Part shown: piece after piece, positions 1 through 64,000 of the stretch | How the letters are laid out: each line of letters opens with the position of its first letter | Position numbering within the stretch: position 1 is the stretch's first letter | NCBI RefSeq assembly: GCF_964204645.1 | Contig: NC_134031.1 | Span: 5,208,001-5,272,000 of the forward strand | Length of the DNA: 64,000 nt | DNA from: Tubulanus polymorphus | Lineage: Eukaryota; Animalia; Nemertea | Direction of reading: 5' to 3' | Translations under genes and position numbers: made by a program | Notes under the pieces: generated by a model | Told to the model about the DNA's origin: nothing | Seen by the model: the letters and a program-made list of their open reading frames with translations, nothing else | Database searches by the model: none

Positions 1-727
1 GCGCTCGACACACGGTAACCAACGCGAACGCGGCTCAGATCAAAAACGCATACGATCTCGTAATTTCAGCCGCGTTCAGTATAGTAGCACTCTGATGAAT
101 TGAAATAGTCTATTGCTTAAAAACCCGAACCTATTGAAGACCGATTTTACCTTAGACCCCAAGGCCCATTCATCATATTGATCATGAAATAGGGAATATT
201 ACCCCTCTTATTTATTCGGTTGACTGATTTTGATTCGATTTCATTTGAATTGGGTATCCCTTACAAGCCCACCACACCTGCCGCGATCGAAACAGGCGGG
301 GTTTGATTTCAACCGACGGAGTTAAAACCGGATTTGAATCGAAACAGGTCCAAAATCTTGACACGAAAAAATCAATTCGAACACAGATGCTCAATCCCCT
401 CAATTCGCGATGAAGTAGATACATACCGCTTAATCCGACCCCACGTACATATATAAACAAAAACCTGCTTCTTTCCTTGGTAGTTAGGCTACAACTAGTG
501 GGCCAAGGCCCATTTGCAAAGAAGACGCAATTTATATAGTAAATTCAATGTGCATGAATGCTGCGCATTACATAGCAACCGGCCGGCTGTAATGTTGTCA
601 GATGATGTATAAAACTATATACGTGAATATAAAAAAAACATGTCCTCTCAACTCACCTGATATTGCAGTCACTTGCACGAGTGTCATGAATAGCGTGGAT
701 GTCGAAACGTAAGTGCCGCTATACGCG

Positions 728-773
728 TGACGTCACCATCAACGAGTAACGCTTACGCGAGCACGTGACGTCA
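728..773. promoter_or_regulatory. Paired CRE sites with an overlapping E-box
   Basis: TGACGTCA at 728-735 and 766-773, and CACGTG at 762-767, in a CpG-rich patch. A strong minus-strand donor CAG|GTGAGT lies at 657/656. Confidence 0.4.
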
Positions 774-2860
774 TATTCGTCGTCGTTTCGATAAGGATGT
801 CCCGACCAGACGGACGAATAGGGCACAGACAACGAACTGCGCCGTGAAGATGTTTTCTACAGTGGCGCTCGGGTATACTCGTGTTTACCTCGTTCGGAGC
901 TATTCATTTACGCACCTTTTTCATACGTGCAGCAATATCGCATCCGGTGTAACTAAAGACGTGCTATTTTCCCAGTCTTGGCGTTTTTCTCCGTCGTCGT
1001 CGTCGCCGTACACGCAACGCCTTACCAACGCCGACAGCGTGTGAACGTAAAGTTTATTGTCATCTGGCGTTGATGGAGCTGTTATAGCGTACGATGACAA
1101 CGTCGTCGGTTTTAATGACGCCCGGGTAATAAATACATTACGACGCCGGATCGACTAGAGCAGGACAGCGCGCTGCCACCGCAGAGCTTCGTCGTCGTCG
1201 GCGGCGGTGGTGGTGGTAATTTCGCTAATCTATTTCGCAGTCGTAATGTAGATACGGTTATGATCGGCTGTAACATAGCTGCGACACGTACGCGTTCCAT
1301 TCCGTGTAATTTCGTGCTAATCTAATCGCCGAAGTCACATCTTCGCGTCGACGTTTTTCGAGGCCGCGAGTGCAATATCACCGAGAACGAAAGATCGGCC
1401 CAAAAATGGAAATTTATCGCTTATATAGTAGTTGCGCTGCCTGGTGTAAAAATGATATATATTAGATTTGCTGCGTGGATGACATTGTCGTTGTTGAACA
1501 CGCTTATGATTTACAAATAGAGAAATTATCAACCAAATTTATCGCTGAAAAGTCGCTCAAAAGTGTTTTCAGGACGTTAGAGTATCAGCGAATATATATT
1601 CTTTTCTAGAAAAACTAAATATCAAAGTACTAGGCGAACGAAGGCTTCACAGAAAATATGGCATCTTTATTATTCTATTAGCTAACTTTGCAAATGTCAT
1701 GTCGATCATAGAAAATCTAATATCTTCACTTTCTTCACGTGGTATCTGTTGTACGTCATCGTAAATGTAATTTTGCCTATTTTGTCACGAGATTCTGAGT
1801 GTTGAAGGATGGAAGCCCCGCAGGATAGATACGCGTATACCCAACCTGTATCGATAATAATCCTCTTCAAAATGGCAAAGATAATTTAGTATGAAAGCGT
1901 CCTACTGGGGACATGTTCATAAAAAAAGATTTCGAACATTTCGAAGCCGGAATGACGTAGTTTTCTCAGTTAAAGCCAATTTTGAGGCTTATTCCGACCA
2001 CGATATACTCCGGTAAAATTACTTTTAGTTGTGAAAATTAGTATATTCCTACTTAACTCGGATAGAAAAACATTTATATACGTATCCCCGTGACACTTCT
2101 TCAAAGATAAAGTTCTTTTGATTTAATGGGAAATGCCCAAATTGTCTTTCACTTTCAAGCTTCGAAGAATAATTTGTGCAGAATGTAACGAAAACAACTA
2201 TCAGCGATTCAACACTAATTGTCATTTATCACATTTTATTGATCACGTAAATTCAAAAATAAAATGTCAACAGCAGCGAAAACAATTTTATATCGTACAG
2301 GCAACAGAACAATTGTTTCCCATCGGAAAACAAAACATCTTATGATTTGAGGAGAGTTGAATCCTCGTGAATCTTGATTTCCACGTCTCTTGAGATACGC
2401 TACTTACTGTCAAGATTCTGGGACGCGGCACTTGAATTCTATCACAAATTTTACACGCGCGATTGCACAAAATATCATTCGGATTTTTGGCTATAGAAAA
2501 ATGAAACATTGTTTCCCCTAATCGGCCGGGTCATTTTGTAAACTGCAATAAAATTTGTAATCAGCTCATTTCTATAACTGCCGGGTCAGTTATTCTTGAT
2601 CGTGATTGGAAACAGAAATATACAGGATAGATAGACGGCCGGCCGGGTCAACTTTTAAGCTCAGCAGCAATGAGAAACAGAGTATCAATTTTTTAACCTA
2701 AACATTAAAAAAGAACATTTTTTTCACGTCATTGATGGATAATAGAAATGAATTCAAATGCACCTCGGGGAAATATCGAATATCTCGTTATTTACATAGC
2801 CTTTACACATACGCGATTGTGTTACGCAAATACGACGACACTCTGTATAACTACTGACCA

Positions 2861-2933
2861 GGTGACATTGGTCCAATGTTTAGCACGCCTAAAATGAATG
2901 TTCGAGAGCCAGGTTCGAACCCCGGTGAATTAC
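2861..2933 (+). mobile_element. tRNA-derived SINE head (not a functional tRNA)
   Basis: A-box-like TGGTCCAATGTT and B box GGTTCGAACCC, but acceptor and anticodon stems do not pair properly. Confidence 0.5.
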
Positions 2934-3106
2934 ATAACCGCACATTTGAATCATACAAAATTGTACACAAAAAACGCATGGTTCTCATCTTTATCCCTGC
3001 TATTTGGTACCAGTAACGAGAATCTGGGACGATAGGTTTCACTCAAAATCCTATCAGGAAATTGCACTTAGCCTACATTTTCTTGTACTTAATAAAAACA
3101 AAAGAT

Positions 3107-4344
3107 TTAATACTCCCATTTATATTTCTCCGAATTTGTACCGCTGTTAACGGGACCGCTATTATATTGGAATGCACTTCCAAAATCGGTTCGATAATCG
3201 GTTGTAAAATTACTAGACAAACCGCTGTTATAATTCGGCGGCGACGTCGCCGTCGCGGTTGTTGGTGTTATCGTCGAGATTTCTTGCCTCGGGTAGGACA
3301 CGGTGGAGAACACGTTCACTCCTTCCCGAGTTGTAGCTACCGGTGGTGGTGCCTGTTGTTGCTGTTGGGTGGCGTCGGGGTAGTAGGGCGGCGGTGACAT
3401 GGCAGCCGTCTGCTGTTCAAGCCGTTGCCGACGAAGGCGATAGAAACACCAATATCGAAAGCCCATACCGATAAATGCTATCAGAATTGAACCGACTATG
3501 ATCATTACTTTGGTGGTGTTACCTGAAAAATAGATATTATACGCATTCTATATGAAAACATCGCCCCGCCCGAACATCGATTATCATCGCCTGTATTAAT
3601 GTCACAAGGTGCATCTGTAGAGGCTTTGATACATCAAGGGTGTCTTCTCTTCAAATTTCAGTATCTTACCCCTAAACCACCGTCCTATTCCACTCGAGCA
3701 GCCCGCCTCGTCGGAGCCGTCCACGCATTGTTTCGAGCCATCGCACCTATACTTTTTTAGCAGGCAAGACATTTCTTGACTGTCAGAGGACGTGTGGCAC
3801 CATATGGATCCACTTCTCGCTAGAAATTGATAAGATGATTACAGATGATTTCGAGAAGACAAAAACGAATATCTATATACATTGTTATTGTAACGATTTC
3901 TAAGGCCGTAGAAACGGTTACAACTATATATCTTTAAGCATTACATTGATTTTGGCAAGTTTATTTTTAATTGATTATTATCTCATAACTGTTATCTTAT
4001 TTTTGATAGATTTTGATAATTATTTTTAGACAGTGCATTACGTCATCAACATTATGGGTTATACTAGTTGTCGGTGAATTCATTTCAAGCATCGATATAT
4101 TCAAATCCAAAAGAAACTTTATTGATCTGTATTTCTATGTAATTCATATCGTTACTGTCGACAATTTCAAGTAATATGCATTATTTTTCAAGGTGTCAAT
4201 AGACTTTCAAGTTGGTTTTCTTGTTTATTGATAGGAATAGATATCTAGAATCAATACTACATAGGTCTGTATACATATATTATGATAGTAAGATATAGTA
4301 TACATCATCTTCCTACCTTGAGTCGAATTGCCACAGGTTTCCAT
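3107..4344 (-). CDS. Single-pass membrane protein with one LDL-receptor class A (LDLa) domain and cytoplasmic PPxY motifs (LDLRAD-like), 197 aa
   Basis: Exons complement(4317..4344, 3670..3819, 3107..3522), all GT-AG and phase-consistent, 594 nt. Start in strong Kozak context ACCATGG. Translation METCGNSTQARSGSIWCHTSSDSQEMSCLLKKYRCDGSKQCVDGSDEAGC has six Cys and the CDGxxxCxDGSDE LDLa signature. It is followed by a hydrophobic TM (VMIIVGSILIAFIGMGF), a basic stop-transfer (RLRRQR) and a Pro/Thr/Gln-rich tail with PPPY and PPNY. Confidence 0.85.
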
Positions 4345-7225
4345 GGTTCTGAAATCAGAGGAAATGCAATCATAAATCATACGTTCGAAACACAATGGGA
4401 AGATACAGATTATCGTTACCAGTGTGGATTGAGTCAACTAAACAAGAATACAATACGATACCATACGATACAATTCAATACACTATCTCACGATAAAATG
4501 TGTTAAAATGTATCTTTGTACATTGCGTCAGCAGATGTTAATTTATGACACCCGCAGTTCCATATTTAGGAGTAAACCCTCTATGCGCAACCACGGACTC
4601 TAAAACGAGTCTAAACTCTTCATTTTAGATAGAGACCACAGTGAAACTCGACTCAGATGGGAATTTAACGTCCAGTGGTTCAGGAACTGGATCCAGAGTT
4701 CAACGATATAGACGACAAGACAATGGCTCCCAAAAACATTGTTCTGGTGAATCTTACCATCGTTTCTTCCAGTAAGAGGTATATATGTTAAAAATCAGCG
4801 TACATTCTTTTTCTGGATGAAAAAAGAAAATCTTAGATATGTTACGTGCACCATTCTTTTTATGGAGTTTGGTTATATCGGTGATACACAAATCTCGGCT
4901 TATAAACGATGGACGGAATTATCTGTGAAGTCGTTGAATACACGAATAAAAAAGGATGTGTTGTGCGCACCTTCGAGACTCGACTAGGGGTGTGAAACAT
5001 GTACACATTTAGTAGTTCCGTGGATTCTCTAAAAAAGGCCATCGCACACGCACATGCAGGGAAAAGCAGAAACACGGAAACAAACGTTTGTTTGATCTCG
5101 GACACGTTCCCGACGCCGTGTTTCTCGTAAAAGCACACGGCTCAGGGAAACGACCGCAAACGTGTTTCCGTCTCCTGTTTCCGCGTGTCCCTGCGTCGTG
5201 TGCGTTGGACTTCCAAAAATGGATCGCGACTTACCTCACATACGCATGTGTGACAAACAGCAGTAGGAGTTGAAATAAGCATACATACATGAGGTATCAG
5301 TTGATAATGTATACAGTTGTTCTGATACAAACCGTACGCGCTAGCCACACCCAAACACAGCTCTGAATTTTGAGTTCATCCTAGGCGATCAATAAATGTT
5401 TATTCCGAGGACAAACTAACAATAACGTTGATGATTCTCGTTACGATCATAAAATTACGGGTTTCATTTTAATGATTCGTTGAAATGAGATGATTATGCA
5501 ATGTCATCTTTAGGGAGTTTTGCATATTATGTCCATCCTGCATTTTGCTTCGGATGATTCAGTATAAATTTCTGGGGACAGGGAACAATTCTAATTGACG
5601 GACATGGTTTTTAAAAGATAACCACTCGTCTGCCCAGCGGGGCGGTGAGCACGCCTATATCGGTCTACCTCACTCGCTTTGGACGTGGCGCCTCCCGCGT
5701 TCGAAACACAAACTATTTCAATTGGAAATATTTAAAAATATCTATATCGTCAGCTTTTTTGTTTTTCACGAATATCACAAATTCTGGATCGAAAAACAAT
5801 GATATTTCGATTGTATGCACGTGCATTTGCACGTACTGTTGCATGTTTCTGCCCCGGATACCAATAAAAAATTGTCTCGTCTTTTTCAAGGACTTTCGAA
5901 CTTACGTAAGTTTGATTCGTCACAATAAGCGTTTATATATACGTTTTTAGATATGTGTTTAAGATGAATTTTTCTCCATATGCCGGACAACATTTTGAAT
6001 TCGATTTCAATATTTCATGAGCTACGTAGCAGTATTAAGTTGTATGGGTCAAGGGACCTAGATTCTACCTGGATTTTAATCTCGTCTAACCTACGTAATG
6101 CGAGGCGGTTGGAAGATTCGTGCGAGATGAACTGTATATCCACTGTATAACTTGTATAACTGTTATGATTTCTTTCTAGATAAAGATCTGATATAATGAT
6201 AACTGACAAGGATGTTATGAGAAGATTATATACATAATTGAAATATGATATTGTGTCATATCAAAAGTATTCAAAATTGCAAATAAATATATGCGTTCGT
6301 AATTTTGAATACTTTTGATGATCGCCATTTTGAGAATTGACTGGAGTGGAGTCAATGTACTTTAGTGACCTTGTCTGTTCAAGGGTTTGATAAAATAGCG
6401 CCGCGCAATGGATTTTATTGTCGCGAAATTCGTGCAGTTGTATATGGTTGAACTTTTCTTGCACCTTACGCGGTGTAGCGCTTTTAAATGACTACACACA
6501 CCTCAATTCGACGTGTATTTAAGTTCTTTAGAAGTTGCCTATCTATATAGATGACAATCGCTTGGAGTGTCTCCGGGCAGGACAGGGCAGGATACACAAT
6601 ACCCGTGACGCGTGCTAGCGCAGGTTATTTTGCGGGGCGTCGGGGGTTCTTTCGTTTATAGCTTACATTTCTATGATAATCCGAGTCAATAATCGTATTA
6701 TCAGATATATTCTGAGAAAGTTAGCGCTAAAACCCAGTTGCCTGCTAGCTATGAGTTTTCTCTATTCCCTTACAATCAAATTACGTGTTTGTCAACGAAA
6801 CAAAGACAAAACAAGAAACAATCAATAGAAAACAATATATACAAAGCTTTAAAAGGAAAGAAATTGATTACAGGGCATGTCAGTATGTAGTAGGCCTACT
6901 ACTATAGATAAAGAATTTCAAATTGTCAAATCAAAAGCTGATTTGAAATAGCTCCCCATATTCATAAATCTGATTTACTATTCACATCGTTAAAATCTAT
7001 CCATGAAGGGGTCAAACGTAGTGTTTTCCCTGCTACACTTTTAATATTTCGATGAAAAATGCATTCTTCACAATAATTCGTGCATTACTTACAGTTATTT
7101 CTGGCAGACGCCCAAACAGCAAGCAAACGATAAAGATTTGAATGGTGGTTAGTTTCATGATCAGTATCATTGATATCACTATCAGAAAATATTCGAACAC
7201 GGAGCAAGGGGTCAATACCCCCAAA

Positions 7226-7478
7226 CAGGGGTGGATCTAGGATTTTCCATGGGGGGGGGGGGTATCCAATGAGAAAAAAGGGCACTTTTTACGAAACACC
7301 ACGTACTCCGGATACTTCTAAACCATTTTAGGGGGTGCTCTCTTCATTTTATGCGTTGAAAAAAATATTATAGGTGGAAAACCTTGGTCCAAAAAATTTC
7401 GGGGTCACATTCTTTAGGGCACATCAAATTTGAGGGGGGGGGTCCAGACACCCTGATATCCCCCTAGATCTGCCCCTG
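7226..7478. mobile_element. MITE with 5-bp TSD, nested in a related element
   Basis: TIRs CAGGGGTGGATCTAGG / CCTAGATCTGCCCCTG, flanked by CCAAA on both sides (7221-7225, 7479-7483). The host remnant ends GGATCAGCCCCTG at about 7505. Related ends occur at 9419 and 30808. Confidence 0.75.
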
Positions 7479-7821
7479 CCAAACCCCACTTTGGATCAGC
7501 CCCTGCTACTTATGTCATATTCATACTGATATTTGTCATGTTGAATTTCGTTCTCGCGTTGAATTCATTACAAGCTACGATGAAGTGTGTAGCTCATCTT
7601 CAACACAGTTGCAGGTTTACGAATATTTCGAATAAGCTGGTTTTAATCTCAGATTTTTTTTAGATTTCTCAAATTTTAATCTCAGAGCTTTTTTCTATCA
7701 TTCATCTTTGCGATGAATCAAACACATCGCGTTCGAATACCAGACAATTAAACTATATTTTCTTTTCGGTTCAAATATGAAGAGTGTTCTAAACACAAAA
7801 CCCTCTATCGCGCTGATGAAA

Positions 7822-7925
7822 TAAAAACCCACTAGATATACAGATTAAAAGTTTTAAAATCGAGAATTCATTCAATCGTTAATTAATCAAAAATACACAA
7901 CGTTTCGATCTCAAATTCTATCATT
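7822..7925 (-). mobile_element. Solo Penelope-like terminal repeat fragment (same family as 9575-9844)
   Basis: Shares AAAACCCA...TATACAGATTAAAAGTTTTAAAATC...ATTCAATC with the 9577 arm. The minus strand reads GAGATC-GAAACGTT. Confidence 0.55.
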
Positions 7926-9574
7926 AATCTGTGAGATGAGGGTATGCGCAGTTTGGTAAGTAGACTTCTAGCGTAAAAACCTTGCACAGCCCGCAGCCCA
8001 CCGATTTTACTATATGTTTTTATATTGACAACGGAAAGTTCGATACATCGGTTAAATAGAGACGGAGAAAGGGCGTGAGGTGTGGGAGGTGAGGCACAAT
8101 GTATGTTTAGATGCTACGTCCATTATTTACATAGCAATCATTTAAAGTCACCCTCAGTGGTCCTGGACGCTATATCGCCCCGACTCGTTTGGACAGCTAC
8201 ACCCCGCAGTGACTTTAATGGTTACGCCTTGTCCAGGCGATTCTTCAACCAAAAACCATTGAATACGAACATACATTAATTATAGAATATCCATTATGTT
8301 ATGTCAGTATTGAATATAATGTATACGCATGGATTCTATATGTAAATTCAGATTGTTCATCAATATATATTCTGGTTTGATGCACATCGAAATACGATAC
8401 GATTTGTTTTCATCTTTTTGATGATCGATTCAGATTTAGTTTAGTCCATGTTTTAACCGAAATTATAGCAATTAGTAACAACATTTACGCCATGTATATT
8501 ATGTACTGATCAAGGCTTTATGTAAATCATAACGATAGTGTTGTTTTTGTATTTGTATCAAGCTCAGAAACTAGGTTTTAAGAAAACAAAACAATATAAT
8601 GTATATATCTTTGTAGTAGAATTTTGAATCGGGTCCAAAGGCCGAAATTATGGGGGAAAATTAGTTGTACGTGTACGATTACGAATAATTACACATTAGG
8701 AATTCTAAAACCGATTGCACACATAGTTTCGCTTATGAAGCCAACCAATATTTCCGTAAAATATAACTCGTCACAAGATAAAGTGAAAGCAAGGAACGAC
8801 GACAATTTCAAAACAGACGATGATATATGCGTAACATGTAGCTTATAATACACGAATAATCTATAATGTATGAACTTTCGGAGAAAAGCTGTTGCACATT
8901 TCAAATGGAAGTGGACCACCGGGTGTTGCAGTCGTGCGGTCAATGAAATGTCAGATTGATGGCGATGATGATACACAATGTTGACCGTACATCTGCACGA
9001 AGCACATAACGAGTGCAATGCAGCAGATAATGCGCTTGTGACGCATAAGTATAGGCCTACTGGCCGTCTGTCCGGGCTTACATTTATTACCGGACTAAAA
9101 CGTTTCAGAGTCGGTGGTTATTTTCAAGAATAAATTTTGAAACCGATTCTGCTTTTTTAACATCTTACCCGACAGTGTAGCAGCACCACAATGATGGGCG
9201 AACCTTAGCAAAGTATTTGAACGTCGGAGAAGGATTGTGGGTTACCAGCAAATCAATCAACGTGTTTTGTTTATCATTTTGTCTGTTCGATTTAGGGATA
9301 ATTCAGAAAACAGATTCGTTGACCGGTGAAAAAGATGAACCCGCATTCGTAGGAGAAAAATTTATCGTGGATTGAGTGAAATCAGGGTCCACAAAGATCT
9401 AACATCAAGCAGGGGCCTCAGGGGCGGATCCAGAGTAAAATCATCATGGGATGTCCAAGAAATTTAGGGCCTAGTACCAAACTTAACCGCGGCTACGTTG
9501 CTCCCATACACAATAGAACTTCTAGAACTTCTAAATCATCTACTTTCTAATTGCCACGACAAAATTTTGATATG

Positions 9575-9844
9575 ATAAAAACCCATTGTATACAGATTAA
9601 AAGTTTTAAAATCAAGGATTAATTCAATCAAAAATTAGAATGATACGACGTTTAGAACTCTCACTAGAGATCATCGATCTTAGATCATCAACAGGTGATG
9701 GTGATCTCTAGTGCGAGTTCGAAACGTCGTCTCATTTTCACTTTTGATTGAATAAATTCTTCATTTTTCTAGACTTTAAAATCTATATATAGTGGCTTTT
9801 AAACTTATTATCTGTTCTCCTCGTGCGAGTGTGGTTATTCAACT
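9575..9844. mobile_element. Inverted pair of Penelope-like terminal repeats with decayed hammerhead motifs and a possible 14-bp TSD
   Basis: Inverted arms span 9577-9800 around GATCTC-TAGTGC-GAGTTC-GAAACGTC. Flanks are AAAATTTTGATATG (9561-9574) and AAAATATTGATATG (9845-9858). Confidence 0.6.
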
Positions 9845-12800
9845 AAAATATTGATATGTTTCGTCGTTCAAGTTTAATTTTGATTTTTCCTCAGAAAATA
9901 TTCAGTCCGGGGTTAAGGCCGGAACTTTTCAGGGGATCCAAAACTTTTAGGGGTTGTCCGGACCATTGCTATACAAGTTAAATTGATTTGTGTGCGTGCA
10001 TTACACGTTTGTTCAAGCCGCGCCATGGGTTATTTATACTAACCGTATAATTTCTTTAATTTGACAACCGGCCGATTGGAAGTATAATAAGAGTTATTTG
10101 TTCCGGCGATGCATGTACACGAGGTGAATTACGAGTGGACGTTTGGTCAGGTAACCATGGTTCGCGCCAGCGCGCGCTACAGTAACGAGTACAGTAACAA
10201 TAGCCACTGGCCTCTGAAATAACCGTTCCGTTGGTTGATTCTGAATACGACCAGTACTCAATGGTCGGCAAAGACGCGCAACATCGAGCGAATTGATTCC
10301 GAACGCGCCTTTGTTCCCGTCCATACAGATACACATTAATAATTACTAGTATATCTGCCTGTCCGTTGACTTCTTTCTAACTCGGCGCTTGGACGTTGTC
10401 CAAATTGTGGGCAAAATAAAACACGTTATACCTCGAATTAATCCCTCAAAGTTCACGCCGAGTTGTTAGATTATTCGTAAACAAGTATCTATTTTCGAAA
10501 CCCGCATTATGTGACGTACATATTCGTTACGTCGATAAAATGGTTTTGTAGATATTTTGAAAAATGCTTATTATTACGAAGTGTATATAACTATCAATCA
10601 TTATAACTAATGCATGATAGTACCGCGTTTACACGTTGACATTTTTCCAAAAACTGAATATATATCGTCAAATCCATTCAAAGGATAAGTGCCAAATGAC
10701 AGTGTTATGTAAACGTAGAATATCATCGTAATAAAACAACTTCTTTATCTTAAGCCCAAAGATCGAAAAGGATTACCATTGATAAAACACAATATCCGTG
10801 TTATGTCGAAAATGTTACATAGACCCCGATAGCATTTTCGGACTATTGTTTTTCATAAATTATATTGTGGGATTCTCTCTTGCGTAATTCCTCTATTTCC
10901 GTGTTAAGATATCTATTTGCGTAAACATTGAAAACAACGGGATGGTGTCGTCGATGACGTAATTCAAACGGCAATTTGCCAGTTAATGAATGATTGATGG
11001 TTCGTTTGAATCATTTGTTTTTCACCACAAAGAGAATCGTAATGATCATGACATTTTTTTGTAAACGATTTGCATTCATTTGGTCAGTGTTTTTATTCGT
11101 ATAAGGTAAAAAAGACAGTTTGAATTTTGTTTTTCTTGCCGATGTGTTGTTATTCCATTCTGTTCATAAGACAATCTCCTTCGGGGATGAATTGCGTCCT
11201 TGGTCGTAAATAATAACGCTTGACTAATGTTTGAACCTCTGCCGGTTTTTTCCCAAAATAGAAAAGTCAAAATATATAGATATCGTAAGCGCAAGTTGTT
11301 TTTCGGAAAAAAATAGATCGCGAAGTTTGTTGGCCGATAACTAGTTCCAAAATGTAGTGACTATGCATTAATAGGCGTATATAATCGGTTTTGTTTAGTT
11401 GGATCAAAACATAAAAAAGAAATTTGATTATGTAATTCATTGAATGAGTTACCGTACTTTTTTATTACTTTTTCAATAACCGTTCTCTTGTTCAATGCAT
11501 TCAGTTTACTTAATTAGAGCAACGAGCGATGATGAGTTTATGACAACTCTCATGCCAGTGCTTATAATCATATATATAAGTATAGCTTTTTAGGCTTGCA
11601 CCGTGTTCCTCATCTTATATATATCTTGAACAAATCATTATGTAAATTATGCTAACAATCAAATAAACGATTTTTGTAAGATTTATATGAGATTAAGATA
11701 AGAAATCATTATCATCATAAGTCGATCTATTACTGAATGTGTATGTATCCGCAAATCGGACAACAAGGTTGCTCTTACAGCAGCTCTAAAACAAAGTACG
11801 CACAACCTTTGCATCGTGAATGCGTGTGCATTTGGGTGTAATTACCACCATTACTACTGGATAGGCCGCTCCACAGGTCAATTTCAGTTATCACTTGCGG
11901 CAGACGTGTCTGTCGGTTCCAGTCTGAGCAGCGATTTCTCATTTTCTCAGTACCTCGGACACGTTTATCGTAGATTATTAACAAACCGACAAAAACAATG
12001 ACACAAACTGAAGATATCAACCGTGCTCAAAAGGCGCGTTCGTTTGCGGGCATGTTTGAGCCGTTGGGATAATTGGAGACTTTTCGACACAAAGCGCAAA
12101 CCTGAGCAGATCGGGTAATAATTCACGTAGCGTCCAGGGAACTTTTCAACGGCTGAGCGAGCTCGGACAACTGGTCGCCATTGACAAACCGTCGACGTGA
12201 ATTGGACACAATTACAAAACGGACAATATAACATGGTAACCACACGAAAATTCTCCAACGATTGCACGCTCCGTCAGTTGGAACTCAAGACTCGGCTTGT
12301 CGAGTCGCCGCCAATAAAATCAGGTGTATTTCACTGGTCAGTCGCACTTGCCATTCGGACAACAACTCGGTGGCACAACCGGACGACAAGACAACAGATG
12401 ACGGTGATATTGATTTGAACGCGTTGCAAGAGAAGAGCAGAGGAGCGAACGGCTGTTGCTGCGGAGATACCTTTAGGATTTTATTGTGTCGTCTTCTGGG
12501 GTAACTATAACTGTCATCGATTACACAAGCGAACCGACTTTAAGTTGGAGTTCTTCGATATCTCGAAAGCTTTAAAGATTAGGGTGAATTTAAATAGAAT
12601 TGATATAGCGATTTTATCATTTTGAACTTTATAAACGTCACCATTGTAGAAATAGAAGAAATTTGGAACATTTATGGTTTTCGTACAAGTCTATTAGGAC
12701 AATCCGTTCGGACATTACAGGAAGCCATAATTCTACCGCCATAAGTCGTAACGATTGACTCATTTGATAGTCTATGTTGACCTAGATCTCACGTCATTAT

Positions 12801-13828
12801 GACCTACAACACGATCCGTACGCCGAATAGTAGCGAAGGTATCGTGAACTATAATAGTACATTTAGTAGCGGTCGATATAAATGGTAGAATCGTCCTAAA
12901 AACGTAGATATAAATGAAGCTTTTGGATGAATTTTGCCGGCAGTTAAAATCACGTAAAACTAAGTTTTATGTTTTAAAACGGGGTTTTACTTTGTAGAAT
13001 ACAAGATAAACATATCTAAACATTAGAAATACACTTAAAATGCGCGAAAAATTAATATATATTTTGTTCTCAGTTTTTTTGTTCAAAATTTGTATACTTT
13101 TATTTTGCGCAAGATTTGGTAACTTGTTTTGAAAATATTTCTATAAATTCATTTCTGTTCACGGTCTCGCCCACGTGTACACAACAACGCAAATCTAACC
13201 TACAGTTGAACTAAAATGCGGTATATAACTGTTGCATAGGAACAATGCGTTATGCATTGTGCTATGGTTAAATATGCGGCTGTATTTATGACATGTTCAT
13301 CGCACCATGACTTTGAACCTCCCATTTTAGCAACACGTCACCACTGTCGGTTAAAATTTCTCTTTATCTAATACGGTCATTTGGTCGTCGCCTACAGAGA
13401 GAGGGAGAATAGTTCGTTGGAATATGTACATTATGATAAATATATATATACACGCATTTAACCCGTATGTAAACCATACAGCTGTTATACACAGGTCGTG
13501 GAGCATATTTCCAACGGACTTTCTTTCGCCGACGAACCATTGCGCCGGACACCGTGGTGGACTATAGATTTTCTACGACCAATAGCATGTTACTGCAACT
13601 ATTACACCGAATAGGGGAAGTACAATGCATTCTGTGTCTGGGATATCCTTTCGGTAACGACTACTTTACAAATTGCTTCCATGGAGATACGACGAAGTCC
13701 GCATATGCGGCGAAATCGCATTCAAAGCGTTAAATATTTAATACGTACAGTATGTAAACGACCATGGTCAGTATTAGTTATCGTTATCATATGCATATGC
13801 AAAACTGAGTCGTCCTGGGTCGATATAC

Positions 13829-13830
<2 letters not shown>

Positions 13831-13918
<88 letters not shown>

Positions 13919-13928
13919 GTATATATAT
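13831..13928. repeat. (TA)n microsatellite
   Basis: About 98 bp of TA with few interruptions, about 90 bp upstream of the miRNA cluster. Confidence 0.97.
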
Positions 13929-14020
13929 GTGGATTTGGACTCGCCGACATGTTGTGACCCTAATTATTTGCCAAAACGATATCCATCGTACATGACGTAT
14001 TTAGATAAATGATCGTTGCC

Positions 14021-14098
14021 TTATGTCGAGGGTGAATCCGCTGTTTCTCATGTCATGATGTTCACCCACATGAGACAGTGTGTCCTCCCTCTACGTAA
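14021..14098 (+). ncRNA. mir-1994: pre-miRNA, miR-1994 family copy 1 (mature 3p about 14071-14092, TGAGACAGTGTGTCCTCCCTCT)
   Basis: 5' arm GAGGGTGAATCCGCTGTTTCTCATGT pairs with ACATGAGACAGTGTGTCCTCCCTC. The mature arm matches the recalled lophotrochozoan miR-1994. CNNC (CGTC) lies 18 nt past the mature 3' end. Confidence 0.9.
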
Positions 14099-14202
14099 CG
14101 CGCTGAAAACGTCACTAGCCGGCGGCGTACGAGGAACTTGGAGCAGCGGATGCTCGAAGGATCAATGGGTTCTTGATTTGACGGATTTTTCAGCTTGGTA
14201 TA

Positions 14203-14280
14203 GGTATATTGCGGGGTTGGACTCGCTAGTCTGATGGAAATATCAAGGCCATGAGACAGTGTGTCCTCCCTCGGAATGCC
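14203..14280 (+). ncRNA. mir-1994: pre-miRNA, miR-1994 family copy 2 (mature 3p about 14252-14273, TGAGACAGTGTGTCCTCCCTCG)
   Basis: 5' arm CGGGGTTGGACTCGCTAGTCTGATGG pairs with CCATGAGACAGTGTGTCCTCCCTCG. CNNC (CTGC) lies 17 nt downstream. Confidence 0.9.
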
Positions 14281-14354
14281 ACCTCTAATCTGCCAGCTTT
14301 CCTAGATGGTCGTCAATTCAAAACGGATCGTTTACGCAACAATCTACACATCAG

Positions 14355-14427
14355 TCTATTATTAGGTTGGACCCGCTTGTCTTGTGTTTCGCACTCCATG
14401 AGACAGTGTGTCCTCCCTCGAAATAGA
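14355..14427 (+). ncRNA. mir-1994: pre-miRNA, miR-1994 family copy 3 (mature 3p about 14399-14420, TGAGACAGTGTGTCCTCCCTCG)
   Basis: 5' arm TCTATTATTAGGTTGGACCCGCTTGTCTTGTG pairs with CATGAGACAGTGTGTCCTCCCTCGAAATAGA. There is an apical UGUG motif. Confidence 0.88.
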
Positions 14428-17400
14428 AAATTAGCAACCATTTCGGGAAACCCGTCACGTCACCTCCTGCGTCGTGAATATTACGGACAAGGAAGCAATA
14501 TCGCGACGGACTTGGAGACATTGCGACGGAATATCGCGAGACATTGCGTGGGAATAATTATAGAAGTTAATATTTTGCTTAATTTTGATATCGAATTTCG
14601 TAACAAGTGAAAAAATAAAGAAATTGTTTTTAAGAACTAATGATCTTAACGGTGTTGAGTGAGTGATGTTGAAGTTGTATCCATGGTAATGGGGATTCGA
14701 CCTTCCTTTTGTAGTTCATATAGTATTGTCGTAGAATGGGATGTATTGTCGGGAATACGGCTTTAAATTTGAAAGACTTTAAATACGTTCAAAGACTTCG
14801 TACTACACGGAAACGAGGAGGATATAGCGCTCTTTATTGCTTCTGTTTGCTTTCATTGACGAAACTCGACGATTAAATCGCGATTTCGAATTCTGATAAA
14901 TCGAAACTTTTTCTATTGTGTGGAATTTAATCTGTGGATATGATGACTATCCACGATAGATATTTATCAATAGCTAATTCCCGATATCCCACAATTGAAA
15001 ACTAATAGTTTCCCCCTGGAGTGGTTGTTGGAGCGAGCCGAGAGATGTCGTGGTCTCAATAAACCCTCAATTTCTGAAACTTTAGTCTTCAACGAAATAA
15101 TGTTTGAATAGCTCCTAAATCAATTACTTTGATGATCATCCGCCATTGACTGGACTCGCGATCGAGTATCAAAGCCCGTATTCAAGTGGTTAGGCGGAAA
15201 CAAACTATATGCACATACCCAGCCTGGACGAGTCGAGGAAGCCACAGGACCTCGACTACTCCCGCATTTTATCCCAACGCCTGTCAAACTTGATCTTGTC
15301 AAGGTCATCGGACCTTGATCCTGTCGAGCGTTCGTGACCCAAAACAAAAGGATTAACACAAACAACGGGACAAGATTTCGATCGTAACCCACGAAACGCG
15401 TATATTTTACACGAAATGTACATTGTACAATGTCGATATGTTTTATGAAAATAGACTCACTGTAACGATCGAGAAATAAGACGAATTAGATACAATATAA
15501 TTTATAGCTACTATTTACGTAATCGTTTAGTCCGCCTCCGTATCGCTACGTAGATGGCAGCACTTTACCGAACGAATGGATTGACATACATCGCTAAATA
15601 CAGGCGTCAAATTGTCCATGCATGATTGAGTGACGTCAGCGCCATTAACACAAGAGGTATAACTAGGATAAATACAACGTTTACTCATTGTTTTACTCTA
15701 TACGCACTTTGCAGTTCGAGTTTGAGCACAAGATAAGATACGTACATGTACATGCAGATGTCAACAAATAAGTTACTTCATCTAAATTGAAGTCGTTTTG
15801 AATTTCCCGGTTAAACTGCCCGTTACGGTTTTTAAAAATCACCCTCGCTTGATGCATATGGTTTGGTTACCTCCCTTCGTCGACCTATGTAACGCGTTGG
15901 TGCGAGGAGGCAAAACCCCGGCAAGTGGACATCAAGCCCTGTGTATAGGATAAAGGAGTGGGCGTACACAATACAGGATATGGCCAACTCGGACTTCGAC
16001 TGGACAAAAACGAAATCATTTTTTCTGACTTCCTCGACGTATTTTCCGTCGGACTTCGCTTACCTCGGGACCAATTTTGCCGATACCAGTTTGTCGGAGT
16101 TAGGCGAGGTTTGCTGTATTCCATTTAGTTCTCTATTCATCTTAAAACTGTTATAACGTAACACATGTATATAATACACATGTACGCATAATCGATCAAT
16201 ATTATATAATCTATTATCACAAACGTTGAAGGTGAAATGGACAACGAATTTACGCAACATACATAATGTATCCAACTGAAAGGCGTTGTTTTCTACTAGA
16301 GGCGGTCTTACAGTCGTTTCATTTTTCATTCAAATCGTTACACTCCAGAAGCGTCCTCGGGAATTTGCAGAAATAACAATTTCGAACTCAACTCGGCATG
16401 AACTAGTTTCTCAGTTAAATGTGATCTAACCGCAGTAGTTCATTCCGGGTTGCTCATTCGGGATTTACATACCTCAAAAATCACTTTTAACTGACTGAGA
16501 AAACCCGTCTACCCCGAGTAGGAACTAGGGATAAACCTCGATTTTTTTCTCACAGAATCTGTCCCCTGGACGCTTCCGTATTACACAGTTTGATATTAAG
16601 CGATATGTGTTCAGCGATGACATAGACTTATTGCGTTTTTAAGTTTAAGATAAACGTTATTTGCTTAGTTATCATTCGCCTCTCGCAAGAGGTTTACACC
16701 ACCGGAAATCTATAGCGCGGCAATATCTCGCAAAGGCGATTAAAAAAAAACCTATAAGAGCATTCGAAAAGACTTGACTGAAATGCAGCCATTCTTGTTA
16801 TTCATTATCTCAAATACTTTCAAGTAGATAATCCGGATAATTTGCGTCGCCCCGGCCGATTGCACTAATCAAATAAACGATACATGTGTCCATACTTCTT
16901 TTCACCGGTTATTTAAGTCTATAACCGTCAGAATTGGTCATCGCCAGATCTAGAAATTTGAGGTCTGACAAAGGTCAACATCATTCTAATTCCGAGAATT
17001 CGTACATTCTTCACATGAGATATCGACTTTATAGTAATAAATGACTGACTGAAATATTCATATCTCGGGGATAAATTCGTCTGCATGTGTTTGTTTGATT
17101 ATATCACTGGGCGTATGTACAAATAGAAAATGATCCGCGGCGGAAAGTATGTTTGGAATATAATCAGAATATGAGTGGATTCCTCGATTCGATATATGAT
17201 GCTATCTATAAAATCCGAGTCTATCTCTAGCTGATGAGAAAACAAAAAAAAAAATGTTTCCCGATGAAAATCTCGAAATGCTATTTTTAAAACGAATTTT
17301 CTTACGATAGTGTGCCATCATCATTGGAATTTCTGATTATCTTACACGAAACGATCCGATCATTGATAAAACCAGTTCCAATCAGGAACTGTTTTTTTTT

Positions 17401-18639
17401 CTAAACGCCGCAAGAACCGTTACAAAAATGTTCTTATACATTGTTACCTACGGCACTTTATATGGATGGTTGTGTACATGAAATATTTGGGCGTTTATTT
17501 AAATAAAACAATTACAATATTCTGTATGTTGGCATGTATTTAGTATCTAATCACATACTCTCATTTCCTATTTATTCAAAGAATCTTTATGCCCTTAATG
17601 ATAATGAATTTTAGTGGCAATAAAGGAGCCATTTATCCACATATATTGTCGTTGCCACCAAAACGTGGTCGGTGAAATCTGAATTTCAGCCCAGTGTTCA
17701 CAGTGGTACGCCATGCACCGTGGGTGCGGTTGAGTCCTATTACCTATTCCTAATTTTTTTCGTGTTATTTTATCATTTTTGACAATATTAAGAAATATAT
17801 GTGTCATTTTCCAGACGTCAATGATATTTTTCTCTTGTAAAAAGAATTAAGCAGTCAACTACATTTGGAGTATCCTGGATATTGGAACTGTCAAGCGCAC
17901 TTATCTAAAATTAGCTGTTTGGAATTAGATGATACAATCTAAAAACTTAAAGTAGTGAGAATCCACTTGAATGCAATGTACATAGCTTTGCTTTGAATTT
18001 AGCTTTTCTATTTAGGTACACAGTCGAATAAGACTGCCGAAGTTAAGAATCTATTTACCTTCAGTAATCAATGAATTGAAAAATGGAAGATGTTTCGATT
18101 TCGACGTTATCTTCTTTCAAAAAGATGAAAATTCTCAGAATTACGAGAGAAAATGATTCGATGTTAACAACATGGAACGATAATCTTCATTTGGGGAAAT
18201 ATATCTAAATTCGCCTGTAATATCGAAAAATCTAACTTTAAAATCGATTCAAGCCAAAGTTCTGGCTGCTAAATAGCACAACGATTTTTCAAGGTGATAT
18301 CGTATGTCCATCTGAATCAATGTCGATGTTCCAACATGTTATGATATGAAGTACATTTCTTGCCGATGATATACGCTCAATAGATCCGCGTTAAAAGTCT
18401 TAATCTGTTTCAAACACTGATCACTTAATTTGTGCCCATTTCCTGATTGTCCATTTTCCGTAACGTTTAAAGCAGTCACTTTGTCCGCTATTTCGCTTCG
18501 CTCATTGGTAAGCGACTGTTAATTCTCGAGTATCACACATTTTCACACATTTCTAGATATGTATAATACTTATTTCACGACATAAAATGCATTTCTATAT
18601 ACTCGTTCGCTTAGTAACGGCGATCGAAAACCCTCGCGA

Positions 18640-18732
18640 ATTCCATCGTCCCATGTGGGGTTCGAACTCGATGATATCGAGACTCGGCCATACCATATGG
18701 TACCAGCATGCCAGCTACGCCGTCAGAGGGCG
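18640..18732 (-). mobile_element. tRNA-derived SINE head
   Basis: Minus strand GGCGTAGCTGG (A-box-like) ... GAGTTCGAACCCC (B box). No complete cloverleaf. Confidence 0.4.
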
Positions 18733-18913
18733 CCACAAAAATATCAGACGTAATCGATTTTCAAAAAATCATCCTTTAATCTCAATCTTCGGTCTTCCGA
18801 TTCCAAGATTAGAGTTCATATGTGGAACGATTCGCATCGAATTTTAGAAATTGTTGTTAGATTTTGATTGAGCTCGTCGTGAAGAAATCCAGCGTCGATA
18901 TCGTACTGTACAC

Positions 18914-18929
18914 TAGCACCCCCTAGCGG
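18914..18929 (-). promoter_or_regulatory. CTCF-like motif
   Basis: Minus strand CCGCTAGGGGGTGCTA closely fits the CTCF core consensus. Confidence 0.4.
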
Positions 18930-19234
18930 ATTTTGGCGGAATTTCACTTTCCACAGTTAGGTTGTGTCGTACCCTATTCGCAGTTACCGTAGCAAAATCG
19001 CCTCATCATCCGGGTTCGAATTACCGCAAGAAAGAACGCACGTTTTCTTGTTCAGCTCATTTCTGGCTGAACACTCCACACCAATTCGATCATAGTATTT
19101 TGTTGTTTTTTTCAGGTTTTGAAGAAAAATATACACGCGTTTATCTAATTTGACTGATAGGCTAATATATGATTATATAATGTACATATAATGTATAGAC
19201 TAGATTTTTGTTTCCTATTTCACTGATATGGATA

Positions 19235-22200
19235 TCATTTTTTATGTTTTTCGTTCATAATTCCATCATTGTCCGACACGTCGTACAAAACGACTTCCAT
19301 TTCGTCGGGTTTTCGTTCGTCGCTCTTCCAGATTCCGTAGCCGAAGTAAATCAGGAAACCTGACGAGAAAGAAATAAGAAAAATAAATGCCGGTTATAGC
19401 TGATTATAGTTTCGCAACTAGACTCAATTCAAATAACTACAGTAAAAACCTCGCCTTACTCGGACATGGCCAACTCACACCAACATAAATACAAGATACA
19501 TAAATGACAAAAATAAAATCAATTTCTGACCTCCTAACGTATTTTCCTATCGTTGACAAGGACCTCACTTAAACCCCGGACCGATTTTGCCGGCCTCAGT
19601 TTGTCCGAGTAAGGTGAGGTAGATATTGTACTATATGACATTACCGAAAAACATCCACACGGCGAATCGTATCCAAGTTGCGCTGGATAAAGATAACATC
19701 AAGTAGAGATCGACGATCAGCGACGCCAGGGGCAGAACTGGTACGAAGGGAACTTTGAATATCAAGCGGGCTCTATTCTTCGGCTGCCTAGCGATATAGG
19801 CGATTATGCCGAGCACGGCGGCTATGAAGAGTACGGCCAGTAAAATAGCCCACCACCTCGCTTCCTGTAAATACTGCGTTCCGTATAGAGACAGGGACGT
19901 CAGCGCCAAAGCGACGACAGTTATAGCTGCTAAACTAAGTAACACACGGTGTCTGGATTTTTCCGTCGGCTCGTCTACCCCGTCTCCGACGTGGAATAAA
20001 CTCGTCAGACTGTTGACGCTCTGTTCGCTTCCTATTCTCTGGTAAGTCGATCCGATCGGCGCGTCCTCCTGGTCGGTGTAGTCGATCGAACGTTCTCGAA
20101 TCTCTTCGGCCACGACCTCTTTGTTCCGTTCGCCGTTCGTCTGGCCGTTCGGCCCGTCTTGGCTATCGCCTGTCGGCAAACGTCGGAATACGCTCGTCTG
20201 CGTGCTGGGTACGTATTTAACCACGTTGATCTTATCCCCGACTCGTAGAAGGCCCGTACTTTCGCCATTTGCTCCTTGTTGCTGTTGAGTCGTTGCCGCA
20301 GTCGAGTCGGTCGCCAACGAACTGTCGCCTAGATCGCTGCGGATCTCGTCCTGAGTCTTGATGACGTCTTTATTCAAGCCGACATCGGTCGGCTGATAGC
20401 GCAGGATCAGTACGCTGACTGCCACGACGGTGTAAGCCATCAGCGTGCCTATCGACATCATCTCGATCAAACTTTGCAATTCCAGAAGAGTAGCCAACAA
20501 AGCCGCCAGAAAACCAGCTACGAGCGTTGCGATGAAAGGCGTACTCGTAGTCGGGTTCACGTAAGCCAAAAAACGAAATACCAAACCATCTTTAGCCATA
20601 GAGTAGATAATCCTCGGTAGAGGGAAAATTGAACCCATCATGGCCGCTACTAAGCCGCACATACCGCCGATAGCGATCACGTATTCGGCTCCGAAGACTC
20701 CCGTCTGGGCGAAAACCTTTGGCAAAGGCGCCGTTGATGACAACTCGAAGTAGGGGATCATCAGCGTTATGACGGCCGATACGCCGAAATATGCGACGAA
20801 ACAGATGACAAGAGTAGCTAATATTGCTAGCGGGATGTTTTTGCTCGGCTCCTTCGCCTCTTCTCCGGAGGTGGCGATGGTGTCGAAACCGACGAAGGCG
20901 TAGAAGCAAGTAGCAGCACCGGACATCACCTATAACAGTAAGCGTGCAGATCATTAAATCTATTTGTTCATTTAATCAGTTATTTTTCGTCGAGTTCTGC
21001 CAAGCATTGTGCATTAATAACAAAAACATGTGAGACTCATGGTAAAGCCACTCATTACCTACATAATCAATGTTAAGTAAAGATGTCCACTAAGACCAGA
21101 GGCCGGTTTTATGGACTGGTACAATCTTCAACTCAGGGGTTAACTCAATTCAATTTCTCCCCGGTTAAAGTTTTACATCAGTCTTTAAAACTGGTGTCAG
21201 TGATACAGTTTTTAACCATTTCCGACATTAGACTATATATAACACTTACGCCTCTGAAACCGAATGGGAAAAATCCCGGTGGACTTGTCCAGTTTTCACC
21301 GTGCACGTGGAACAGCCCGATACATATGATGCACCCGATAACGATGACGTTGATGAATGTACAGATGAAATTGAACAGCGATGACATCTACAAAAAGAAA
21401 GAAATAAAGCGTTTTGATCAAAATTAACTTTTTCAACAAAACAACTACAACATCTTTGACTAATCTCCACGCAATCTTGCTAAGCTCTAATCGCAAAATC
21501 AACTATTTTATTCCCCTCATTGAGGTTTGACGAAAACTCATGTTTGTTTGGTCGTTCACTACATGCAATAGGACTTTCATTTTGAAAACCCCTTATTCAA
21601 TGTCACCATGTCAGGAAGCAACTAGATTTCAAGGTTTCCAAATGATGACTTAATACATTCTTCATTTCGCAGAGAATTATCCTACATCACGCAGGGAGAA
21701 CGCTGAAAATCGACGACGACGTTAATTTTTCTGCATGAGGTTGGTTACCAAATTGATGTTCACTCTGCCGGCATATTCGTGCGCGATAATGCATTTTGCC
21801 GTTGTCGAATATCGTCAAATCGACGAACAAACGAAGCGCCAAATTCATGCAGCAATTAACGACTGTAAAATCCAATAATGCTGCGGTTGTTTTTTATGCA
21901 GACGAAAATTGATTGCGAATAATGTAGAGGTGTGTGTGTGTGTGTGAGGGAGAACTCCGTATTGATTCCTTTGGCTTCGAAACGGGTCAGGTCGTCTGAT
22001 TGTGAATTCGACCTTCAAATCATTATGCATCTTTGACATTCAAAACTTCTTGAGCTATTTCCTCAGCCAATGCGCTCGAAAGCAACAAGGGAGATTGCTC
22101 GGGGAATTGAAGGTCTTTTATTAGACTATTTTTGATGGAGAAGATCTTAAAAAGAAAACCTAATCATTTCTGTACAACCACGATTAAGAAAAGAACAATT

Positions 22201-25200
22201 AGGAGGAAAGTAAAAAAGATATAAAGGAAAGGCGGACGATGGGTAGGCTCAACGTGAGCTGGACACCCAGACTGACCTTGACTCCTACAGCTACGATAAT
22301 GGTTGATATGACAAGAAGGGCTAAGGCTACGAAATCCGGATATTCTGACAATCCAGGAGCATTCATCGGTGGTAAATGGTGTTTCACATAGCTGCAAATA
22401 AACAAGTATATATGAGAAACACTTATAAAATGTATACGCCCGATTCTTCTCAAGGCTTCATTGTATAGTAGTGAGCTTTGTTTTATGAAGATGCTTTGCC
22501 GTCAACAAATTCATTGCACGACAAGAATTTAAGCAATGAACTTCAAACACGAGAAGGTTAGGTAGGACACTTCAGGACAGCTTTTTTGAGTGAGGATTTT
22601 TGAAGAGTAACGAGAAGGAAGTGCCATCATATGCGTGAAAAACAAATTACTCGATTAACATTTCACTATCGGTAAATATTTAGAATATTCATATTCACAT
22701 TGATGTGACAGTGACGGTTGATGATCAGTGAGCGCTTGCAAATGTTCACAACCTTGGAATTAAAGTGCAAGGAAATGAAGTATTCTTCATAGAATTCATA
22801 TTTCTGTACTTGGTCGCGCATGTTGTGTGTTTACTTATCATTAATACCTAAAATGTTTCTGCAAAGACCCTGTCTATCAGTAGGTCAGCATTAGGCGGTT
22901 CGGACGAGGTTCTTGACCCATGCCCCTCGAGTCAGAATGTCCACAACTAGTTTTTTCTTTAACTACCCCAAATGCCACAACGTACTAGCACAGCTTTAAT
23001 AGTTTTTTTTTCAGATGCTCGGAATGAGGAATGAAACCACAGAAGAACCATCGCCTCCGTCAAGAACTTGATCGGTGAGAATAATGACCTTTTGCTTTAA
23101 AAGCCCATTTAACACCAGGGTCCATGCGCAGCCGTGACTGAAACCAAAAAGTGGTTTTAGATCTTTTAAGACTGGTCTTAACCTGTTTAGACTATAGAAT
23201 CAAATTGAGCTCCGACTTGTCTCAAAATCTAAGCCATGACTTTGCAACTGACCCCTGTGTAAAATTCTGAATAAAACTATCATTCCCTGATGTGGCATCT
23301 TTTTGCGGGGATTTTTGCCGTGTCATTCGCATCAGTGATTCGGTGAGAAGACGCCTTACGGTGGACAGGTGCGCAGCGAGCAGAACCATTCCTTCTACTG
23401 TGCTCATTACACAAATCGATGGGATTCCATCTACAACAGCAAGCCTCACTGATAATCATCACACGCGGTACCTAACCATCTATGGTAACTGTATGTTTTA
23501 CGTGTACAAGTCATGTACTAACAATACATATTCTTCGTTGTTCATTTTAGCCCGCGCCGTTTTCTAGTTTTCTCACGGGAGCCCGAAAAGTATTTCGTAG
23601 AACAGATGAAACATTCTTACGAGGCACGTACGTCAAGACGCGTTATCTATGTGTTAAACCCATCCGTATAAAAAGGGCTCCCTTATCTAAACCTTAACTA
23701 CATCATCAAATTGCCTATTAGTTATTTGATCTATAGACTATATAGACTTAAGAAAATGGCCGATGCAATCCCTTGAAAGCGATTGGGTGATGGCACGGGG
23801 CTTTACGAAACAACCATATTTTACGGAAGAGCCTGTAATGCAAGAATTCGTCTATAGACGATTACTCATAGAAAAACCATCAAAAAAGCTTAGTTGATTG
23901 ATTCTAGGATGGTAGGACTTTTTGACATTTATCATCATTGCGGTATAGTAGACGCACACACTCACTCCCTGGCAATCGAACGAAACGCGAGCTGATTATA
24001 CATTGATGGAGTGGAATCGGTAATTGATACTGTGCGTCGTGTCAGCCAAGTCAGAAAATGCTACAACCGGAAATTAGACGCCATGTTTGTCCCAAAAGGC
24101 ACCGGATTATCTTACCACGACATCGGATCACGAGACTATAACTGACGACGGGGGCTTTCACCTTCTACCGTACTAACGGCGCCGTGTTCTACGTACACAT
24201 CTTCCCGACCATCAAAGGCAAAATTGGACATTTAGAATTTGACAAATGTATCAATGGATGTAATATTTTCTATACTTCCTTGGATCGTGGAAGGCGTAAA
24301 CCACCAAAAAGTAGCCATATTTCATTTCGATAGGAAAAATGTTTAAAAAGAAGATGATGGAAGTATGATAGACTGTCAAAGTTCACACAGTCCTGGCTGT
24401 CTCCACAGTGATCTACGTTGCTCTACGATCCTAGTGTACCCACCTGTGGTACATCAGACACTATGGTTCTTGGTGAAGTCAAAGGATGATCTAGCTGATT
24501 ATCACATTGAATACAGATGATACATTATCATCTTTCATGTTTTCATCATCTTTTTGTATCATCTCTTTTCAATGTATCAGCTAGATTATCTTCTGACAGT
24601 CTAGTATTATATTTTCATGTTTTGGTGGATCACCTTTATTAAGGGTCAGCCACTCAAAGGTTGGTTTGGTTAACCAGTAGAGAAGGGAAAATGAAACTTG
24701 TATTAAAATTGTTGATTAACTTTGACCAAAATTGAGCAACCGGCTCCAGTACTTAATTAGGCCACCTGGAAATTGACATAGCTCTAATTAAAAAGACAAC
24801 TTCTTCGCGAGAAAAAATAGTTTTTCCTGATATACAACGCATCGATTGCTATTTCACATTTCATAATAGTCAATAGGTAGCGTCATTTTGAACGCGATAT
24901 TTATTTGCTTTTACCCACATCAGCTATAAATGCAAACACAAAAAAACAGTTCGCTGTTTAGATATCTCACGATTGCCGGGAAGCTCGAGGTTTTCGTTTT
25001 CTGAAAAACTGAGTTGGAAGACCTCGACCTCCTTTATTTTCCCTGCAGGATGAACTTGTCTTATCTCAGATAGATAAGCTCGGGTTACCCCGGAGCTTTA
25101 GATATACAAGAATATTATAGAGTTTTCGTGTCGTGGCATTTGATATACACATTAGCCACGGTGTGACAGTGCAGTGGCGCTATAGCTCCGATGTTATCCG

Positions 25201-28200
25201 GGTCCGCGCTGCGTGTAATTCATCAATGGATTTATGTCGCCGAAACTTTAACGTCAGCTTAGCGAGACTTATGTCGAAAGTCGCGATCATTCGCTTCTCT
25301 TTTGTGCGACAAAAGACAAAATTCTTGTCCCGTACGTGATTCGCGGCGTGTTGCTACGCGACAGATGTCCTCGTGATGCAAACAAATGTTTTTCATTTTA
25401 CAGGTGATATTTCCGAAGGTCGTCCCCACTAAAACCGCCGCAAATCGTTCAGTGACCTGCGCGGCATGGCATTTTTACACTGGGAGATTTGATTTGATTT
25501 GTTTTTGTGTCCCTTACAAACCTTGCACACCAGTCGGGACGAAACAGGGGGTTTGATTTTGAAATTGGAAATCGACATATAGCTGGGTGATCGTTTAAGA
25601 TCTACAGAATTTTCTTTAAATCGAAGTACGTTATTGGAAATTTCCGTTCCAGTTCACGTATATTATTTTCCAACCAGTCTGAACTGGCAAGCTACTCGAG
25701 GATATAAATTATCAGGCCACATTTTTCAAGGTCATACTTACTTCGCCACGGTGTCGTTCAGTAATGTATCGAAATACTGACTCCATGCCTTGCCGACTGA
25801 GGCTGCTCCAATCATATTCTCCAGAATCATATTCCAACCAATCACGAACGCCCACAGTTCGCCCATGCTGACGTAACAGTATACGTACGCCGAGCCAGCC
25901 TTCGGTACCCTAGCCGCGAATTCCGCATAGCACAGACCTAGGAAACGGATTTTATATTTAGCAGAAAAATGCATTTTCTAGTTAGTTTTAGACATATCAG
26001 ATTCTAACTAAAACGTGTATATATATATACATTTCTTTATTCCATATTCATATTGTATACATCGTGAATATTCGGACAATTCTTTCGGGCTTTTAAGTGA
26101 TAGATATCAGCACGAATTTACCACACAATGAATCAAATTGATGGGAATTTAAGTTAATTAAATGTACATGTTTAGATTAATTGAATTTGGACAACGTACC
26201 AGCGAGAAGCGAGGCGACAGCAGCAATGAGGAATGATAGCACGACTGCTGGACCAGCTTGTTCTTTGGCCACCTGACCAGTAAGCACGTAAACACCTGAT
26301 CCTAGAGTACTGCCAATACCTATCAAGGAGAGAAAAAACAATGTATTTCGATAGTTAATCACGGACTCTAGCAAGAAACATGCAAAAGCAAATCTCCTCT
26401 TCTCATTCTAGATCATAGTTTGTTTACCAACCAGTTCAGAGGTCTTGCCATCAATAATCAGGATTTGGTTCCATAGTCGAAACTACAGTCCAGAAGTGGT
26501 CTTAACCCTTAAGAGTGGTCACAAGTTGTTAGAATGGCAATAGAACTAAGATGGTATTGGACTGGTCTAAGCAATGACTATGGAACTGGGGATTTACAAA
26601 CTTCGAGGATCTCTCATGTAAAACACTTAATGTGTTCGTCATTCAATATGGCAGACATGGCTGTAAGACCTTTATTCCATCAAAAGATTGATAGTTAAAA
26701 GATCTTAGAACATTTCTTTTCGCAGACAAAAGGGGATTGAGAATTATTTGCGTGTCTTCTTGTTGATTTGAATGAAGTTGAGCAGTCTGCACAGACGAAA
26801 CGAAACATTAGCGATGTCAGTGTGGAACTGAAAATGTGTTTGTTACTTCCACTGCGCGGCGTACGACTTCGTAATCAACTGCTGTTCATAAAGATCAAAC
26901 GCAACGGGCTTTTTGAAGCTTTTCATCAGTAATTAACTTAGTTAATATTCGACAGGTGACTCGGCGCTGATCGATTGGATTCTCGGCGCTGATTGGCGGA
27001 TATATCTGGCGTAGTTTTATCGCTCGATGCTCGTAAGATAAATCATTTAGTTGATTTGGTTTTCCGTCTTGAAACTGTTACAACATCGCGAAATGTGGAA
27101 ATTATTCAATTCACACGGCATTAACGCGTTCAATCACGTTCTAACCGCCCCCGTGTTGCGACGAATGTGACAAAACCGCTTGTCTCGGGAGCTCACTTGT
27201 TTCAATTGTTTCTCTCTTCTCTCTCCGTGCTCTCTCTCTCTCTTCCAGCATCAACAAGTGCGCGCAGAGATGGAACGCACCGTTACCATAGAAACAGGTA
27301 AGTTATAAGTCCATTAGAGCTGACCAAACACGACATTGGAAATCGGCTGATTGCTAGTGCGTAGTCGATGATTTGTGAGAAGTGCCAACTTCCTTCCAAC
27401 GAAACTATGCGGTAACTATGCCCGGCAATATAAGTTGATAAAAGCAAAAATAATCGTAGTTTTCTAGGTAAAAAGACGTGTTTTCCGAAGTGATGTTCAT
27501 TTAGTGATGGCCACCATGCAATAAGGCAATTTAAGCCTTAATGATTAGCATGTTGATGCAACGTAATCATTTCTCGTCACATCAAAGGTCTGTCACGATA
27601 TCAATTTTCGTAATGTCCGTATTCCGGCATGATATTATCAGCATTTATCGACGCGTTACTAAAGCTCGGGTTATGAAGCGAATGCAATTTAGGTGGGTTA
27701 GGTCATGTACTAGAAAAACACATGGACTCGTTCTAGAGTCTATGGATATGTTATGCATTACATTAAATTTGGTGAGGGGTATATATGGCTATACGTAGTA
27801 AAGATCGTTTTGGCATTCGGCCTCGTTGGCTTTAGTGGCTAGGGCGCGTGCTAGCGTTCCGTTGCCTGGCTGTTCGATTCCCGATTCTTATGGAAATTTT
27901 CTTAATACAGCGGATTCGCGCATGCGCATTGGTTGTTTCGTGGACGCTCTGGAATATCACGCAAATAGCGAGGTAAACACAGACTACGGGACGAGGTACC
28001 GGAAATTAAGCTAATGGGCCACGATCGTTTCTCAAGGTCGTTTTGCTATAAGCAGTATATCCGAGTCCTGCATAACTCGATCAATTCAGTTTGACACCCA
28101 ACAAAAATAATTTCTTGAATGACATGAGTGTATTCTGAGATGTTTTTCTAAACCACAAACAACAAAAAATGCATTACCTCCGACGATATGTCAAATACTT

Positions 28201-28446
28201 TGCGGTGAATATGCTGAGCATTTTCCACTAAACTTGCTGTAATGATATTTGCATATCATTGATGCAAATCATTTAGAACAGCCAATTACAATTGCCTCTT
28301 TTCTGTTTTGGATGCTTACCTAAGCACGTAAGTTCAACGACCCCTAGACATCGCTTGAGTTCGGTTTCTTGAATGTGACTGGTGTCCAATTGTTTCGTAC
28401 GAGTTATACCTTTCCAGAACGATTTGAGCGCTTCGGTCACCGCCAT
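19235..28446 (-). CDS. SLC7A: Cationic amino acid transporter (SLC7 CAT subfamily, APC superfamily), 701 aa
   Basis: Exons complement(28320..28446, 26200..26319, 25742..25937, 22277..22391, 21250..21387, 19645..20929, 19235..19359) = 2106 nt, all GT-AG and in frame. Motifs [83 protein letters not shown] and IYFGYG. The exact paralog (SLC7A1-4/14) cannot be resolved by eye. Confidence 0.96.
19438..19630. mobile_element. Tc1/mariner-type MITE filling most of the last SLC7A intron
   Basis: TA-CAGTAAAAACCTCGCCTTACTCGGACA ... TGTCCGAGTAAGGTGAGGTAGATATTG-TA. A partial relative lies at about 15975-16118. Confidence 0.7.
24485..24590. repeat. Imperfect 106-bp inverted repeat in the 3.3-kb SLC7A intron
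   Basis: GATGATCTAGCTGAT..ACATTGAA..AGATGATACA / TGTATCATCT..TTCAATGT.ATCAGCTAGATTATC. Confidence 0.65.
25490..25574 (+). repeat. Dispersed repeat of about 55-85 bp (4 copies)
   Basis: CCCTTACAAACC...CACACC...GAAACAGGGGGTTTGATTT at about 255-310 (+), 25490-25574 (+), 46141-46220 (-) and 58491-58540 (+). Confidence 0.65.
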
Positions 28447-31400
28447 TTTTTCAGTCACTGAAAAAGATAAAGTAGAAAATTGTCATTTAAACATATAGAA
28501 AAAATCATGGAAATCCGTAATCTTACGCGAAGAGGCGAAACCAAAACCGTGGTCGTTGCACCTCTGAAATTTTAATTTTAGTTGGTCATAACGTCGGTCA
28601 TGGTGAGACCTAATTATACCGCCGAAACAGGAGACAGAACCATGTCTCCGAGCGTCAAAAAAGCAAAAAAAACATGTTTTCGGTATCATGTTTCCGATGT
28701 TTGATTCCGTGTTTCTGCGTTTTCGTATTTACCTGTGTTGTGAGCGTTGGGCTTTAGATCGACAACAGTCAGTCATTTTTCGACTATTCTTGTGCAAACA
28801 AGTTCGAGCGGGATAAATTTCGTTATTTTTTTTTCAAATATTTTTGTGTTATCGAATATCTCATATTCAATAATCCTTACGCATATCACATTCGTATTAC
28901 ATAAAAACGCCTACCCAGCGACAGATTTAAGTTATACGCTAATACCGGATTAGACAAGTAACGAATATGTTTATCATCGTAAGAAATTCATCGTATCATC
29001 TTACTGCGTACGAAATAAGTCTATACATCATCGCTTATTGATGATGTTCTTCGGAGCGTTTTTCCATCAAAGCACTGCATATACGAGCACCACCGACCAA
29101 CAAAAACGAACTATAACGCTGTTTAGACGTTGCAGCGGAGAATATGGCAGCGATGGCACTCGATCGACTGTTGGCTAAACTAATATTGTCGCCAATCCAT
29201 TCGTTGTCGTTCGATGAAAGGACTTTCGCCGGATCAACAGCATTGCACGCAGTCGTGATATAAATTAAACTCCGCACAAAGACACAGTGTCGTGTCTGTG
29301 CGATGGCTCCGTGTTTTCGTGTCCGCCATGAAGCCCATCTGTATTGACGAATAAAACCCACGATTGAAGAAAATGATGTCAACGTCAAATCAAATCTACG
29401 AGCCATTTTCAAAACACATTTATTTCACACTAGACGATGATCTCTAGTAAGAATAAACCATTTTACAGTTGCTAGCCGCCATTTTGTTAGGGTACTTTTG
29501 TCCCGTATTGTTGGGTCGTTTTTTTCTCTTTTTAAAAACTATCCGTGATGTGTGTTGTATCATATTTCATCTGTCCATGGATGGATTTTGACAGTTTCAG
29601 CAACATTCAAACCGCATAAATCTCTAGTTTTCAGTTATGTAAAAATCATTTTTCAAATTTGCAACAATGCGACATGAGAGCGATATAAAAATTGGCGGTC
29701 AGTTTTTTCCGTGCGCATAGAAATCAAGGGTACTGAACTTTGAAGTTCGTTATTTTCAGAAATAATTTTCTAAAAAAATCCAAGCATTTCAAGAACTGTG
29801 CGCATAAATGCCCTCTTTCAGGTGAACTTTGAAATGTGGCATAGAAACGTCGCGTCCTCTGTTTTCGATTTCTAATTTCTAAATTATATTATTCTTACTA
29901 TATCATTATATATAAATTCTCTATATGATTATTTTGTTTTGAATTTGCACTTAGCGGGTTATGTTATATCATCTGTTATCAACATCGGCTATTCTACTAA
30001 ATTTATCTTTACTACATTCATTTTCGTTTTTTTCAAATGCCTCTTAGATTTGAGTCGAAACGTTAAAAGCCTTTTACAGTTTTTCTTATATGTTTTATTC
30101 ATCATCTGAAAAAACCGTCTATCTGTGTGTCTACGTGCTAGCAATCTGGGCCCACTCGCTTTCGTTGTTACGGACTGCTCATATATGATTATCGGGCCAT
30201 TCAACAAGATCTTCGTGTCAAGAAAAAAATTACCAACAAGCTTCCAACTAGAGCCAAAAACTGGCTACGTCCATCAAAGATCTTTGAATTCTTTTTGACG
30301 TTTAAATCTACCAGTAAAAGAATCATCATCTCTTCTTAGTTTTTAAATGTCGATACACACGGTTCAACGGTTAGTTTCCGAACATCGTGGCAATAGCTTT
30401 TGACGCGTCTCCCGTTTTCATTGCGACCGATTACACGGATAAACGAGACACACGGGGTAAAATTGAATGAAGTGCCACTAACGGGATGTAATCGGATCGG
30501 CTTGATAAAACCGTATTAGCCTCTACCACGTTATCAATCAATTTGGCGTCGATTATGTCGTCTGGCGTCGATGAAATCAATACGGTATCGTTTCCCGGTC
30601 GATCGTAAACAGTCGCTGGTTACAAAACGGTCGATTTGTCACGCGCGACTGCACCGGAAGTGACATAATCGCATTCTTTCGGCGCGAAATAGTCGATCTT
30701 TGCCGAGTCTTCCGGCTGCAGAGATAACACTTCTACACTTCCTGTCGTGGGTTTTGGGTTCTGCCCTGCCCTGGGAAAGCTAGTATAGGGGGAGGGGCAA
30801 TCGAACGCAGGGTTGGATCCGGGGGTATATGGGGTGCGCACCATCTCCCTATAAGTTTCAATTTGCCCTGAAACTTTACGGGAACATAAGGAATATCGAA
30901 ATGATTCCTTAAGATTCTAAGATTCTAACCTTTCCGGAAATAAGTTAGGGTTTTCCGATGAGCTTTCTATGTGGGAGGAGTGGGATGCCCTTTTAATCCT
31001 AGTAATCATGCCCGATATTGGGCGTGCATCCCTCAGACATGGAATTCTATAGACACTTAGGTTATGAATGGGATGTTTCTTTTTCTAAACCATCATGCAG
31101 GTAAAGAGATTTAGAAAGTTATCCTTTCGCCAATATCGTTGCTTTTTATAATATATACACACGAACAATCGAACGATAGCTTTGATGTCGATCCTCACCG
31201 AACCGACCACGAATCCCGGGCAAGATCTGTCGCACGCGCGGAACAAGTCGCGTAATAATCTCATTTCCTCAGATGATTTGACACACTATACGACATGTAC
31301 TACGTATTTACCTCGCGTACGCCTCGGAGGAAACTATGTCTATGATGAAGATTGCGCTTTTCCCTCGGTGTTTATGAATAATAACGTACGTATCGTCGAC

Positions 31401-32059
31401 GACGCCGGAGTCGTTTCGCCTACGATCGAATACCCTATCGAGGGCATGCCGTACGTCGTTTGCAGCTCGTTTCGCCGTCGAATCAAACGTCGACTGACGC
31501 ATACTCTCGCTTTGATCTTCGAACGATTACATTCCCGGTAACTTACTACCCCGGCGACGGTATCTATCGACAACGTATTTAATTTATTGGCGCGTCGATA
31601 TCAACAACAGTACGAAGCAAACGATTTACCATTATTGGAAAGAGATTAAAGGACTTTCCTATCGGCGATAAACGTACGATTGATTAATCTTATATTTGAT
31701 TAAAATTGTCATTTTGATGATTATTTTCACTGTTCGAAGCCTTAACGCTTATATCGCTCAGTATAGTTAGTATATACCTTGTCATACCTGTGTACAGTCG
31801 GTGTGTCTTATCGCGTCAAAATCACTACCAACATATGGAATATGTCCCTACACCCTTGCCCTATTACCACACGTATTCTACATTTGGACCCGGCTTTGAA
31901 CTGGATTTTTAGGCTACCGAATCAATTCACTATCCCGATGATATATCGTGAAAAGAAACTGCTTTTCTAAGTAACAGGTGATTTTCGAGGTTTTTTTAAA
32001 TTTTTTTTAAACACCCTCAATCCGCTAAGCGGGTTCGATGTTTCTTTTTCCCAATGGGG

Positions 32060-32133
32060 GAGAGACGAGAGAAGAACCCTGGATTGACGAAACCAGTGAC
32101 CGGCGGCTTAAACCACTCGACCACTGCGCCTCT
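32060..32133 (-). mobile_element. tRNA-derived SINE head (degenerate)
   Basis: Minus strand GGCGCAGTGGTCGAGTGGTTTAAG. The B box is degenerate. A related A-box head lies at about 55558-55600 (+). Confidence 0.4.
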
Positions 32134-32978
32134 TTCGACGTTTACTCCGCTAAAACGGAATAAACTATTTTTCTCGAAGCTCAAAAGAGTATGGTAATTC
32201 CGAAAAACTGGAAATATTTACAAATTTACGTATGTCCCCGGGATGCTTCCGCTGTTATTACTGGACCCACTAAACATAAATACATAGAACTCATTTTTCT
32301 GCTCAGTGATCGTGGTTTAGTTTTGATAATATCGAAAAGTGAAGTTCATTCGATTTTTACTGAGAATCATTATTGGGAATAATAAGTCATCGATAAGCTA
32401 GGTTAGATTCGAAACGTAAGTCAAAATCAGCTTTCAGATATTTTCCCTTAAGAACGGTCTAACTAACGCGCGTGCCAATCCAAGTGGGTAAAGCGAAATT
32501 TAAATGGACTCCCACTAGGAGAAATTGAATTTAAGTTGACCAGATGACCTTATACATGTATTTCATTACGGCATATGCCATTCGTGCTAATGCAACATTA
32601 CATACGCATTATTCTATTATCACAGATGCAACGACATCATTATGAAGATTGTTTGATAAAGGTTAAAGGTATCCCTTTCTTCTGCGATATCTGTTTCGTT
32701 CATTCAAACAAAAACGTTGAAGTTTAAAATCCTATGTAAATTGATGAGATCATACATGTAATGAACGTATAAATTGTTTATTCTATGAAAACATGTTCAT
32801 TTGCAGGTTTATTTTAAGATGGGTGGGAACACTGTGGTCTGTTTGTACCACTGATGCTAACGAATCAAAGGGGGTAGGGGACATTAGATGAAAAATAAAA
32901 AAATTGTTATGTAAAATACATGTCCGACATTTCACCGATAACTTTTTAGTGTCTTATGTCATGATTTTACGGAAATCG

Positions 32979-33123
<145 letters not shown>

Positions 33124-33406
33124 ATAGTTTAATCGAAGCTTTTTCCAGGGCTTCGCGTTAAATGACGAAGAATACGCAGAATCTTTATCGACAATATACG
33201 ACGTCTATATTGATTTTTTTTGCAATAAACAGCAATAAAACCTAAGCGACAAAAGGAGTATATATGCAGTGAACAAAAGTAAGATATAGGATTAGACACT
33301 GCACGAATTTGTTATACGAATCGAATAAAATTGATTGATATGATAGATACACAATACGCGTAGTCACTATTTGAACACTAGTACCCGTGTTGTGACGATA
33401 ACGTAG

Positions 33407-33597
33407 AGAGAATCCTACGATAATGACGAAAAACGAGGTCCGAAAATGTTTCCTAGAGCTAGTTTATTCGTCGTTTATATTCTAATTCAGTGTTCCTGAA
33501 GATGACTACAAGAATTTATAGTCGAAACGTCGAATAAACTACTAGCTCTAGGAAACATTTTTGGACTTCGTTTTTCGTCATTATTGTGGGATTCTCT
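33407..33597. mobile_element. About 190-bp fold-back element: inverted pair of Penelope-like terminal repeats
   Basis: Inverted arms of about 65-70 bp (AGAGAATCCTACGATAATGACGAAAAACGAGGTCCGAAAATGTTTCCTAGAGCTAGT... vs ...ACTAGCTCTAGGAAACATTTTTGGACTTCGTTTTTCGTCATTATTGTGGGATTCTCT) enclose the hammerhead motif. Confidence 0.7.
33489..33540 (+). ncRNA. Minimal type I hammerhead ribozyme (Penelope-associated type)
   Basis: TGTTC-CTGAAGA-T-GACTA(loop)TAGTC-GAAA-CG-TC/GAATA. The CUGANGA and GAAA cores are intact, helix II is 5 bp, helix III is reduced to palindromic ACGU, and helix I is TGTTC:GAATA. Predicted GUC cleavage after 33531. Confidence 0.7.
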
Positions 33598-35295
33598 GTA
33601 TATTATGGAGCCTTCTGTGAAATAGGGCCACCTCCTATAGACGTCCTAACCCTATACGAATGATTTTGATTTGTTTATTATTCCAGAAAGCATGGCTGTG
33701 GAAACGCTCAATCATTACTACTACTTGTGATGGTGTCAGGGTGGCTTACATAGAAGGCAGCCATTTTCATGGTAGTTTGTCTGGAGATCAGCACTCGCTC
33801 GGGTCAAGTTCAAGCTTTACGCCGAGTTGATTTCTTAAGGAAAACGTTTAACCCAGATTGATTATAATGCAATAAATCATTCATGCAATTTAGTACTAAA
33901 TTAAAGAAGAAATCCTAAGTTCTTAAGCAAGTACTGCAGAAGGCCATCTAATGAGTGTGTCTCTTACCTGCTATATAACGAACGGAATGCACGGGGAATA
34001 AATCCTTTGCGGGTCGTTGAAAACAAGTATGTGTATACATTCTATACACCTAAAAAAGTGGTTTTTGGACTCGGACAATAGAGGGTATAAAGCATTTTTA
34101 TTTCTTGAAAAATTATTTGTCCAAGTAGCGCATAATAAATCACTAAGCTTTATAAAAGCAATGCCACTTTACGAACAAAAAAAATTATTATTATCCGGGA
34201 CAAAAGATACGAGAAATTACAGCGACGTAATAGTGGCTGATTCGGTTTATGAAGGTAAAATTCCTGATACGCAACAGGCCCGTTTTGAATTTGGTTAGAA
34301 CTGAATAAGAGCCTTCTTACGAAAGGAATTGAAAAATTCGACGCTCAGATATAATATGGCTTCTCCGGGCAATTGCCGTTGATAGTAAGATGGTCTAAAA
34401 GATTTAACAAATTTAGTATGTATACATTTATAATGTTTTGATATTGTAACAAAATACAGTCTCGACCTGCGCAAACGAGAATGAAGCAGAAGGCTAGAAC
34501 TTCGAAGCAATATAACGGCAGCAAAGATCATCATTTCATTATTCCATTCACGTAAGACGTATATTTTTTTTGATAGAAAACATTTGTTTTGCAAAAACTA
34601 GAATTCGATATCGTGCTTGCGTTAGTTAGCGATTAGATATTAGTTTCAAAGGTGGTAAAATAGATATTGTATTAACGAGGGGAAATTGGTAAGTAATTTC
34701 AGCGGTGCGCTGCCATCGGTTATGTGCGTCACGCGTTGTTCGTATAATAAGTTAATCATCAATACCATTAATCATATCTAATCTACGTAATCGTGAAGTT
34801 TTTATTTCAACTATCGCACGCTTATAGATAGTCTATCTACGTACACTGTATCAAATCCGATATTCTCTAAGTTCGAGTGCCAAGGCCATGGCATTGGAGA
34901 GTATAGATAAAAAGGTATCGACGTATAAAGTTATACGCGGAATGGTTGGCCGAGGTTGCAATCACAAATTCCGGACAACTAGGACCGGTTCCATAGTCAA
35001 TACTAGTCCAAAAGTGGTCTTTAATCGTACGATTATGTGTATAAGCTGAGATGATGTTCGACCGCTCTTACTAAGCCGGTTCCTGACGTGTTACTCCATT
35101 TGAGGAAGGTTTATCGTTGACATAATAAGAGCGTGGGCCGCTAAGAGTTCGAATCACATATAAAAAATGTAGATGTCAAAAAGTATATCCGTATGCGTTA
35201 TTTATAATCAACATCGGTGTCAAGGTCGATTCCACCGCTGTCGTCTGCTGCGCGGATAACGTTACCACGGAACCATCACTAAAAGATCAAGGCCA

Positions 35296-35432
35296 GGGCC
35301 CAGTTCCACAGTTGTGCGTTAGAGTTTCCTCAGAGTTAAATATTAACTCGGAACTGTGGAACTGGACCCAGGGGCCCAGTTTCACAAATGGTTTAACTCT
35401 TAAAGGTTTAACCCTTTTTGTAAGACTGGGCC
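35296..35432. mobile_element. Two abutting palindromic mini-MITEs with GGCCCAGTT ends
   Basis: GGGCCCAGTTCCACAGTT...AACTGTGGAACTGGACCC is immediately followed by GGCCCAGTTTCACAAA...TTTGTAAGACTGGGCC. Relatives lie at about 26461-26590, 34982-35055 and 37591-37671. Confidence 0.65.
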
Positions 35433-35649
35433 TTAGAAGAAACGAGAAGGCATTTCTTGGATAAAGCAGCTATTCTGTATGCCTCTATTCGGGTTCCGCG
35501 TGGTTCCGCACTAATTTTTTAGATATTCTTGAAGAAATCCAGCCGAAAGGTTGCAATTTCTGAGAGTATGAATGCCGCATTTACAGATTTTAACGGTCTT
35601 GACGAAAAGGGCCACCTCAATGGGAAGACAGGCCTGGGGCCCGCCCATG

Positions 35650-36250
35650 TAAAACTAGAATATTTGCTCTCTAAGAATAGTCATTGGTTGTTTGATTATC
35701 GGGATGCCAGAACACGATTCCAATCTGCTTTCGTACATCGAAACACCCCTCCACATCCAAAGTAGGAAGGCAAATAACGCATTTGATCCATGTGGATAAA
35801 GATACCTACATTGGCTACCGATCAAGAACCGTATCGAGTGCATAATTCTAGCCACTGCTTACAAATGTCTTAGATCTCATGGCCCCTAATTACCTGCAGT
35901 CAATCAACTCCCCGTAAAATGGTGATAGCAGTAAAGACATGCCTTGATTACTGGTCATCTAGTCTATATTGCTTTTAGCTCAACTTGTATCTGATGGCCA
36001 AAGAGCCCTTTACTATTATGCGCCATATCTTTAGAGTAAGTACACATACATTCAAATTCTAGTCCATCCTTGGGTGCTTTTAAGACTCATACTCTTGCCA
36101 TAGCTTATTCTGAACTAGATCTAATCTTTTTATGTCCTTTTGTTGTTGTTTTTATTCTTTCATTTTCTAATTCATGAATCTTAATTTATAAGCCATAAGA
36201 GCATCTTTTTTATGGAATTATGGCATTTAATTATTATCGTTATCATTGAT
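35650..36250 (+). mobile_element. Decayed 3' end of an L2/CR1-group LINE
   Basis: Broken reading LHWLPIKNRIECIILATAYKCL..MAPNYLQS (from 35806) and DGQRALYYYAPYL resembles the LHWLP..RI.FK..APxYL..GxRAF..AP.LW C-terminus of L2/CR1 ORF2. It has frameshifts and stops and ends in a TTA-rich tail. Confidence 0.7.
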
Positions 36251-38992
36251 ACTATTAACAAAAAAGCTACAATGATCTACAGTAGACTCTACCTTGTATC
36301 ATTGTAAGGAACTTAAAATTTCAGTTTTAGAATTGCGAACTGGTGGTTTTTCGGAGGAATTCCTTATATAAATAGTTTATCAAACTTTTGTTTTTCCACG
36401 ATTTTAAACATTGAATCAGCAGCGCAGCGGGATCTGTATCAAGGCACTCGTTCATACAACATTTCCCGCGAAATAATATGAGGTCCCGGTGGAGATGCCG
36501 CTCGTCCATGAGTGTCTGAATCGAGATCATTCTTCATTAAATTTGCGACATTACGACGAGGCTTATTAATGTACGAACCATTTCTGGAATGGTTTCATCC
36601 ACATTTCACTAATCAAACAAGGCAAATATCGGGAGAATTTAATAATTTCGCAGAATAGAGTTCTGTAAGCTGAATGTAGCTGGAAAAAACCATTCGGAAT
36701 CGTTCCAGTTTGAAACGTTTTTTGGCACCATTGGTTTGAAATACATTGAAAAATTATTTGAATGGCTTTTTCTATCGATAACAACAAGTTCCCGCTGATA
36801 GAAATTGGTACGAACAGAATATGTTTCGAAAAATTAATCACCAAATCGAGTGTGAAAAGTTTTTAATTTCCGCTGATTTTTAAATTTCGTTTAATGCTCC
36901 ATCGTCTAATCTAACGATGACATTTTGCGGTGACACTAGCGCGTGCTATCGAAACGGTCGCGTTTCGGTCGTAGATCTGGGTTTTAACAATTGCACTGTT
37001 TGCGTTCATCGTTTCGTTTTGCAGTGATTAATGTTGATTTACTGGGGTTTACCGCAGAGCGACGCGGATTCATTTTATTGACAATGCAATTGATCTATGT
37101 CGGTATTTATAATAAACAGTTCGCTTTAGATACGGCCTATATACACGGTGAATCACTGCGCGCTAGGCTATCGAATCGACGGACTATTTCGTCTTAGTCG
37201 ATTTGTGTGTATGCCCTAGGCCCATGGGCACAATCACAACTTTCAATGGGACTAAAATCGAGAAACAACGCTTAGGCTTATAAAGAAAATAGAGAAAACA
37301 CGCTTATAGGCTTAACCACGTTATTCGTTCCCGATTTGTAAACGTATGGGATTCAAGCCATGTTTGAGGGGTGCATGGGTCTTCTTTGGAGAAAAAAATT
37401 ATGTATTCTATGCATTTTCTTAATCATATATAATGGAAGATAAACTTGAACTTTAACCCTTAGGAGCCATCAACGTATTTATTACAGATTATACCAAAGG
37501 TAAACCTTTCCTCAAAGGGGTATAACGCGTCACGATCCGGATTCACTGTCATGACTTCATGGCTCCATAGTGATGGTGTTCTATATAGTTTACCATCTCA
37601 GCTTATATACAAGCCAATCTGAACACTAAGACCGGTGCATTTTGGACTAGTATTGACTATGAAACAGGTCCCGGCCAAAGATTCCGCACATAAATCTATC
37701 AGTCGAAACCTTTCTTTGTTTTTATCATAGTTCGAATTCTACTTTTAGAAACAAACAACGCAACTGACAAGACACGCACATAGTTTTTAATTTAAAGCTA
37801 TATTCAACCAACAGTTTGCTTGAAGAAAGATCCGAGTCATTTCCGTGTGCAGCAGTCGACTGGTCTCGGATCCACAGCCGTTTGTACGATTCAACTTTTG
37901 AAATATTTCAAACTATTCATACGGTTTTTCAATAAACTCTATCTCGGGTGTCATTTCATCCAAAACTGTAGAACTGGATTCCCTAGAAACAACGCGAGAA
38001 ACGAAAAACAACTCCCCCGCGTTGACTTTTTCACACTGTCGCGTTGGTGTTTTATTAACTCAGCTTTACTTACATATACATATACATCTTCGTTGACGTT
38101 AATGAATTTCACATGTTTTTGTCAATTCCGTTTGTTCGGCTCTTGACACCTTCGGGCTGTTCGTTAAGACGGACGCTTACCGCTGTAATTGGTAGTCGCC
38201 GTCTGCGATAATTCTCTCTTTTTGATCTGCGTTACATGTCGACTAGTCCCCGCCACCTCCGCACACTGTCACATCACGTATCGAATTCTCTATCCGCACA
38301 TTTCATGATATCACCACTGACGTTTCGTTTTCGCCATTAATTATGGCTATTTTCGCGAAGCGTGCATTTGGCGTGCGATCCCCTTTATCTATATTATTTT
38401 GATAATCGGCGAGGGTGTTTGGGATAATGATATTTTGTCGTGATACGTTAGCGCTCGGAGAACTGAAGTTCGAGCTCAATGCTTTATCGCTATAGAAATC
38501 CTCGCGTTTCGGCAAGCCAATACATACGTCTCTAGCCACCGCGTTCGCACTTTCCCGCTTGGGTCCGTTCTGATTTGGCCCCGTATAACTTAAACGGACC
38601 AATCGGACGACAGTGATGCTGTTTATACGCACATGGTTGTAATCATTAATCCAGCTAGACCTACCTGACGGTCCCGGATCGGTCTCTTTGGTCGGTCTAT
38701 AAATGGTCAAAATTAAAAATTTAGTGACTGTTAACACTTTGTCCGACCTAAATTGGAACGGATTAAATCAGAACGTTCCGAATAATTAACGTGTGTGAAC
38801 GCTTGAAATAAAAAAAAAACGGTTGCTACTTAATCCCCATATGCCATCATCTAATTTTCTACAAGCGATTTGGTCTTTTCATCCATGTTTAGAGTCACTA
38901 GGATATTTTCATGACGTCATATAGGGATTAAAGAGGCAACCGTCTTGACTGCAATTAACTGATATATCTGGTATCTCAGTGTAGAGTTCACA

Positions 38993-39077
38993 AATAAAAA
39001 CCCACAGTTAGATATGTAAAAACAGTTTATTTTCATTACAGTTTCGAGGCTTTAACTAAGCCTCATCATCAACACTG
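38993..39077 (-). mobile_element. Penelope-like terminal repeat with variant hammerhead motif
   Basis: Minus strand TTGATGA-T-GAGGCTT(AGTTA)AAGCCTC-GAAAC, followed by the family GTGGGTTTTTA tail. Confidence 0.5.
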
Positions 39078-42000
39078 TTTTTTTTTTGACGGGTCTAATA
39101 CTCTAGTTGGCAATGTCGATATCGTCGAAAAAAGAGTTTTGTTTTTGTAAAGGACTAGCAAGCGCTCTTCACTCAATTGTGTGGTTTTAAATATTCATGG
39201 CTTGGACGAACGGAGCATACAAAGCGACTGGATCGGATAAACGAGAAATCCCCTGACTACCATTGACAAGAAAATCCAGCGTCCTCCTTCCGCGCATTCG
39301 ATTCGACGTGAACCGATATTGCGCCTATTCAAATTGTAATCGGATATCTTAAGTGCTTTCGACAATCGTCGTTGAGGCAACAGTATAAGCTAATCTTCCC
39401 TGACATTAAAAATTCAGTTGAATTTCAACGAACGCTATAACACGCTAGAAGACGTGTCTGACTCGAATGATGGGGTTTATCTATAGAAATTGTTTAAGTA
39501 TCACGTTTAAGCCACGTAAATATTGAACGACTCTCTTTAATTATGATAAGCCTAAAACAACATTATGACGTGTTCGATAGTATGAGCTAGGACATATAAA
39601 CTTGTCCAATCTCTGAAAAAAGCAGTTACTAGTCCACGCGAAGGAATGTTGTCGGAATGTAGGAATCGTCCGTTCCGCCATAGGGCGTGATAGGGAGCAT
39701 GTGTTTAGAAAACCCCATCCTCATGGCTTGTTGATAATCTTAAGCCGGGCTCAGATCGACCTTACGACGCGACTCAACTGTCGGCGACTATCGTAGATTG
39801 CACTCAGATCGAATTCAGCGATAATCGGCGACCAGTTGCTATTGATATATTATTACAATGTACGTTGGCTGCAGTGGAAAAGACTCGGTGGGGACTAAAA
39901 AATGGAAAATTGTTCATCGGACGGTATTTGTGACGAAAGACTGAGGACCACGCGCTGGCGCCATCTACCTCCAGGCGTAAAGCGGGGTTGGTTGGCTACA
40001 ACCCTTCTCTTTTGTCTCTCTCAACAAATTAACATCTCAATAGGTAGACATATTGATTGTACGATCCTGTTTTTTTTCCGAGGATTTAAAATCCAAATAT
40101 AGATTTCAATTGCAATCATATCTTGCTCGTGTAGTTATACAATCATGCGATAGTCAGTATTCAGTCGGCGATGAAATACCACCGATATCGTTCTTCAGTT
40201 AATGTAAACATTCATTCGTCATTCGTCGGCGGTTGTTTCTGGGTAAATGAATTTTGAAACGCCGGCGTATAAATCTTCGCGTGGGCGTGCTGAATGTAAA
40301 AATCCGTGCGCGGAATGAGTCCGCTTTTAGAGACCGTCGACAAGCTGAAGTAGACTTCTTCGTCAACACCAGACTAGCAACAGAATTCCCGATTCTGATC
40401 GATGATAACACTGATTAACGGCAATATTCAGAGAGCTATCAGAGGCGCGATTATGGAATCTCGACCCGACGATGATATTTCATATATACTTCCATATACA
40501 TTCGGTATAGAGTTTCTGCACGAAGATTGATGACGCTCCTTGATTTATAACTCGCTGATGAATATTCGTCTAAATAATTAACTTCGTTCGTATCGCGGCA
40601 GCTGCCTTTTATTCCATTAGAGGAAGATATTCTCTCATTGATTTAGCTTTGTGTCACCACAGCCCTCTCCCTTTTGGTTGGCATCAATCAACTCCTTCAA
40701 ATGTTCGAGATTTTATTACAGTTCTTCCCGATATAGATCACCGGAAGTTTCACACGCAGCCAGGCCTTGACCTTGACAATGCACTAGCAAAAGGAGTATC
40801 GAAAAAGAACTAACATCGAAGTTTATTGAAGCCTTTAAGAATAAAAAATTATGAAATTACTCTCGACGATTTTATAACAGAAAACATGACATAAAATAAA
40901 CATTTCAACTCTTTTCATCGTGTTTAACTATTAAAAGCTGTTTGCCAGACGAGATGTTGACAAGACTATCAACGAAATATCAATCATGTCAATTCATGAA
41001 TCCAGGTGTTCTGCGAGATATTGCCAATTGGTTACCCCATTCAAGTTAGATAAGAGATCAATCGAGTCTGCACTGCTCAATGATCGAATAATATAGTTAC
41101 CGAATACCCATCGATTGTTTTTTAACACCGCGATAAATTGCATGCTCCAGCGCCGTCCACAGACGATAACTGTCTCTTAAATCTCGTATAACATTGGTAA
41201 TAGATTCGAGAGTGAAATTTAAGCTTTCCAACATTCAACGTTTAAACTTTTGTCGTTATGGTTCGAAAGAATCTTCATCATCGATCCACATAAGTTTTGG
41301 CCCACACTTTTCGAGTCACATTAATATATGCTGGCTGATACGAACCATATTATGAAAAACATTATACCCAATATTATACACATGAGGCCATTTTTTTAAT
41401 AGCTCGGTTTTCGGGGTAGACCTATTAAAATATCATGTCGGCGGAGGAAATAAAAATCTTTAAAAAATTCCCTTAGTGAGATAATATAACTTTTTGAAGG
41501 AAGAGGGAACTGTCGATAGGGCAATATACATATGTCCAAACAAATGATTCTTGGAAAGTTCGAATTTTGCTCATTGTGATCAAAAAAGAACCTTGCATTT
41601 TTCAACTTTTTCATCATTCAAGCCAGGATTCTCATTCGGCGGAGGTGAGAAAATTTGTTGGCTCATTTTTTCGCTGAATTTGTTCCACAGGCGGGAAGAA
41701 AAAAAGAAATTCTTTTGGTGATCTTTCTTCAAATTTCGGGAGGCGGTTCCCGTAAACCAACTGTTAAAAACAAGGCTAATATATGTCAACAATATTACAC
41801 AGCATAATATGTGTGTTATTTCTCAAGGCGTAATTAAACATTCAAGTTAGTTTTCTTGTTTATTTACTCTTCGTTTTAAAATCAACACGTAAAAACCAAC
41901 TTTTCGTATTTACGTTACTTCGGGCTATCTAAAATAAAAACAAAATCTCAACCAATTTTTACATGACGAAAAGTTGGTTTTAAAGCGGTGCTTAAACGAA

Positions 42001-45000
42001 TAGGAAAAAAATCAAAAAGGAACGGTTGAGATTGAGTGTCATATATTTTTTCTGAGATGGCTCGAATCAGTCACTCTACAGTACGTAGCTATACTGTACG
42101 CCATCATAACTGATCGAGCATCGTCTGCAAGAAGCGATGTCAGGTTTAGCGTAAATATCCAGCTCCGGTTTTTAGTGATCCCCCGAGAGGCATCAACCGC
42201 CATAAGACGGAATCTGGGGACACCGTTTCAGCTGTCGTCTGATGTCTGATTACGTCAATGAAATGGTTATCTTGAGTACGCAACGAGAATGATCGACGTC
42301 AATAGATCTAATTCAGAGACTGAATTTTTTCAAAATGGTAAAGAAGATAGCTGGAATTTACAGAAAACAGTTTAAATTCTGTTTCAATGTGATAGTCTGA
42401 TATGAGTTGTTTATACCCAAAAAGTCTTCATTTATGTATGAGACATCTATAATGGATGGAACAATTAAATTAAGAAATTTTTCTTATTTCTTCGTATTGA
42501 CTTTTTTTACATAGTTGGTTTTGTACAGTAAAGAATGAAATATAAAACGTATAAAATATGAAAAATTTCGCGACAGTATTCAAATGGCAGGAGACTATAT
42601 ACAGCTGATATACGTATCAGACATGTATCCTCGTAGCCGAGGTAATGTTTTGTTACGATGGTTTTCTTTTGCTGAGCCAAATAAACCGAGGTTATAAGCC
42701 ATCAGGGGTGAGGACATTACGATGTTGAATTCGTTGCAAGGGGTTGTATATCAAAATCTTTAATTAGTCCACCTCAGTGGTTAACGTCGAATGATCAAGT
42801 GGAATTCGTCTTCGTTTACATTTACAAGTCTATATTTTCATACGGATTTTCTGGATAGTCTTTCTAGGATTTGATGACCCAATCTTCCAAGATCCTCTCT
42901 AGTACTACAGCGCGAGGGTGCAAAATAGCTTCGAGCTGAACACAAAACTTATCATTCATACCGTCTCATTTAGAACCCTTTACTGTGTCATTTCGAACCT
43001 CTCTTTCGAAAATTCTCGAGAAAAGCGCCAGCGCGTTCATTTTTAACACATCATTGCCATTTTATTGGTCCATGTAGTCGAGCGTCCCCGCGCGCTTCTT
43101 TATTGAGTCCGTTGTTTATACGGAACGAGTTTGTCTCTCCAAAGGACGCAATGTTTGGTCAAGCGAAATAATTTCATTTTTACAGCAGCGACCTCCGCAT
43201 CTGCCTTGCGGTGGCGGAATGCTATTACTTCTGGGCGGTTTGCCACGTCGCGCGCGCGGTCTTAATACGATAACGACATACTGCAATCGGATTATTTTCT
43301 GACGCGATAGAGGTTTCGCGACTCGGACGCGGAATCGTGTGGGCTGTCGAAATGAAAATAAAACATGCGTAAACGTTAATTATCGGATTTGGTACGGTTT
43401 CCTGCCGAGAGGAAATTAGATCGGTGGCAACTTAAGCGGGGTACGAACCCAAGTTAAAATCAGCGATGAAACACGAGCTAATTATTTCGCTATATATGTC
43501 GACGACTGATGGCGACCGCTTGCGACACGATCGGTTACATCTGGGCGCCTAAGCCCAACGCCCACGACGGACGGGAAACACGAACCACCTGTTTGATTCG
43601 CTGTTTCCATGTTTCTCTGCGTTGTGGGCGTTTGGTTTTAGGTTGACTGCGACGCGACCGACAGTGTGCGACTACTAGGTTTGCCAGTACTACAAGTCTG
43701 TCAGGTCTGCGGCTTATTCCGACTCTGGCTGATGGCAGAGACGGTCGCGCTGCATCAAAGTATATACATGGCTCGCAGTCGCGAGGACCATAGGTCTACG
43801 TGTCTCAGCAACGCTGGGAATCGAGTCGCTGACTGTCACAAGGCCGACCTACGTCCGCCTCTATATTTCCTATTAACTGTTGACTAGAGTAAAGGATAAA
43901 ACTCTTAGTGGAAATAGTCGATGTGTATTTTGGTCGTCGAAATACGAGCTTTTTCTCGAAATGCTCCACCGTCGTATTTGTGAGGCAAAACGCAGGAATC
44001 TCTAGAGCAAGAAACTATATCAGTGCTCTTAGTAGATCGAGTGTAAATTTGCGCAAACTCTCTTGTGTGATAACGCGTCAAGCGACGCTTGTTTTGTTCG
44101 ATGAAAAATGAACGGCATTTAGGCGATGCAGTCACGTTCGCAGCGACTAATAATCAAGCAGGCGCGCGTATACGCTGCAAGGCGATTACAGACTCGAGTT
44201 AAAGCCTACATACATCGGTAGCTTTCTGCCTGCAATTAAGCACGTTCAAATTATCGCCGTTTTGATCAGCTCGCAGAAAAAACAGGTCAATAATTCAACT
44301 TAAAGCTTTTATCACACGTCGTATAGTCAGCACTATATTCCATTATAGTATACTTGTTCGGTTCGTTTATTCATTGCCATTGAAAATAGTAGATTTCAAG
44401 GATATATCTACAATGCGATTTTTTTTATGTCGAGTTGTTAATTCACGGTATTAAGAAGCTGATATTGAAATAACAGACCTATACGCCTTTACATAAATTT
44501 ACATTAATAGGGAACCTAAACGCCGCATTTTTCGATAATTTTGATTTCAGCTTTCGTGGTTTTCGCGTCTGAGTTCCATCACATTCTAATAAGTGTTTAT
44601 GTACTTCAACCTTGTAATATCGCAAAAATCGTTCATTCCATTTTGTGTGTATGAATCCAGTTTCGTCTCATTTCTAATCTTGCTTAAAAATGTCTTCACA
44701 TGCTGAATTTAGATATCGCAGTGAAAATACACGATGATTGAAGGGTTGTAGGTAAAGATCAGGGTAAAAATCCCCTAGGTTCGTCGTAACCCCCTTTACC
44801 CACCCATCCCCTCCCTCCCCCCAATGATATGGGCCTGATCCGGATGCCGCTAAACCAGAATTTCGTAGTAGCATTAATTCGCAAATAATACATTATAACG
44901 TCAAAGTGTCTCGGGCCTGCGTCTAAACTAGTAGTATACTCATAGTTAATTATACCGGCGCTGATGCACAAGGCAATTAATGGCTAGCTGCTGAATAATG

Positions 45001-45327
45001 CATGGTACCCATTCTCTGAACGAGCGCTCGTCATATTAGCGCCTGTGAATAATATCATCAACGCAACACCGACCGAATAATCGGCTGTTCCTTCCCCGCT
45101 TCTTCATCTCCTCTGTTCTGTTTTTTATATATAAAGGATTAGGCGGGACAATGCCCCCAAGGCAATTATCGATGTTTTTTTGGTGTAGATTGCATGTCGA
45201 ATATAGTCTGTCGGCCGAGGCACTGATATAGATAGATATTGTTTGATGCCGCAAAAACCGTTACGATAATGTTTATATACATTGATACATTATAGATGCG
45301 TTATTTAAGCGGTTCTGAGTGAGACGA

Positions 45328-45653
45328 TGTGCACTACGTCATCAATATTGGCGTTTCAAATAATTATTACAATTGTGAATTTTGGCGTTTATTATCTAAT
45401 TGTATATATTCCACAAGTCTTATCTTATTTTTGATAAATTTTCATACTCATCTTTTAGAGAATGTGCACTACGTCATCAGTATATCAAGGCTAGACTGGT
45501 TGTCGTACAATTCAATTATTGATATATTCAAATCTGCAAAATAACTGGTCCTTAGTATTATATAATTTATATTATATAATAAGTCAATGATATTAAGCAA
45601 TATATGCGCCATTTTTCAAGGCGTCAATAACCTTTCAAGTTAGCTTTCTTGTT
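45328..45653 (+). repeat. Dispersed repeat (second copy at about 3950-4225, in the LDLa gene intron)
   Basis: Both copies share GTGCA(C/T)TACGTCATCA and the terminal TTTTTCAAGG(C/T)GTCAATA..CTTTCAAGTT..TTTCTTGTT. Confidence 0.6.
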
Positions 45654-48105
45654 ATAATGGATAGCACATGATCGTGGTGATAAAAATCAAACAGCTTTTA
45701 CATATATCGTATGACTTTTCAAGCCTGGGATTTTTTTTAAATATATATACATATATACATCGAGACTGTGAATATTATTCCGTATATTATATGCATCGGT
45801 TCGCGGGATGATTTGCTTAACACCCGCCTCTCGTCCATCGAATCGCATTCTCTCTCGCCCGCGATGAGCCTAAATATTTGATGAGTTGACACGTATCTCG
45901 CGAGCGGCGCCCGACGCCGAAAACGATATATCTAACTAATACATTTCTATACTGAACATGTCACAAAACCGATATATTTATATTCGTTCGAGACGAACTT
46001 CGACAGAGTAACTTTACATCGTAGACAAGGCGTGAATGAATCAAATTCCGACAGACGAATCATCGGCGCTATTTGGACTATGAATCCGCGATGTTACCGA
46101 TAAAGGTCGACCGCCGATCACGCAACTATATCTGTACTTCGATTTCCGATTTCAAAATCAAACCCCCTGTTTTGCTCCCGGAAGGTGTGGTGGGTCTGTA
46201 AGGGACACTCAATCAGAAAATCAAAACGAAATTTACCAACCTAATTCCTAATTCCTCGCATAATCTATTGCTACAATGATTGATTGTTATTATATCATAT
46301 TTTCATACTGTATCGTATTGCATAATTACATATCTTTGTATCAATCTATTATGCAAAATAAACTTAACTTAACAGGGACAATCCCTATTTTAAGATAAAA
46401 AAGTACGTCAATGATGTTAAGTTATTTTAGGACGCTTTCCTGACGGCTGTTATCATAAGCTGATATAACGCGCGTTTATTTTTCGTGACAGCGAAGCCTT
46501 ATAAGTGTTTTCTTCCTGCACCGGAGATTAAACGGGATATCGCGTTCGCCGGTCAAACATCCGGGTCGCGGCGTATCGAAGATAGTGGCAAGTAGCACAA
46601 GAATCCAGTGTCGCCTCAGATCATGGATGTATGAATCTAGATTTATAATCTGAATTTATACGTCCATGCTCGGATAGACTTTGTCTTCCCGCTTGCCTCG
46701 GTCCTCATTTTGTCAACTATTATTCACCTGTCTCATTAATCTCATCAGTCCCAATTGCATGATCGAATGATTATTTGAAACGCGACAACGTTGATCGTTT
46801 CCGATAGAGCTAGTAGCATATTTTTCTTGACTAATCGTTTTAGAATCCATAATATTGATGACTATGAATATTAATTCTACGTATATTGCGTGTTCACGCT
46901 TCGAAAGCCGTGAGCATACGAGCGTTTTTTTGACCAGGTTCGAATTAGGCGTATGATAGATTAGTCCCGAGCAAACCGTTCACACTGGTGCCAATGGGTC
47001 CATCCATGCCTGGTTGACAAATTTTAGCACGGGTCAAATTATCCCGGTTGAATGCTAACTGGTTCTAGAAGTGACTCACCTCGCTTTTGCTACTTCGTCG
47101 TTTTGATGGCACCAAGGGAGTGATTTACTTGTGAACGCGCTCTCGAATTAGGCACGGGCCATACTCTGATCTGGTCGGGGCCAGATTGACCCGGGCCAAA
47201 TCGTCACCGTGTGAAGGTGATAGGTTTTTGTATTTTGATACCTAAAGTCTTTCTTATTTCGCGATAGTCGAATGCAATCAGTTCACAAGGGAATACGAAA
47301 AAATACTTAACCCAATATTCCGATAGGGATTGATGGTATCCGTAGTAAAGTGACAGTTTGTAATCATTAAAATTAGTAGTGACGTTTCAATTCTATTCTA
47401 TGAGGCATCTTCAAAACTCAAGGCTCGTAGTTACTCGAAACCCACTACTCTCTAATTTTTCTTCGTAATTGTGGGTTTTTCTTCAAGATAAACATTGATA
47501 GATGCGACGGCTTGAGCAGACGAACGAACGAACGGATGTTGTTATCGGAAAATACGACGAATTCGACTTAATTACGTCGCTACTTCCGACGGTAAATTGA
47601 CGCTGCGTTTTAGACACTATGAAGATAGAGCGAGAGGAAGATCTCAGAATGCGGAATAAATCCGTCTGCGGTTAGATTAGCAACGCTGATATATCACGTG
47701 ATATCGTTAGCGCCGTAGCGACTAAAAAACCGGAGGCGGTTTCTTTAGATGTAGAATATAATCCGCATTCGTATCTACTTCCGGGGAGTGCGTCGGCGCT
47801 ACTGGTGTCTAAAATACTTGAACTTTTTTAACGGTGGATTTTTATTCCGGCCTCGATTCAAACCAGTGGGGGCTAGTTCCTGGTCGCATAGGTGGTAAAT
47901 GCCATTCCAAACCAAACTGATAAAACTGGACCAACTTCTAAAGTTGTATAGGTTGAATCTGAAGGAGTTGTGAGTTTCGGATTAGTTCATTTCAAATCGG
48001 TAATTCTTGTCGAACTAGAACCGCGGATAATATCAACCCGTCGAGTCAGTAAAATACTGATAGCATTTTAAAATCGACCAACATTTCAAATCTAGATTCA
48101 AACGT

Positions 48106-48292
48106 AAAGCCCAACGCAGACGAGGCGGGAAAACAAGGAAACAGGAAACAGAAACGTGTTTCTGAGCGTTTCCACGTGCCGTGTACGTTTACGAGAAACG
48201 AGGTTCAGGGAAACTATGCTTCCGAGATGAAACATATTTGATTCCGTGTTTCTGTGTTTCCGTGTTTCTCAGCGTCGTGTGCGTTGGGCTTA
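48106..48292. mobile_element. MITE family with AAGCCCAACGCA TIRs and internal GGAAAC/GTTTCC repeats
   Basis: AAAGCCCAACGCAGACGA ... TCGTGTGCGTTGGGCTT. Other copies lie at about 5033-5212, 28621-28755 and 43551-43640. Confidence 0.75.
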
Positions 48293-49282
48293 ACTGAAAC
48301 CGCCGATGCAGTTACTTTAGTACCCGCATACGTACGAATTGTCAAATTGCACTGATCCCGGCTTAGGCTTACACTGCTAACTCTAATTTCAATAACATAC
48401 ACATTTATATGTTTAATCCGGAATCTAATTGAGGACATTATACCTTATGAATAATGCACAACATGTACAGAAAATGCAATATACACGAGTCGAGCAATCT
48501 TCTAAATGCGACAGTTACTGATATCGTCTATCTTTATCGTAAAATACTGTGTGCTTTTGCGTTGAACCAACCTCACCTACCGTAGCTATTTATTATTCCA
48601 GCATCTTCGTATGCCTTCGATCAATATCAATAGCATCAAATACTTATCGATAGGAACCATATTGTTTGAATTCAACTCGCTAGCCGGTTTTCCGGCGTCG
48701 GTTTCGTCGTCTAACCGCGGCGAAACCTTACGCAAATATCGCCTTACCTTACGATCCTGATAATTCCTACATTTTACGTAAACATTCCTGAATTTCAGTG
48801 TCGCCTATTCGCGGACATGTGTCGGCTTTCAGTGCGGCAACGATGAACGGTTGACTCGCATTCCTTGAGTGGCTGGCGCGCGTACTGCTGCAACGTCGGC
48901 GCTGTGTCGTGTAGTATCGCCACTGTTGAGGCTGGTGAAACAAAGCTACTGCGGCTTATCAATTCACCGATTGATATAGAAACCAGAACAAATAACACGA
49001 GTTCAATTATATATATTTCATCGTAATGATAACGATTTCCTGGATTAATCGTTAGATCCAGTATATATTTAGAATTAGAAATCTCAACTGTCGGCGGTGA
49101 AGGCCTAAGACATTTGATAAATGTCTTTGATTTAATAATAATAATGATAATAATAATATTAATGATAATAGTAATAATAATAAATCGTCACTTAAAAAGT
49201 GCAAGGCTCCTTTTAAAATCTCAAACGAATTTCTTTATCAGAAATCTAGATACGTACATTATATGAGAGTATCATTAATAAA

Positions 49283-49362
49283 GTAAAAACCCACCATAAA
49301 ATTTTTTAAAAATCTGACGTTTCGGGACTCAATCCTATGAGTCATTTTCAAACGTCAGATTC
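49283..49362 (-). mobile_element. Penelope-like terminal repeat with decayed hammerhead motif
   Basis: Minus strand TTGAAAA-T-GACTCA(TAGGAT)TGAGTC-CC-GAAACGTC ... GTGGGTTTTTA. A similarly decayed copy lies at about 47341-47418. Confidence 0.45.
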
Positions 49363-49871
49363 TTAATTCCCCCTAAAACTTTGGGGGTTCTCTAGAATTC
49401 CATCCGCCCAAAAATTCTGGAATGGATATTTTCTGAAGAAAAATCATGAATTGAATAACTTGAATAATTGAAGAAAAAATTGGTATGGCGAGTAGCTGTC
49501 TTACCATGGAGTTCTAGAATGTGGGCAATAATCATTGCGCTAATCAGGAATAAGTTTTTCCTGAGTAGCAACCCCTCCTGAAAAAGTAGCACGGGACCCG
49601 ATATACAAAATAACAGGAATAAAATACCATTGTAACATTGCATTCTACTTGGCTCTATGTCAACTATCCAGCAGTTACGTCTGACCAACTTGAATGATAT
49701 TGGAATTGATAATAAGGGGACAAATATGCGACGCTATTTCTTACGGGTGATTAGTTCATTCTCCGTTTATCCCCGACTCCCTTCCCAAACAAATTATGGG
49801 ATTCGAACTAGGCTATGGAATTACGATGATCCTGCGCTGCATCTCAATGAGACTCTACCTGTTAATAGTTT

Positions 49872-49882
49872 CAAAATGGCGG
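49872..49882 (+). promoter_or_regulatory. YY1-type motif overlapping the TBC1D13 start codon
   Basis: CAAAATGGCGG matches the YY1 consensus, which often coincides with ATG in housekeeping genes. Confidence 0.4.
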
Positions 49883-52800
49883 TCCATCGGGCCAGGTTTG
49901 TCAAAAACCACTCGTTAAACTCTTATTTCCCGCTTTAGCTCGGCTCGTATTTTCAATTCAGTGGTTTTATCGTTTATTTTAGATTGCAACAATTCGAGGA
50001 ATTCCTGGAAAGTGACGTCATCGACCTTAAACAATTGAGAAAAATGTGTTTCAAAGGTAGAAAGCCGTTCACTGTTTTACTTCCGGGTTCCGTTCCGGGG
50101 TCGTTCGTTTGTCAGTTGATTAATCGTACATTTTGCTTTCTAATTACACTAAACCGGGCCTATTAAGGCTATTTGTAGGTCTAGTAATCGACCTTCCATT
50201 TCTGTTTGCTGTTATTGTTCTTACCGTTGTTGGTGGGGTGAATCCCCAACACATATATGATTAAATCCCATGACAGCAACACAACAACAAGTTAACAACG
50301 GGACCTGCCACAAATTTTTTGACCTCACAACCCTGAGTACCATAAGTGCCTATAAGATTTGTTATTCATAGTACCTTGTATATTTGAATAAAAACGTGTG
50401 CGTTAATGTTACATTGTGCATTTCAATAAGACCTAGGCCTACTAGGTATCAATTGTTAAATTCACTTCTAAGCCTGTGAGGATATCTTTCTCGAATGTAA
50501 TAATATCTTTCTAAAATGCTTAAAGTTCTTGGATGAATTATAGTTAACGCTTTTATAGCACTTAACTCTGGTTAGATGTTATTTTGAACTATTATGTAGG
50601 TTGTCCATTTGAAACGAGCAGCTCAAGATCTCTTAGTTGGAAGGTATGTTTCAAACTAGATTTTATCTTTCAAAAAAGATTTCGAATTTGATTTCTTCAC
50701 TATAGTATTCTTTCGATGAATTTCATCACGGGTATTTCACGAAAAATCGTATTCTTTTATTTTTTTGCAGCTATTGTTGAATTATTTGCCGAGAAAAAGA
50801 GCTGACTGGGAGGAGGTGCTAGCAAAAGAAAGGTTGGTCTGTTTTAAAACCCTGGTTGAAATTTTTACCATATATAACTGTTTATACAATGTCACTCTCC
50901 CAGGAGCCATCCTGTTACAAAATGCATGTAGTAGCATGTAGTAAATGTCATGATTTTACTGCCAGGTTGAAAACCGGATTTGATCCAAATTTCTGGGGTC
51001 TTTTTGAGACAAAATAATGAGACAAAAATGGAGTTACACACATAGGCCTACAACGAAAACTCAATTGAATAATATCTTTGAAACTGACGTTCAATGGAGA
51101 TTGCAATACTCATGAGTATAAAACATTAATTTGTCAACATGTCTAGACATATTTTCTCGGGGTTTGAAGTATGATGATTTTAAGCTATGAGCCCAGAGTC
51201 TGGAGGTGCACATTATTGCGGAAAAAGGGATGCATATCGACCTTGTATTTACCAGAGTATTGAAAATATCTACCTCAACATGCCGTTGATCCACTTGAGC
51301 TGTATTGAGCTCATAGGAATAAGCCCTAAAATCAATGAATTAGATTTTTTGATGGTTCATAAGTTGAAACTACTACGATGTTTTATGGTATTCATTTTTA
51401 GGAACGCGTACAAGCAATTTATTGATGAAATGATCGTAAAGCCGGGTTCAAAAGGTTACGGCAGTAATCGTATTGATGTCACTCTCAGCGACCATGTAAG
51501 TCACTTGTCAGTTTGCCGAATAACAAATCCCGTGCAGGTTTTAAAAATCAAACTAAAAAGAGGTTTAGAATTTAAGGCATCACTTTGAATTTTCCTGATT
51601 GAATAAATACAAGACGGATAGTCCTTTATAGGTAAACTCGTTTATTAGAAGCACTTAGGTCAATATTCATCCTTCTTTATGAGCGCATCTAATATACTAG
51701 TTAAACTATAAAGTACTATATGTCTTGTATTCATTCTACACCAGGTGTTAACTCGGCCCCTTCACAAATTTGATAATAATAATAATAATTGACATTTATA
51801 TAGCGCAGGTATCCAAACTTGAGTCTTGTTCAAATGCGCTCCAAACTTGGTATTATTACCCCCAGCCTATAACTCTATTCCATGTATCAGTCATCTCTCT
51901 GCTAGCAGCTGCTAGATTCCTGATTGACAACATGAAATTACCAAAAAAAATTAAACCAAAAATTTGAGGTCAACTTTTTCTTGAAACTAAGCCCAGACTA
52001 GAAGTCTCCGACGGTCTGACAGTAACATCGAATTGTCGGCTTATTTTCAGCCTCTGAATCCGAACCCGGAGAGCGAGTGGAGCACGTATTTCGCCGACAA
52101 CGAAATGCTCGTTCAGGTCGACAAAGATTGCCGACGCCTTTGTCCCGATTTGTCGTTCTTCCAGCAAGCGTCGGACTATCCGTGTAAAGAGCTTAACGAT
52201 CACACGGCGCGAGTCGAAACGCTACAAAAACGAGTCGAGAACTCGGTCCTGAAATCGGAGACCGTGTCTCGCAATCGACACGGAATTACAAACGTAAGCA
52301 GTCAAATTGTCGTATTTTATTTTTTGGGTCAGATGCTTGTTCTTAAAACAAGATTCAACTGATGGTCTGTATATCAGCAGACTCTGTTTGATTCCGATCA
52401 TGTCAGACCAATGAAATGTATTCAGTTTATGAAAAATCTGGACTGAATATATTTTACATACGTTTATGTATAGCTGGGCGGTAAATGATGTGCAGATTAG
52501 GTGAAAATCAAAATTAAATGAAAAAAAATTAGCAGGTTTTACTGTACAACTCTAAATAAGCTATGCATATCAGTTGGAGTGGGCCCCCAGAAATGCTTGA
52601 TTTACCATTTTAAAGCAAACTAGTACATTCGCGTAATAAATAATTGACTGTGAATATGACATGACTTGTAGCAGTCTTCATTTGCCATGGTTCCGATTTT
52701 TAACCTAGAATTTAGAATTTTCCTTCTCCAATTCACCTGATCCGATCTTCGCTCTGTGCCCCAGAATTCGCTCGCTGAAACAATTTGTTGGTCACAAGCA

Positions 52801-55800
52801 ATCAGACCACCAAGCACAGTCTACTGTCACTGTGTTTGTACATCATTTATATTACGATTCTCGACATTTGTATACATTGTAATGGTCCTGTAGACTCACT
52901 GTTGTCCTTGAGGCATTAGAATGCGCTTCACGCATTATGAACACTAGTGTGTATGAAACCTGCTATGCCTCTCGGTGCGTGAGCCAGGTAGTCAGGTCAG
53001 TTGTTGCATGTAAGTTGTGCTACTAGCCTAATAAATAGCCTAATAAATATATTAAGATTTAGTTATATGGAGAATTTGTCTTGTCGTCCAATCGTTTGAT
53101 TTGCCATTGTTCTGGTGTCTCGGGGATATTTCTTACCCTGTCACCCTTTGCATAACAACATGTTAAAAAGAAACCACACAGGGACATTGGACGAATTAAT
53201 AGCTTCCTTAGTATGGACCGAATTGCAAATGCTCTATTTTTCCAGATGTTACCTACAAGAAGACGCACAAGCACAGACGACTTCCTCAAATTACCGCCGG
53301 GTCAAGAAGCGCATTGGGAAGTATGCGAAAGAATCCTTTTCATTTATGCAAAACTGAATCCCGGACAAGGATACGTACAGGTACGAAACACTTTCGCTCC
53401 CTAAACCCATAAGCACTCAGGAATTTCACTATGCAGTGTCTATTACTCCTCAAAAATTCAAGGGAAAATCTATATTCATCACGATACAGAATCAGCTCAT
53501 TTCCAGTTGATTTTCATGTATTACAAGTGTGTGATATTTTGTTGAAAACGCACAATGCTTTCATATGATATGAAAAGTGGGCCACCAAAATCCTGACCTT
53601 TTGCCCCCAGAAATTCATCCAGACATGTTTGGATATAAGTGCGCGCTCGGATCTTTCGCGTTCATACTCCAATACTGAAATGTCTTTTAATTCGTAGATT
53701 CAATTTTATTTCTCCTTTTTGCAGGGGATGAACGAAATTCTAGGCCCTATTTACTACGTTTTTGCGACAGACCCCTGTGAAGATAACAAAGGTACTGGTA
53801 TACACATGTATTTCCAGAACGGATGTACCACTCCCATCAACGAATACGACTGATGCCAACTTTCTATAATGTTGCAGTTTATTTTCGTCAACATTTCCAA
53901 TCTTGCCTATAGTAGATGCCTCCTTACTCCGTGAATGGCACAAGTTGGTATTTAAATTTTACTAAAATTCATCCGGTAAATCCTTCAATTCCCACTCAAC
54001 TCAGTGAACTACCGGTATTTACAAACCGAATGCTACTAAGTTAGGAGAAATTTAAACAGTATTTAGTTCATCGTCAGGAAAAGACAAATTTGTGGATTGT
54101 TGGTTATCAGTAAAGGCGAATAAACGTACTCTTATGAATGTACAAATGTGGATGAAGAATCTACTGGGATCTTCCATTACATTCATAAAAGGGGGTCGCA
54201 GAGGGTGGTTCTAGGCAACAGTACCAACGAACGCAAATTCATGTCGAAAAATTTATAAATGAAAATAAAAATGTAATAATGTATTCCGTTTGCAGCTCAT
54301 GCCGAGGCAGACGCCTTCTTCTGTTTTACTAATCTAATGGGTGAAATCAGGGACAATTTCATCAAATCGCTTGATGATTCTGAGCATGGAATCGGTGAGT
54401 ATGATTGTTACGAAAACCGACATAATGAAACCATCCCCCTCGTTGATTCAAATGTTGAATGCGTTTATGGTCTCGTGCAGGTAATTTGATGAAAAGTTTG
54501 ATGGCTTTACTAAAGGAGAAAGACTCTAGGCTGTGGAGTAGACTTGAAATGAATAATTTGAAACCCGAATTCTATGCATTCCGTTGGCTAACTTTACTGC
54601 TGTCTCAGGAATTCCAGCTACCAGGTAATTAAATCATTGAAACGTAACAATTATATTGTTAATTCTTTCAGTGCGTCTACAGTGCATGGTGGTGTAAAAA
54701 TCGGTAATGGGCAAGTACACCGCATCATGGTGTATTGATGTTATTAGTAATTAATTTTTATCTCGTTTGAAAGATGGCAGCACCTAGCAAGTATAGTAGA
54801 ATTTTAGGAACTAATGATACACCGTACTGTGGTGTAAATGCACTATAGCACTATGCCCATAATACAACACACTGGGGTGGCTTTTCAAAATTTTCAACTC
54901 ATCTCCAGCCCTTCAGGGTATTGCTCAGCACTGAAAGGGTTAAGATATGATGATTAGATAAGATGAGAGCGGAGTTGGTCAGTTATTACTGCCTGCCCCA
55001 CATATCGGTACTTTGTGAATAGTTCCTCAATGATAATATTTCAAGTGGCTCCAACTTATAGTTGAGAAATGAAGCTTTGAATATACAGTATTCAGTGAGT
55101 TTATGGGTTAAACGTATTTGCCTTTTTCTCCGGACTGTTCGAGGAACCTAAATCTCGATTTCAAAATTAGTAAAATTGTTCTTTTCAGATGTATTACGTT
55201 TGTGGGATTCGTTATTTTCGGACGAAGGTCGTTTTCAGTTCCTTATATACGTGTGCTGCGCTATGTTAATGTGAGTATTTGACATTTATTTTTGCTTAGT
55301 TCCTCGTCGAAATGAAATGCGAGTAAAATTCAGACACAATCGCTCTACGTTCTTACGATTTCAGTTTAATTCGACAAGAGATGTTCGATGCTGATTTTTC
55401 GATGATGATGAAGCTTTTACAGGTAACCCTCTTCTAATGTGGGCGTTTCGAAAAAGATCGGTTTTAAGCCGACTTCAGAATTTCTCTTGCAATTATGATA
55501 ACATACTATACTTTGATAAATCTCATCACTATTCTCCAACCGTGCACGCAAGGTTGGAGGTTCTGTGGTCGAATGGTTAAAGCCATCAGTCTTTGCTTTG
55601 GTCTGTAGCAATGGGACCGTAAATACTTCGCAGTTGAGAATCAGAAAAATAGAGGGTTTTCCTATTAGATTTTAGTAACATTCACTGACTTCAGCAGCTA
55701 AAAAAGTTGGGTTACCGACCGAGTTAGGCAGGGTCTGGTGCATTTAACATTGTCACAGCCTAAAATGCTTAGCTTTTATCTTTCAATATTTTAGAACTAC

Positions 55801-55860
55801 CCGCTGAGTGATGTCCAACTGATAGTCAACAAAGCCGCCGAATTACGAGGTGACAGTTAA
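49876..55860 (+). CDS. TBC1D13: TBC1 domain family member 13 (Rab GTPase-activating protein), 395 aa
   Basis: Exons 49876..49895, 49983..50056, 50600..50643, 50771..50832, 51402..51495, 52051..52293, 53246..53380, 53725..53791, 54296..54394, 54481..54624, 55189..55270, 55365..55422, 55795..55860 = 1188 nt, all GT-AG and in frame. TBC catalytic fingers VDKDCRR and YVQGMNE. TBC1D13-typical DHPLNPNP, RRLCPDLSFFQ, EAHWEVCERILFIYAKLNPG, HAEADAFFCFTNLM and AFRWLTLLLSQEF. Confidence 0.97.
51771..51850 (-). mobile_element. L2-type LINE/SINE 3' tail in TBC1D13 intron 5
   Basis: Minus strand AGCGCATTTGAAC...GCGCTATATAAATGTCAA followed by a TTA repeat. A similar AAT-rich tail lies at 49132-49215. Confidence 0.5.
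54663..54939. mobile_element. piggyBac-type MITE in TBC1D13 intron 10
   Basis: TTAA-TTCTTTCAGTGC ... GCACTGAAAGGG-TTAA, with TTAA at both ends and internal GGTGTA/TACACC repeats. Confidence 0.7.
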
Positions 55861-56410
55861 TGATTGCAGCGATCTAGTCTTTTCGTATAGAATGTTCTAT
55901 ATTGTTATCGCGTACCGCCGAATCTACGAAAAATAATGCAGTTCTCAAGAGTCGCGGTGTATCAGAGTTTTATCGACTACCGTAAATGCAGGCTGTGATT
56001 AAAATAATGGTTTTTTTCGCGCGGATATTTTCCTGGCTGAAAAAAATGTATTTTTCAGTTGTTTCGTCAAGAAACGACTTCATCCGTCGAAAGCATTCTC
56101 GATTTGGAGTAAAACACGAGCCAGTTTCACCGATGAGTTCGACAAAGTTTCGATTTAGTTACACGACCGCGCCTTACTCGGTAGTGTTGGGTGCGTAAAT
56201 TTTTCACCAGAGTTGAGAATCAGGGAAATAGGTAATCATTAAATTCACCGAGTAAAGCACAGTCTATTTTCGTACTTACTTCATCGTTTTAAGCTTAGAA
56301 CCGGCCTTTATAAGATAAAGAATGCTGCGTTTTGCATATTGGAAATCATAAAATTAAAAAGATAAATGGCCATAATTTTAGCGCAAATGTTTTTAAAGAA
56401 AATCACTCTC

Positions 56411-56532
56411 CACAGGGGCCTGACACAAAAAGTTTTTGACCCTGAGTATCCTAGGTACTATATATAAAAAGTCTTTTAATATACTGTACCTTGGATACTG
56501 GGGTCAAAAACCTTTTGTGTCAGGCCCCTGTG
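56411..56532. mobile_element. Near-perfect 122-bp fold-back MITE in the probable TBC1D13 3' UTR
   Basis: CACAGGGGCCTGACACAAAAAGTTTTTGACCCTGAGTATCC ... GGATACTGGGGTCAAAAACCTTTTGTGTCAGGCCCCTGTG. Confidence 0.8.
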
Positions 56533-56936
56533 TTACTGTCAGCTTTGCCACACTATAGCCGTATGTATACATCAGTATGAAATGCGTGTCGAAATTATAC
56601 ACACACGCACACACATAGCTGCCTTGTGGATGAAGTATTTTCAATCGAAAAAAAAAAACAATATACATGTATATATCTGCAGTGTCAAAAACACTCGTCA
56701 TATCAATATCTAATTCGCGCGTGGTACCTGCGTGCATATTGTTACGTTTTTATCCTCTAAATGGACGATTCATTTATCATATTAAAATCTATACTCGGGG
56801 CATAAATAGTCAATATTATAGGTGTCATAATAAACCATCTTACAGGCCGCCAGTTTTTGTTCGGCTAATTAAGTCCTGCATTGTTAGTTAGGTCATCTTT
56901 ACCTCTAATTGCGAGATGCGTGTGTTTATGAAACAA

Positions 56937-57090
56937 CAGTAGACTCCGCTCGAGTCAGATCCGATCAACTCGGATGTTTACTGAAATATTTTTTGTGACA
57001 TTAAGAAAGAAATCCAACTCGGATACCGCTCAAGTCAGACACATTTTTACGGCCCTAAAACAAAAGATCCAACTTGAGCGGAGTCTGCTG
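56937..57090. mobile_element. Tc1/mariner-type MITE downstream of the TBC1D13 stop
   Basis: TIRs CAGTAGACTCCGCTCGAGTCAGATC / GATCCAACTTGAGCGGAGTCTGCTG. Confidence 0.7.
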
Positions 57091-59502
57091 TATTTCGTCG
57101 GTCCTTTGATGGATTTCGACAACTTTGGCAACGTTATAACTGTGTGAATCTCTTAGTTTTCAGTACAGTGTACGTAAAATTCATTCCGCAAACTTGCAAC
57201 CGTAAAATTATTTATTGAGAAACGGTTTATACAGCATATTTAGTAACCAGACTTCGGTTAAGATTTTCACGAACTCCATGCCTAGCCCATCACGGACGTT
57301 TTAACTGGTGTTTATAGTATATACGTCCATGATGCAATACATACAAGATTATGTTACGAAGTTGTTAAACAGTAGCTCGTGTGTTTGCTTAACCTCGAGG
57401 GAAATCACGCTTTAAGGCGCACAAGTTGTTTATTTCATCTACCGTATATGTGATTAAAATTCTAACGCACACGAAATAGGTAACCCCGAAGGAATCCCCA
57501 TTCTCATCAACGCGCATTGAACCTGTATCACTATGATGGATGATAATCTTGGGTGGGCGGAGCCTGGTCTAATGGAGAATGGGACTAAATTGATACGATT
57601 GAGAGTAATTGATATGTACCTATCGCTAAGATAGATGATGATCTTAGGTGGGTGGAGACCGCAGTCTCGTGGGTTCTTGTTGGTGAGGTATTCTGGCAAT
57701 TCTCAACGTGTCAAATGGCAGTGGTTTAGCTGCGCACGGTAGGCCTGACCGACCCGTTATCCAAAAAAGCTACCGCCATCGATTATTGGGTTAGGTTACT
57801 ACGTTTAATTAGCAAATGAGAAATTGATATCGGCCAGTCCAGATGGGGTATATCGGTGCCTGTTATTTTCCCCAGGCTAGCGCATTCTTTTCCGATTATG
57901 CATATTCAGAGTTTGGCTTCGGAGTACTCTTACGTGTAGTATAAATGATCAGATGTATGAATGTTCGTTTCAAAATGAAATTCTGTAGTCATTCTACCGG
58001 CTGATGCCATAGCTTATATTCGGGGTGTAATTAAGCAGAAATTAAGTTCATGGACAATTAGCTGTTTGGCATATCTTAGATGAACTGGGACACGACGAAT
58101 CTGAATTAAGACTTTTATAGTCATTCCTATATTGATGATTGTGTACGAGTGAATTCTCTATTCAGGGACGTCGTAGAAATACACGCACGACGAAATATTA
58201 GGGTACAACCACCCGGGGTCTGTTTCACAGAACGACTCCTAGCTGCGTTGTCCATCAAACCACGTTCTGTGGTCCCGGACTGCTTGGGCACTTCGAACTG
58301 TGGCGGATTTGTGGATACGCGTGTACAGTCCGCTAGACGGCGAGGTAGTGCATCGTGTTAGTCGTTATTGCCGAGAAATGAAGGATCCCACCGTAGTTTA
58401 CATATAAGATAGTTGCTTGAAAGTAGTTGGTAAGGCCTTTCGGACCAAATACAACTGGTCAAGTTTCATTTTCAAATAAAACTAGCTTGATCTCCCTTAC
58501 AAACCCACCACACCTGCCGGCAACGAATCGGGGGGCTTGAAAACTAGCTTCACGAGAGTTCTCGTCCACAAAAAGTGTTGAATGCGATATTGCCATTTAG
58601 GCGCGTGGATTGTGGAGTTTTCTTATCGGTTTTCAGTCGCAGTTACTTGCATTCAGACGGGATAAGCTTATACACGTTTTCACATTTTTTTCATTTTGAA
58701 TATTTTCGATCACTTGTTTTTTTTCTCTGAATTGATTATTTTTTTCTCGGAAAAATATGGAAATAAACGTACAATATTATTTTGTAGATAGTTAATTTCA
58801 GATTTTAAACTTCAGTGGCTGATGATTTTGCTGTTGGTCACAGAGTATATTGATTCAACGGTCCAATGTGTTCGAATGATAGGTCTTGATTTTTACACAA
58901 TTCACAAAAAATGTCTTGAATTTATCCACGTTACAGTTCCGTTTGGTTTAATTGTACTAGTTAGGTGTTAGATTTTTATATTTATTTCATCATGGTGCTA
59001 TTCTACACATTATCAAGGTCACGGCGTAAAAAACTGATATTTCACCAGTCGCCAAAAAAAAATCTAAACGGGTTCGAATCCCAATATAACTGGTATTGAA
59101 TTTTTTTAAATGCGGATTAGGTGTCCATCAGAGTATTGAGAGTTTTGAAGAGTCGTTTAGAAGTATCAGTTTTTCTATGCTGTGTGTATATATACATATA
59201 TATTTTGGCTGGTGTAAATATGATATATTGCCTGGTGTATGTTTGAATGTAATAATGTATATAATGTTAATCTTATACATCAAAACGAATGGCTGGAATC
59301 TAAAATGAAATACAGGTAATTAAATTTTTTTGATAAAATAAAAATCATTTCCAATGGTAGTCGACGGTGTTTGCCTGGTTTCCTTCGAAATTCTCGGTTT
59401 ACTAGTCACAACCTAATACACAAGTGGAACTAAACTTCATCTCACGATAATATCGCACCCCATCGCCCTCCCCCGATAAACCATCCCCCGCCAGACACCA
59501 GG

Positions 59503-59609
59503 GAAAGTTTCATAGACTGGTATAACCATTAACCCAGGCGTTAACTCAATTGAAATGTCATTTAGTTAACCCTGAGTTAAAGATAGTACCAGTCTATGAA
59601 ACCGGGCCC
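59503..59609. mobile_element. Palindromic MITE (second copy at about 21100-21200)
   Basis: GTTTCATAGACTGGTA ... TACCAGTCTATGAAAC, with central GTTAACTCAATT shared with the 21100 copy. Confidence 0.6.
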
Positions 59610-59674
59610 ATGGTTTTTTTCTGAGAACTGCTGATTCTAACGCACGAGAAATACTCGTATTTAATCTTAGCAGA

Positions 59675-59740
59675 AGTCAACCCCGATATATAGCCATACT
59701 CTCTATTACGACGATATGGGCGCTATATCGGGGGTTGACT
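59675..59740. mobile_element. Short fold-back MITE
   Basis: AGTCAACCCCGATATA ... TATATCGGGGGTTGACT. Confidence 0.55.
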
Positions 59741-62700
59741 GTCACAACAATTTCAACCCATAGGAAAGGTTAGATTAACTTCTAGAATTTCAACTAACTA
59801 TCGATATGGCATTTCGCCGGCCCGATTCCGGAAAATCCGGCCGTTGTCACGAGTTTCTGCCGCATTTCCGACGGCAAGACGTTGCTTGGGCCATCGCAGA
59901 GCTAGATATCGAATTTCGCCACGAGCGTTTGGTTTTGCGCGGGATAAGATGCCCTCCGAGGCGCCTATCTATCACCGAGCGCGGCTTTGTACATAATTTG
60001 TTCAATCATCGTGTTTAATTGCATTTGTCGGTACACAAAACTACGTTTTGTCGTTAATTCCTTGTTAAGCCGTCTCTTCAGTTGTCGCTCAAGTGGCCGC
60101 AATTTGTCGTCGATTGTGCGCGCCGATCGTCTGCAACCGTGCGGCCATTGTTCACTTCCGGTGACGACTGTTCATACGCAGCGTTCCAAGAGCACCAAGA
60201 GCGCTCGACTGATCTTCACGCGCCCAGTTCGATACGCGATTCCACTGTGTTTAATGCTCTAACGATTCCATAAGAAGCACAACACGAACCATACAGCGTT
60301 TAATTCAATTACGGACCCGAATTGTCGGAACGTATCTGGAAGAACCTTTCGATTTTTGGACATCGTCGCGTCCGTTACGGAACAATCTCCATCGATTTTA
60401 GATGGGGCATAAGCCGCTGTCGCAACTCAATGGAATATATTAAGGGATGGGCATTCTGTAACAGGCGCGGTTCCAGGCATTTAGATTAGTGGGCCCAAAA
60501 CGTCCTAGGCCTAGTTGTATATATGTACATCAATGTATATACATGAAGAGCGAGCGCCGTAGGAGAATTTGGGGTCCAAGAATATTTTGTAAAAAGTGGA
60601 TCATTTTCTGAGCATAGAGAGTGATTCTTAAACAAAATTACTTCGCAATACATAATGTTAGCTTGGCAAAAATATATTCTAAATTTCGATGCTAAGTTCA
60701 ATTTGTAATAGCAATAATTTCCATCCCACAGTCTGCCAACTACAAATCTATCGAATATTACAACTCGATGATGATGGCTTAGCTTCATTGATTAAGCATT
60801 TATATGCTCAGGAGTGCTCAGGACTGGTTTTAGCAATAACCTTGAACTGAAGTTAAAAACTAATCTAAAAAACAGCAACCTCTTGTTAGTAGTTCTATCA
60901 AATCTTGTAATAATCGTCGTCAAAGTGATTATTACTCCAATGACAAATACGATAGCAAATTTGTTGAAAATTCGTAGCGCAATAAATTCGCTACATCGCG
61001 TACTAGACAACTATTTGCAGTGACGTTCGAGAAATGTCGGCGAGATGAACCTTAAGGGTTTGACAAACCACTGAAGTCACAGGGCAATATCCACGAGCAG
61101 TTTCATATTGAATACTAAACAAGCCCGCAGTATTTAACACGTAATGCACACACCCTTGAACCGCCGAGACGAGTTTGTTTTACGGGCATTTTCATATCGC
61201 TTCCTGTTAATAAACGCCCTTGAGTCGTCGCTAGACACGTGTTTACTAACTCTAAGCCGAAACTATCAACATATTTTACGTCTGCGACGAGGGCCCTACA
61301 GTCGGTCGGTATGTCCATACCCGCGTGCCGATGCCGCCCGCGGCTGTGTGCCGGCGCTCTTACCCCGGACGCCGACCAAACAGTATTATTTCGCGTCTGA
61401 TAACCGGCCGAATTCCGCACAGTTTTCGATCGGCATTCCGACGTCTCACCGAAGAATGTATAACTGGGAAACTGTACTCGCAGTCAAAAAGGTTACATAT
61501 GTCGAGAGAGAGGGAGGTGTCAAATTTGAAAATAAATCGTATTATAAATTTCAGAAATCCCTAATTTCAAATACCATCGTTATGATAAACAATCAATAGA
61601 ATCGTCACATCGGACTATGTTTAACCATGTGTTATGGAGGACGTGCGTTTAATTCCACTGTTCCACTGCGCGTAATTCCTTCATTTCCCCAATCGCACAC
61701 ATGGTCTCTGAAAACGTTTTAGAGTCCTCATTTCAATAGAAATCAGAAACGAGATTCTACAAAGATTACTACGATTTTACAAAAATGAATATGCAAATAT
61801 ATCGATCTAAACCATGGACTCTAAAACGAGTGAAATCCATTTCCTCGGTTTTAGAGTGTCTGAACCAAGTACAGTGTATATAGTTCTTCGATTTGCCATG
61901 GTTCTATATCTTCGTCTTATCCATGCTATTGGATAGCCAAACGAACAAATCGATTGAAAGCGGATTTATGATCATAAACCCTGAAAATCTAACTGAATTA
62001 CCAATGTTCGGTCAATTTTTTTCAATTCATTGATTGTGGCCAGGCATATACTTCGAAGTAGAAATAAACGCGTTCGGGGGTCTGGTCAGGTGGCACAGTC
62101 CGGTCATGGCCGGCGATCTTATTGCGCTCAATTAACTAATTAACCACAACGGGGATCGTTGACAAAATTGCCCACACAAATCAATTAGGAGATGTCAAAC
62201 GACGTGCCTTACAAGGAGGATTTCGTTGTTTCCTATAATTGCGATGAATTATAACACTCGAAAAACACACGGAAACCACTCGGTTGTCAACCGCCATTTT
62301 GCTTTGTTTTCACTTGTTATTTTCCAAAATGCCGATCCCGTTTTGAGATAAACGCAATCATCATAAATCGCTTGGAATATGTCGAACAATTAGATATTAA
62401 TACATACGCAATGTATACGACTATCTGAAAGCCTCGAAATTGATTTGAGATTTTTTGAAAAATGCCCACCGAAAGCCATGTTCATTTGCAATCGAAATCG
62501 TACCCATTTCTAAAGAGAGTTTATTAACAAAACCGTTGAATTTGTAAGTGGATTATCATCAGAACGTCTTCATTTGTTGTTGATCTATTAAAAAGATAAT
62601 TGTTAACAAAAAAGGGTCAAATCATGTACATTATTAACATATAGATACATTGATAATAGAGTAGCTGGAGGTGAGAATGTATTTTTTGCATCTGGGAGAA

Positions 62701-64000
62701 TATTTGCTGGTTGAAAGGAATTGCAAAATTTCGGACTCGGTTTTTCTTTTTCTATACTGTGAAATTTCATGGTATCATCGTGGCCCTATTCTTTCATAAA
62801 TTGTTTCAAAATCCGTTGCACTAGCCCTCCTCAGAAAGAGCAGCCAGAATCATCTCGATGGCGATTCTAACACTTAGGACAAACGAATATGATGCCTATT
62901 GATGAAAACGTTCATATGGAAACAACACGAATATTTTGACGATCATCCAATTAATAATCATAAATGAGACCAATTTAGTAAATTCATTCACACTGGTCTT
63001 TATGATAGCACCTCGTATAGCAGTCCGTTCCCGTCATTTGGTATCCAAGCCTCAGACGGGTTTTGTTTCATAATTTGATAATCGCCACTATGACTTGGTG
63101 TGAAGGGAAAGACAATGCGATGATTGCCGTTATTCACTTGTACAGAAGTTCCGCTATTTTCCCCTTCGAATCTTACGAGCTACGAGGAATAGACCCCAGC
63201 CAGAATTTACCACTTACTCGGCGTCAGTAAACCTAATTTTATAATAATTCTCCAGAATTTAACTGAATATTAGTTAAGACACTTTGTGGGCTAACCATTG
63301 GTGAAACACTTTTCCGCGTTGTAACGCGCTGTATAGAAAGTCCAAAACCAATTCAACGGAAGATGAAGTCCGAAAAGTTTCCTTTAAAGCTATTCATTTA
63401 TTCATTCGACATTTCTACTATAACCTAATAATCATCTCTAGGAATACTGAGTGAAACAAAATATGATATTGTGGGTTGCTAATAAGAAATATCATTATTT
63501 GTACAGGACGCTTCCATACGTTTGCTATATCTTTTGTGGAGAATTTTGAATTACATTTAAGGTGAATTTTGTATTCCATTAATGGAATTTCATTTGAAAA
63601 TCGTGCAAGGTGCAATTCTTCAAGCTAATAAATCAGCCGAACTATCGAAATGAAGAGAGATTTTCCTTAGTTGTTGAAGTAAGACTTTTTTTTCGTACTT
63701 TAGATAAACGATTTATAGAACTGGTGACCCTGGGCTGGCTAAAAACAATATTGACAGTTATGAATTAAGTTTGGCAGTTGCCAATATTCGGCCCATCTCT
63801 GACACCATCACACAACGTTCGGTCAACCAAATAGGCGTTTCACACCGCGCACTGTCGGGGTGCGTTTATTTCACTAATTAAGGGGGTAATTATAAACAAT
63901 TATTCGGACAGGTGAATCATTGTTTTTGGTATCTACACACCCAGTTTTCGCCAGTTGAAAATTGGGAATTCTGCGCGGCCTCGAATACGTCACCCGTTGA

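Follow-up and report, generated by a model that had tools for sequence, protein, structure and literature searches.

Results and Discussion

Three hairpins with a common 3' arm

The stretch of Tubulanus polymorphus DNA analysed here, referred to below as the window, is 64 kb long and corresponds to C7:5208001-5272000 in the genome. It carries three mir-1994 hairpins, all on the + strand and inside 409 nt: copy 1 at 14020-14100 (81 nt), copy 2 at 14205-14281 (77 nt) and copy 3 at 14355-14428 (74 nt). The hairpins are separated by two spacers, at 14101-14204 (104 nt) and 14282-14354 (73 nt), which cannot be aligned with each other and are both unique sequence. These limits are the extents given by R1, a covariance model built in this analysis from 13 hairpins (the three of the window and ten found in metagenome contigs), and they replace the 73-78 nt that a first-pass annotation of the sequence had assigned to the hairpins, the R1 lengths being 74-81 nt. 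The other half of that description, according to which a repeated block forms the 3' arm of each hairpin, has been upheld by the folds (z -4.1 to -5.1).

The block in question is 23 nt long, CATGAGACAGTGTGTCCTCCCTC, and occurs on the + strand of the window at 14069-14091, 14250-14272 and 14397-14419. No matches are expected by chance (100 shuffles), and no further match was found in the window even with 3 mismatches allowed. The exact search thus returned the same three copies, mature starts (14071, 14252 and 14399) and spacings (181 and 147 nt) that had been annotated originally. The predicted mature 3p arms extend over 14071-14092, 14252-14273 and 14399-14420, and the inferred 5p (star) arms over approximately 14029-14052, 14214-14236 and 14364-14386 in copies 1, 2 and 3, respectively. 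The predicted 22-nt mature sequence of copies 2 and 3 is UGAGACAGUGUGUCCUCCCUCG; the sole difference among the three predicted guides is the last nucleotide of copy 1 (...CCCUCU vs ...CCCUCG). The seed of the predicted guide, GAGACAG, is identical to the published miR-1994 seeds.

In the minimum free energy (MFE) structures, each block forms the 3' arm of a single unbranched hairpin with a stem of 25-36 bp. Copy 1 folds with an MFE of -33.8 kcal/mol (z -5.1) and comprises 36 base pairs, about 12 of which belong to the basal stem. Copy 2 reaches -38.4 kcal/mol on the + strand vs -26.4 on the - strand (z -4.1). Copy 3 is the weakest fold (z -4.5); it reaches -27.1 kcal/mol on the + strand vs -22.6 on the opposite one, and its basal stem, beneath a 3x3 internal loop, is just 6 bp long. 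Folding had been named in the first-pass annotation as a check on its proposal; all three hairpins do fold, and none of the 200 shuffles folds as well. In the spacers and the downstream flank, on the other hand, structure is not significant (z -0.7, +1.0 and -1.2 for spacer 1, spacer 2 and the flank), so that it is confined to the three units that bear the repeat.

The R1 model exhibits a clear strand preference, with 57-75 bits on the + strand (57.5, 70.4 and 74.7 bits for copies 1, 2 and 3) vs 16-22 bits on the - strand. The + strand is predicted to be the functional one, since it receives the higher R1 scores and since copies 2 and 3 fold better on it. Two kinds of sequence motifs associated with the hairpins had been reported earlier and were both recovered. 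CNNC motifs, noted 15-18 nt downstream, start at +18 (copy 1), +17 (copy 2) and +15 (copy 3) after the predicted 3p end, and an apical UGU/UGUG, read from the sequence, is present in copies 1 and 3 and absent from copy 2.

Membership in the MIR-1994 family

Records of the MIR-1994 family are available in miRBase (lgi-miR-1994a/b and cte-miR-1994), in Rfam (RF03386) and in MirGeneDB (Mir-1994). At default thresholds, the Rfam search reported nothing in the 64-kb window. With reporting by E-value, RF03386 matches all three hairpins over its full length (positions 1-66 of 66), at 14025-14095 (copy 1, 33.5 bits), 14210-14276 (copy 2, 37.5 bits) and 14360-14423 (copy 3, 40.3 bits), all on the + strand. 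The E-values are 2e-6 to 1e-4 if a region of 1.3 kb is searched and 7e-3 to 1e-4 for the whole 64-kb window, in which the three hairpins are the best matches to this model. The scores of 33.5-40.3 bits are under the curated gathering cut-off of 47 bits, which is likewise missed by 9 of the 10 foreign hairpins with a perfect mature arm. It thus appears to be too strict for the real spread of the family, and sub-threshold scores need not speak against membership of the Tubulanus hairpins.

Comparison with published mature sequences leads to the same assignment. The mature sequence published as lgi/bgl-miR-1994a (ugagacaguguguccucccuug) agrees with the predicted one in 21 of 22 positions for copies 2 and 3 and in 20 of 22 for copy 1; PMC7328434 lists bgl-miR-1994a-3p and lgi-miR-1994a as one and the same RNA. 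Papers on Haliotis, Tegillarca and Biomphalaria also give this 19-mer in print, and the MirMachine paper refers to MIR-1994 as 'the lophotrochozoan family'. The name miR-1994, which the first-pass annotation had given, is thus right, as judged from the full-length RF03386 matches and the agreement of up to 21/22 nucleotides with lgi/bgl-miR-1994a. The Tubulanus genes resemble the known members in their seed, in 20-21 of the 22 mature nucleotides, in the 3p location of the mature arm, in the hairpin architecture and in having a lophotrochozoan host. They differ from the molluscan ones in that the paralogues a and b of molluscs diverge within the mature sequence, whereas the three copies described here are identical except for the last base of copy 1.

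The sole nemertean included in MirGeneDB 3.0 is Lineus longissimus, and Tubulanus polymorphus is absent from it; no papers linking Tubulanus with miRNA were found in the literature searched. The locus adds a clean annotation of three mir-1994 genes to a phylum for which hardly any microRNAs have been curated.

Divergence of the copies and covariation in the stem

The three copies have diverged to a very different extent in their different parts. The 23-nt block is invariant in all positions (23/23 bases). Between the 5p arms of copies 2 and 3 the similarity is 69%, and between that of copy 1 and either of them it is 56%, compared with a mean of 46% for shuffled sequences. The loops, spacers and flanks are unalignable, in agreement with the original description of the loops and spacers as unrelated. 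The 5' arms had been characterized as different from each other and still pairing; this holds, but they are diverged homologues rather than unrelated sequences, as follows from their similarity of 56-69% vs 46% in shuffles. The differences between them mostly preserve pairing and consist of switches between A-U and G-U or between G-C and G-U.

For the pair counts, the 13 hairpins were realigned to R1. In this structural alignment, which is itself fitted to the R1 structure, pairing cells amount to 79.7% vs 73.2% in shuffles and the covariation score is 0.279 vs 0.161, and in both cases none of the 500 shuffles reaches the observed value. In the basal stem, all 6 of the 6 pairs have changes on both sides among the 13 hairpins, and if the register is slid, pairing reaches at most 58%. 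The ten foreign hairpins were chosen by an exact 20-mer, and the invariance of their 3p arms is therefore by construction. RNAalifold applied to a plain MAFFT alignment produced a meaningless structure of 6 pairs in the invariant arm, because indels had misaligned the 5' arms, and the covariance-model alignment was used instead.

An invariant 3p arm, together with diverged 5p arms, unalignable loops and flanks and a covarying basal stem, indicates that purifying selection has acted on the mature arm for a long time, and the selection on the 3p arm postulated in the first-pass annotation is supported by this conservation pattern. By the same comparison, the copies can be regarded as old duplicates, in which everything but the stem has diverged past alignment. 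The conservation profile is the usual one of a microRNA gene, observed here among old paralogues.

Copy number and genomic neighbourhood

The entire genome (268 Mb, 77 contigs) was searched for additional mir-1994 loci with a sequence pattern (up to 2 mismatches), which is able to catch an arm of the miR-1994b type too, with the Rfam model and with R1. No loci other than those in the window were found by any of the three methods. As each of them returns just three loci, the triplet is the entire mir-1994 complement of this genome and not part of a dispersed repeat.

Only two exons recognizable by Pfam are present within 21 kb, both on the - strand and flanking the cluster. One, at 3605-3838, is an isolated exon of the LDL-receptor class A type (Pfam, 1e-6); the other, at 19631-20929, is the large last exon of a cationic amino-acid transporter of the SLC7/CAT type (AA_permease_2, 2e-23; AA_permease_C, 6e-15). 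No host gene was found on the + strand: among the 97 open frames with 55 codons or more between 1 and 19.2 kb, the sole Pfam match is the LDL-receptor class A exon on the - strand. The locus seems to be intergenic, unless a gene of the - strand extends across it in antisense orientation, and its primary transcript is probably a separate, non-coding one.

Between 12314 and 14613, the + strand is free of AATAAA and ATTAAA, and hence neither is present within or between the hairpins. The first + strand AATAAA past the cluster, at 14614-14619, follows the 3p end of copy 3 at a distance of 194 nt. This hexamer is a possible poly(A) signal for the primary transcript, and its spacing would fit a single short transcription unit. 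No promoter has been identified for the cluster; the scan that was run for bacterial promoters and terminators is uninformative in an animal genome.

Several other elements were noted in the window. A long (AT)n microsatellite at 13823-13936, which precedes hairpin 1 by about 85 nt, gives rise to spurious hairpin and Rfam hits (mir-297, pestivirus UTR). Right after it, a 17-mer at 13928-13944 agrees with the 5p arm of copy 2 in 14 of 17 bases. No fold was found in the 90 nt around this 17-mer (z +1.7), which owes its similarity either to chance or to descent from a fourth copy, now dead. The segment 14492-14556, shortly past copy 3, contains short interleaved direct repeats, GAGACATTGCG... occurring twice at a spacing of 23 nt and ...AATATCGCGA twice at a spacing of 33 nt. 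The region 14436-14575 was considered as a fourth hairpin and rejected (z -1.2); this stretch is unique in the genome. A near-perfect hairpin of 35 bp at 9640-9740 (-52 kcal/mol, z -8.8), with weak Rfam hits to plant miRNAs, has also been rejected as a member of the cluster. It belongs to a probably MITE-like family of palindromic foldback repeats, of which dozens of copies, with identities of 72-81%, are dispersed over the genome. Finally, a weak Rfam match to mir-3121 at 56428-56515 on the + strand (31.4 bits vs the cut-off of 108 bits, E 0.003) is probably due to chance or low complexity.

A probable single transcript and its alternatives

It is likely that the three tandem hairpins of the same strand are genes of the conserved lophotrochozoan MIR-1994 family that would share one transcript and one guide and could together act on its dosage; the polycistronic dosage cluster proposed in the first-pass annotation is a reasonable prediction in this respect. 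According to this model, Pol II would most likely transcribe one short non-coding RNA of the + strand across 14.0-14.4 kb, in the gap between the two - strand genes. Drosha/DGCR8 would then cut each hairpin about 11 bp above the basal junction, with the CNNC motifs helping, and Dicer would take off the loops, whereupon Argonaute would take up the 3p arm common to all three. The loaded guide would be expected to repress mRNAs with sites of the CUGUCUC type. The presence of three hairpins could provide more of one 22-nt guide, or a more robust supply of it. We infer the processing, the co-transcription and the dosage effect, as all steps beyond the anatomy of the DNA, from established microRNA biogenesis.

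Polycistronic clusters of the same family are known in other animals and include mir-2 and mir-310-313 of Drosophila, mir-35-41 of C. elegans and mir-430 of zebrafish. They are similar to the Tubulanus triplet in exhibiting one seed, one strand and short spacing, with a presumed common transcript by which the dose is raised or buffered. The array described here is, however, much smaller than these clusters.

It could be argued that the hairpins are genuine mir-1994 genes with their own promoters or differing regulation, in which case the triplication would serve differential expression and not dosage. The spacers between the hairpins are indeed unique sequence, but with 104 and 73 nt they are so short that little room is left for independent Pol II promoters. 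Moreover, all copies are on the same strand, no poly(A) signal is present between them, and animal microRNAs clustered within less than 1 kb of each other generally share a transcript. We consider this arrangement unlikely.

A second possibility is that one or two of the copies are functional and the remainder, most likely copy 1 or copy 3, is decaying and unprocessed. Copy 1 scores lowest in both models (Rfam, 33.5 bits; R1, 57.5 bits), copy 3 combines the weakest fold with the short basal stem, and the possible dead 5p fragment at 13928-13944 hints at a turnover of copies. However, in spite of loops and flanks in which change has reached saturation, all copies have retained the same mature arm (23/23), which a dead copy of such an age should have lost. 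All three copies have also kept stems of 25-36 bp, z-scores of -4.1 or lower and a CNNC motif at +15 to +18. The decay of any of them is thus regarded as very unlikely.

That the repeats are something other than microRNA genes, i.e. a coding repeat, a transposon or foldback family or a CRISPR-like array, is extremely improbable. An ORF of 119 amino acids at 14251-14610 does start at the ATG of copy 2 and holds copy 3 in frame (147 = 3 x 49), but copy 1 is out of frame, 181 being no multiple of 3, and this ORF has been rejected as a gene, with no Pfam match, no record in assemblies and no transcript-derived record in a look-up. A transposon is at odds with the 19-mer being found just three times in 268 Mb, as opposed to the dozens of copies of the foldback at 9640-9740. 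The likeness to a mini CRISPR array, to which the first-pass annotation had drawn attention, is beside the point in a 268-Mb animal genome, the 23-nt repeats being only three in number and their gaps unequal (158 and 124 nt). Besides, the hairpin alone is common to other organisms, as expected of a microRNA.

Tandem mir-1994 genes in other organisms

The interpretation of the triplet as a cluster of mir-1994 genes is in line with the arrangement of the family elsewhere. In the snail Biomphalaria glabrata, bgl-miR-1994b and bgl-miR-1994a are encoded about 640 nt apart, at KE711897:46379-46444 and 47019-47082; both are classed as intergenic, with 3p reads for each of them (PMC12261956). Like the Tubulanus genes, those of the snail are tandem and less than 1 kb apart; they are intergenic, as the Tubulanus cluster seems to be, and their 3p arm is the dominant one, as predicted for Tubulanus. 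The two genes of the snail, about 640 nt apart, have diverged mature arms, whereas the three Tubulanus genes share one mature arm and are packed into 409 nt.

Metagenome data provide further examples, from other marine animals. The 20-mer was found in seven contigs, in all of which (7/7) it constitutes the 3' arm of a mir-1994 hairpin, as judged from the Rfam scores (36.7-48.9 bits) and from folding. Tandem pairs are present in 4 of the 7. Three of these contigs contain two copies with the exact arm, 363-672 nt apart, and the fourth pair, on contig L011, includes a diverged paralogue at 7021-7102 on the + strand, 1.4 kb upstream of the canonical hairpin. The 3p arm of this paralogue is CAUGAGACAGUUAGUCCUCCCG, with the seed kept and the centre changed; it scores 24.6 bits with R1 and its fold has a z-score of just -1.4. 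No microsynteny with the metagenome contigs was detected at the level of coding exons or flanks, the hairpin alone being common to them and the window.

The tandem layout of mir-1994 is thus already known, and what is specific to Tubulanus is the presence of three copies in 409 nt with the same mature arm. The snail and metagenome pairs suggest that tandem MIR-1994 genes are old and widespread in lophotrochozoans, which is a small point for the evolution of microRNA families and for the phylogenetic use of microRNA complements. Known microRNA biology is left unchanged by the cluster, which is convincing but ordinary.

Amplification of mir-1992 in the same genome

The spiralian-specific family mir-1992 is represented in the same genome by six hairpins, with RF04081 scores of 37-66 bits that are below the cut-off of 70 bits. 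Two of them form a pair at C1:25379119-25379418, 277 nt apart, and the other four an array within 0.9 kb at C7:4272949-4273862. The placement of the organism in Lophotrochozoa, proposed in the first-pass annotation on account of miR-1994, is supported by these six hairpins independently of that family, at the level of Lophotrochozoa/Spiralia. The mollusc-type miR-1985 was not found in the genome at up to 3 mismatches.

The arrays of two and four mir-1992 hairpins resemble the mir-1994 triplet in that a conserved family has likewise been amplified in tandem. There is a slim chance that the triplet is a case of tandem amplification of deeply conserved microRNA families across the lineage and that the diverged 5p arms are loaded as distinct guides; if so, the array would deliver one conserved and three lineage-specific guides from a single transcript. 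On contig C7, the mir-1992 array precedes the mir-1994 cluster by about 0.95 Mb.
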